Below are positions 1-38,192 of a stretch of 38,192 bases of DNA, in pieces. Location of the stretch: IMG/VR virus record IMGVR_UViG_3300045988_043685; one strand, written 5' to 3'. The notes beneath the pieces are model-generated. The model searched no databases and was not told where the DNA came from. It saw only the letters and a program-made list of their open reading frames with translations. The DNA comes from a virus. How positions within the stretch are numbered: position 1 is the stretch's first letter; every line of letters begins with the position of its first letter. The position numbers were made by a program, and so were the translations under genes.

Positions 1-63
1 GGCATCGATATCCTAACGCTTACCACAGGACGTTACTATGCAACTAATTGTACAAATTTACCC
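1..63. repeat. 63-nt terminal direct repeat (copy 1), a circular-assembly overlap
   Basis: Bases 1..63 (GGCATCGATATCCTAACGCTTACC...ACAAATTTACCC) recur exactly at 38130..38192. The ORF that is open at the window end continues in phase at base 1. Confidence 0.95.
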
Positions 64-393
64 ACGGGCTGGGTCGCTGCTTATCTGGACGTTGAGCGTC
101 TCGATAACAAATGGTGTCGTATCACGGCGTGGCCTCCGTATGATGGTCCGAATAGTCCACAAATCACCAAACAAGATAATGGTACATGGCGAGGCTGGAA
201 AGACATAATGGATGATAAAATAAGCTTTGAGGGTGTCGGAAAAGTAACTTTTGCTCAAAATGCATCCGCTACCAGCATACGATTTTATACCACGGCTGTT
301 AATTACTTATACATTGAGTTTCTGACAGCCACCAAAAATATTAAGTTTGGCTTTTATAATGGGGCGACACGGACGGATTACTGGATTATGTAG
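1..393 (+). CDS. Tail fibre / receptor-binding protein, C-terminal part (expressed variant A). Continues 37659..38129 across the circular junction.
   Basis: Frame 1 is open from base 1 to TAG 391..393. It is in phase with ATG 37659 once the overlap is collapsed (287 aa total). There is no internal SD. The tip domain looks beta-rich (..YLYIEFLTATKNIKFGFYNG..). Confidence 0.8.
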   Translation, partial: GIDILTLTTGRYYATNCTNLPTGWVAAYLDVERLDNKWCRITAWPPYDGPNSPQITKQDNGTWRGWKDIMDDKISFEGVGKVTFAQNASATSIRFYTTAVNYLYIEFLTATKNIKFGFYNGATRTDYWIM

Positions 394-397
394 ATGA

Positions 398-731
398 TTA
401 TCTTGTGGTCGGATAAATGCAGCTCATACTCAGATTAGTGGACAATGCCTTGCTTATATATATGTACAGCTTGTTTTCCGCAGCTTTAAGGGTGCCATTA
501 ACCTGTATGGCATTATCATCAGCTATTGCGCTCCGCGCTCTATACACGGGTACATCCATAAGCGGCCTGACATCATCATCACAAAAGGCCACCTCAACCC
601 ACCCTGACGATCCTGAATTTATTGTAAAGATGCATTGCACCATATGACCGATTTTATAAGCCAACACATAAGACACTGGCGCGTTTTTATAAAAGTGTGC
701 GGTGACATCTTTCACAGCTAAATCACTATTT
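398..731 (-). CDS. Silent alternative tail-fibre C-terminal cassette (variant B), inverted and lacking its own start
   Basis: The minus-strand frame is open through the inverted repeat and reads ..SNSDLAVKDVTAHFYKNAPVSY...KLYIYISKALSTNLSMSCIYPTTR*. No SD precedes the GTG at 715. The NSDL codons are identical to fibre codons 38079..38090. It lies tail-to-tail with variant A, 5 nt from its stop. Confidence 0.6.
715..731. repeat. Right inverted repeat (IRR) of the putative tail-fibre inverton
   Basis: The reverse complement of 715..731 is AAATAGTGATTTAGCTG; 38078..38094 is AAATAGTGATTTAGGTG. That is 16/17 identical, with the first 14 perfect. Confidence 0.85.
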
Positions 732-755
732 GAACGAATAAGAAAACCGTTAATC

Positions 756-780
756 AGAGCTGAAAGGCTCTTATTTTTAT
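756..780 (+). terminator. Rho-independent terminator just outside IRR
   Basis: AGAGC-tgaaag-GCTCT hairpin followed by TATTTTTAT on the + strand. Confidence 0.55.
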
Positions 781-807
781 ACCCGAAAGGGAGAAAGGAG
801 TCCGTAT

Positions 808-1194
808 ATGAAGGACACTATGATCTTAAAAAATGGAACTATTATTGAGTTGGAGGCAGGCGCAAGCCTGGGAGCCTTACAGGTAGCGGCGGTTGGTCGG
901 GCGGCGATGGTGGCAACCTGGGAGGTTTTGACGCCGGACAATCTCGCCGCGGTGCAGATTAAGAATGGTGACGGAGTAACAGTCGGCAATTATGTCGACC
1001 TTGTGTTGACGTCTGAGACGTCCGTGGTAGCTGAAAATGGTACGGTCCTTACAACGTATAGTCTCAGGGAAAAAACTATCGAGGAAAAGCGTCTGGACGC
1101 GCTGGAAGCATGTCAGGAGGTACAGGACGGTGCTATTGAGGAGATTGCCGCAGTAACAAGTACACTTGCAGATCAGGTAGGAGGTCAGGTATAA
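808..1194 (+). CDS. Hypothetical protein of the tail-fibre/lysis junction (XkdW-position)
   Basis: ATG preceded by GGGAGAAAGGAG. 128 aa. Stop overlaps the next start (TAATG). Confidence 0.75.
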   Translation: MKDTMILKNGTIIELEAGASLGALQVAAVGRAAMVATWEVLTPDNLAAVQIKNGDGVTVGNYVDLVLTSETSVVAENGTVLTTYSLREKTIEEKRLDALEACQEVQDGAIEEIAAVTSTLADQVGGQV

Positions 1195-1307
1195 TGGGTA
1201 GATTTTACGGAATCAAGATTAAAACAGGGGAACGTACAGTGGAAGATGTGCCAAAGTTATGGAAGGCAGTAACTGAAAAATGGTTGAAGGACAATCCGGA
1301 GGTGTAA
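1194..1307 (+). CDS. Small XkdX/CD1375-like protein (37 aa)
   Basis: MGRFYGIKIKTGERTVEDVPKLWKAVTEKWLKDNPEV. The ..G.RT.EDVP.. pattern and the position before the holin are typical of this small family. Translationally coupled on both sides. Confidence 0.6.
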   Translation: MGRFYGIKIKTGERTVEDVPKLWKAVTEKWLKDNPEV

Positions 1308-1308
1308 G

Positions 1309-1794
1309 ATGAGAAAAGCATATATTGCGATTCAGGGGGCAATGGCGGCAGCCGTTGCCTTCCTAAGTGACAAGCTGGGAATTCTCTTCCCGGTTCTGTG
1401 TGCGCTGGCTACAATGATGATTGTGGATTATGTAACTGGTATGCTGGCAAGTAAAAGCGAGGCTATGGACCACCCACGGGATCCAGAGTATGGCTGGTCG
1501 AGTAAGAAGGGAGCAAAGGGAATCATCAAGAAGGTTGGGTATTTGTGTGTAATTGCCGTGGCTATGATGGTTGATTATGTGATTGCCACGGTATCCGGAA
1601 CGCTTGGCCTTACTATGCCAGCAAGCACATTTTTCGGCCTTTTAGTGGCCGTTTGGTATTTGCTGAACGAATTATTGTCCATCATCGAAAATGCGGGTAG
1701 AATGGGCGCTGACGTGCCTGAGTGGCTGCTTAAATATATATCCGTGCTGAAAGATAAGATCGACAATAACGATTATCAGGGTGGCGGCCATTAA
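1309..1794 (+). CDS. Holin (phage_holin_4_1 / TcdE-like family)
   Basis: Several hydrophobic helices, with DYVTGMLAS and NELLSIIENAGRMG..P motifs characteristic of this holin family. Lies upstream of the endolysin. Confidence 0.85.
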   Translation: MRKAYIAIQGAMAAAVAFLSDKLGILFPVLCALATMMIVDYVTGMLASKSEAMDHPRDPEYGWSSKKGAKGIIKKVGYLCVIAVAMMVDYVIATVSGTLGLTMPASTFFGLLVAVWYLLNELLSIIENAGRMGADVPEWLLKYISVLKDKIDNNDYQGGGH

Positions 1795-1844
1795 CGCTGG
1801 AGGTGATCCGCGTATCTCCCTTCGGCAGGGTAAGAGCCGGAGCT

Positions 1845-1892
1845 GTTGCGAGATCGCAACGGTTGCAATATTACAACTTGTGACGTCACAAG
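1845..1892. repeat. Three abutting 16-nt palindromes in the holin-endolysin spacer
   Basis: GTTGCGAgaTCGCAAC (1845..1860), GTTGCAATATTACAAC (1862..1877, 2 mismatches) and CTTGTGACGTCACAAG (1877..1892, perfect). Confidence 0.7.
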
Positions 1893-1941
1893 ATTTTGGG
1901 GCCTGGGTGATCCTGGGCCTCTTTTTGATTGGAGGTTATTT

Positions 1942-2727
1942 ATGAGTAAGACAAGAAACGGATTAATTGAACACTGTAAAAGCAAGTTGGGAACCCCGTA
2001 TGTCTTCGGGGCTAAGGGAGAGGTCATGACCCAGGCACGCATTAACCAGCTGGCCCGGGAGAATCCCGGCACGTACACATCTTCCTACAAGGCCAAAGCT
2101 GCTAAATACATAGGCCAGCATTGCACAGACTGCAGCGGTCTGATTAGCTGGTACACAGGCCGGATCCGCGGCAGCTACAACTACCATGACACGGCGATGG
2201 AGCGGGTGAGTATCGACCATCTGAATGAGTCCATGGTTGGTTGGGCGCTGTGGAAGCCTGGGCACATCGGTGTGTATATTGGTGACGGATATTGTATTGA
2301 GGCCAAAGGGATCAACTATGGAACGATCCGGAGCAAAGTATCCGCCACGCCTTGGCAGAAGGTGCTGAAACTCTGTGATATCGACTACACAGCGGAAGAG
2401 CAGCCAAAAAAGTCAGGCTGGTCCCAGGAGGACGGCGGCTGGAGGTACTACCTGGGCGACAACGGACAGCCCGTGCGTAATGCATGGTACAAGGACGGCC
2501 AGGACTGGTACTGGTTCGACGGCGCCGGCATGATGGTACGAAACACCTGGTACCGGTATAAAGATGCGTGGTACTATCTGGGTGATGATGGGGCCATGTG
2601 CACAGGCCAGGTAACGGTGGACGGCAAGTGGTACATCATGGACAACGCCGGACGCATGATCGTCGAGCCAGTGACGCTGACGCCAGATCAGGATGGGGCG
2701 TTGCAGTGGCCGGGGTTGGCAGGATAA
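1942..2727 (+). CDS. Endolysin: NlpC/P60-type peptidase domain plus C-terminal cell-wall-binding (CW_binding_1-like) repeats
   Basis: ATG 1942 lies behind GGAGG, so the tracker start at 1846 is rejected. It has ..HCTDCSGLISW.. (catalytic Cys) and ..GHIGVYIG.. (His). The GW/WY-rich repeats include WYKDGQDWYWFDGAGMMVRNTW and KDAWYYLGDDGAM. Confidence 0.85.
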   Translation: MSKTRNGLIEHCKSKLGTPYVFGAKGEVMTQARINQLARENPGTYTSSYKAKAAKYIGQHCTDCSGLISWYTGRIRGSYNYHDTAMERVSIDHLNESMVGWALWKPGHIGVYIGDGYCIEAKGINYGTIRSKVSATPWQKVLKLCDIDYTAEEQPKKSGWSQEDGGWRYYLGDNGQPVRNAWYKDGQDWYWFDGAGMMVRNTWYRYKDAWYYLGDDGAMCTGQVTVDGKWYIMDNAGRMIVEPVTLTPDQDGALQWPGLAG

Positions 2728-2734
2728 TAAAAAG

Positions 2735-2754
2735 GGCGGTCCGTTTGGGCCGCC
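2735..2754 (-). terminator. Terminator of the minus-strand accessory operon (possibly bidirectional)
   Basis: GGCGGTCC-gttt-GGGCCGCC hairpin. On the minus strand it is followed by CTTTTTATTAT. It sits between convergent genes. Confidence 0.7.
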
Positions 2755-2766
2755 TAATTAAAAACA

Positions 2767-3078
2767 CTATTTTATTTTATTTCGGCATTTCCGTATCCGT
2801 AGGGCGTTGATTGTTGGATATTCCGATCTGTATACCCCCTTTTTGTATGGAAGGTACATGTTTATGCATGATTTACTTAATTTTAAGATCTCTGCAATTT
2901 CTTGAGTGGTCTTGCCTTTCTCGTATAGGCTTTTCACTTGTTTTGAGGTATCATTTTCATAAACGCCCTCCGTGATGAGGATTTTTCTAACTTTTGCTTC
3001 GCTGATTCCAAACTCAACAGAAACTTTATCGAGCGAGCACAATTTGTTATAAGCCATAACGACATCTAAGCGTTTCAC
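2767..3078 (-). CDS. Accessory operon gene 5: small double-HTH protein
   Basis: GTG start overlaps the upstream stop (GTGA) behind GGGAGGG. It has the HTH-like segments VSVEFGISEAKVRKIL and GKTTQEIAEILKLSKSCINMYL. Confidence 0.7.
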   Translation of the reverse strand: MKRLDVVMAYNKLCSLDKVSVEFGISEAKVRKILITEGVYENDTSKQVKSLYEKGKTTQEIAEILKLSKSCINMYLPYKKGVYRSEYPTINALRIRKCRNKIK

Positions 3079-3767
3079 TGTCCCTCCCTCTTTCTTCTGT
3101 TTCTTTCATTCTGTTTTTGTAAAATCTCCTCTCGGTGTTCTTGATAGTACTTTTTGCTATATTCTTTATAGTAATTCTGGAAATATTCTTTGTTATTCTG
3201 ATAATACTCTTTTTTATATTCAGAATATTTTTCCTTATTCCGTTCTATCGCCTTTTTCGTCATTTCATAATGTTTTTTTGGGTTTCTATTATAGGAATCT
3301 TTTGCATATTTATTTGATTTTAATCTGTCAGGTTCGTATATTCCATCCAGTTTTTTTCGAGCCCTAAGTAAATAAATTGCAATTGTGTTCTCTTTAGTCC
3401 CCATTTCAATTGCTATTTCAGGATTTGTTAATCCAACAAGTTTTAAAAGTAAAGCTTTTCGTTCAACTTCTGGAAGAATAGAAAAGTCTGCATTACGATA
3501 ATTTTCATAATTTATCCTATTCTTATTTACTTTTTCTGATTTTGGAAGGGACTCCCTTTTGACTGGAGGATTAAGAACTTTTTTTGCGGATCTTTTTAGA
3601 GAATCCGATATATTCTGACATGAGCATCCTAACGATGTAGCGATTTCGATAGTCGTTTTTCCGTTCATGGTCAAAGCAATAATTTCCCTTTGCTTTTCGG
3701 TAAGTATGCTCAGGTCATTGTCCTCAAAAATTTTTAAATCTATTTTCAGTTTCCTTCCACCTGCCAT
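3075..3767 (-). CDS. Accessory operon gene 4: protein with two sigma-70 region-4/LuxR-like HTH modules and a K/E/Y-rich tail
   Basis: SD GGAGGTG. It has LTEKQREIIALTMNGKTTIEIATSLGCSCQNISDSLKRSAKK and LPEVERKALLLKLVGLTNPEIAIEMGTKENTIAIYLLRARKKL. The C-terminus is repetitive (KEKYSEYKKEYYQNNKEYFQNYYKEYSKKYYQEH). Confidence 0.75.
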   Translation of the reverse strand: MAGGRKLKIDLKIFEDNDLSILTEKQREIIALTMNGKTTIEIATSLGCSCQNISDSLKRSAKKVLNPPVKRESLPKSEKVNKNRINYENYRNADFSILPEVERKALLLKLVGLTNPEIAIEMGTKENTIAIYLLRARKKLDGIYEPDRLKSNKYAKDSYNRNPKKHYEMTKKAIERNKEKYSEYKKEYYQNNKEYFQNYYKEYSKKYYQEHREEILQKQNERNRRKREGQ

Positions 3768-3779
3768 ACTTCACCTCCG

Positions 3780-4283
3780 TTAAACAAATTCTTTACATGT
3801 TGATTTATCAATGTGGTCAATTGCTGGATCTCCAATATGTGTGGGGCTGTCAATACCTTCTTGTATTTGAGCAATGCAATCTTCTAATGATTTTCCGTGG
3901 ACTTCCGACGCTTCCCACCAATCATAAAAACGATATTTTAGGTATACATTGCGGCAGTCTGATTTTTTATATTGTTCACTGCTTCCAGTACAAAAACTAA
4001 AGCCATATCCGTTCATCCATACAGCTTCACCATTTTTAATATCTTTTTCGTGCATGAAGCGTCTATAACGTTTACAAAATTCTAAGTACTCTTCTTTATT
4101 TTCTTTTTTTCTCTGAAGCCATTGATCTTTTTCAATCCGGCTTTCTTCTTCCGATCCATTTGAACATTCTGTCATAAAAACTTCTCCGTCTGTATCGGTG
4201 TATGTATAAACACATCTTTCGCCTAAACCACTGTAGTACTCAAATTTTAAACTTTCATTTTCTGATAATTTGATAACATCCAT
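3780..4283 (-). CDS. Accessory operon gene 3: hypothetical 167-aa protein
   Basis: ATG behind AGGAAGGA, tightly packed in the operon. No motif recognised. Confidence 0.7.
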   Translation of the reverse strand: MDVIKLSENESLKFEYYSGLGERCVYTYTDTDGEVFMTECSNGSEEESRIEKDQWLQRKKENKEEYLEFCKRYRRFMHEKDIKNGEAVWMNGYGFSFCTGSSEQYKKSDCRNVYLKYRFYDWWEASEVHGKSLEDCIAQIQEGIDSPTHIGDPAIDHIDKSTCKEFV

Positions 4284-4319
4284 TATTATAAATTTCCTTC
4301 CTGCTTAATCAGCGATATT

Positions 4320-4601
4320 TTATATAAAATCATTTACATCACAATTGAAGGCCTCTGCTAATGTTATGGCATTACGCAGGGTTATGTTTCCAAGATCACT
4401 CTCCCCGGATTCGAACTTTTGTATTTGCCGAATGTTTATTCCGGTAGCATCGGCCACTTGCTGCTGTGTCATGTCAGCGAGAGAGCGCTGATACAACAGC
4501 TTGTTGATCGGTTTATTATGACAGTCTCTTCCATAGCTGGATGCGGAGCAGACACCGCATAAACCGTCAGTTCTGATACAATCTGGATATCTTTTCATCA
4601 T
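4320..4601 (-). CDS. Accessory operon gene 2: XRE-family HTH protein with a Cys-rich N-terminus (candidate autoregulator)
   Basis: SD AGGAGG. It has MTQQQVADATGINIRQIQKFESG (XRE HTH), preceded by C-x7-C-x2-C-x8-CH. Confidence 0.75.
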   Translation of the reverse strand: MMKRYPDCIRTDGLCGVCSASSYGRDCHNKPINKLLYQRSLADMTQQQVADATGINIRQIQKFESGESDLGNITLRNAITLAEAFNCDVNDFI

Positions 4602-4608
4602 ACACCTC

Positions 4609-4929
4609 CTACCAAACTAAATTAAATTCATCGTATGCGGGATTACTGGTTTCTACATTGTACCAGTCTCCGTCATTGTAACGCTGTTCTAAAAGCGTTT
4701 CTCCTTCAAGGTCTTCGGAATCGTTGGTAATGTTGAATTCTATTTCGATACCGAGTTCTCTTGCGGCTGCTAATGTGTGATGGTTATCGTTCTGCATTGC
4801 ATACTCGATACCATTAATAAAACCGACATAAGTGCAGGGAATAACTACCTTATCCATGCCTTTAATTTCTTCCATTTTTGTTTCTACGATTTCCCAGTTT
4901 ATGAAATGCTGGCTGCTAATAATGGTCAT
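4609..4929 (-). CDS. Accessory operon gene 1: small, strongly acidic protein with a weak ParB-like signature
   Basis: ATG behind AAGGAAAGGGGA. 106 aa with many D/E and few K/R. NDNHHTLAAARELGIE loosely resembles the DGHHR..AA.ELG ParB N-terminal motif, but the Arg is missing. Confidence 0.7.
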   Translation of the reverse strand: MTIISSQHFINWEIVETKMEEIKGMDKVVIPCTYVGFINGIEYAMQNDNHHTLAAARELGIEIEFNITNDSEDLEGETLLEQRYNDGDWYNVETSNPAYDEFNLVW

Positions 4930-4962
4930 TTTTGTGATCCCCTTTCCTTATCTTGTAATTAC

Positions 4963-4991
4963 ATTATACGCCAATATTGGCGTAAAGTCAA
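4963..4991 (-). promoter_or_regulatory. Consensus sigma-A promoter of the accessory operon with a palindromic operator in the spacer
   Basis: The minus strand reads TTGACT-(17 nt)-TATAAT. The spacer holds the perfect 14-nt palindrome CGCCAATATTGGCG (4969..4982). Confidence 0.8.
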
Positions 4992-5001
4992 TAGGTTTAG
5001 G

Positions 5002-5044
5002 AAAAATAATAAAAATCCTCCATGAGTTTTTAGCTCTTGGAGGA
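5002..5044 (-). terminator. Terminator downstream of the 60-aa gene, insulating the operon promoter
   Basis: TCCTCCA/TGGAGGA 7-bp stem (5016..5044), followed on the minus strand by TTTTTATTATTTTT. Confidence 0.65.
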
Positions 5045-5134
5045 CAAAACGTCACAACGCAGGATAGAAAACGTTATATAAGTATGCTCATTAATCCGCA
5101 GGGCGGTAGCTCCCCCATGGCTCCGCCCTGTCTC

Positions 5135-5317
5135 CTACATCAGCCGGCATCTGGTGTCCGGCGTTCGCTGCGTCAAAAGCCACATGGCTGATATATCCAC
5201 ATCGATTATCATTTCCGCCATCTCGCGGGTCTCCTGGTATTTTGCATTTTTCGCTATCTGAGCATGTCGCTGGTAGGTCTCAATTATCTCAAAAAATAAT
5301 TCATCTGTTCGGTTCAT
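5135..5317 (-). CDS. Hypothetical 60-aa protein
   Basis: ATG behind AAAGGGAGAAAAAG. An 8-bp hairpin CAGGGCGG/CCGCCCTG (5098..5131) lies just after its stop. Confidence 0.55.
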   Translation of the reverse strand: MNRTDELFFEIIETYQRHAQIAKNAKYQETREMAEMIIDVDISAMWLLTQRTPDTRCRLM

Positions 5318-5475
5318 CTTTTTCTCCCTTTTTCTTCTAATAATTATTATTTTCTGTTCTGAATACGTAGAATAACCGCGAATACAGTGAGCGTAATCAT
5401 AATAATGTTCGTCTGTATTCCGGTCGCCGGCATGAATGAAAAAGCTTGAAAGTCTCTGTTTTCGCTATTAAAAAA

Positions 5476-5498
5476 TGCTTAAAGTTTTGCTTAAAGTT
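5476..5498 (+). repeat. Two direct TGCTTAAAGTT repeats (candidate P-arm integrase binding sites)
   Basis: TGCTTAAAGTT at 5476..5486 and 5488..5498. The same 11-mer occurs twice more at 5716..5739, all in one orientation. Confidence 0.7.
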
Positions 5499-5597
5499 GA
5501 TATGTGTTTGAAATGGTATTATACGCTACATACTTTTTGAAAAACCTCGATTTTAAGCCACTTTTTGCGTGTGTTACTTCCTATTAAATGCAGTAAA

Positions 5598-5644
5598 TAA
5601 CCTTGCCAAGGTTGGGGTCGCGGGTTCGATCCCCGTCTCGCGCT
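5598..5644 (+). other. attP core region: 3' part of a tRNA-Gly(GCC) gene, from anticodon stem to discriminator
   Basis: TAACC-TTGCCAA-GGTTG (anticodon GCC), variable GGGTC, T-arm GCGGG-TTCGATC-CCCGT, 3' acceptor CTCGCGC plus T. There is no D-arm or 5' acceptor strand upstream. Confidence 0.8.
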
Positions 5645-5670
5645 CTTCTAAAAACCTAGTGTTTATGCGG

Positions 5671-5698
5671 GTTCCCGAGTTTTGGGAACTCGTTTTTT
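5671..5698 (+). terminator. Terminator supplied behind the tRNA fragment
   Basis: GTTCCC-gagtttt-GGGAAC followed by TCGTTTTTT. Confidence 0.7.
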
Positions 5699-5715
5699 GT
5701 TTACATAATGCAACT

Positions 5716-5739
5716 TGCTTAAAGTTTTTGCTTAAAGTT
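5716..5739 (+). repeat. Two direct TGCTTAAAGTT repeats (candidate P'-arm sites)
   Basis: TGCTTAAAGTT at 5716..5726 and 5729..5739, between the core and the 3' end of int. Confidence 0.7.
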
Positions 5740-5758
5740 TTCGTTGTTTCACTTACTA

Positions 5759-6976
5759 TCATAGCACATTTCTGGCCCCCTTTTCTCGTGCCTCCAACTT
5801 CCCGGCAGCATACCCGCTAATTAAATCCATCTGCATATCCGTTTCCGCTTGTGCGTAAAACTGCATAAGTGTTTTAGGACTGTTTCCCATAACGGAAGAA
5901 ATAAGGGCTGCATTTGGACAGCGGCGCATGTTGTTCGTCGCGAAGCTTGTGCGAAGTCCGTACAATGTGATTTCAGGCAACAGGAAGGCTCCTTCTGGCA
6001 GTTCTCCGCGCTCTTCCTTGTATTCCTTCATCTGACGGTTATGTGCTGTTAAAAGCCGTTTAAACGCTTCTCCGTACTGATGCGGTTTGATGGGGTTGCC
6101 GTTCTGGCTGACAAAAAGAAAATCGTTATTCCCCCACGAGTGATCTATCATATGATTTTTCCGTTTCCAGATCAGGCGCCGGCGAATGATATCATATAAA
6201 TATTTTGGTATCGGTGGCGTCCGGTGTGATCCGTCATTTTTAAGATCGGTATCCACCGCCCAATTATCATATCCTTTTTCGAAATCGATCATATATGTGG
6301 GCTTGTTGCTTATGCCATTTTCTCGCAGGCCACAGACTTCACCTGGCCGCGCTCCCAGGAGCGCAGAAATTACGAACATGGGATAATAATGTGATAACCT
6401 GACTTCTGGCAGATCGAGAAAGTAGGTGACAATATCATCGTTCCAAGTGACCTTCTTTTTTCTCGGTACTTTGCAACGCTTAATTCCTTTTACCGGATTC
6501 GTGGTAATACATTTCAGCGGCTCCACGGCGAATCCGAATATGTTAGTAAGGATATTGATACATTTGTTTACCACTTCTGGGCTGTATTTCTCTTTCATGA
6601 CATTAACATATCGCTGTATATGCATACTTTTAATGTTATCAATGGTTTCATCTCCAAAAACCTCTTTGATGTAATCCCCGTAAAACTGGGCGTACACTTC
6701 CCATGTGCTATTGGCGTATACCGGCGGTTTCGTGGACTCGTGCCATAATTTGTATACCTCGTCTACCTTTTCGGATTTTTTTTCCTTCGGAGCAGGCGCG
6801 CGGCCGGCCTCGATCTCCAGTATGATTCTTGCCTCGTCCTTTTTGGCTTCTGGCTTAGAATCACGCATGGGGCCGGTAATGGCCCGCTTCTCCTCAGCGT
6901 ACCAGACGTTGGCGAAATACCTCGTTTTTGTTTTCCCAGTCTTTTTAGAGGTATATTTACTTTCCTGAATACTCAT
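5759..6976 (-). CDS. int: Tyrosine integrase (phage integrase family)
   Basis: 405 aa. It has ..LLGARPGEVCGLR.., ..HRTPPIP.., ..LYGLRTSFATNNM.. and a C-terminal ..FY.. catalytic-Tyr region. Adjacent to the tRNA-derived attP. Confidence 0.9.
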   Translation of the reverse strand: MSIQESKYTSKKTGKTKTRYFANVWYAEEKRAITGPMRDSKPEAKKDEARIILEIEAGRAPAPKEKKSEKVDEVYKLWHESTKPPVYANSTWEVYAQFYGDYIKEVFGDETIDNIKSMHIQRYVNVMKEKYSPEVVNKCINILTNIFGFAVEPLKCITTNPVKGIKRCKVPRKKKVTWNDDIVTYFLDLPEVRLSHYYPMFVISALLGARPGEVCGLRENGISNKPTYMIDFEKGYDNWAVDTDLKNDGSHRTPPIPKYLYDIIRRRLIWKRKNHMIDHSWGNNDFLFVSQNGNPIKPHQYGEAFKRLLTAHNRQMKEYKEERGELPEGAFLLPEITLYGLRTSFATNNMRRCPNAALISSVMGNSPKTLMQFYAQAETDMQMDLISGYAAGKLEAREKGARNVL

Positions 6977-7118
6977 TGCATCATCCTTCTTTCTGGCCTT
7001 AATGCCTTATTTTAAGCGCAAAAAATACACCATACCGGTTTACAGCAGGTGCACGAAATGATACAATATAAGTGCTCTTTAATATTGTATCGGCAACACG
7101 CCGGTATGTCTACTTATG

Positions 7119-7154
7119 CCCTCTGTGCGACCAACACAGAGGGTTTAATAATTT
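7119..7154 (+). terminator. Strong hairpin plus T-rich tail (terminator-like) in the int-immunity spacer
   Basis: CCCTCTGTG-cgaccaa-CACAGAGGG followed by TTTAATAATTT. Confidence 0.5.
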
Positions 7155-7167
7155 GTAAGAAATCCAC

Positions 7168-7183
7168 CAGAACAAATGTTCTG
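7168..7183. promoter_or_regulatory. LexA (Cheo/DinR-type) SOS box 1
   Basis: CAGAACAAATGTTCTG matches GAAC-N4-GTTC. It ends 7 nt upstream of the -35 at 7191. Confidence 0.7.
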
Positions 7184-7190
7184 AAAAGGG

Positions 7191-7219
7191 TTGATTTTTA
7201 GTCCTAATAGTAATATAAT
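7191..7219 (+). promoter_or_regulatory. Sigma-A promoter bracketed by the two SOS boxes
   Basis: TTGATT-(17 nt)-TATAAT on the + strand. Confidence 0.7.
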
Positions 7220-7234
7220 TTTTATAGAACAAAA

Positions 7235-7250
7235 CAGAACATACGTTCTG
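7235..7250. promoter_or_regulatory. LexA (Cheo/DinR-type) SOS box 2
   Basis: CAGAACATACGTTCTG matches GAAC-N4-GTTC. It starts 16 nt downstream of the -10. Confidence 0.7.
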
Positions 7251-7475
7251 ATCTGCTATCCCACATAATGTGTCATACTTCCTTTCCCGGTGTTGATGCA
7301 TGGCATTTTCAGAATATTGTGCTTTTTGAACAAAAATAATGGTAAAAAATGGAAAATACCAGAATTTGCCAATAGCTATTGTACTATAAAATATACAAAA
7401 TAAACAATTTTGTGTTATAATATATGTATAGCACATACAATTTACAGGTATTCTCGGAAAGGGAGGTACATATTT

Positions 7476-7634
7476 ATGACAACTGATGATATAAAAATCC
7501 TAACTATTCAACGTATAGAGGCAAGCGATGATATGGAATATATACTTGCTGTCTATACTTTTGCTAATTCCTATCCAGATAAAAGCAGGTCGGATAAAAT
7601 TAAATGTCCTCAGAACGCTGCTTTAAATTGTTAA
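7476..7634 (+). CDS. Small 52-aa protein downstream of the SOS promoter (candidate antirepressor)
   Basis: ATG 7476 behind GGGAGG; the tracker start at 7410 is rejected. An extended -10 TGTTATAAT lies at 7413..7421. The 3' end overlaps the convergent repressor gene by 35 nt. Confidence 0.55.
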   Translation: MTTDDIKILTIQRIEASDDMEYILAVYTFANSYPDKSRSDKIKCPQNAALNC

Positions 7635-7986
7635 GAAAATCAAGCCCCCATTCTATTAAAACTTTACGGTTAGCAGGGTCCAGTTTTCTATATGTATCAA
7701 CAAATGCTTCGAAAACTGGATCCTTCTCGCCTAATAATACAGCGGCCTTAGCTATAAGGTCGTTTTTTGGTGGGGCTGTAAACATATCACCTTCTCCAGT
7801 GCGGAGCCATTCTTCGTTGACGTTAAATGTTTTACACATATTATTAATTACTGAACTCGATGGATTCCGTCTTCCGGTTTCATAATTTGTAAGAACATTA
7901 GCTGTTGTTCCTATTTTTTCTGCAAATGTCTGTTGAGTTAAATCTAAATCTTTTCTAATTTTTTTAATTCTATCTTTCATTTCCAT
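7600..7986 (-). CDS. CI-like XRE-family repressor without an S24 peptidase domain
   Basis: Start MEMKDRIKKIRK at 7986 behind AAAGGTGGTGA. It has LTQQTFAEKIGTTANVLTNYETG (HTH). It is 128 aa, and the C-terminus has no Ser/Lys protease motifs. Confidence 0.8.
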   Translation of the reverse strand: MEMKDRIKKIRKDLDLTQQTFAEKIGTTANVLTNYETGRRNPSSSVINNMCKTFNVNEEWLRTGEGDMFTAPPKNDLIAKAAVLLGEKDPVFEAFVDTYRKLDPANRKVLIEWGLDFLNNLKQRSEDI

Positions 7987-8013
7987 CTTATTATCACCAC
8001 CTTTTATGTTATA

Positions 8014-8042
8014 AGTATAAACCATAAATACGTCATTGTCAA
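8014..8042 (-). promoter_or_regulatory. Repressor (maintenance-type) promoter
   Basis: The minus strand reads TTGACA-(17 nt)-TATACT. Confidence 0.65.
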
Positions 8043-8112
8043 GAAAATACGTCAATGACGAAAAAATATATTGACAAATCCGTCAAAGAAGAGTATGATA
8101 ACGTCATAGACG
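8031..8112. promoter_or_regulatory. Operator cluster of the genetic switch (CGTC-N3-GACG family)
   Basis: CGTCATTGTCA (8031..8041), CGTCAATGACG (8050..8060), CGTCAAAGAAG (8081..8091) and CGTCATAGACG (8102..8112). They overlap the -35, spacer and +1 regions of the divergent promoters. Confidence 0.6.
8071..8099 (+). promoter_or_regulatory. Early rightward promoter
   Basis: TTGACA-(17 nt)-TATGAT. Confidence 0.7.
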
Positions 8113-8133
8113 ATAGAAAGCGAGGTGAAAGAC

Positions 8134-8310
8134 ATGGCAGACTTAAAAAACATTCCAGTGGAAGACAAAGAATTACAGACTATAGCAGAAATCTATAAGA
8201 GTCTTCAGGATACTAATCGGAACTTATGGCTTATGAATGGAAACATATTGCTTGCTAGCCAGAATGCTCATAAGAAGAATCGCTGTAGCAGCAGAAAAAC
8301 AGACAGATAA
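8134..8310 (+). CDS. First early protein (cro position), 58 aa
   Basis: ATG 8134, 6 nt after GAGGTG. No clear HTH seen. Confidence 0.55.
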   Translation: MADLKNIPVEDKELQTIAEIYKSLQDTNRNLWLMNGNILLASQNAHKKNRCSSRKTDR

Positions 8311-8344
8311 GTGCACGTTGACAATTTAATCGGAGGTGAGAGAG

Positions 8345-8515
8345 ATGTGGAAAATATTTATTTGGCTTTTGAACTGTAAGAAACACGATTACGTGAAAGC
8401 GGTTAAGCATCAAGGTATGACTTACGTTGTTAAAATTGAAAAATATGAATCTACAGATATGCTTATTAGAAAAATGAAAGAAGCCCTGGAGGCTGAAGCA
8501 TCCAAGGCTTCTTAA
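8345..8515 (+). CDS. Hypothetical 56-aa early protein
   Basis: ATG behind GGAGGTG (MWKIFIWLLNCKKHDY...). Below the tracker cut-off. Confidence 0.55.
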   Translation: MWKIFIWLLNCKKHDYVKAVKHQGMTYVVKIEKYESTDMLIRKMKEALEAEASKAS

Positions 8516-8516
8516 A

Positions 8517-8726
8517 TTAGATTCTGTAATTGTCGAGACCAGATAGCTCAGGATATGCATCACGGAATTTGTCGGCAATAGAATTGTAGAGCTGAATATC
8601 CTGATCCAGATTTTCTTTTGAGATTGGACAATCTGGCATAGCTTTTAGTGCTTCAAGTTTGTGGGCCTCTTTACGAAAATGTCCGTAAATGAAAAGAGCA
8701 TCTGTATTAGATAAATTGACTTCCAT
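8517..8726 (-). CDS. Hypothetical 69-aa protein on the opposite strand within the early region
   Basis: ATG behind AAAGGAG. A minus-strand TTGTAT-(17 nt)-TATAAT lies upstream. Confidence 0.6.
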   Translation of the reverse strand: MEVNLSNTDALFIYGHFRKEAHKLEALKAMPDCPISKENLDQDIQLYNSIADKFRDAYPELSGLDNYRI

Positions 8727-8823
8727 AGAAATCTCCTTTCTTTAGTATTTCAGCATGGCAGTGCTGATATTTACATTATAGAGGGAGAAGGAAAATTATA
8801 CAAGATGTAAGGAGGTGATAACC

Positions 8824-9171
8824 GTGGGAATCGAAGACCGTCTTAACCGACTGGAGGAAGAAAATGCAGCGTTGAAAGACCGCGTTGCGTACCTGGAAGC
8901 CGTAGGGCTGGATGAGTTTCTTCCCCCGAAAGCCATAGCGATTAAAATGCATTGCTCGAAGTCAACCGTACTCAACTATATTAAGAGTGGCAGGATACAG
9001 GCCACGCGGAAGTTAGGGGACTGGAGGATACCGACGAGCCAGTTTTACAAAGAGGATTCAGAAGCCGAGAGAACAGGCGCGGAATCTGAATCGATGATCC
9101 GGCCGCAAAAGAAAAGAGGGCCTGAGAAAGAAGTAACCATGAAGGATATTGTTTTTGGTGGGAAGGGGTGA
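8824..9171 (+). CDS. Excisionase-family (HTH_17/MerR-like) DNA-binding protein with an N-terminal coiled coil
   Basis: GTG 8824, 8 nt after AAGGAGG. PPKAIAIKMHCSKSTVLNYIKSGRIQATRKLGDWRIPTSQF matches the excisionase-type HTH pattern. Confidence 0.65.
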   Translation: MGIEDRLNRLEEENAALKDRVAYLEAVGLDEFLPPKAIAIKMHCSKSTVLNYIKSGRIQATRKLGDWRIPTSQFYKEDSEAERTGAESESMIRPQKKRGPEKEVTMKDIVFGGKG

Positions 9172-9176
9172 TACCG

Positions 9177-9332
9177 ATGCGGAACTATTTTGCAGGCTTC
9201 AGCGCCCGCTACTGGAACCGCATGTTCCACGAAGCGTATGAGGGCCGGAGAAGTTACCGGACAGCGGCGCAGGCCGAGGCCGTGGTGATCGCGGCACTGG
9301 TAGCTATTATATTATGTCTAGTAAGAGGGTGA
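9177..9332 (+). CDS. Hypothetical 51-aa protein with a C-terminal hydrophobic helix
   Basis: ATG after GGAAGGGG. It ends ..VVIAALVAIILCLVRG. Stop overlaps the next ATG (TGATG). Confidence 0.4.
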   Translation: MRNYFAGFSARYWNRMFHEAYEGRRSYRTAAQAEAVVIAALVAIILCLVRG

Positions 9333-9496
9333 TGGTATTGAGCAAGCGTAAGAATGGTACATACAGAGCGGCAGCGGCCGGAGGTTGGAATCCGCATGGC
9401 TGGGGAAACGGCAGGGGAAGAAAAAGGCCGCGTGAGTATCGTGGTGTAAATGAAAAGAGCCCGGCAGGTGCGAACTGCCATGGCTCAGATAACTAA
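9332..9496 (+). CDS. Hypothetical 54-aa Gly/Arg-rich protein
   Basis: In-frame ATG coupled to the upstream stop. Composition is unusual, so confidence is low. Confidence 0.35.
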   Translation: MVLSKRKNGTYRAAAAGGWNPHGWGNGRGRKRPREYRGVNEKSPAGANCHGSDN

Positions 9497-9544
9497 AAAA
9501 ATATTCATACCCTTATTATAAGGGATCGATCGGAGGAAATCAAG

Positions 9545-9727
9545 ATGGGAAATGAAACAATTATGATTTCTGTACCTCTGGAAAGTTTTTCCGCTGGCGT
9601 GGAAGCACTTACCAAAATCAAAATAATGGAAAGAAGCGTGCTAGAAAGTAAGTATGGTCCTTCTAAAAAGGAGATAGCAGCAATTCTTGGATTTGAGCTT
9701 TCTCCAGAGGGCACGGAGGGAACATAA
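9545..9727 (+). CDS. Hypothetical 60-aa protein
   Basis: ATG behind GGAGGAAATCAAG. Confidence 0.6.
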   Translation: MGNETIMISVPLESFSAGVEALTKIKIMERSVLESKYGPSKKEIAAILGFELSPEGTEGT

Positions 9728-9898
9728 ATGTATGTAGGAATCTGTATGGAAACAGGCAAGGTGGTGTCTGATGAAGATGCTCTTCGATATGCCATAGAGC
9801 GTATAACAAGTGGACAACCAGAAGAACAGCAAGAATTTATTGAATGGTACTATTCTGGAAATTGGGTAAAGGAGGATATCACGGATGACAATTCTTGA
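9728..9898 (+). CDS. Hypothetical 56-aa protein
   Basis: ATG directly after the upstream TAA (MYVGICMETGKVVSDEDALRYAIERI...). Overlaps the erf start by 14 nt. Confidence 0.5.
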   Translation: MYVGICMETGKVVSDEDALRYAIERITSGQPEEQQEFIEWYYSGNWVKEDITDDNS

Positions 9899-10460
9899 AA
9901 AGTTATCAAAGATTCAATCGGAAATAAAAGTTCCAAAGACCCTACACAACAGTTTCGGAGGATATAACTACAGAAGCGCGGAGGGTATACAAGAAGCGTT
10001 TAAACCATATGCCACAAAATACGGTGTTGCCCTGATCCCCACGCAAGAATTGGTAATGATCGGAAACAGATATTATGTTCAGTCTACAGCTACTTTATAT
10101 GATATTGAAACTGGAGAATTTGTAAAGGCTACGGCCCATGCAAGAGAGGCTGAAAATAAAAAAGGAATGGACGAAAGCCAGATAACCGGAACTGCTTCCT
10201 CTTATGCAAAAAAATATGCATTATCGGCACTATTGCTTCTCGACGATTCCAAAGATGCAGATACAGACGAATACGTTCAGGAACAAAGCGACGAGGAGGC
10301 CACTACTGCGCAAAAGAAAACAATAGAATCCATTTGCAAGAAACACAAAATCGACGTTGAACAATTATGCCGAATTAATAGCTTGGAATGGAAAACATTG
10401 ACGGATGTAAGCGCTGGTAAGTTACTCAATAGCTTAAAAATGAAATTTGGAGATGAATAG
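9885..10460 (+). CDS. erf: ERF-family single-strand annealing recombinase
   Basis: It has ..NSFGGYNYRSAEGI.. and ..QITGTASSYAKKYALSALLLL.. motifs typical of the ERF superfamily. SD AAAGGAGG. Confidence 0.8.
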   Translation: MTILEKLSKIQSEIKVPKTLHNSFGGYNYRSAEGIQEAFKPYATKYGVALIPTQELVMIGNRYYVQSTATLYDIETGEFVKATAHAREAENKKGMDESQITGTASSYAKKYALSALLLLDDSKDADTDEYVQEQSDEEATTAQKKTIESICKKHKIDVEQLCRINSLEWKTLTDVSAGKLLNSLKMKFGDE

Positions 10461-10471
10461 AGGCGAGTGTA

Positions 10472-11098
10472 ATGTACGAATTTGCACATATAACAGCGTA
10501 CAAGCCAGTGGAAGAAGGGACTTATTTACAGGTATTCATTCCCGGTAAGAATCTCATGGAGCCACTGGAAGAGAAGCATATGCGCACCTGTAACGTCTGG
10601 CTTGATGATGGGCGGAGCATAAGCGCAGAGCAGAGGAAGAAAGCATACGCAACGATTAACGACATTGCGGGCTTTACCGGAGAGATGCCGGAAGTCATGA
10701 AAGAATGGCTTAAATACCTGCACATATACCGTACCGGCTGTGAGTACTTTTCGCTTTCTTCTTGCTCCATGGATACAGCCCGGGAATATATCAACACAAT
10801 ACTGGATTATGCGCTGGAAGCTGGTGTTCCGTTACTGGATTTTGCGCTTAACCGTACTGATGATATAGACCATTACCTGTATGCGTGTCTAAAACTTAAA
10901 AAATGTGCTATATGTGGCCGGCCGGGAGAGATTCATCATGTTGATGCTATTGGGATGGGAAATGACCGAAGAACGCTTGATGATTCGGATCACCGAAAGA
11001 TATGCCTGTGCCGTGTGCATCATACAGAGGCCCATACAACGGGTTTTGATACCTTTTCGAACAGGTATAAGGTATACGGTATAAAGTACGAGGAATAA
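10472..11098 (+). CDS. Recombination-module protein with a C-terminal HNH-like zinc motif
   Basis: CAICGRPGEIHHV...KICLCRVHHTEAH (a CxxC..HH..CxC..HH..H pattern). Confidence 0.55.
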   Translation: MYEFAHITAYKPVEEGTYLQVFIPGKNLMEPLEEKHMRTCNVWLDDGRSISAEQRKKAYATINDIAGFTGEMPEVMKEWLKYLHIYRTGCEYFSLSSCSMDTAREYINTILDYALEAGVPLLDFALNRTDDIDHYLYACLKLKKCAICGRPGEIHHVDAIGMGNDRRTLDDSDHRKICLCRVHHTEAHTTGFDTFSNRYKVYGIKYEE

Positions 11099-11227
11099 GC
11101 CTTGTCGGCTCTGAAACGAGCCTTTAGATAGGGGGCAAGAATTAATGTGTCACGAACATAATAATTGCCATGGTATTACCTCCGCTGCCTTTCGTCCGGC
11201 GGCGGAGGATCAAAGGAGGAATAACAA

Positions 11228-11707
11228 TTGAGTTATATAGATTTGAGCGGTATGCATTTCGGTTTTCTGGTGGCCCAGGAATACGCGGGCCGCGGATACT
11301 GGAAATGCAAGTGCCTTAATTGTGGTACTGAGAAGCTGATTAAGGGAGACCACTTGCGACTGGGCGTTATCAAATCATGCGGCTGCCTGAAGGCGGATCA
11401 GGAAACGCGGGGAATGCGCGGCACGAACAGTTATATCATCCGTACCCACAAGGGCGAGGAAATCAACGTAGACGCTGAGGACATTGACAGACTGGCAAAG
11501 CATTCGTGGTCCATAGGGATTGACGGATACCCGCAGGCCAGAGTTAACGGGAAGATGGTGCGAATGCATGAGTTGCTGGTGGGACAGTACCGCGGTGATG
11601 GGCTTGTAATCGACCATATTAACCACAACAGGGCGGACAACCGGAGAAGCAACCTACGTATCGTTACACCGGCGCAGAATGCCAGGAAAGCACGAATGGA
11701 GGCGTAG
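11228..11707 (+). CDS. HNH homing-type endonuclease
   Basis: TTG start 8 nt after AAAGGAGG. It has DHINHNRADNRRSNLRIVTPAQN (HNH_3-type motif) and N-terminal CxC..C and CGC zinc ligands. Confidence 0.8.
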   Translation: MSYIDLSGMHFGFLVAQEYAGRGYWKCKCLNCGTEKLIKGDHLRLGVIKSCGCLKADQETRGMRGTNSYIIRTHKGEEINVDAEDIDRLAKHSWSIGIDGYPQARVNGKMVRMHELLVGQYRGDGLVIDHINHNRADNRRSNLRIVTPAQNARKARMEA

Positions 11708-11709
11708 AG

Positions 11710-12507
11710 ATGGCAAATAAGAGAATGTTTTCTAAAGCAATTATTGACAGCGACTTATTTCTTGATATGCCGAAGTCAGCTCAGGCGCTATATTTCCATC
11801 TCGGAATGAGGGCTGATGACGATGGCTTTCTTGATAATGCAAAAAAGATCATGCGAAGCATTGGAGCCAGTGAGGACGATTATAGAATTCTCGTTGCAAA
11901 AAATTACATCATCCAGATGGAAAAAGGTATCTGCGTAATCACGCATTGGTGGGTACACAACTACATACAGAGGGACCGCTACAAGGAGACAATCCACCTC
12001 GATGAGAAGGCACTTTTAACCCAGACTGAGACCGGCGTATACGCTTTGGATACAGAATGTGTACAGCCTGTATCCGCTTCGGCTTCTCAGATTAGATTAG
12101 ATAAGATTAGTATAGATAAGATTAATAATAATATACCGGCTTCCGCTGACGCTCCACCCTCACCTGACGAAAAGGTGAAACACAAATACGGTGAATACAA
12201 ACACATTATGTTAACCGATGAAGAGAAGGGAAAATTACAGGCCACATACGGCGAGGGAATGACAGAAAAAGCAATCACCTTCCTCGATGAATATATCGAG
12301 ATGAAAGGCTATAAGGCAAAGAGTCATTATCTGGTGATCCGCAAGTGGGTAATAGATGCCGTGAAGGAAGCAGAGCGGAAGAGCAAGGGACAGACAGGAA
12401 AGAAGAATACAAACCAGTTCCAACAGTTTCCGCAGCGGGAAGTTGACTACGACGCTTTGGTGATGCAGGGATTACAGGACATGGGAGGAGATAGACATGG
12501 GACGTAA
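11710..12507 (+). CDS. Replisome organiser (phage_rep_org_N / DnaD-like)
   Basis: The N-terminus KRMFSKAIIDSDLFLDMPKSAQALYFHLGMRADDDGF is typical of replisome-organiser proteins. Confidence 0.75.
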   Translation: MANKRMFSKAIIDSDLFLDMPKSAQALYFHLGMRADDDGFLDNAKKIMRSIGASEDDYRILVAKNYIIQMEKGICVITHWWVHNYIQRDRYKETIHLDEKALLTQTETGVYALDTECVQPVSASASQIRLDKISIDKINNNIPASADAPPSPDEKVKHKYGEYKHIMLTDEEKGKLQATYGEGMTEKAITFLDEYIEMKGYKAKSHYLVIRKWVIDAVKEAERKSKGQTGKKNTNQFQQFPQREVDYDALVMQGLQDMGGDRHGT

Positions 12508-13273
12508 GAGCTTTGATTATTTTATAGACCGCGGTTATCTGGACAGTCAGCTTACGGAGTTGAAGGCTGACATAATCGCACACATTGATAACAGGCTTAA
12601 TGAGTTGCTGGCACAGAAGACACCGCCAACGGCTTCCTCGGCTAAGAAGAAAATGGAGCCATCCGGGAAGGGAGAGCCGGACCCGTGCATGATTTGGAAA
12701 ATGGAGATGCGGAAACGGTGCGAGAAGTTGTGTAAGGATTTCCCAAAATATAATCCGAACCTCACATCGGTACTGGGGAAGATATACCGCAAGATGGATT
12801 CTCAGTATGGCGTATGTCTGGCCCAGGAATTCAAAGAATATCGCGGAGGCACAGAAGGAAGAGTGACGATGCTTGAAGTAGTATCGTCGAAGGAAATGCT
12901 TAGAAGCCTTTTTGAACCGATTCTTTTCAACATGGAAGAAGAGTGTAGGATCCGGGAAGAAAAGGAGCAGGCAGCCGCAGCGGTCATGCTGGCACGAACC
13001 AGACAGGAGATCATTCAGCCTCTTATTGAGGCGCGCAACGACCACAGCATATATGGGAGCGCTACATATTCGGCTGTAGGTGCCAGAATGCGGAAGAAGG
13101 GAATTGATTTTGAAGCTGCCGAAGATGCATACCGCGAAAAAACGGGAATTAAGCGGAAGATCAAAAACAATGAACTGATTGACAACAATGTCGAACTGAA
13201 AAAGAAGTTCGCGGAGACCGTAGCGGAGATGCTTCACGAGACAAAAAAGGTGAGCCATGAAAGAGCGTCATGA
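12497..13273 (+). CDS. Hypothetical replication-module protein (258 aa)
   Basis: ATG behind GGAGGAG. Overlaps the neighbouring genes. No motif recognised. Confidence 0.65.
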   Translation: MGRKSFDYFIDRGYLDSQLTELKADIIAHIDNRLNELLAQKTPPTASSAKKKMEPSGKGEPDPCMIWKMEMRKRCEKLCKDFPKYNPNLTSVLGKIYRKMDSQYGVCLAQEFKEYRGGTEGRVTMLEVVSSKEMLRSLFEPILFNMEEECRIREEKEQAAAAVMLARTRQEIIQPLIEARNDHSIYGSATYSAVGARMRKKGIDFEAAEDAYREKTGIKRKIKNNELIDNNVELKKKFAETVAEMLHETKKVSHERAS

Positions 13274-13496
13274 GCAGATCAGGGACTACATTGTCCAGTA
13301 CACCATATCCCACGGCTGGCCGCCTTCGGTGCGGGAGATCGGGGAAGGTGTAGGGCTGGAGAGCACGAGCAGCGTGCAATTGCATCTTAAGCAGATGGCA
13401 GACGCCGGGATCATTAAGATGGTGCCAGGGCAGCCGAGGTGTATCACGGTGCCGGGGGTGATGATCGAATGGAAAGGGGATCAGGAAAATGTATAG
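13257..13496 (+). CDS. Stand-alone LexA N-terminal DNA-binding domain protein (no S24 peptidase domain)
   Basis: GWPPSVREIGEGVGLESTSSVQLHLKQMADAGIIKMVPGQPRCI aligns by eye with the LexA winged-helix GYPPSVREIGEAVGL.S.S.V..HL..L..KG.I. The ORF stops after 79 aa. Confidence 0.8.
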   Translation: MKERHEQIRDYIVQYTISHGWPPSVREIGEGVGLESTSSVQLHLKQMADAGIIKMVPGQPRCITVPGVMIEWKGDQENV

Positions 13497-13552
13497 TACT
13501 ACACCACAGAGAAAGACACATGAAAAATTGATCTTTTGGAGGTAAAGAATCA

Positions 13553-13720
13553 ATGGTAAAAGTAATTAAGTACGGTCAGAAGCGCAGGATAACATGTAAT
13601 CATTGTGGGGCATTGTTGGAGTACGAGAGAGACGATCCGAAAACTGTCCAAACCGGCATGAATGAGTATGAGCAGCGGATTGAGTGCCCGGCCTGCCACG
13701 AGATCGTGGCGGTAGATTAA
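13553..13720 (+). CDS. 55-aa zinc-ribbon protein
   Basis: ATG behind GGAGGTAAAG. It has CNHC...CPAC. Confidence 0.55.
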   Translation: MVKVIKYGQKRRITCNHCGALLEYERDDPKTVQTGMNEYEQRIECPACHEIVAVD

Positions 13721-13740
13721 TATTTCTGGAAGGAGAATAT

Positions 13741-13995
13741 ATGAAAATAGATTGGAAATGGCTAATGATGCAGATTAGAGAAGCGGAAGAAGTCCCGGGA
13801 ATCGTGGCAATTCCGCTGGCCGAATTTGACACAGATGATCTCATAAGACTAGCGGGAGCCGCAAGGGAGAGAGGAGTCGGAATAACCATATGGCAGGAAC
13901 ATTCAAATTTTTCTCAAGACGCACTTGTGGAATTACAACGATATAGAGATCGGTATTGCGATCCGACAAAGCCGCAAATTACTTACAGAAATTAA
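13741..13995 (+). CDS. Hypothetical 84-aa protein
   Basis: ATG 13741 behind GGAAGGAG; the tracker start at 13684 is rejected. Confidence 0.6.
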   Translation: MKIDWKWLMMQIREAEEVPGIVAIPLAEFDTDDLIRLAGAARERGVGITIWQEHSNFSQDALVELQRYRDRYCDPTKPQITYRN

Positions 13996-14036
13996 TATTT
14001 ACCGAACTAAGACTTGACAAATAAGGAGGTTTTGTC

Positions 14037-14447
14037 ATGGCAGATTTAAAGAGCGTGGCCGGACTGTTTGGTATGACTGTTTCGGAGCTGGAGCAGTTTA
14101 CCGGATATAGCCGCCAGGAGTTGCACCGGGTGATGGATAATGGAAAGGCCGTAGGCACTGCCAGAATGTCAAGCGTGATCCGTAAGTTGGATGCGGCAAG
14201 CTACGATATCTATTCCGCTGTAGTTTCCCAAGCCGAGGCCGAGAAGAAGGCCAGAGAGAAGCTACTTAAATCATTGTCTAATACTTGTGGTCTGTGTTAC
14301 CAGACGGGGCCATGCCTGTACATAAGGCAAAACGGCCATCCGGGGTGGGAAGGCAGCAAGTGCCGCGGGTTCTGTGAAACGAAGGGAGAGGAACCGGCGG
14401 AGAAGTGCAAGGAATGTGAACAGTGGTGTTATTATGAGGAATGTTAA
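14037..14447 (+). CDS. Hypothetical protein with an N-terminal HTH-like segment and a Cys-rich C-terminus
   Basis: SD AAGGAGG. It has MTVSELEQFTGYSRQELHRVM, and the C-terminus has 10 Cys. Confidence 0.6.
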   Translation: MADLKSVAGLFGMTVSELEQFTGYSRQELHRVMDNGKAVGTARMSSVIRKLDAASYDIYSAVVSQAEAEKKAREKLLKSLSNTCGLCYQTGPCLYIRQNGHPGWEGSKCRGFCETKGEEPAEKCKECEQWCYYEEC

Positions 14448-14462
14448 AGGCTGGAGGAAAAT

Positions 14463-14612
14463 ATGACAATCAAAGAATTAATAGAGCAACTGGAAGAATT
14501 CGACGAAGATACAGATATTGTAGTTTCCTGGGACGGGTTCACGGTCGATCCAATAGACCGTATAGAAGAGACCGAGGATTACAGAGCCGTTATACGTCTT
14601 ATGGAATATTAG
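14463..14612 (+). CDS. Hypothetical acidic 49-aa protein
   Basis: ATG behind GGAGGAAAAT. Confidence 0.5.
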   Translation: MTIKELIEQLEEFDEDTDIVVSWDGFTVDPIDRIEETEDYRAVIRLMEY

Positions 14613-14623
14613 TATTTAACGGT

Positions 14624-14705
14624 GGTGGCACAAGTAAGGTGCACAAGAAAGTGTCAGCAAAAGACAAGTGTCAGCACGTTAGTCGGTTCAATTCCGAATG
14701 CCACC
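14624..14705 (+). ncRNA. tRNA-like element with a perfect acceptor stem and T-arm but no recognisable D-arm
   Basis: GGTGGCA (14624..14630) pairs with TGCCACC (14699..14705). It has the T-arm TCGG-TTCAATT-CCGA and an internal direct repeat AAGTGTCAGCA x2 (14649..14659 and 14666..14676). It lies in a gap between SD-led genes. Confidence 0.4.
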
Positions 14706-14756
14706 TATCAGATTGAAATTAAAATTTCCGGTGCTGCCGGAGGAAAGAAACGGAAT

Positions 14757-14945
14757 ATGAAAATACTTATGCTGGAAAATGTAAGACCGGATTTCCTGTT
14801 TTTAGCAAAGCCAGGTACGATACTGCGAGCTGGGAAAACTTACGAAGCCACAGTCAATAAAAACGGAGCAGTTACGGCAATTTGCGAGAATGGTGAAACA
14901 CTTGGCGTAAGGCCCGGTGAATTTGAAATAGTTCAAGAAACTTAA
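14757..14945 (+). CDS. Hypothetical 62-aa protein
   Basis: ATG 14757 behind GGAGGAAAGAAACGGAAT. The tracker extension back to 14622 merely translates the tRNA-like element. Confidence 0.6.
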   Translation: MKILMLENVRPDFLFLAKPGTILRAGKTYEATVNKNGAVTAICENGETLGVRPGEFEIVQET

Positions 14946-14974
14946 TCTTTTCAGAAGGAGGAAAGGAAAAGAGA

Positions 14975-15166
14975 ATGGTGCCAGATAAGATATTGCAAAA
15001 GGCAATCGCACATAACGAGGTATGCAACAGGTTGAGATCGGAAGGTTACTCTATACAAGGATGTGGTAATGATTTCAGCAAGTGCAATTTTGCAAGCGGT
15101 GAGTATCCGCATCAAAAAATAGCGGGATACATAGATAATAAAACGCTTGAGGTTGTTTTCACATAA
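14975..15166 (+). CDS. Hypothetical 63-aa protein
   Basis: ATG behind AGGAGGAAAGG. Confidence 0.6.
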   Translation: MVPDKILQKAIAHNEVCNRLRSEGYSIQGCGNDFSKCNFASGEYPHQKIAGYIDNKTLEVVFT

Positions 15167-15205
15167 TTAATATTTCCGGGAGAACCGGAGGAAAGTGAGA
15201 AGAAT

Positions 15206-15484
15206 ATGGAGACAGGATTATTTGATAAAAATGGAACTCCAATCAATATTGGAGACAAGACAAGGCTGGTTCTGGACGATGGCGAGGTTCGTGAGTTTGA
15301 CGTTTGTTTTAAAACGGTTCAGAGGACAACGATTAAAACCTTGCGCGGATTTTATCCGGAGAGTGTTGACGTTTCGATAACCGGGATTTTTTTCTGCTGG
15401 AATGGCAATGACTTACTTCCATGTGTAGATGCAGACGGCGTGTCAGATACGGAAAAGATGGAAGTGATTCAGCAACAGTATTAA
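15206..15484 (+). CDS. Hypothetical 92-aa protein
   Basis: ATG behind GGAGGAAAGTGAG. Confidence 0.6.
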   Translation: METGLFDKNGTPINIGDKTRLVLDDGEVREFDVCFKTVQRTTIKTLRGFYPESVDVSITGIFFCWNGNDLLPCVDADGVSDTEKMEVIQQQY

Positions 15485-15502
15485 AATTTAGAGGAGGAAG
15501 AC

Positions 15503-15667
15503 ATGGACGAGTTAGATATGCTAAGAAGTGAGAATGAGGCATTGCGGATGCGTCTGGCCGAGATACGTGAGCGTGTGAATGGTATGGAGCTTCCACACGA
15601 ATATCATATACTGTATACGCGCGGCTGGCATGACGCAGTAGAAGAGGTCAGGAGGTATATTGAGTGA
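15503..15667 (+). CDS. Hypothetical 54-aa coiled-coil protein
   Basis: ATG behind GAGGAGGAAG (MDELDMLRSENEALRMRLAEIRERV...). Confidence 0.55.
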   Translation: MDELDMLRSENEALRMRLAEIRERVNGMELPHEYHILYTRGWHDAVEEVRRYIE

Positions 15668-15954
15668 AACGTCAAGAAATCCCGAAAGGGTACATAAGCC
15701 AGAAAGAAATACAGGCGGCGCAGCGATATTACAGGATCGGACGCACGGTAATGGTACATACCTTTAAGGCCCAGGGAATCGACTCCATGGGACATACTGG
15801 AGAGATGCACCGCGGCAAGATAGTGGAGCATTATAAGCACTTTGCATTGGTGCGGTTGCCGGGCGGCGTGCTGGATAGCGTGCTATGGCCTGATCTGGTG
15901 TTACAGATGCAGCAACGGAAGAGAAATAATCCGGGGAGTAATCCCCGGAAATAA
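15664..15954 (+). CDS. Hypothetical 96-aa protein
   Basis: GTG overlaps the upstream stop (GTGA), 8 nt after AGGAGG. Confidence 0.55.
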   Translation: MKRQEIPKGYISQKEIQAAQRYYRIGRTVMVHTFKAQGIDSMGHTGEMHRGKIVEHYKHFALVRLPGGVLDSVLWPDLVLQMQQRKRNNPGSNPRK

Positions 15955-15992
15955 AAAACTTGAGAAGAGAACATATGATCGAAAAAAAGAAA

Positions 15993-16029
15993 AAGCGGTG
16001 GATATCCGGGAAGATATGCGCCACCGCTT
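15993..16029 (-). terminator. Long compound hairpin with its U-tract on the minus strand
   Basis: AAGCGGTGG...CCACCGCTT (9 bp) encloses ATATC/GATAT. The A-run at 15981..15994 becomes a T-run only for minus-strand transcripts. Confidence 0.45.
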
Positions 16030-16036
16030 AGCTATT

Positions 16037-16064
16037 GCCTGAGTATATTATAACCGACTCAGGC
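16037..16064. repeat. 8-bp inverted repeat with a 12-nt spacer upstream of the second recombinase
   Basis: GCCTGAGT-atattataaccg-ACTCAGGC. Confidence 0.6.
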
Positions 16065-16108
16065 GTGATAAATCAACTGGAAAATCATACCATGAGGAGG
16101 ATTATAAT

Positions 16109-17200
16109 ATGCAGACAGCAATTAATACTGACAATTTTGTTTTAACAGTTATGGAAACACTTATGAATAGTATGGACATGTGGGCGGAGCAGGAAAGGCT
16201 TAATCAGGTGAAAGCGGCGCTCTACATGAACTTGATGGACAAGACGATCTTAGCAGACGATTACGCCGGCCGGCAGCTTCCGACGGAGTATATTGACGAC
16301 ACACCGCGCGTAGTGGAAATGTGGCTCCGGTGTATGCAACTTGAAAAGCGGACCGCAGGCACAATTGAAAATTACCGTGGAGAACTCAGAAACTTTTTTG
16401 AGTGGTGCAGAAAGCATTATGCTGATATCACAACCAACGACGTAAGGGCGTACCTGTCCTGGAGGCAGATCGTTAAGCATAACAGCGATACGACAATCAA
16501 TAATAAGTATCACGCCTTACAGTCTTTTTACCGGTGGATCATGTCAGAGGATTTGATCGAGGACGGCGGCAGCCTGGCACGGAAACCCAAAAAGAATCCG
16601 ATGGACAAGATCAACAAGGTTAAGACGGAGAAAAAGATGCGCACAGTACTGACGGACGAGCAGGCGGAGATAATCCGGTGTGATTGCCAGACGGTACGAG
16701 ATAGGGCGGTCGTGGAGGTCCTTATCGCGACTGGAATGCGTGTGAGTGAGCTTGTCGGGCTTGACCTTAACGACATTGATATCCGCTCCGGGAAGTGCAT
16801 CATATATGGCAAAGGACGCAAAGAACGGCCTGCATTCTTTACGCCGCGGGCGCTGGTGCATTTGGAGGCGTATTTGGAGGAACGCAGGCAGATCACAGAT
16901 TGCGAACCGGCGCTATTTCTTAATTTCCGCCGGAAGGGCGGGATATATACACGGCTCAGTGACGATAGTATAAGGCATATGCTTAACGCTATCGCGGATT
17001 CTGATAAGCGCCTTACCGGCCTTAATCTCCACCCACATATGTTCCGGGCATACCTTGCGACATATATGTACAGGCATGGCGCGTCAATTAAGGATATCCA
17101 GCGGATTCTCGGCCATAGCAATATTAATACAACGACGGAGTGTTACATTATCGACGATGATGATTCCATGCAACAGGTGCATGAGTTATTCGCAGCATAG
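16109..17200 (+). CDS. Second tyrosine recombinase, XerC/XerD-like, remote from attP
   Basis: It has an N-terminal SAM-like core-binding segment (TIENYRGELRNFFEWC..VRAYLSW). Catalytic motifs are ATGMRVSEL (Arg), HPHMFRAYLAT (H-x-x-R), LGH and TTECYI (Tyr). SD GAGGAGG. Confidence 0.85.
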   Translation: MQTAINTDNFVLTVMETLMNSMDMWAEQERLNQVKAALYMNLMDKTILADDYAGRQLPTEYIDDTPRVVEMWLRCMQLEKRTAGTIENYRGELRNFFEWCRKHYADITTNDVRAYLSWRQIVKHNSDTTINNKYHALQSFYRWIMSEDLIEDGGSLARKPKKNPMDKINKVKTEKKMRTVLTDEQAEIIRCDCQTVRDRAVVEVLIATGMRVSELVGLDLNDIDIRSGKCIIYGKGRKERPAFFTPRALVHLEAYLEERRQITDCEPALFLNFRRKGGIYTRLSDDSIRHMLNAIADSDKRLTGLNLHPHMFRAYLATYMYRHGASIKDIQRILGHSNINTTTECYIIDDDDSMQQVHELFAA

Positions 17201-17210
17201 GGAGGTATTT

Positions 17211-17660
17211 ATGGATAAGAGCATATTACGGCAGTGTGCAAGCCTTCTCACGGAAATAGAGGGGGAAGAAAAAAGAATACAGGATTTAGAATCCGAAATA
17301 CAGGCAATGCCACCCAGGCACAGAGAGGTAAGCGACGTTGTCACAAAAGGTAAACGAGGGAGGAAACCTCTGGGGAGGTGTGTTATTCACGGAAATAAAG
17401 ACAATACACTTATTAACCGAAAGCGAGTTAAGGTACGCGAAAGAAAGGCAAAAAAAGAATTGCATGTGGCAGAACTCGACAGCATGGTGATAGATGCGGA
17501 GGAATACATATACTCTCTTCAGGATAGTGAATTGAGGAATATATTATTATTTTATTGCATCGACCGGAAAAGCTGGAAAGAGGTAGCTGATGCCATGGGA
17601 GAAGGATACACGGCAGAAACTTGCAGACAAAAATTTTCAAGATTTATGCGTGAAAAGTAA
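17211..17660 (+). CDS. Late-gene regulator candidate (RinA/ArpU-like activator or Q-like antiterminator) with a sigma-70 region-4-like C-terminus
   Basis: ATG 17211 behind GGGAGG. The C-terminus SELRNILLFYCIDRKSWKEVADAMGEGYTAETCRQKFSRFMRE resembles region-4 HTHs. It lies immediately upstream of the late promoter and terS. Confidence 0.5.
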   Translation: MDKSILRQCASLLTEIEGEEKRIQDLESEIQAMPPRHREVSDVVTKGKRGRKPLGRCVIHGNKDNTLINRKRVKVRERKAKKELHVAELDSMVIDAEEYIYSLQDSELRNILLFYCIDRKSWKEVADAMGEGYTAETCRQKFSRFMREK

Positions 17661-17709
17661 ATTGTCACGTTTGTCACACCCAAATGTGTTATAATTTAAA
17701 ATGAGAAAA
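17655..17709 (+). promoter_or_regulatory. Late promoter, copy 1 (55-nt repeat)
   Basis: AAGTAAATTGTCACGTTTGTCACACCCAAATGTGTTATAATTTAAAATGAGAAAA. It has two TTGTCAC repeats 9 nt apart and TATAAT at 17690..17695, but no properly spaced -35. Confidence 0.65.
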
Positions 17710-17878
17710 GTGTATCAATAAAACACAACCCTGACACGCTTTTTCGGCAAGGTCTAAAAGTACACCCTTAATAGACCTTTCAAAAACAATAAGGGCAATA
17801 CCGGAGACGATCCGGTATTATGTGGAGCATACCATCAATGGCAGATGGACATTCGCCGACCATAGGAAGGTAATGTGT

Positions 17879-17903
17879 CCCGGTTCGATTCCGGGTGATC
17901 CGC
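17879..17903 (+). other. tRNA T-arm-like hairpin plus 3'-acceptor-like tail in the late leader
   Basis: CCCGG-TTCGATT-CCGGG then TGATCCGC then TTTTT. No complementary 5' acceptor strand was found within 100 nt upstream. Confidence 0.3.
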
Positions 17904-17933
17904 TTTTTCTTTCATTTTTTGTTCCTTCTTGTA

Positions 17934-17969
17934 AAAGGCATCCGGCGCCAAACGGGTGCCTTTATTTTA
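17934..17969 (+). terminator. Leader terminator between late promoter copy 1 and terS
   Basis: AAAGGCA...TGCCTTT 7-bp stem (inner CCG/CGG) followed by ATTTTAT. Confidence 0.5.
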
Positions 17970-17989
17970 TACAGAATAGAGGTGACACC

Positions 17990-18916
17990 ATGGCAAGAGC
18001 GCCAGATCAGAGAGTGCAACAGGCAGAAGCAATGTTCCTTGCCGGAAAGAAATTAGTGGAGATTTCAAAGCAGCTAGGGATACCGGAAGGGACAGTACGG
18101 CGCTGGAAATCAACATATAAGTGGGGAAGCGAACGTTCGGAAAAGAAAAGCGAGCGTTCGGAAAACAAACGCGAACACTCAGAAAAAAAGGCGAACGTTC
18201 GGAAAGAAGAAAAGAAAGCTGTTGCTGAAGAAGTGATACAGGTGTTAGAGAATCCTAACCTGACCGACAAGCAGCGGCTTTTCTGCATCCGGTATGTGAG
18301 ATGCTTCAACGCAACGAGATCATACCAGAAAGCGTATAACAGCAGTTACGAGACGGCAATGGTCGAAGGGTGCAAACTACTAAGAAATCCAAAGGTCAGG
18401 GCGGAAATCACGCGGCTTAAGCAGGACCGGCTAAACCGGGAAATGCTTGACGAACACGATATTTTCCAGAAGTACATGGACATTGCATTTTCTGACATTA
18501 CCGATTATGTGGAGTTTGGCAGAGAGGAAATACAGGCCATGGGAGCGTTCGGCCCCATACAGGTTGAGGACCCGGCAACCGGGAAAAAAGTTCCGCTCAT
18601 GAAAACTGTTAACAGCGTTCGTTTCCGTGAATCCGATGTGGTTGACGGAACGATCATAACGGAGGTTAAGCAGGGGCGGGACGGAGCCAGTATAAAGCTA
18701 GCGGACCGTATGAAGGCTCTGGAATGGCTTGCTGACCACATGGACCTTGCGACGCCAGAACAGCGGGCAAGGATTGACCATATACAGGCTCAAACTGGAA
18801 AGATTATGAGGGAGAGCGCAAGCGGAGATGGCGACGGCGTGGAGGTGATAAACGATGCACCGCAAGCAGATCAGGATATCAGAGACGATCATACCGAAAT
18901 ATCTTCCGCTGTTTAA
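17990..18916 (+). CDS. terS: Terminase small subunit
   Basis: ATG 17990 behind AGAGGTG; the tracker start at 17822 is rejected. It has the N-terminal HTH KKLVEISKQLGIPEGTVRRWK. LTDKQRLFCIRYVRCFNATRSYQKAYNSSYETAMVEGCKLLRNPKV matches the Terminase_2-type pattern. Confidence 0.85.
   Translation: MARAPDQRVQQAEAMFLAGKKLVEISKQLGIPEGTVRRWKSTYKWGSERSEKKSERSENKREHSEKKANVRKEEKKAVAEEVIQVLENPNLTDKQRLFCIRYVRCFNATRSYQKAYNSSYETAMVEGCKLLRNPKVRAEITRLKQDRLNREMLDEHDIFQKYMDIAFSDITDYVEFGREEIQAMGAFGPIQVEDPATGKKVPLMKTVNSVRFRESDVVDGTIITEVKQGRDGASIKLADRMKALEWLADHMDLATPEQRARIDHIQAQTGKIMRESASGDGDGVEVINDAPQADQDIRDDHTEISSAV
18129..18211 (+). repeat. Four tandem ~21-nt repeats inside terS (candidate pac/TerS binding array)
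   Basis: GCGAACGTTCGGAAAAGAAAA, GCGAGCGTTCGGAAAACAAAC, GCGAACACTCAGAAAAAAAG and GCGAACGTTCGGAAAGAAGAA. Three of them carry the palindrome CGAACGTTCG or its one-mismatch variant CGAGCGTTCG. Confidence 0.8.
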
Positions 18917-20237
18917 CGATAAGACACACCGCCATATCATTTTAACATCCGGAAGAGCCGGTACGAAATCAAGTTACGCGGGCGTTCGGAGTATTTTCCA
19001 GTTAATCAACGACCCGAACGGTTCCGTAGTAGTGCTCAGAAAGCATCATAACAAGCTGCGGAAGACGGTGTACAAGGAGATGCTGAGAGGTATCAACCGG
19101 CTGGGAATCGACAAGAGGGCGTTCCGGATCGGGAAATCACCCATGGAAATCACGTACCGTAAATATGGCACTACGATGTATTTCGCCGGTTCTGATGGTA
19201 TCGACGATACAAAAGGTATCATTGATGAGAGCAAGCCTATTAAGCTGGTTATCCTCGATGAACTTACCGAATTCTTTGATGATGGCGAGGGAGAAGACGA
19301 ACTACAGAATATCGAGGCTACGTTTATCCGTGGCAACAGCAGCGGATTCCAGATGATATATCTATACAACCCGCCAAAGAATCCGAACGCACCAATCAAC
19401 AAGTGGTGCAAGAAGATGGAGAAGCGGGCGGACTGTATCCATATTCACACGGACTATAGAGACGTTCCGGAGGACTGGCTTGGAAAAGACCTGATAGAGT
19501 CTGCGGAGATCATGAAGGCGGCAGATGAGCGACAATACAGGTGGGTATGGCTGGGGCAGAGCATAGGGGTAGATGAGGTAATCTACTACATGTTTTCTGA
19601 CAAGCATAAGGAGAGGCCGGAAAATAGGCGGTATCGGATTATTGGTATTGGAGTAGATTACGGACAGCAGAACGCGACCGTTTATGAAGCGGCCGGCCTT
19701 GATGAATACCAGAAACGATTAACCGGGCTTGCAGAGTATTATTACTCAGGCAGGGAAACGGGAAAGCAGAAAAGCCCGTCTGATTATGCGAAAGACTTTA
19801 TTTCTTTCACAGACGCGTTGCATGAAGAGTATGAGTGCAGTTACTTTTATGTTTTTATCGATCCTTCCGCGCAAGGGCTGGCGGAGGAGATAAAAAGAGC
19901 AACGAGGGATTGCGATTATACGGTGTTGATCCGCGGCGCCGAGAATGAGGTAGAACTCGGAATATCGAGGGTACAGAAGCTTCTGACCTACGGGATTATG
20001 ACGATTTCCCCATTGCAGGAATATGCAGTAGATGAATTCGGAACCTATGAATACGACAAGAAATCTATCGAGCGCGGGAAAGAAATTCCGGTAAAGGTGG
20101 ATGATCATTGCATGGACGCTATCCGGTATCTCGTCATGGGATTCTGGAAAAAAATGAAACATTGGCTCCCGGTGAAGGAATACGAAAAAGAATACCGGAA
20201 CCCGCTTGACGAGGAGGTGGAAGATGAATATATTTAG
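18855..20237 (+). CDS. terL: Terminase large subunit (PBSX/XtmB-like)
   Basis: Walker-A-like TSGRAGTKS and a LVILDE Walker-B-like segment. SD GGAGGTG. Follows terS. Confidence 0.9.
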   Translation: MHRKQIRISETIIPKYLPLFNDKTHRHIILTSGRAGTKSSYAGVRSIFQLINDPNGSVVVLRKHHNKLRKTVYKEMLRGINRLGIDKRAFRIGKSPMEITYRKYGTTMYFAGSDGIDDTKGIIDESKPIKLVILDELTEFFDDGEGEDELQNIEATFIRGNSSGFQMIYLYNPPKNPNAPINKWCKKMEKRADCIHIHTDYRDVPEDWLGKDLIESAEIMKAADERQYRWVWLGQSIGVDEVIYYMFSDKHKERPENRRYRIIGIGVDYGQQNATVYEAAGLDEYQKRLTGLAEYYYSGRETGKQKSPSDYAKDFISFTDALHEEYECSYFYVFIDPSAQGLAEEIKRATRDCDYTVLIRGAENEVELGISRVQKLLTYGIMTISPLQEYAVDEFGTYEYDKKSIERGKEIPVKVDDHCMDAIRYLVMGFWKKMKHWLPVKEYEKEYRNPLDEEVEDEYI

Positions 20238-21654
20238 CTATTTCAAGAAGAAAGGGATTGACACGGTTGACAGTTCTTTCTATGCCAAAATTTCGGAATG
20301 GTATAGCTGGTACAGAAGCAATGTGCGTAAGTTCCACTTCTACCGTATATATGGCGGACAAGGAACCTGGACCAAATGCCACCGTCACAGCCTCGGAATG
20401 CCGAAAAAGGTATGCGAAGATATGGCGAACCTGCTTCTTAATGAGCGGGTAAAGGTAACTCTATCCGATGAGACAACGAACACATTCGTTGAAGAGGTGT
20501 TGCAGAAAAACGATTTCTGGAATATCGGTAATGAGTACCAGGAGCGCAAGGCGGCAACCGGGACAGTGGCCTATATTCCGTATCTCGACAATATGGAGGT
20601 TGACGAGGCCGGAAATGTGTACGGAGGAGAAATAAGAATCAACTATCTGGAAGCCCCCAACATTTTTCCGCTGTCATGGAACAACCGTGAAATCACGGAA
20701 TGTGCTTTCTTATTCCCGCACACGTACAACCGAAAGAAGTACGTACAGATACAGTTTCACAGAACTGAGAAGGCCGGAGAAGCGGCAGGAAACTATATTA
20801 TCGAGAATGTGGTGGTTGAATGCACGAACGGAGCCGGTAAGGAGTTGACGCCTGAACAGTGGAATGCATTACCACCGTTTAAGGGGCTGGCTGACAGGAT
20901 AGAGACCGGATCGAAAGAACCACAGTACGTAATTGACCGGTTGAATCTGGTGAATAATGCAGGGGAGGATGACAATAACCCGATGGGTATGTCACTCTTG
21001 GCGAATTCCATTGATGTATTCCGGAAGATAGACCTGGAATATGACTCATACGCGAATGAGTTTGACCTTGGACGGAAGAGGATATTTGTGGCGCCGGAGA
21101 TGCTGACGGATAAGGATGGGAATCCAACCTTTGATACTGGTGACACGGTATTCTATCGTCTTCCGGAAGATTATTTAAGCGCCTCGAAAGACCCGATTAA
21201 AGAAATTGATATGACGCTGAGAGTAGAGCAGCACAGCAAGGCTATTAACGATGATCTCAATTACCTGTCAATGAAATGCGGGTTTGGTACGCAGCGTTAC
21301 CGCTTTGAGCAGGGCGGAGTAACAACAGCCACGGAAGTGATCTCGGAAAATTCCGATATGTACCGGACTTTGCAGAAGCACGAGATTGTACTTGATGCTG
21401 TGATCAAAAGGCTGATTAAAATTATCATACGGTTAGGGATTGTGGCGAAAGTCCCTGGCCTATCTGAAGAGACAGAGATAACAATCGACTTTGATGATTC
21501 AATCATTGAGGATAAGCAGACGGAGCGCAAAGAGGACCGGCAGGACGTAGCTATGGGGGTTATGAGCCTAGCAGAATACCGGGCGAAGTGGTACGGGGAA
21601 ACAGAGGAGCAGGCAGCGAAGAAAATCCCTGAACAGACGGGAGTGATTCCGTAA
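20224..21654 (+). CDS. Portal protein (SPP1 gp6-like)
   Basis: ATG 20224 behind GAGGAGG. Size (476 aa) and position after terL fit. The N-terminus ..SFYAKISEWYSWYR.. is typical of this portal family. Confidence 0.85.
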   Translation: MNIFSYFKKKGIDTVDSSFYAKISEWYSWYRSNVRKFHFYRIYGGQGTWTKCHRHSLGMPKKVCEDMANLLLNERVKVTLSDETTNTFVEEVLQKNDFWNIGNEYQERKAATGTVAYIPYLDNMEVDEAGNVYGGEIRINYLEAPNIFPLSWNNREITECAFLFPHTYNRKKYVQIQFHRTEKAGEAAGNYIIENVVVECTNGAGKELTPEQWNALPPFKGLADRIETGSKEPQYVIDRLNLVNNAGEDDNNPMGMSLLANSIDVFRKIDLEYDSYANEFDLGRKRIFVAPEMLTDKDGNPTFDTGDTVFYRLPEDYLSASKDPIKEIDMTLRVEQHSKAINDDLNYLSMKCGFGTQRYRFEQGGVTTATEVISENSDMYRTLQKHEIVLDAVIKRLIKIIIRLGIVAKVPGLSEETEITIDFDDSIIEDKQTERKEDRQDVAMGVMSLAEYRAKWYGETEEQAAKKIPEQTGVIP

Positions 21655-22817
21655 TGAACAAAAGCTATGAAAGTTATCTGGCTACGGGAATCGAGAAGAA
21701 GTATCGGAACCTCGAAACTCGAATTATGGAAGATGTGATACGCCGGATTAAGAAGACCGGAACGATCACGTCAACCGCCGATTATCAACTCCTTAGATAC
21801 TACATACTGGGAAACAGTACAAAGGATATCGAGGATATCATTAAAAAAGCAGTAGGAGATTCCTTCCCGGAAACGTTCGAGCTGTACGACGAAGTGATCG
21901 AGAAATATTATACGAGAGCGAAGCAGCTATATGAACAGGTGAATGAGAATTTTGTCCCTTATGAAGCGAATCAGGAATTACAGCAACTTACCAACGCTCT
22001 TGTTCAGCAATCCAACGATGAACTGTATAATATCACTCGATCCCTGGGGTTTAAGGTTGATATGGGCGGCGGCCGGCTGGTTTTTTCGCCGCTGGCAGAC
22101 TATTACAATGAGTATCTTGATAATGCCATTGTTGAGATCACTTCCGGGGCATTCGATTATAACACCGTGATCCGACGTGTGGTAACACAAATGACGAATT
22201 CGGGCTTGCGTACCGTCGATTATGCGAGTGGATATACAAGCCGTTGTGATGTAGCTGCCAGAAGGGCAGTTATGACGGGGATTTCACAGCTTACCGGGAA
22301 GATTTCGGAAATGAACGCCAAGAAGCTGCATACAGACTATTTCGAGATTGACTGGCACGAGGGAGCCAGACCGACACACAGAGTGTGGCAAGGCAAAGTT
22401 TGGAGCCGTGAAGAATTGCGGACCGTATGCGGCCTTGGAACTGTAACCGGGCTTAACGGCGCGAATTGCTACCATAGCTATTATCCGTTTATTCCTGGTA
22501 TTTCTGAGCGGCAATTCAGCGATAAGTGGCTTTCCGAACAGAATGCGAAGGAAGATAAGCCTAAGCGTTTTAAAGGCCGGGAATACACAAAATACGAGGC
22601 CACACAGCGCCAGCGATACCTTGAAACGAATATGAGAGCGCAGCGTGAGAAGGTAAGGTTATTACAGAAGGCCGGAGCAGATGAAGACATGGTTATGCTT
22701 GCGAGATGCAAGTATCAGGCGCAGCTTGATGAGTACAAGGCATTTTGCAGGAAAATGGAACTCGTAGAGCAGCGTGAGAGAATCTACTACGATATGAGAG
22801 GGCGTGTAGCGCCGTAG
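21654..22817 (+). CDS. Minor head protein (Mu F / SPP1 gp7-like)
   Basis: It has ..RCDVAARRAVMTGISQ.. and ..WHEGARPTHRVWQGKV.. motifs of the Phage_Mu_F domain. Directly after the portal gene. Confidence 0.8.
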   Translation: MNKSYESYLATGIEKKYRNLETRIMEDVIRRIKKTGTITSTADYQLLRYYILGNSTKDIEDIIKKAVGDSFPETFELYDEVIEKYYTRAKQLYEQVNENFVPYEANQELQQLTNALVQQSNDELYNITRSLGFKVDMGGGRLVFSPLADYYNEYLDNAIVEITSGAFDYNTVIRRVVTQMTNSGLRTVDYASGYTSRCDVAARRAVMTGISQLTGKISEMNAKKLHTDYFEIDWHEGARPTHRVWQGKVWSREELRTVCGLGTVTGLNGANCYHSYYPFIPGISERQFSDKWLSEQNAKEDKPKRFKGREYTKYEATQRQRYLETNMRAQREKVRLLQKAGADEDMVMLARCKYQAQLDEYKAFCRKMELVEQRERIYYDMRGRVAP

Positions 22818-22833
22818 TGAAAGGAGGGGGATT

Positions 22834-23118
22834 ATGATACAGGTAATGGTAAGAGAGAATGAGATATCTGTAAAAGGACATGCCGGATTTGCGCCGCCTG
22901 GGCGTGATCTGGTATGTGCTGCGGTATCTGCGCTTACCCTGACGCTTGCCGAAAGCCTGAATGCTTTGGCTGAAGGAGATTTTAAAACCGTCATGGATAC
23001 AGGAAACATATCCGTCAGATGGCAGCGGATCAATGATAAGGGGAAGACGATTATTGACGCCTGGTTTCTTGGGATATGCTTAATTAATCAGGAATATGGT
23101 TGCATCACATACGTTTAA
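22834..23118 (+). CDS. prp: Prp-family cysteine protease (ribosomal-processing protease homologue)
   Basis: VKGHAGFAPPGRDLVCAAVSALT matches the GHA...G.D.VCAAVS signature of Prp/DUF464. Confidence 0.8.
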   Translation: MIQVMVRENEISVKGHAGFAPPGRDLVCAAVSALTLTLAESLNALAEGDFKTVMDTGNISVRWQRINDKGKTIIDAWFLGICLINQEYGCITYV

Positions 23119-23189
23119 AAATCATGCCCGAAACGTGAAGGCTTAAAAAGCATCGGAATAGTTAACGTACTTAAAACGGAGGTATTAAG

Positions 23190-23783
23190 ATGAAAAAGAG
23201 AATCAATTTACAGCTTTTCGCAGACGGCGGCGAAGGCGGCACAGCAGCGGGCGCAGCAACAAACGCGACAGCCGGAAATAGTAACGGCGGCCAGAACGCC
23301 GGTGGTTCAGCAACTTACACATTCGAGCAGGCGGAGGAGATCGCCACAGCGCGAGCACAGAGAGCAGAGGCAGCGGCCTTGAAATCTTACTTTGAGCAGC
23401 ACGGACTTAGCGAGGACGAAGTAAAACGGGCCATGGAAGATTACAAGACGAATAAGGAAAAGAATAAGCCTAACATTTCTGCGGTTGAACTCGAACGGGA
23501 TAAATATAAAACAGAACTCGAACAGCTTAAGAATAGCGGGATTCTGCGGGACAAGGGCGTAAAACCAGAGGATCTCGATTATGTGCTGTTTAAGGTAAAT
23601 CAGAAGGTTACAGATAAGCTTCCATTTGACAAGGCGGCAGCGGAATTCCTTAAAGAAAATCCGAGGTTTACAGGCCAGACGTCATACAAGGTGACAACCT
23701 CGACACACACAGGCGGCGCCGGAGCTTCTGAGGACACGAACGACTATATTAACAATGCCATTAGAATGGCAGCCAGACGATAA
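23190..23783 (+). CDS. Scaffolding protein
   Basis: Ala/Glu/Lys-rich helical protein before the capsid gene. The N-terminal INLQLFAD is a Prp-type cleavage motif. Confidence 0.75.
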   Translation: MKKRINLQLFADGGEGGTAAGAATNATAGNSNGGQNAGGSATYTFEQAEEIATARAQRAEAAALKSYFEQHGLSEDEVKRAMEDYKTNKEKNKPNISAVELERDKYKTELEQLKNSGILRDKGVKPEDLDYVLFKVNQKVTDKLPFDKAAAEFLKENPRFTGQTSYKVTTSTHTGGAGASEDTNDYINNAIRMAARR

Positions 23784-23794
23784 GGAGGTCAAAT

Positions 23795-24769
23795 ATGAGA
23801 CATAAGTTCGATTTACAGATTTTTTCAAATGATGCATTGATTATCGACAGAAACGGATCAGATTCTCTGATTCCAGAAGAGAAGGCCAGGGAAATTATTC
23901 AGGGTGTAGTTACTCAGTCTACAGTACTTGCAAGGAGCCGTAAGCTTCCCAACATGTCCACAAAAACCTATAAGATGCCGGTGCTTGACATGCTTCCGAT
24001 TGCCTACTTTGTGGACGGTGATACCGGATCCAAAAAGACCACGAAACAGCAGTGGGATAAGAAGGTCATTACAGCGGAAGAAATCGCCGTTATCGTCCCG
24101 ATTCCGGAAGCTGTGCTCGATGATTCGGATTATGACATTTGGGGAGAGGTGAAACCGCGGATCGTTGAAGCGTTCGGTAAGTTGATCGATGAAGCAATCC
24201 TTTTCAATGTTAACAAGCCCACCTCTTGGAGAGATGGCCTTGTTGCTACAGCAACAAAAGCGAATGCAGTTGTAACGCTTGCCGAAGGTGATTCCCTGTA
24301 TGATAAGATTATGGCCGAGAACGGCGTAATTGCGAAGGTAGAGGATTCCGGATACTTTGTAAGCGGCCATATGGCTGATATTTCCATGAGGGCGAAGCTG
24401 AGAGGTTTGCGGGATTCGACGGGAAATCCAATTTTTAAGTCTGATATGCAGAGCGGTACTACATATTCTCTGGACGGCAGCCCGATGAACTTCCCGAACA
24501 ACGGAGCGTTCGATAAGTCCAAAGCGTTGATGATCTCGGGAGACTTCAATCAGATGGTATATGCAATCCGTCAGGATATTACCTTTAAGCTGTTTACTGA
24601 GGGTATTGTACAGAACACGGATGGCTCGATTGCTTATAACCTGATGCAGAATGACATGGTGGCTCTTAGGGCGGTCATGAGGCTGGGATGGGAAATTCCC
24701 AACCCAATCAACTCGGTCCAGACTGATAAAAACAAGAGATGCCCGTTTGCTATCCTGAAGAACGCATAG
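23795..24769 (+). CDS. Major capsid protein (HK97-fold class inferred from position and size)
   Basis: 324 aa after the scaffold gene. The N-terminal FDLQIFSN is a Prp-type motif. Confidence 0.8.
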   Translation: MRHKFDLQIFSNDALIIDRNGSDSLIPEEKAREIIQGVVTQSTVLARSRKLPNMSTKTYKMPVLDMLPIAYFVDGDTGSKKTTKQQWDKKVITAEEIAVIVPIPEAVLDDSDYDIWGEVKPRIVEAFGKLIDEAILFNVNKPTSWRDGLVATATKANAVVTLAEGDSLYDKIMAENGVIAKVEDSGYFVSGHMADISMRAKLRGLRDSTGNPIFKSDMQSGTTYSLDGSPMNFPNNGAFDKSKALMISGDFNQMVYAIRQDITFKLFTEGIVQNTDGSIAYNLMQNDMVALRAVMRLGWEIPNPINSVQTDKNKRCPFAILKNA

Positions 24770-24780
24770 GAGGATTGTGT

Positions 24781-25059
24781 ATGCAGATTACAGATGCATT
24801 AAAAAATCTCTATAAGAAGGTTACAGGGAAATCATCTGCCCCTACTGACGGGCAGATTGCTGAATTAGTACAGAAATTGGCGGATAACTGGCCTAGTGGG
24901 GAAGGATATACGTTGCCTGCGGCGAAAACAGATGCTATCGGTGGAGTCAAGAAGGCACCTGCTGTGACATTTAACGTTTCAGGAGCAACAGCAGAAACAT
25001 GCGCATCTGCAATAAAGTCAATCATTGATGGGCTGAAAGCAAGCGGCGCCATGGAATAG
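24781..25059 (+). CDS. Head fibre / decoration-like protein
   Basis: ATG 24781 behind AGGAGG. It has the GYTLPAAKTDAIGGVKKA motif common in head-fibre and fibre proteins. Confidence 0.55.
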   Translation: MQITDALKNLYKKVTGKSSAPTDGQIAELVQKLADNWPSGEGYTLPAAKTDAIGGVKKAPAVTFNVSGATAETCASAIKSIIDGLKASGAME

Positions 25060-25070
25060 GGGGATTCAGG

Positions 25071-25496
25071 ATGTATGTGGATTATGAATATTATCGGGCC
25101 GAGTATGGTGGAAAAATGCCGGAAGAAGCATTCCCGGCAGCTAAACGCAAGGCAGAAGCGTACATCCGATACCTTACCCATTTGAATGGTGACATATTTT
25201 CCATACCGAATGACATGGTAAAGGATGCGGTCTGTGCAGCGGCAGATGTGTATTATGTGGCCGAACAGGAGCAGGAGCAGAGAAAGGCGGACGGAAAGGC
25301 TGGCCCTGTTCGGTCTGAGAACAATGACGGCTATTCTGTGTCTTATGTAGTGGAACAGACAGACGGCCAGACGGCGGAAGAAGCGGTTAGACGGAAGGCT
25401 TATGATGCTGTGTATATGTATCTGCTGCCTACTGGCTGGCTGAATCGAAAGGTGAGGTGTCACAATGACCACAAATGCGGATATTACGGTCTATAA
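25071..25496 (+). CDS. Head-tail connector (gp6-like adaptor)
   Basis: Call rests on position, size and the N-terminus MYVDYEYYRAEYGG..AF..A.RKAEAYI. Confidence 0.55.
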   Translation: MYVDYEYYRAEYGGKMPEEAFPAAKRKAEAYIRYLTHLNGDIFSIPNDMVKDAVCAAADVYYVAEQEQEQRKADGKAGPVRSENNDGYSVSYVVEQTDGQTAEEAVRRKAYDAVYMYLLPTGWLNRKVRCHNDHKCGYYGL

Positions 25497-25863
25497 CTCT
25501 TTCCTGAATCCTGATACACGGTTGAAAGAATGGCGCAGGACAGTGATAAAAAAGGCGTGGTTCTATGTTGATAATAAAGTCAGCGTAACAGACGGCGGCC
25601 TTGCTTCTGCGGATTCCTTTAAAGTTAGGATACCAGTAGATGCGGAGTTTTCCGGATCACATTATGTTGCGCCGGAAGAGTACACAGGCAAGGAAAATAC
25701 ATGGACCTTAAAGAACGATGACTATATAGCGCGTGGAGCCATAGCGAAGGAAATAGAAAAGCCTTCTGATTTGCAGAAGGAACTGTATCAGGTGTTTAAA
25801 ATCACATCATGGTCTGATAATCGTTTTGGCAGCTTGCAGCACTGGAGAGTGGGTGGTATTTAA
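25465..25863 (+). CDS. Head closure / head-tail joining protein
   Basis: Call rests on position in the connector block. SD GGTGAGG. Overlaps its neighbours. Confidence 0.5.
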   Translation: MTTNADITVYNSFLNPDTRLKEWRRTVIKKAWFYVDNKVSVTDGGLASADSFKVRIPVDAEFSGSHYVAPEEYTGKENTWTLKNDDYIARGAIAKEIEKPSDLQKELYQVFKITSWSDNRFGSLQHWRVGGI

Positions 25864-26264
25864 TGGCACAGAAAAGGGTTTTTCAGATATCCACGCCACG
25901 CGGAGAGTTGTATCAGAAGAAGAGCAGCAACGGCAGTGTAACCGCGCACTTGGAATGGGCGCCGGGATTCGGTCAGCAGAAATCAAAAGGATTTGCAAAG
26001 GCACAGGAGTTTGTCGATTCTGAGTGCCTGCGGTACATGGACCCGATGACGCCACGAAGAACCGGGTACATGATTAAGTCCGCGCAGCTTGGAACCGTAA
26101 TTGGCAGTGCAGAAATAGAGTACTTGGCCCCGTATGCGCGGCGGCAGTATTATGAGAACCACGGAGACAACGGAAACCGCGGTAAACTATGGTTTGAGCG
26201 TATGAAGACCGCGAAAGGCGAGACGATTCGGAAGGGGGCGGAAAAGATCATTGCGAACAATTAA
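25863..26264 (+). CDS. Tail completion protein (HK97 gp10-like)
   Basis: ..VDSECLRYMDPMTPRRTGYMIKS..YARRQYYEN.. resembles gp10-family minor capsid/tail-completion proteins. Confidence 0.55.
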   Translation: MAQKRVFQISTPRGELYQKKSSNGSVTAHLEWAPGFGQQKSKGFAKAQEFVDSECLRYMDPMTPRRTGYMIKSAQLGTVIGSAEIEYLAPYARRQYYENHGDNGNRGKLWFERMKTAKGETIRKGAEKIIANN

Positions 26265-26673
26265 CAATGAGTCTATTATAGGCGCACTCAGGAAATATTT
26301 CATGCAGTGTCCATTCTTGCACGACGGGGAATTTAATATTGATTATCTCCCCAACAGTCGAGCGTACAGCCTGGACCCAATACCGGCTGATCCGGTATAC
26401 AAAGAATACGTGGACGGAGGGAAGGTATATCAATTCCAATACTCTTTCACGTCAAAAGAAGCTTACGACGGAGACGCCCGTACCATGATAGACAATTCAT
26501 ATTTTTATCAGAATTTGTCTAATTGGGTAGAAGATCAAAACGATAATGATATTCTTCCGGAACTGGAAGGATATTCAGCTATTTCGAATGTCATGATATC
26601 GAGCTATTATCTTTTCGACTCGGACGGGGACCTTGCAAGATATCAGATACAATTAAGATTACTCTATGAATAG
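26251..26673 (+). CDS. Tail terminator-like protein (start uncertain)
   Basis: TTG start at 26251, or an internal ATG at 26302. Lies before the major tail gene. Confidence 0.5.
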   Translation: MRTINNESIIGALRKYFMQCPFLHDGEFNIDYLPNSRAYSLDPIPADPVYKEYVDGGKVYQFQYSFTSKEAYDGDARTMIDNSYFYQNLSNWVEDQNDNDILPELEGYSAISNVMISSYYLFDSDGDLARYQIQLRLLYE

Positions 26674-26684
26674 GAGGAAACAAC

Positions 26685-27473
26685 ATGGCAACAGTTGACA
26701 AAATTAATGAAGCAAAGTTGGTAAAGCGGTCTAAGAGAGTCGCTTTCATGAACGTCGGAACCGGGGAAGAACCTAAGTTTGTGCGCATGCAGGGCTTTTC
26801 ATCTATGTCTGAATCCAAAAGCCCGAAACAGTACACAAGAACGTACGTAGATGAGGATTCCGAGCGGTCTGATGTGGTTGGATATGCAACACAGATCGGT
26901 TATAGTTTTGACCGTCACAGCCCGCTTTCAACGCATGAAAAGATTGCAGAGATTACCGATGGTGAATATACCGGATCAGATGCTTATGTCGAGATCGTAA
27001 CGGTAGATCTTTTTGCCGAGGGGGAAACGAAGGTCGCACGAAAGCGTACCTATGCGGTTATTCCGGATACTACCGGTGATGGAAATGACGCATTAATCTA
27101 TTCTGGTAATTTTCGGGCGATCGGAGAAATGATACTGGGAACTGCAACTTCTTCCGATAAGTGGCAGACAGTAACATTTGTAGAAGGTCAGGCTCATGAA
27201 TTGGGGGAATTAACTGTGCACAGCGTAGCGGGTTCTGGTTCTGGGACTACTAAATTAACGGTTACCCCAGCAAAGCAGCCAGATAATACATACCGATATA
27301 AGACAGGAACAAATGTTTCCCTTCCTGCTTATGATACGGATTGCAGCGAAATGCAGACTTGGGATGGATCAGCAGATATTACGGCTGCAAATGGGCAAAA
27401 AATCCTTGTTGTAGAATGCACAGGGAATAAGGCCAGAAAAGCCGGTATTGCAACCGTCACATCTAAACAATAA
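26685..27473 (+). CDS. Major tail protein with a C-terminal Ig-like extension
   Basis: SD AGGAGG. 262 aa upstream of the chaperone/TMP genes. The C-terminal ..LTVHSVAGSGSGTTKLTVTPA.. is Big_2-like. Confidence 0.75.
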   Translation: MATVDKINEAKLVKRSKRVAFMNVGTGEEPKFVRMQGFSSMSESKSPKQYTRTYVDEDSERSDVVGYATQIGYSFDRHSPLSTHEKIAEITDGEYTGSDAYVEIVTVDLFAEGETKVARKRTYAVIPDTTGDGNDALIYSGNFRAIGEMILGTATSSDKWQTVTFVEGQAHELGELTVHSVAGSGSGTTKLTVTPAKQPDNTYRYKTGTNVSLPAYDTDCSEMQTWDGSADITAANGQKILVVECTGNKARKAGIATVTSKQ

Positions 27474-27490
27474 CAAAGAGGAGTGAGCCT

Positions 27491-27883
27491 ATGAGCCAGA
27501 AGTGGAGTTATAACAATCTTGAGTTTGAGGTGGATTTACAGGATGCGGATTTTGCAGAACGTTACGAAAATGCGTTTAAGCAGATGGAAGAGGAAGAAAA
27601 ACGAGTGCAGAAGGCGGGCACAACAAGCGAGGTAATACGCGGATACTGTGGGCTGTTTTTTAACCTGTTTGATTGTATTTATGGAAAAGGGACATCTGGA
27701 AAGATGTTTGAGGGAAAAGTAAATGCTGGTATGTGTGACGCAGCCTATTCGGCTTTTATTGATGCCGCACGGCGCAGTAATCAGGAGGCCATGCAGCGCA
27801 GAGGCCAGATGCTTAATAAGTATGCACCGCATCAGAACAGGCAGCAGAGACGGCATAACCGGAATGGTGGCGGTAATAAGTGA
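27491..27883 (+). CDS. Tail assembly chaperone (gpG position)
   Basis: Call rests on position between the major tail protein and TMP, and on the acidic N-terminus. Confidence 0.6.
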   Translation: MSQKWSYNNLEFEVDLQDADFAERYENAFKQMEEEEKRVQKAGTTSEVIRGYCGLFFNLFDCIYGKGTSGKMFEGKVNAGMCDAAYSAFIDAARRSNQEAMQRRGQMLNKYAPHQNRQQRRHNRNGGGNK

Positions 27884-28467
27884 ACCTCATCTATGACAGA
27901 TATCCCAATTCGGTGATGCTAAACGGTAAGCATCGTGAGATTGTAACGGATTTTAAGGACTGGCTAAGGTTTGTTGACCTTTTGAAAGATGATGAGTATG
28001 GGCCGGAAGAAAAATTCGAGTCCATACTCTTGTTCTATTGTGATCCTCTTCCCTTTGTGGATCAGGCAAATGCCTGTAAACCGCTGATAGACTTCTTTAA
28101 GATGACTGAAGCAGAAGATGAGAGTTATCAGGCTGATTATGAGGAAGAGGAAGAGGAAGAGGAAGAAACGGCGAATATAAAACCGTTGTATGATTTTCGA
28201 TATGACGCGCGCTGCATTATCGCGGGTTTCTGGCACGATTACCGGATTGATTTAACGAAAGCACACATGCACTGGTGGAAGTTCCGGATACTATTAGACG
28301 GCCTCTCATCCGACACGGAGTTTAAGCAGCGTGTCATGTACCGGAATACCGATGCATCACGGATTAAGGATGTGGAAGAACGGAACCGGATATTGAGGAT
28401 ACAGAGAAAAATTGCGCTTCCGCAGCCGGTCCCATCTGATGATGAGATTGGAGGTATGTTCTGGTAA
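27880..28467 (+). CDS. Phage Gp15-family protein (second chaperone position)
   Basis: GTG overlaps the upstream TGA. ..DFRYDARCIIAGFWHDYRIDL..MHWWKFRILLDGL.. resembles the Phage_Gp15 family. It has a poly-Glu run. Confidence 0.6.
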   Translation: MNLIYDRYPNSVMLNGKHREIVTDFKDWLRFVDLLKDDEYGPEEKFESILLFYCDPLPFVDQANACKPLIDFFKMTEAEDESYQADYEEEEEEEEETANIKPLYDFRYDARCIIAGFWHDYRIDLTKAHMHWWKFRILLDGLSSDTEFKQRVMYRNTDASRIKDVEERNRILRIQRKIALPQPVPSDDEIGGMFW

Positions 28468-28619
28468 TGAAAAAGATCATTAAGCCGCCTATCATGCGGA
28501 AATGGTATACTTGCCCTTATTGTGGCAAGAATGCGGTCCTGTACGATAATACAGCACGATGCACGGGACTGTACATGAAATGCAAAGAGTGCAAAAAAGA
28601 ATTCGAGATCAAGATATAG
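28467..28619 (+). CDS. Cys-rich KTR-like zinc-ribbon protein (50 aa)
   Basis: TAATG coupling. It has WYTCPYCGKNAVL...MKCKECKKEFEIKI. Confidence 0.55.
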   Translation: MKKIIKPPIMRKWYTCPYCGKNAVLYDNTARCTGLYMKCKECKKEFEIKI

Positions 28620-28661
28620 CATATGTGAGCCTGTGAGCCGTGCTACTGCGAAAGGAGTAGT

Positions 28662-31600
28662 ATGGCTCATTTGAATTTACAATTATTTGCTTCTGATGGT
28701 CATTTGAATTTTAACACCAGAATAGATGAAAAAGGATTTTCAAGCGGAATCAAAAAGCTTGGGGGCATTGCAAAAGGCGGCCTTGCGGTTCTTGGTGCCT
28801 CGATTGGAGGTATCACCGCCGCTTTCGGAGGTATGTCTAAGGCTGCTTTAAGTTCCGTAGCTAGTTTGGAACAGAATGTGGGCGGCGTGGAAACGCTGTT
28901 TAAAGAAAATGCTAAGACAGTCATAGAAAACGCTAATAATGCTTATAAGACTGCCGGCTTATCTGCTAATGAGTATATGCAGAGTGTTACCAGTTTCTCC
29001 GCCTCCTTATTACAGAGTGTGGCCGGGGACACAGCAGAAGCGGCAAAGATTGCAGATATGGCAATGGTAGATATGTCTGATAACGCCAACAAGATGGGAA
29101 CGGACATGTCCTCTATCCAGAATGCATATCAGGGATTCGCGAAGCAGAATTACACGATGCTGGATAATCTGAAGCTGGGGTATGGCGGAACAAAGGAGGA
29201 AATGAACCGCCTACTTAAAGATGCCAGCAAAATATCGGGCATAAAATATGATATTAGTAACCTGAACGATGTGTATTCAGCTATCCATGTAATTCAGGGA
29301 GAACTTGATATAACCGGAACCACCGCAAAGGAAGCATCTACTACCATAGAAGGATCAATGAATGCTGCAAAAGCAGCCTTTGACAATTTCTTGAATGGTT
29401 CAGGAAGCGCCCAGGAATTGGCGGATGCAATTGCCACTTTCGCACGCAATGTAGGAAAGAATTTAGGCGAAATTGTTCCGAGACTGGCCGAAACATTACC
29501 TCTGGTAGTAGCGGAATTATGGCAGGAATTTGAGGGCAGTGCGGATCAGTTCATGCAGATGGGGTCAAGCCTATTAACCGATATCGCAACCGGGATTATA
29601 GAACAGCTTCCGGCCTTCATTGAACTTGCGGTCTCGTTCATCGACTTGCTGATACAAGGCTTGGACGATAATATGTCCCAGCTTATGGAGGCAGGGGCAA
29701 AGCTGCTTATGGCGATTTTGCGGGGAATCATTTCGTTGATTCCATCAGTGGCCTCCCTTGGTTGGTCGATCATAACCGGAATAATCGATGGGTTAAAGTC
29801 AAATTCTGGACAGCTACAGGCGCAGGGGAAGACACTCCTTGACAATGTGCTTTCCGGAATTTCCACTGGATTCCCAAACGTTGTAAGCAAGGGACTGGAG
29901 GCGTGCGGGAAATTTGTAGAGGGGTTATTAAAAAATATCCCTTCCGTTATATCGGCGGCCGGCAATATCTTAAACCGACTGGTTGATGCGATTATGACAG
30001 CACTTCCGAAGCTTCTTGAATCGGGTGTAAAACTGATTGGACAGCTTGCGCGAGGGCTTGTTGATAATTTACCCGCGATTATCACCTCTATCGCTTCTAT
30101 ACTTGCTCAACTACTTGCCACAATAGCCTCCCACCTGCCGGAATTATTACAGAAAGGTATAGAGTTAATCGGTGAACTGGCGGTAGGACTTATACGGGGA
30201 ATACCGGAAGTACTGAGTAAAATACCGGAAATATTTGATTCGATCAAAAAAGCATTTTCCGAGTTTGACTGGAAAAAGATCGGAAAAGATATTGTGGACG
30301 GCATTGCAAACGGTCTGAAAAACGCGGTGGGAGCCGTTGTTGATGCAGCAAAAGAAGTAGGCGAGTCAGCACTTAACGGACTTAAAAATCTGCTTGGAAT
30401 CCATTCCCCATCCAGAGTATTTCGTGACGAGGTTGGGCGTAATATTGCACTAGGTATCGCAGATGGAATTGTAAGGAATAAGAAGTATGCGAAGAGCAGC
30501 GCGGCCGAGATCGGGCAGGCCATTCTTGAGGCGGCTAAAAAGAAGCTGGATAACTACAAGGTATACAATGGTCTTACACTTGCGGAAGAAGCGGCATACT
30601 GGGATGAGGCCAGAAAACAGGTAAAAGATGGGACACAAGCAAGGATTGACGCGGATAAGGAATATTTCGCGGCGAAGAAAGAGCTTGAAAACCAGATGCT
30701 TCAGGCGGAAGAGAAGTACACCGATAATGTCGCAAAAGCATACGAGGACTTAAACGATAAGATTCTCGATCTGAACAAACAGTATGAAGATGCGGTGAGC
30801 CAGAGAGCGGACGAAATAAAATCGGCGTTTGGACTCTTTGACGAATTTTCCGCAGATACAGAATTATCATCCGATGATCTCCTGAACAATCTCCGGTCAC
30901 AGGTTGACGGGCTAGAGCAGTGGAGAAACAACTTAGACGATTTAAGCGGCCGCGGAATTGGGAAGGAACTTCTGGCAGAATTGCAGAACCTTGGCCCGCA
31001 GGCGGCGGCAGAAATCCAGTTGCTTACTGAAATGAGTGACGATGAGTTAGATGAGTATGTTGATCTTTTCAGATCGAAAAATCGCCTTGCCAGAAGACAG
31101 GCCGTAGAAGAGTTGGAACCGATGCGGAGGGATATTGCAGACCAGATTACAAAGATGCAACAGGAAACCTCTGCGGAACTTGCGAAATACCAACAGGAAT
31201 ATACCACTTCCATGCTGGAACTGGGGGTATCACTGAATCAGCCACTTGAGGTAATGAAACTCACAGCAGTACAAAATGCGGTTGAACTGGTTTCCGCAAT
31301 GGCTGGATCAGTTAAAGAAGCGTCCGGAACAACCGAGAATATGGATAAATTCAAAGCGATTGCGCAGAATGTGTTAGGTGCCGTTCAGACGCTTCCCACA
31401 GACATGAAGGAATTGGGAAAAACTGCGATCGCTGAAATGATTGAGGGTATTAATTCCATGGCTGGGAATCTATACACTGCCATGTCAGAAGTTGTAGGAA
31501 ACGCTATGAGAAGCGCCATCGATGCGGTAACGGCAGGAAATTCAGTTGATGCAGCTCTAGCCAGTACGGGATATGTAACTAGCACAGCGGCAATACCTGC

Positions 31601-31793
31601 GGCCAGCTACGGAAACGAGGGGTACGGCCCTGGCTATGCGATTGACTACAAGCGTATGGGCCGCGAGATGGGCCAGGCCATGGAGAAAACCGGTGTGTAT
31701 ATGGATAACAAAAAGGTCGGAAATATCGTTTCCGAACCTGTAAATGAAAGTCTTGGTAATGCGGCGAAGACTGGGGAGAGAGGTGCTATGTAA
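28662..31793 (+). CDS. Tape measure protein
   Basis: 1043 aa, helical and Ala/Leu/Gly-rich, with internal hydrophobic repeats. Position is canonical. The N-terminal LNLQLFAS is a Prp-type motif. Confidence 0.9.
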   Translation: MAHLNLQLFASDGHLNFNTRIDEKGFSSGIKKLGGIAKGGLAVLGASIGGITAAFGGMSKAALSSVASLEQNVGGVETLFKENAKTVIENANNAYKTAGLSANEYMQSVTSFSASLLQSVAGDTAEAAKIADMAMVDMSDNANKMGTDMSSIQNAYQGFAKQNYTMLDNLKLGYGGTKEEMNRLLKDASKISGIKYDISNLNDVYSAIHVIQGELDITGTTAKEASTTIEGSMNAAKAAFDNFLNGSGSAQELADAIATFARNVGKNLGEIVPRLAETLPLVVAELWQEFEGSADQFMQMGSSLLTDIATGIIEQLPAFIELAVSFIDLLIQGLDDNMSQLMEAGAKLLMAILRGIISLIPSVASLGWSIITGIIDGLKSNSGQLQAQGKTLLDNVLSGISTGFPNVVSKGLEACGKFVEGLLKNIPSVISAAGNILNRLVDAIMTALPKLLESGVKLIGQLARGLVDNLPAIITSIASILAQLLATIASHLPELLQKGIELIGELAVGLIRGIPEVLSKIPEIFDSIKKAFSEFDWKKIGKDIVDGIANGLKNAVGAVVDAAKEVGESALNGLKNLLGIHSPSRVFRDEVGRNIALGIADGIVRNKKYAKSSAAEIGQAILEAAKKKLDNYKVYNGLTLAEEAAYWDEARKQVKDGTQARIDADKEYFAAKKELENQMLQAEEKYTDNVAKAYEDLNDKILDLNKQYEDAVSQRADEIKSAFGLFDEFSADTELSSDDLLNNLRSQVDGLEQWRNNLDDLSGRGIGKELLAELQNLGPQAAAEIQLLTEMSDDELDEYVDLFRSKNRLARRQAVEELEPMRRDIADQITKMQQETSAELAKYQQEYTTSMLELGVSLNQPLEVMKLTAVQNAVELVSAMAGSVKEASGTTENMDKFKAIAQNVLGAVQTLPTDMKELGKTAIAEMIEGINSMAGNLYTAMSEVVGNAMRSAIDAVTAGNSVDAALASTGYVTSTAAIPAASYGNEGYGPGYAIDYKRMGREMGQAMEKTGVYMDNKKVGNIVSEPVNESLGNAAKTGERGAM

Positions 31794-32491
31794 TGCCTAT
31801 AGGGATCACGTTTAATGACGAAAAGCATTCTTACCGAGATTTCGGGCTACGTATTATTTCGGTCAATATAGGCCTTCCGGAAGTGAAAAAGAGCCTTATT
31901 GACATACCGGGCGCCGATGGTTACGTTGATATGACGGACTATTTCGGAACCCGGTATGAGAACCGGAAAATAAAGGTGGAATGTGATTTTGAGGATAAGG
32001 GATATAGTAACTGGGCCGCGAGAATCAGTGATATCAGTAATTACCTTCATGGTAAGCCTGTGAAGTTGATTTTCGATTTTGATGAGGGATATTACTATGA
32101 CGGCCGGGGAACATGCGAATATGAAAAGAATAATCGCAGATACGGTAAGATTACACTTACGTTTGACTGCAAGCCGTATAAACTGGACCTGCTTGCATCG
32201 GATGAGGATTGGCTATGGGACCCGTTCGATTTCGAGACCGGAGTCATCCGGGAGTATGGAAACATAGCGGTAAATGGTACATATGATCTTGTAGTTGACG
32301 GAAGCCCTATGCCTGTTATCCCTAAAATAGAGTGTTCCGCAGCCATGAAAGTGATATTTGAAGGCGTTGAATATGACTTAAGCGCCGGAGTAAATTATAT
32401 CACTGACATTTTGATTGGAAGTGGAGAATATAGAATGCAGTTTTCCGGGAACGGGACTGTGACGGTAATATACCGTGGAGGTAGCTTATAA
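31793..32491 (+). CDS. Distal tail protein (Dit, Sipho_tail family)
   Basis: Directly after the TMP gene. The N-terminus ..ITFNDEKHSYRDFGL.. is typical. Confidence 0.75.
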   Translation: MPIGITFNDEKHSYRDFGLRIISVNIGLPEVKKSLIDIPGADGYVDMTDYFGTRYENRKIKVECDFEDKGYSNWAARISDISNYLHGKPVKLIFDFDEGYYYDGRGTCEYEKNNRRYGKITLTFDCKPYKLDLLASDEDWLWDPFDFETGVIREYGNIAVNGTYDLVVDGSPMPVIPKIECSAAMKVIFEGVEYDLSAGVNYITDILIGSGEYRMQFSGNGTVTVIYRGGSL

Positions 32492-34485
32492 TGTATCTGA
32501 TACAGAATATCGTAGACGGTCATATATACCACATACATGACCAAAAAAGTGATGTTTTAAGAGTGCTGGAGCCACGCCTTGTATTAACCATTAATAAGAC
32601 GGGGCAATTAGAATTTATGATCCCCCCAACGCATGAGTATTATAATACGATTAAGAAACTGAAATCTATTATACGAGTGATTGAAGACGGGGAGATACTT
32701 TATGAGGGCCGCGCTATATCGGACGAGGCAGACTTTTACAACGTGAAAAAGATTGTGTGTGAGGGAAGCATGGGGTACTTGATTGACAGTATCCAACGCC
32801 CATTTTCCCATACTGGTAATATCCGTGATTTCCTGGCCTACCTGATTGATAACCATAATCGTCAGGTGGAGGAAAGAAAACAGTTCTTGCTTGGAACCGT
32901 GAATGTGATCGATGATGAATCCAACATTAAGCGGGAAAGCACAAAACTGGAAAACACATGGAACACGGTTAATACCTATCTGATAAGCAAGTATGGGGGC
33001 TGCCTGTACGTGGAGTATAAGGATGGTAAGAAGTATCTTAATTACACCTATGACCATGGCGGATACAATGAGCAGAAGATACGTTTCGGAGTGAATCTGC
33101 TTGATCTGACGAAATACCAAGACGCAACGCAAATCGCTACGCGGTTAATACCTTATGGCGCGGAAGTGGAGTACCAAGACGAGAACGGGGAAGTGCAGAC
33201 AAAAACCGTTGATATCACGTCTGTGAATGACGGAAGCGATTATATTACGGCAGATCAGAGCGTGGTTGATGAATATGGAATCATAACAGTCACCTATCAA
33301 TGGGCTGATGTAACGGAGCCTTCCGTACTACTTGAAAAGGCGAAAGCACTGATTAAGGAACTGACCAACATACCGGATACACTAACCGTTAAGGCTCTTG
33401 ATCTTAATTATGCGGGGGTAGATATCCGTAGGTTTAAGGTTGGCCGGTGGACAACCGCGGAGAGCAAGCCCCACGGGGTTAAGAAAGATATGCTGCTTGC
33501 GAGGCTTGACCTATATCTTGACGATCCGAAAAAAGGGAGTATATCCCTTGGATCAACCGTAAAGACATTCACAGCTGCAAATGTAAGTAAGCAGGTGGAA
33601 CTATCAAATTCCATAAAGAAGGTAGGGGAATCTGCCTCGAGCGAGATCAGGCGTAAGGTGGAGAATGCCACCTCATTGATTACTGGCGGACTTGGTGGGT
33701 ATGTGGTTCTGGACGTCGAGGACCCCGTTACCGGTAAGAAAATCCACCCATGGCGAATCCTGGTGATGAACACGCCGGATAAGAACACGGCTACCCATGT
33801 GATTCAGCTTAATCAGAACGGCCTTGGCTTTTCTACAACCGGCATAAATGGACCATACCGGAATGCCTGGACGATTGATGGTAATCTTGTGGCTGATTTC
33901 ATAACATCCGGTACGATGCTGGCGGACAGAATTCGCGGCGGCATTCTCGAGGTGGGCGGCGCTGGCCTGGCGAAAGATGGGAGCATTACCGTTAAGAATG
34001 CACAGGGCGAGGTGATCGGTACATGGGATAAGACCGGCTTGCATGTGCTTCTTGGCATTATTGAGGGTAGTACCATCAAAGGATCATCAATTATAGGCGG
34101 CAGGATTAATATCGGTAATGGTACATTTGAGGTGGACAGCGACGGATCAGTGATTATAAATTCTGGTGAGATCAATATAGGGAATGTGCTGATTACTGAA
34201 AATTATGCATGGATTAATGGGTTTGGCATTTCTGACATGACTATATATAGTAAAGATGCAGGTAATTCTATTGTATTATCTACTCAAGAATTTGATGGAA
34301 CAGGGCCAGCACTTGAATTAAAAAGAGATGGAATGATAACCCGTGTTGGTTATAGTGGTATTGTCACAGGAGATATAATTTTCGATGATCCTTGGACGGA
34401 AAATATGTCTGCACTAGATATGTTTAAGGATTTGTATGGCAGAGTAAGAGATTTGAGGGATAGAATAGATGGATTGGAGGGTTGA
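32491..34485 (+). CDS. Tail-associated lysin-position protein (Tal / prophage tail endopeptidase-like N-terminus)
   Basis: 664 aa after Dit. The last ~110 codons are visibly more AT-rich than the rest. Confidence 0.7.
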   Translation: MYLIQNIVDGHIYHIHDQKSDVLRVLEPRLVLTINKTGQLEFMIPPTHEYYNTIKKLKSIIRVIEDGEILYEGRAISDEADFYNVKKIVCEGSMGYLIDSIQRPFSHTGNIRDFLAYLIDNHNRQVEERKQFLLGTVNVIDDESNIKRESTKLENTWNTVNTYLISKYGGCLYVEYKDGKKYLNYTYDHGGYNEQKIRFGVNLLDLTKYQDATQIATRLIPYGAEVEYQDENGEVQTKTVDITSVNDGSDYITADQSVVDEYGIITVTYQWADVTEPSVLLEKAKALIKELTNIPDTLTVKALDLNYAGVDIRRFKVGRWTTAESKPHGVKKDMLLARLDLYLDDPKKGSISLGSTVKTFTAANVSKQVELSNSIKKVGESASSEIRRKVENATSLITGGLGGYVVLDVEDPVTGKKIHPWRILVMNTPDKNTATHVIQLNQNGLGFSTTGINGPYRNAWTIDGNLVADFITSGTMLADRIRGGILEVGGAGLAKDGSITVKNAQGEVIGTWDKTGLHVLLGIIEGSTIKGSSIIGGRINIGNGTFEVDSDGSVIINSGEINIGNVLITENYAWINGFGISDMTIYSKDAGNSIVLSTQEFDGTGPALELKRDGMITRVGYSGIVTGDIIFDDPWTENMSALDMFKDLYGRVRDLRDRIDGLEG

Positions 34486-34524
34486 ACCGAAGGTATATAG
34501 ATGATATAATATAGTCAGAAAGGG

Positions 34525-35082
34525 GTGAAATATAAAATGTTTAAAAAAATGTCTTTACTGACTATTGTTTTAACATTTAGTTTGCTTTTTGGTTCGTTTG
34601 CTATGGCTGATGTAGTTAATGGTGATTTCATACGTAAATCTCCGCTGAATGAAGAGGAAAATTCATCATATGAATGGACGTGGCTTAATGACGAGCATTG
34701 TGTACAGTTTACAACTAAGGATGATAAACTAAAGAGAGAACATATTGAGAGAAAATTCAATATGGGACTGCTTCCACAGTGGGCGGTAAATGGGGATGAT
34801 GGAACCGGTGTTGTAAAAAAGAGGGACACATATTCTGGGAAGTGGACTCAGAGCGAAAAAGGAATATGGTCATTCGAGTTTGATGATAAGACCATCCCGC
34901 TGGGAGTAACGAAAATAGATGATGTTTTATACGCCTTTAATGGATATGGAGAATTAATGGAGGGCTACGAATATTACGATGGCCTGACAACCGGAGCTGA
35001 TGGAGTAGTCAACTCAGACAATCCCGAATTTCTGGCATGGCTGGATACTCAGTACGTGCCGGCGTGCACAAGCCATGAATAA
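34525..35082 (+). CDS. Secreted protein moron with a cell-wall-binding-repeat-like C-terminus
   Basis: Signal peptide KKMSLLTIVLTFSLLFGSFAMA|DV and ..VLYAFNGYGELMEGYEYYDG... AT-rich, with its own SD and terminator. Confidence 0.7.
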   Translation: MKYKMFKKMSLLTIVLTFSLLFGSFAMADVVNGDFIRKSPLNEEENSSYEWTWLNDEHCVQFTTKDDKLKREHIERKFNMGLLPQWAVNGDDGTGVVKKRDTYSGKWTQSEKGIWSFEFDDKTIPLGVTKIDDVLYAFNGYGELMEGYEYYDGLTTGADGVVNSDNPEFLAWLDTQYVPACTSHE

Positions 35083-35093
35083 TAAAAATTACA

Positions 35094-35126
35094 GAGAGCG
35101 AGGATAATTTCCCCGCTCTTTTTCTG
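35094..35126 (+). terminator. Terminator after the moron
   Basis: AGAGCG...CGCTCT stem followed by TTTTTCT. Confidence 0.6.
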
Positions 35127-35130
35127 TGTC

Positions 35131-35185
35131 AAGTAAATTGTCACGTTTGTCACACCCAAATGTGCTACAATTTAAAATAGGAAAA
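35131..35185 (+). promoter_or_regulatory. Late promoter, copy 2 (55-nt repeat)
   Basis: AAGTAAATTGTCACGTTTGTCACACCCAAATGTGCTACAATTTAAAATAGGAAAA. It differs from copy 1 (17655..17709) at 4 positions. The -10 is TACAAT at 35166..35171. Confidence 0.65.
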
Positions 35186-35192
35186 CCAGCAA

Positions 35193-35222
35193 AAGAGCGC
35201 TTGAAAATAGGCGTTCTTTTTT
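35193..35222 (+). terminator. Leader terminator behind late promoter copy 2
   Basis: AAGAGCGC-ttgaaaatag-GCGTTCTT (one G-U pair) followed by TTTTTT. It lies 25 nt before ATG 35247. Confidence 0.55.
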
Positions 35223-35246
35223 GCATGCCTGAAAGGAAGTGAAGAC

Positions 35247-35792
35247 ATGGCAGATATAAGTAAGGAGATACAAGATTTCAGAATCGCACGAAAAGGTAAG
35301 GACGTACGAAATTCCATGATATCCTTAGCTGAAAAGGTAAATAAGGATGGAGAAGATGCTATTGCAAACGTAGCGGCTCAGGTTGTTAAAATTAACGGTG
35401 CAATTACTACGGCGAATAATGCTGTAACCAATGCTAACGCTGCCACAGCAAGAGCGAACGAAGCGCTAAATCATGCTGACGATATTCTTGACAGTGCCAC
35501 AGATCAGGCAACAAACTCCACCAGAAGCGCCACAACCGCAAAGAGCTGGGCGGTCGGAGGTACTGGAAGCAGAGAGGGAGAGAATACCAATAACAGTGAG
35601 TATTACAGCAGACAGGCCGGGACCCATGCGAATAATGCTAAAAATGACGCAGACAGAGCCGCGCAGTATTCACAGATTATAGCACCTGGTTTTTATTTTG
35701 ATCCAGAAACATCAACCCTGTATATGAAGGCTGGTATTGGTGTTGATTTTAAGGTTGTTGATTCTATCCTGTATTGGAAAATAACGGCATAA
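35247..35792 (+). CDS. Tail fibre/baseplate-associated structural protein
   Basis: The N-terminus ..ARKGKDVRNSMISLAEKVN.. and an Ala/Asn-rich coiled region fit fibre proteins. The C-terminal YFDPETSTLY module is shared with 37446..37658. Confidence 0.65.
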   Translation: MADISKEIQDFRIARKGKDVRNSMISLAEKVNKDGEDAIANVAAQVVKINGAITTANNAVTNANAATARANEALNHADDILDSATDQATNSTRSATTAKSWAVGGTGSREGENTNNSEYYSRQAGTHANNAKNDADRAAQYSQIIAPGFYFDPETSTLYMKAGIGVDFKVVDSILYWKITA

Positions 35793-35811
35793 GGAGGGAG
35801 TGAATCGAAAG

Positions 35812-36285
35812 ATGATTGTAGCAAAATTCTCGGGCTACTGTACTACATCTGCATACGGGCTTACACAGTGGGATTATGGTCAGGAACTTGCGATTTAATG
35901 CGCTGAACTTGAGATTCCTGACGACACGGAAATCAATTACTATCAGGGGAAGCTGTCCAGTATTGCATATCTGAAAAGCAATCATGCAATGATTCCCGAT
36001 ATTATGCTCCAGAATCCGGAGGAGATTATCGCGTATGTATATGTGAGGTCGGCGGCAAGCGGTGAGACAATCCTGTCTATTAAAATGACTGTAGATAGCA
36101 GACCGCAGCCGGACAACTATGTATTACCAGAGTATAAGGATTACAGCCGGTTACTTCCAAAGGGAGGGGAATCCGGTCAGACCTTAGTGAAAGCAAGTGA
36201 AAACGATTATGATACGGAGTGGGCCACAATGGAATCTAATCTTGAGCCATTAACCGACGAAGAGATCGATAATATTTGTGTATGA
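35812..36285 (+). pseudogene. Tail-cluster ORF interrupted by one in-frame TAA (35896..35898)
   Basis: ATG 35812 behind AAGGAGGGAG gives MIVAKFSGYCTTSAYGLTQWDYGQELAI*. The same frame continues CAELEIPDDTEINYYQ... to 36285. The tracker ATG at 35989 has no SD. Confidence 0.6.
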
Positions 36286-36298
36286 GAGGAGTATAAAA

Positions 36299-37432
36299 AT
36301 GGGAAAACGTGTAACCGCTGAAAATATAGCAAGACTCTGGATCAATATGAAAAACCATGTAAAAGATGGTTATGTTGCTAAGGTATCTGGAAAAGGATTA
36401 TCTACAGAGGATTATACAACTGCGGAGAAACAAAAACTGAATGAACTGCATAACACGACTGTAGACAGCGCATTATCCAGTTCATCCACAAATCCGGTAC
36501 AAAATAAGGTTGTTAATACAGCTTTAAGCGGAAAGGTACCGACGACGCGCAAGGTTAATAATAAGGCACTGTCAGCAGATATAACGCTTGCGGCTGGAGA
36601 CGTTGGTGCAATTCCATCGGCACAGAAGGGAGTAGCTGGAGGCGTGGCAGAATTAGACGATTCCGGCCATGTTCCGGCGGCTCAGTTGCCATCTTATGTG
36701 GATGATGTAATCGATTCATATATTGTAACTGGAGCTACAGCGTTTTCATCAGGGTGGTTGTCACTTACTTCAGAAGGGGCGGCGCTGACTCCGGAAAGCG
36801 GAAAGATTTATATTGTGCTGACCACTGGAAATTACAACATGAGAGAATACCGGTGGAGTGGTACAGCGTATGCGCAAGTCAATGAGGGGATCGCGTTAGG
36901 TGAGACGGCCAGTACTGCTTTCCGTGGAGATCGTGGGAAAACTGCATATGACCACAGCCAGACAGCTCACGCTCCAGCAAATGCAGAACAGAATGTACAG
37001 TCTGACTGGAATGTGACGGATACTGCATCCGACGCATTTGTTAAAAATAAACCTACGTCGATGCCCGCAAACGGTGGTAATGCGGCAACGGTTGGAGGGC
37101 ATACAGTTGAGAAAGATGTGCCAGCAAATGCAGTATTTACAGATACGAAACCCATTGTCATGAAGGGCGCGACCGCCTCAGCCGCTGGTGCCGCTGGCTA
37201 TGTTCCTGCTCCGCCAGCAGGATCACAGACAAAGTTTTTGAGGGCTGACGGAACATATCAAACACCCGCTAATACAACTTATTCCGCATTTAAAGGCGCT
37301 ACAGCATCCGCAGCTGGCGGAACTGGATTAGTCCCGGCTCCTGCATCTGGAAAGCAAGATGCGGTATTATGTGCGGACGGAACGTGGGCGGACCCGATGA
37401 CTGATGCAGAGATAGACGCAATATGCGTATAA
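36299..37432 (+). CDS. Tail fibre protein
   Basis: ATG 36299 behind GAGAGGAG. It has the GKGLSTEDYTTAEKQKL fibre motif and repeated A(G/T)G(Y/L)VPAP... segments. It ends TDAEIDAICV. Confidence 0.8.
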   Translation: MGKRVTAENIARLWINMKNHVKDGYVAKVSGKGLSTEDYTTAEKQKLNELHNTTVDSALSSSSTNPVQNKVVNTALSGKVPTTRKVNNKALSADITLAAGDVGAIPSAQKGVAGGVAELDDSGHVPAAQLPSYVDDVIDSYIVTGATAFSSGWLSLTSEGAALTPESGKIYIVLTTGNYNMREYRWSGTAYAQVNEGIALGETASTAFRGDRGKTAYDHSQTAHAPANAEQNVQSDWNVTDTASDAFVKNKPTSMPANGGNAATVGGHTVEKDVPANAVFTDTKPIVMKGATASAAGAAGYVPAPPAGSQTKFLRADGTYQTPANTTYSAFKGATASAAGGTGLVPAPASGKQDAVLCADGTWADPMTDAEIDAICV

Positions 37433-37445
37433 TGGGGGTGCCCCT

Positions 37446-37658
37446 ATGCAAAAGCCTTTAACAGCGCGGGGAGTATCCCGGCTATGGGAAAATATTAAAA
37501 CGTATATTACAGAAAATACGTATCCACGAGGTGATCCGCCGGACCTGTATTTTGATCCAGAAACATCAACATTATATATAGGAAAGCCGAATGTGTTGTA
37601 CGATTTTGTAGTTTCGGATGGAAGATTATATTACAAAGACAGAGGAGGTAATACTTAA
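37446..37658 (+). CDS. Small fibre-associated protein (70 aa)
   Basis: The N-terminus ARGVSRLWENIKTYI parallels AENIARLWINMKNHV of the preceding gene. It contains LYFDPETSTLY. Confidence 0.6.
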   Translation: MQKPLTARGVSRLWENIKTYITENTYPRGDPPDLYFDPETSTLYIGKPNVLYDFVVSDGRLYYKDRGGNT

Positions 37659-38192
37659 ATGGCAGCACCAGCAGGATATACAGAGTTAGGGCGCATAGGT
37701 TTCGTAGATCGCGGTACGTATGCGTCAGGTACCACATATCGAATAGGTGATGTGGTATACTACAACGGGAGTACATGGAGTGCTCTTAAAGATAATTTAC
37801 AAGGCGTAACACCAGCCGCAGGCGCGAACTGGAAATATATGGCGAGAGGATTCGCCGCTGAGGCGCTTTCCGCGATTACTGCAAATGATACGAGCGGAGT
37901 ACTGGGGACCGCAGGAGCAAGTGTGACATCTCAGGAACTAATTGACGCGATCGCCGATAAGGTCATGACAAAACTCATTGAGAAAAGTAAGATCGTAAAT
38001 AATCTTCTTGCGACGGACGCCACAACCGTATTAAGCGGTCCGATGGGGAAGTCCCTCGATGAAAAGATTACTAAGTTAAATAGTGATTTAGGTGATGTAA
38101 AAACCGATATTAGCCTCCAGCCAGTAACAGGCATCGATATCCTAACGCTTACCACAGGACGTTACTATGCAACTAATTGTACAAATTTACCC
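37659..38192 (+). CDS. Tail fibre / receptor-binding protein, N-terminal part (continues at base 1)
   Basis: ATG behind GAGGAGG. It has the YRIGDVVYYNGSTWSALKDN carbohydrate-binding-like motif common at fibre N-termini. No stop before the window end. Confidence 0.8.
   Translation, partial: MAAPAGYTELGRIGFVDRGTYASGTTYRIGDVVYYNGSTWSALKDNLQGVTPAAGANWKYMARGFAAEALSAITANDTSGVLGTAGASVTSQELIDAIADKVMTKLIEKSKIVNNLLATDATTVLSGPMGKSLDEKITKLNSDLGDVKTDISLQPVTGIDILTLTTGRYYATNCTNLP
38078..38094. repeat. Left inverted repeat (IRL) of the putative tail-fibre inverton, inside the fibre gene
   Basis: AAATAGTGATTTAGGTG encodes (L)NSDLG in the fibre frame. Its inverted partner is at 715..731. Confidence 0.85.
38130..38192. 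repeat. 63-nt terminal direct repeat (copy 2)
   Basis: Identical to 1..63 by direct comparison. Confidence 0.95.

Follow-up and report, generated by a model that had tools for sequence, protein, structure and literature searches.

Between its lysis cassette and attP, the window (the whole stretch of 38,192 nucleotides of viral DNA that was analysed) carries five closely packed minus-strand genes, g1 to g5, which span positions 2767-4929 and are flanked by two terminators. This position had been given in the preliminary description and was borne out; in integrated copies, the operon adjoins the integrase-distal end (attR), and neither the cI/cro region (7600-8100) nor the late operon includes it. 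Its features are as follows:

5015-5045, minus strand: hairpin of an upstream intrinsic terminator with its U run at 5001-5014 (RNA fold dG -17.1 kcal/mol, z -2.9), then UUUUUAUUAUUUUU
4963-4991, minus strand: sigma-70-type promoter with -35 TTGACT (4986-4991), a 17-nt spacer and -10 TATAAT (4963-4968); scan score 11/12
4967-4984, no strand: perfect 18-nt palindrome TACGCCAATATTGGCGTA, which fills the spacer and covers the first two -10 bases; predicted operator for g2
4609-4929, minus strand: g1, 106 aa
4320-4601, minus strand: g2, 93 aa
3780-4283, minus strand: g3, 167 aa
3075-3767, minus strand: g4, 230 aa
2767-3078, minus strand: g5, 103 aa, GTG start
2735-2754, minus strand: downstream terminator, hairpin and U run (RNA fold dG -12.1 kcal/mol, z -1.9), then CUUUUUAUUAU

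Promoter, operator and terminators

The anatomy of the operon, like the conservation of promoter and dyad with its symmetric variation, the fold and fusions of g1 and the adjacency to AcrIC5, was computed directly. Open reading frame coordinates and sequence agree with the earlier account of five packed minus-strand genes with GGAGG-type Shine-Dalgarno sequences 5' of them and a GTGA overlap, in which the stop codon of g4 overlaps the start of g5. The operon is also, as had been remarked, more AT-rich than its surroundings: its GC content of 0.358 (versus 0.455 in the rest of the window) is the lowest among all 2225-bp windows of the 38 kb and lies about 3 SD under the mean. The terminator reported at its end is indeed found between the convergent ends of g5 and the endolysin gene, and had escaped a consensus scan because of one mismatch in its stem. 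The upstream terminator just 5' of the promoter was absent from the preliminary description; it shields the operon from transcription of the integrase and a 60-aa ORF.

The TTGACT-17-TATAAT promoter is present as described (4991..4963). Promoter-like sites as a class show no enrichment in the region (21 versus 18.2 +/- 3.9 in shuffles), and what validates this one is instead its conservation: 36 of 37 distinct regions upstream of g1 homologues have a promoter scoring at least 10/12, located 26-47 nt 5' of the ATG. The 14-nt spacer palindrome described previously (CGCCAATATTGGCG, 4969-4982) is real but only the core of the 18-nt palindrome, whose true extent overlaps the -10 element. Since CGCCAATATTGGCG is unique in the window even when up to three mismatches are allowed, it serves only the operon promoter in these 38 kb. 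A dyad between -35 and -10 recurs in 22 of the 37 upstream regions, compared to 5.3 +/- 2.0 (maximum 10) in shuffles, and takes lineage-specific forms that are each symmetric and occupy the same position in sister loci (CGCCAATATTGGCG, CGCCTATATAGGCG, CGCCCATATGGGCG, CGCTAATATTAGCG, GCCTAATATTAGGC, CCCTACAtTGTAGGG and GTTTATATAAAC). Such a shift of sequence among lineages with symmetry retained is expected of an operator evolving with its repressor. The large L046 clade, which adjoins terminase genes, has the promoter and no convincing dyad.

The leader gene g1 and the predicted autorepressor g2

The product of g1 is very acidic (net charge -16, pI 4.1), and so is its whole family of more than 200 homologues (every member net -6 to -22). 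It corresponds to the phrog_4807 domain and has a single-domain ParB/sulfiredoxin fold: its AlphaFold model (pLDDT 96.4) finds its best Foldseek matches among ParB/Srx-fold proteins (Atu1540 2hwj, sulfiredoxin, SerK, ParB, PadC and the "ParB" of Salmonella phage SPC32H), while the sequence stays under the Pfam ParB_N threshold. The preliminary description was therefore right about a small, very acidic protein, but what it called only a degenerate ParB-like motif is a real fold-level relationship. The operon is headed by an undescribed ParB-fold protein that is small and acidic. Like other members of the ParB/sulfiredoxin (ParB-CTPase fold) superfamily, which includes single-domain phage versions, the DdrB-like ParB of polyvalent proteins, Osa and HerB, g1 displays DGHH(R/T) and SQ(R/H) motifs, and it resembles a phage form of about 100 aa noted in a 2025 survey. 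It differs from them in having no HTH or dimerisation domain, in its extreme acidity and, within the window clade, in the replacement of both motif arginines, with H8 and T52 in place of those of SQR and DGHHR (giving DGHHT instead of the DGHHR of the wider family). No relation of g1 to P1 DdrB was detectable (hhalign probability < 1%). The invariant polar residues of g1 (S5 S6 Q7 H8, H50 H51 T52 and D86 G87 D88) suggest a putative ligand-binding or active site.

A portal protein (P0162) and a MuF protein (P0232) both end in this domain, a fusion to virion proteins that is reminiscent of injected ParB domains; portal and MuF C-terminal fusions are regarded as injected effectors (PMC5512222). 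As the conserved leader gene of the operon, g1 is predicted to encode an early effector. Distant relatives are found in the nin region of Salmonella P22-like phages, and none of the 50,697 deposited phage genomes searched, Clostridioides difficile phages included, has a g1 homologue. The earlier equation of a small acidic protein with an Acr does not hold well for g1, because a widespread ParB/Srx-fold family with invariant polar residues, far more conserved than typical Acrs, is atypical for this role; a catalogue of 268 anti-defence proteins does not mention a ParB/Srx-fold protein among them.

For g2, the proposed XRE HTH with a Cys-rich N-terminus was confirmed: the XRE/Cro-type HTH matches HTH_3 with 36.6 bits (cut-off 23) and is preceded by a segment C-x6-C-x2-C-x8-C(H) whose Cys4 is invariant in 9 diverged homologues. 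Its closest solved relatives are 434 Cro, C.AhdI, C.BclI, HipB and the N-terminal domain of AcrIIA15. Among solved structures, the HTH of g2 is closest in sequence to restriction-modification C proteins and 434 Cro-type repressors, small XRE dimers that control their own promoter through a dyad located there. However, they lack the N-terminal Cys4 segment of g2, and the operon differs from C protein loci in having no R-M genes and an operator that fills the spacer and does not lie upstream of -35. Across homologous loci, g1 and g2 diverge in parallel (g1/g2 identities of 96/90, 86/82, 61/63, 64/53 and 55/40%). We predict that g2 is an Aca-like autorepressor that would bind the 18-nt palindrome. 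Other clades have different partner regulators, namely a C-terminal-HTH protein, an RHH protein or a Zn-ribbon + XRE protein.

Variable cargo and the AcrIC5 neighbourhood

Comparison of about 50 related loci shows a conserved core, made up of promoter and dyad, g1 and a gene for a DNA-binding regulator, next to variable cargo, here g3 to g5, the most AT-rich part of the operon. The 167-aa product of g3 (pI 4.9, 7 Cys) is an acidic orphan with only 2 homologues among 5.8 billion proteins and, as stated previously, no match in domain or family searches; its AlphaFold model is poor (pLDDT 62) and a fold search with it meaningless. The gene is absent from the otherwise collinear locus L034, and the alignment of the two loci breaks exactly around it.

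The basic protein g4 matches Sigma70_r4_2 (E 5e-18) and GerE with two stretches each (sigma-70 region-4/LuxR-type HTHs), has no detectable sigma region 2 and ends in a helical K/E/Y-rich tail that recurs in a fusion protein of L030, all of which is in line with its first description. Homologues fall into only 10 clusters and include, with 37% identity, a double-r4 protein in the matching genomic slot of Blautia phage Montmirail. We rejected the idea of a sigma factor. The suggested interference with RNA polymerase or sigma function also found no support; a DNA binder with tandem HTHs, from the pool of DNA-binding proteins that populate related loci, is the better reading of g4. The likewise basic g5, found only in the window and in L034 (61% identity), matches Sigma70_r4, HTH_7 and GerE at residues 45-76 (all under curated cut-offs), weakly matches HTH_28 at 2-33 and resembles Cbp1-like repeat HTHs (E 8e-8). 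The double HTH ascribed to it is only moderately supported, since one HTH (45-76) is sub-threshold and the second (2-33) weaker still. Both g4 and g5 belong to a narrow family and are far more diverged than g1 and g2. The operon as a whole is mobile: prophages with three kinds of right end and three types of tail carry it with proteins that are 100% identical. With at least three DNA-binding proteins among five products, the operon is unusual for an acr locus and would equally fit a regulatory cassette.

Domain, PHROG and PADLOC searches matched no gene of the window to a known Acr, anti-defence, Aca or defence family. AcrIC5 homologues, called by Pfam PF22147 score alone (cut-off 27 bits), are nevertheless encoded directly 3' of g1 in four independent lineages (L040-42, 87.4 bits; L100, 81.1 bits; L029, 62.1 bits; L030, 33.7 bits). 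In L100, the order is holin, hairpin, TTGACA-TTACGCCCAATTGGGTG-TATAAT, g1, AcrIC5, g2 (50.5% identical to g2 of the window) and a convergent integrase, which places g2 in the canonical aca position. The association concerns only about 4 independent lineages among some 47 g1 loci and only 4 of 53 AcrIC5 loci, and g3, g4 and g5 were not found in these 53. Cargo families of g1 operons also directly follow AcrIC5 in loci without g1, as seen for the Zn-ribbon/NUMOD3-like family (L113, L115 and L120), the CKCDCG family (L121 and L090) and the Montmirail AP2 family (L117).

AcrIC5 inhibits type I-C systems in tests, and its orthologues occur in both Firmicutes and Actinobacteria (PMC7913775); AP2 DNA-binding proteins accompany acr genes (10.1101/2023.05.22.541795). 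The clostridial AcrIB2 locus directly follows the lysis genes and shows high transcription in lysogens (bioRxiv 10.1101/2023.05.22.541795), and its position, like that of the integrated copies, fits the moron hotspot at attR that had been proposed for our operon. The clostridial AcrIC5/AP2-found acr loci (the AcrIB2 locus, phiCD38-2 / phiCDHM13) share with it the slot after the lysis genes and before the att or lysogenic-conversion end, small acidic proteins together with Zn-ribbon/AP2-type DNA-binding proteins, and an occurrence on both sipho- and myovirus backbones; in contrast to them, the window has tandem region-4 HTH proteins and no AcrIC5, AcrIB2 or AP2 protein.

Proposed function and alternative explanations

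Inverted repeats are the sites through which Aca proteins, of HTH or RHH type, keep strong acr promoters repressed (PMC6765145, PMC9410906, PMC13551039). The operon resembles such acr-aca loci (Aca1/Aca2-type, Aca14 RHH, AcrIIA1/AcrIIA15) in its strong constitutive-type promoter with an inverted repeat over core elements, its small same-strand genes with short gaps, the HTH regulator (RHH in sister clades) inside the operon, its location on a mobile element with mosaic gene content and the presence of the validated family AcrIC5 in orthologous operons. It departs from them in that its genes are outside known Acr/Aca families, that it is anchored by its first gene and not by the regulator alone, that g2 is second instead of last and carries an extra Cys4 segment, and that two further DNA-binding proteins follow. 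The acr-aca-like layout initially proposed is thus upheld by a promoter and dyad conserved in diverged loci, AcrIC5 after g1 in four lineages and the order in L100. We cautiously favour the view that this is an insulated, self-repressing acr-aca-type anti-defence locus of a gut-Clostridia temperate phage, and hence a probable anti-defence operon with new protein families.

We infer that one or other of its products is an anti-defence protein and that g2 binds the palindrome; the target and the timing of expression given here are equally putative. Once phage DNA enters a cell, and perhaps weakly in the lysogen too, the near-consensus promoter would be fired by the sigma-A RNA polymerase of the host, and the first product, g1, would act as an early effector, with a component of host immunity, a nucleotide or a nucleic acid as its target; in other phages, the g1 domain would be delivered ready-made, C-terminally fused to portal or MuF virion proteins. 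Subsequently, g2 would accumulate as a dimer, bind the 18-bp palindrome between -35 and -10 and occlude the polymerase, turning the operon off as Aca proteins do. The distal genes would be exchangeable cargo from a pool shared with known anti-CRISPR loci, with g3 as a candidate lineage-specific inhibitor and g4 and g5 as extra DNA-binding proteins, probably the local equivalents of the Zn-ribbon/AP2 proteins that clostridial acr loci commonly encode.

Alternatively, the operon could be a lysogenic-conversion cassette for reprogramming host or phage transcription, in which g2, g4 and g5 would be transcription factors for promoters of the host or of competing phages and g1 a nucleotide-binding ParB-fold switch acting with them in trans. 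The closest analogy would be HerB, a ParB-like CTP-dependent reprogrammer of host expression from plasmid leading regions that is made immediately upon DNA entry and shows that an early establishment factor can be ParB-like (PMC13370423). The DNA-binding products and the classical lysogenic-conversion slot between lysis genes and attR would suit this idea, ParB-fold/Sigma70-domain fusions that bind ATP exist (PMC12704722), and the single-domain ParB-fold proteins of about 100 aa noted in phages have no assigned function. We nonetheless consider it unlikely: g1 is strongly acidic and without a DNA-binding domain, the unrelated families from which different clades draw its partner regulators speak against a specific machine of g1 and regulator, g1 is widespread but g4 and g5 are restricted to a very narrow lineage, the phage genome has no second copy of the g2 operator, and the repeated adjacency to AcrIC5 would be left unexplained.

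Readings of the operon as a defence system, a toxin-antitoxin pair or a sigma factor were rejected; for the defence module raised in the preliminary description, PADLOC returned nothing meaningful. It is highly improbable that we are dealing with a toxin-antitoxin or abortive-infection/superinfection-exclusion module in which, by analogy with higBA or mqsRA, g1 would be a ParB-like nuclease toxin and g2 its autorepressing HTH antitoxin. A promoter with a palindromic operator, and behind it a small gene ahead of one for an XRE-HTH autorepressor, does fit the toxin-first type II order, and g2 weakly matches HipB/Y4mF and MqsA-family antitoxin models. However, these matches concern the HTH part only (E 0.048 for the MqsA family). 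MqsA consists of a Zn-binding domain and an XRE HTH, yet with two CxxC pairs where g2 has C-x6-C-x2-C-x8-C in one 30-aa segment. DNases are known among ParB/Srx domains (PMC5512222), and toxins are found among MuF C-terminal fusions, but g1 has no Pfam or NCBIfam toxin match, and its family is very acidic throughout, unlike nucleic-acid-targeting toxins, and in the window clade lacks the motif arginines. Apart from weak matches of g2 and g4 to generic HTH models, PADLOC detected neither defence nor toxin-antitoxin families. In addition, other genes, AcrIC5 included, are inserted between g1 and the regulator, and in L043 and L044, as in the Salmonella phage nin region, g1 has no partner gene that runs in its direction.

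Slightly less probable again is a remnant of selfish DNA or a set of the phage's own regulatory genes outside host-phage conflict, with g4, g5 and the Zn-ribbon/AP2/NUMOD-like proteins of sister loci as DNA-binding modules of degenerate homing endonucleases or as late or lysogeny regulators: the cargo is AT-rich and mosaic, g4 and g5 match PHROGs annotated as sigma factor, HNH or homing endonuclease, or HTH DNA-binding protein, and the Montmirail homologue of a neighbouring gene family is annotated "HNH endonuclease" and has an AP2 domain, but none of these proteins has a nuclease domain, the conservation of g1/g2 and the AcrIC5 association would be unaccounted for, and the operon, apart from the cI/cro region and the late operon, has a strong promoter, is insulated and stays identical in hundreds of metagenomic contigs with various phage backbones.

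Anatomy and predicted control of the operon

On balance, we lean towards reading the five minus-strand genes g1 to g5, counted from the promoter, as an acr-aca-type anti-defence operon, and autorepressed operons of this type are a known kind of system. The genes encode proteins of 93 to 230 aa and are tightly packed on one strand, with intergenic gaps of at most 36 nt.

Genes and control elements of the operon in the window
4609-4929, minus strand: g1, ORF of 106 aa
4320-4601, minus strand: g2, ORF of 93 aa
3780-4283, minus strand: g3, ORF of 167 aa
3075-3767, minus strand: g4, ORF of 230 aa
2767-3078, minus strand: g5, 103 aa, GTG start overlapping the g4 stop as GTGA
4991..4963, minus strand: promoter TTGACT-17-TATAAT, 11/12 in the promoter scan
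4967-4984: perfect 18-nt palindrome TACGCCAATATTGGCGTA, composed of CGCCAATATTGGCG plus flanks and reaching into the -10 hexamer
5015-5045: upstream terminator, hairpin (dG -17.1, z -2.9) with a U run behind it

The promoter spacer contains CGCCAATATTGGCG, which the preliminary description had reported as a palindrome of 14 nt; the palindrome is indeed present, but its perfect symmetry extends with the flanks to 18 nt. With this strong promoter and an inverted repeat overlapping the core elements, the operon has the arrangement sought in acr-aca loci: Aca repressors may be of the HTH or the RHH type, and their binding sites are inverted repeats within strong acr promoters (PMC6765145, PMC9410906, PMC13551039). 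No other copy of the palindrome occurs in the 38 kb when up to 3 mismatches are allowed, and the idea that g2 controls other phage promoters was dropped on this ground. Another palindrome of 10 nt just 3' of the -10 element (TGTAATTACA) was set aside because it is not conserved in L020, a comparison locus.

The terminator proposed earlier for the operon end was recovered as a hairpin with U run at 2735-2754 (dG -12.1 kcal/mol). The upstream terminator had escaped the preliminary description, and with terminators at both ends the operon is insulated on each side. Its reputed AT-richness also holds, since its GC content of 0.358 compares to 0.455 elsewhere and is the minimum among the 2225-bp windows of the whole sequence, with lower values for g3 to g5 (0.32-0.375) than for g1 and g2 (0.39-0.43).

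The g1 and g2 families, their loci and their cargo

More than 200 homologues of g1 were found, almost all of ~106 aa, and the residues S5 S6 Q7 H8, P31 C32, T52 and D86 G87 D88 are invariant. All members of the family are acidic, with net charges of -6 to -22. When 1.8 billion representatives were searched with a profile, 168 relatives were retrieved, and this wider family carries the motifs SSQR and, in part of its members, DGHHR, which together are the classical ParB-like signature. The window clade lacks the motif arginine (GxxR / DGHHR) and has DGHHT instead, of which T52 is invariant and H50 and H51 are nearly so in alignment A1. The AlphaFold model of g1 (pLDDT 96.4) has the alpha/beta fold of ParB N-terminal domains and sulfiredoxin: nearly all informative Foldseek matches are ParB/Srx proteins (probability 0.94-1.0, TM ~0.5-0.64, E only 0.004-0.05), the best being Atu1540, sulfiredoxin, SerK, ParB, PadC and a Salmonella phage "ParB". 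At the sequence level, g1 matched no Pfam family even at E <= 1 and did not reach the gathering score of ParB_N (PF02195), a g1 profile search of PDB sequences came back empty, and a few family members matched DUF1015 and ParBc_2. PDB sequence searches with g1, g3 and g4 gave only chance or generic HTH matches, and kinship of g1 with the DdrB-like ParB domain of phage P1 was rejected (hhalign probability <1%).

The g1 domain is also found fused to virion proteins, where it stands at the very C-terminus (portal protein P0162, MuF protein P0232), and in a third family member (P0213) it comes after a ParB_N-like domain. C-terminal fusions to portal and MuF proteins are regarded as effectors that are injected along with the DNA (PMC5512222). 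For the ParB-CTPase fold, a survey from 2025 lists ~100-aa single-domain phage versions of unknown function (PMC12704722). A distant family member, P0227, matches genes of Salmonella P22-like and Burkholderia phages that lie among early or unannotated genes. P22-like Salmonella phages also have distant g1 relatives, with ~32% identity to P0227, in their nin region, e.g., at 3932-4381 of L076 (SEN34); some of these carry the label "chromosome partitioning protein", probably wrongly given to an accessory gene with a single ParB-fold domain.

The second protein, g2, is of the XRE/Cro type, with an HTH_3 domain (PF01381) at residues 41-91 (36.6 bits versus a cut-off of 23). Its residues 1-30 (window 4511-4598) contain a C-x6-C-x2-C-x8-C(H) segment without a match among Pfam and PDB sequences. 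Nine homologues, the most diverged with 42% identity, keep this segment invariant, and we consider it a candidate Zn or Fe-S site in the XRE repressor of an anaerobe phage. The nearest solved relatives in a PDB profile search are 434 Cro, the R-M controller proteins C.AhdI and C.BclI, and HipB, all of which are dimeric dyad binders. A single-sequence PDB search had the N-terminal HTH of AcrIIA15 as its top match (E 0.005), and this likeness was dropped as evidence because the family profile scores AcrIIA15 no better than 434 Cro, the C proteins and HipB.

We collected 47 loci with g1 homologues and compared 37 distinct upstream regions. A promoter of at least 10/12 lies 26-47 nt 5' of the g1 start in 36 of these 37 regions, and 22 have a dyad between -35 and -10, compared to 5.3 +/- 2.0 (maximum 10) in shuffled controls. 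The dyad sequence varies among lineages, with CGCCAATATTGGCG in the window, CGCCTATATAGGCG in L020, CGCCCATATGGGCG in L036, CGCTAATATTAGCG in L044, GCCTAATATTAGGC in L032, CCCTACAtTGTAGGG in L040 and GTTTATATAAAC in L058/L067 (for L035, the predicted operator is CGCCCTTTTGGGCG), and its symmetry is kept through paired changes, the pattern that would be expected for an operator co-evolving with its repressor. g2 is inherited together with g1 and the dyad, and the percent identities of g1 and g2 to their homologues fall in step across loci (96/90, 86/82, 61/63, 64/53 and 55/40). We think it likely that g2 represses its own operon.

Other clades have a 157-aa protein with C-terminal HTH, an RHH protein or a Zn-ribbon + XRE protein as regulator. 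Genes intervene between g1 and the regulator in L100, L040, L046 and L053, and g1 is solitary in L043 and L044. A large IMG/VR clade (L046-L072, e.g., L046 4839-6967) carries g1, a 44-aa ORF and the 157-aa HTH protein in an operon that diverges from terS-terL-portal, with a promoter and no clear dyad in its spacer.

Cargo past the regulator is variable and includes a Zn-ribbon/NUMOD3-like family of ~167 aa and CKCDCG-repeat proteins; g4 and g5 are cargo only in the window and L034, which share core DNA of 89% identity and differ in that g3 is missing from L034 and g4-g5 are only 71% identical. g3 is an orphan with 2 homologues among 5.8 billion proteins, no family match and a poor AlphaFold model (pLDDT 62, Foldseek TM <= 0.27). 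g4, from a family of 10 clusters, has the sigma-70 region-4/LuxR HTH twice (E 5e-18, two stretches) followed by a K/E/Y-rich tail. It is not a sigma factor: Sigma70_r2 has no match in g4, and its TIGR02937 match is confined to the C-terminal part of the model. The earlier suggestion that g4 interferes with sigma was set aside with nothing in its favour. The K/E/Y-rich tail (window 3075-3330, KEYYQNNKEYFQNYYKEY...) also closes a fusion protein of 313 aa in L030 (2630-3571), there behind Zn-ribbon/NUMOD3-like and HTH parts, and thus looks like a portable module. g5 is basic, with one sub-threshold HTH and one weaker HTH.

As the operon might work, host sigma-A polymerase would fire the consensus promoter upon DNA entry, and the first product, g1, would act early as an effector. 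Accumulating g2 would then shut the operon off by occupying the dyad of 18 bp that lies between -35 and -10, with g3 as a candidate lineage-specific inhibitor and g4 and g5 as putative accessory DNA binders.

Link to anti-CRISPR loci and alternative readings

Among g1 to g5, none matched an Acr, Aca or anti-defence family, and g2 matched none of the named Aca families in the libraries searched. A gene homologous to a demonstrated Acr or anti-defence protein is instead found in orthologous operons only, where an AcrIC5 homologue follows directly after g1 (L029, L030, L040-42 and L100; Pfam scores against a cut-off of 27 bits). AcrIC5, of which Firmicutes and Actinobacteria have orthologues, is a tested inhibitor of type I-C (PMC7913775). 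Its homologue in L040-42 is a 65-aa gene located 25 nt 3' of g1 (87.4 bits), and the same order is seen in L029 (62.1 bits) and L030 (33.7 bits), which are MAGs from different genera. Using the L040-42 protein, we fetched 53 AcrIC5 loci from IMG/VR, 4 of which have a g1-family gene just upstream and none of which was seen to carry g3 to g5. The closest analogue of the window among these 4 is L100, which consists of a holin-like ORF, a hairpin, the promoter TTGACA-TTACGCCCAATTGGGTG-TATAAT, a g1 homologue, AcrIC5 (81.1 bits), a g2 homologue (Cys4 + HTH_3, 50.5% identical to g2 of the window) and a convergent integrase. With AcrIC5 between g1 and g2, g2 occupies the canonical aca position.

In several loci without g1, AcrIC5 is directly followed by cargo families known from g1 operons: the Zn-ribbon/NUMOD3-like family (L113, L115, L120), the CKCDCG family (L121, L090) or, in L117, the AP2 family to which an "HNH endonuclease" of Blautia phage Montmirail belongs. 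This cultured phage (L073, ON453898) has at 1000-3130 a slot matching that of the window operon, convergent with endolysin, which is probably another acr-type locus. The slot contains an AbrB-like 60-aa gene as well as the palindrome ATTCGTACGAAT in three copies, of which one lies in the spacer of a TTGACC...TATAAT promoter. It further encodes the Zn-ribbon/AP2 protein, which bears the annotation "HNH endonuclease", and a double region-4 protein, labelled "RNA polymerase sigma factor", that is 37% identical to g4, which ties g4 to the gene pool of AcrIC5 loci at one remove. AP2 DNA-binding proteins are known to accompany acr genes, and a clostridial AcrIB2 locus, located immediately 3' of the lysis genes, shows high transcription in lysogens (10.1101/2023.05.22.541795).

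Besides the missing family matches of g1 to g5 and the lack of g3 to g5 in the 53 AcrIC5 loci, several observations count against an anti-defence function: AcrIC5 is carried by a minority of g1 loci only, the conservation of g1 is unusual for an Acr and its domain resembles one that binds a ligand or has enzymatic activity, a catalogue of 268 anti-defence proteins mentions no ParB-fold protein, and the L046 clade sits beside terminase genes without a clear dyad. The alternative of a defence module, also raised in the preliminary description, was abandoned because PADLOC-DB v2 gave no meaningful match, i.e., a weak generic-HTH hit for g2 (E ~1e-3), the HTH of g4 against the C-terminus of a CARF-HTH model, and nothing for g1, g3 and g5. 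A cassette for transcription reprogramming or lysogenic conversion, for which the ParB-like plasmid protein HerB offers an analogy (PMC13370423), seems to us unlikely. Quite improbable is a toxin-antitoxin or Abi module: g1 is acidic, has no match to a toxin family, is not strictly adjacent to the regulator in some loci, where other genes intervene, and also occurs alone, and the PADLOC result is empty. That the genes are selfish or regulatory remnants is hardly probable either.

In the libraries and literature searched, we found no description of a mini-ParB/Srx leader like g1, a Cys4-XRE repressor or tandem region-4 cargo. That g1 is the first ParB-fold anti-defence effector is a tentative proposal. 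Equally speculative is the joint reading that the g1 family (phrog_4807 domain) comprises the first ParB/Srx anti-defence effector and g2 founds a new metal or Fe-S Aca family; g1 would then be a widespread conserved inhibitor, possibly nucleotide-directed or enzymatic, deployed as the first gene behind an autorepressed promoter or packaged in the virion as a portal/MuF C-terminal fusion. If g1 is an inhibitor, it would extend anti-defence biology by a fold new to it (ParB/Srx) and probably by a novel mode of action, and would give a function to the unexplained ~100-aa single-domain ParB-fold phage proteins. The Cys4-XRE protein would likewise be a new Aca-type repressor, whose metal or Fe-S site could tie anti-defence expression to the redox state of the anaerobic host. 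Phages of the dominant gut Clostridia (Oscillospiraceae, Lachnospiraceae) are mostly uncultured, and to our knowledge anti-defence genes are almost unknown in them. Aca genes serve as guilt-by-association anchors in Proteobacteria, and the g1 leader with its promoter-dyad signature could anchor searches for anti-CRISPR or counter-defence genes in gut Clostridia phages.

A mosaic cassette at the prophage end

The window is a temperate phage in excised or circularly permuted form.

Integration features and neighbouring elements in the window
5759-6976, minus strand: integrase
about 5582-5639: attP core, formed by the 3' part of a tRNA gene (22 bits for Rfam tRNA, under the gathering score)
5135-5317, minus strand: 60-aa ORF, constant companion of the operon, without family match
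5092-5130, minus strand: GC-rich hairpin 3' of the 60-aa ORF (dG -20.6 kcal/mol, z -2.6), without U run

The attP is followed by the 60-aa ORF and then the operon, which is convergent with the endolysin and holin genes, and a 42-nt attP core recurs at the prophage/host junction in L001, L006 and L009. The hairpin is followed by GGATTAATGAG and has no Rfam CRISPR-repeat match; when the window was searched for RNA elements, including CRISPR-repeat-like RNA anti-CRISPRs, the only Rfam match was the partial tRNA of attP. Separate from the operon, a cI-like HTH repressor (7600-8055, minus strand) with divergent 11/12 promoters at 8042 (minus) and 8071 (plus) makes 7600-8100 the probable lysis-lysogeny switch.

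In a public assembly collection, exact g1 is indexed in 350 blocks and exact g4 in 256, so that any function would operate at scale in natural communities. We read 24 contigs for each gene and confirmed the exact protein on all of them; in 24 of 24 per look-up, the 60-aa ORF and g1 to g5 lie at the integrase-distal prophage end, adjoining host genes and the lysis cassette. Identity with the window ends upstream of the 60-aa ORF at 5652, 5465 or 5437, which are three host junctions, and the carrying phages have three types of tail modules (siphovirus Prophage_tail, collagen/BppU and myovirus baseplate). Different phages thus share the cassette as a mosaic unit, and the 100% protein identity of 60-aa ORF, operon and lysis cassette across L001, L002 and L004 with three right ends indicates recent modular exchange among distinct temperate phages. 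Like acr-aca loci, this prophage end combines small genes of one strand with carriage on a mobile element and a mosaic content that is rapidly exchanged. Among deposited phage genomes, neither window-like DNA (blastn) nor the g1 protein (tblastn) had a match.

A further prophage, L020, carries a g1-g2 module with 61% identity and is apparently inserted into cotJC (L020 7160-7815): cotJA and cotJB are followed, before the phage DNA, by 31 codons (MWNYEKRLQYPVHIKTPNAKIAKIILTQYGGP) that we take to be the CotJC N-terminus, and this prophage may be a sporulation-gene intervening element.
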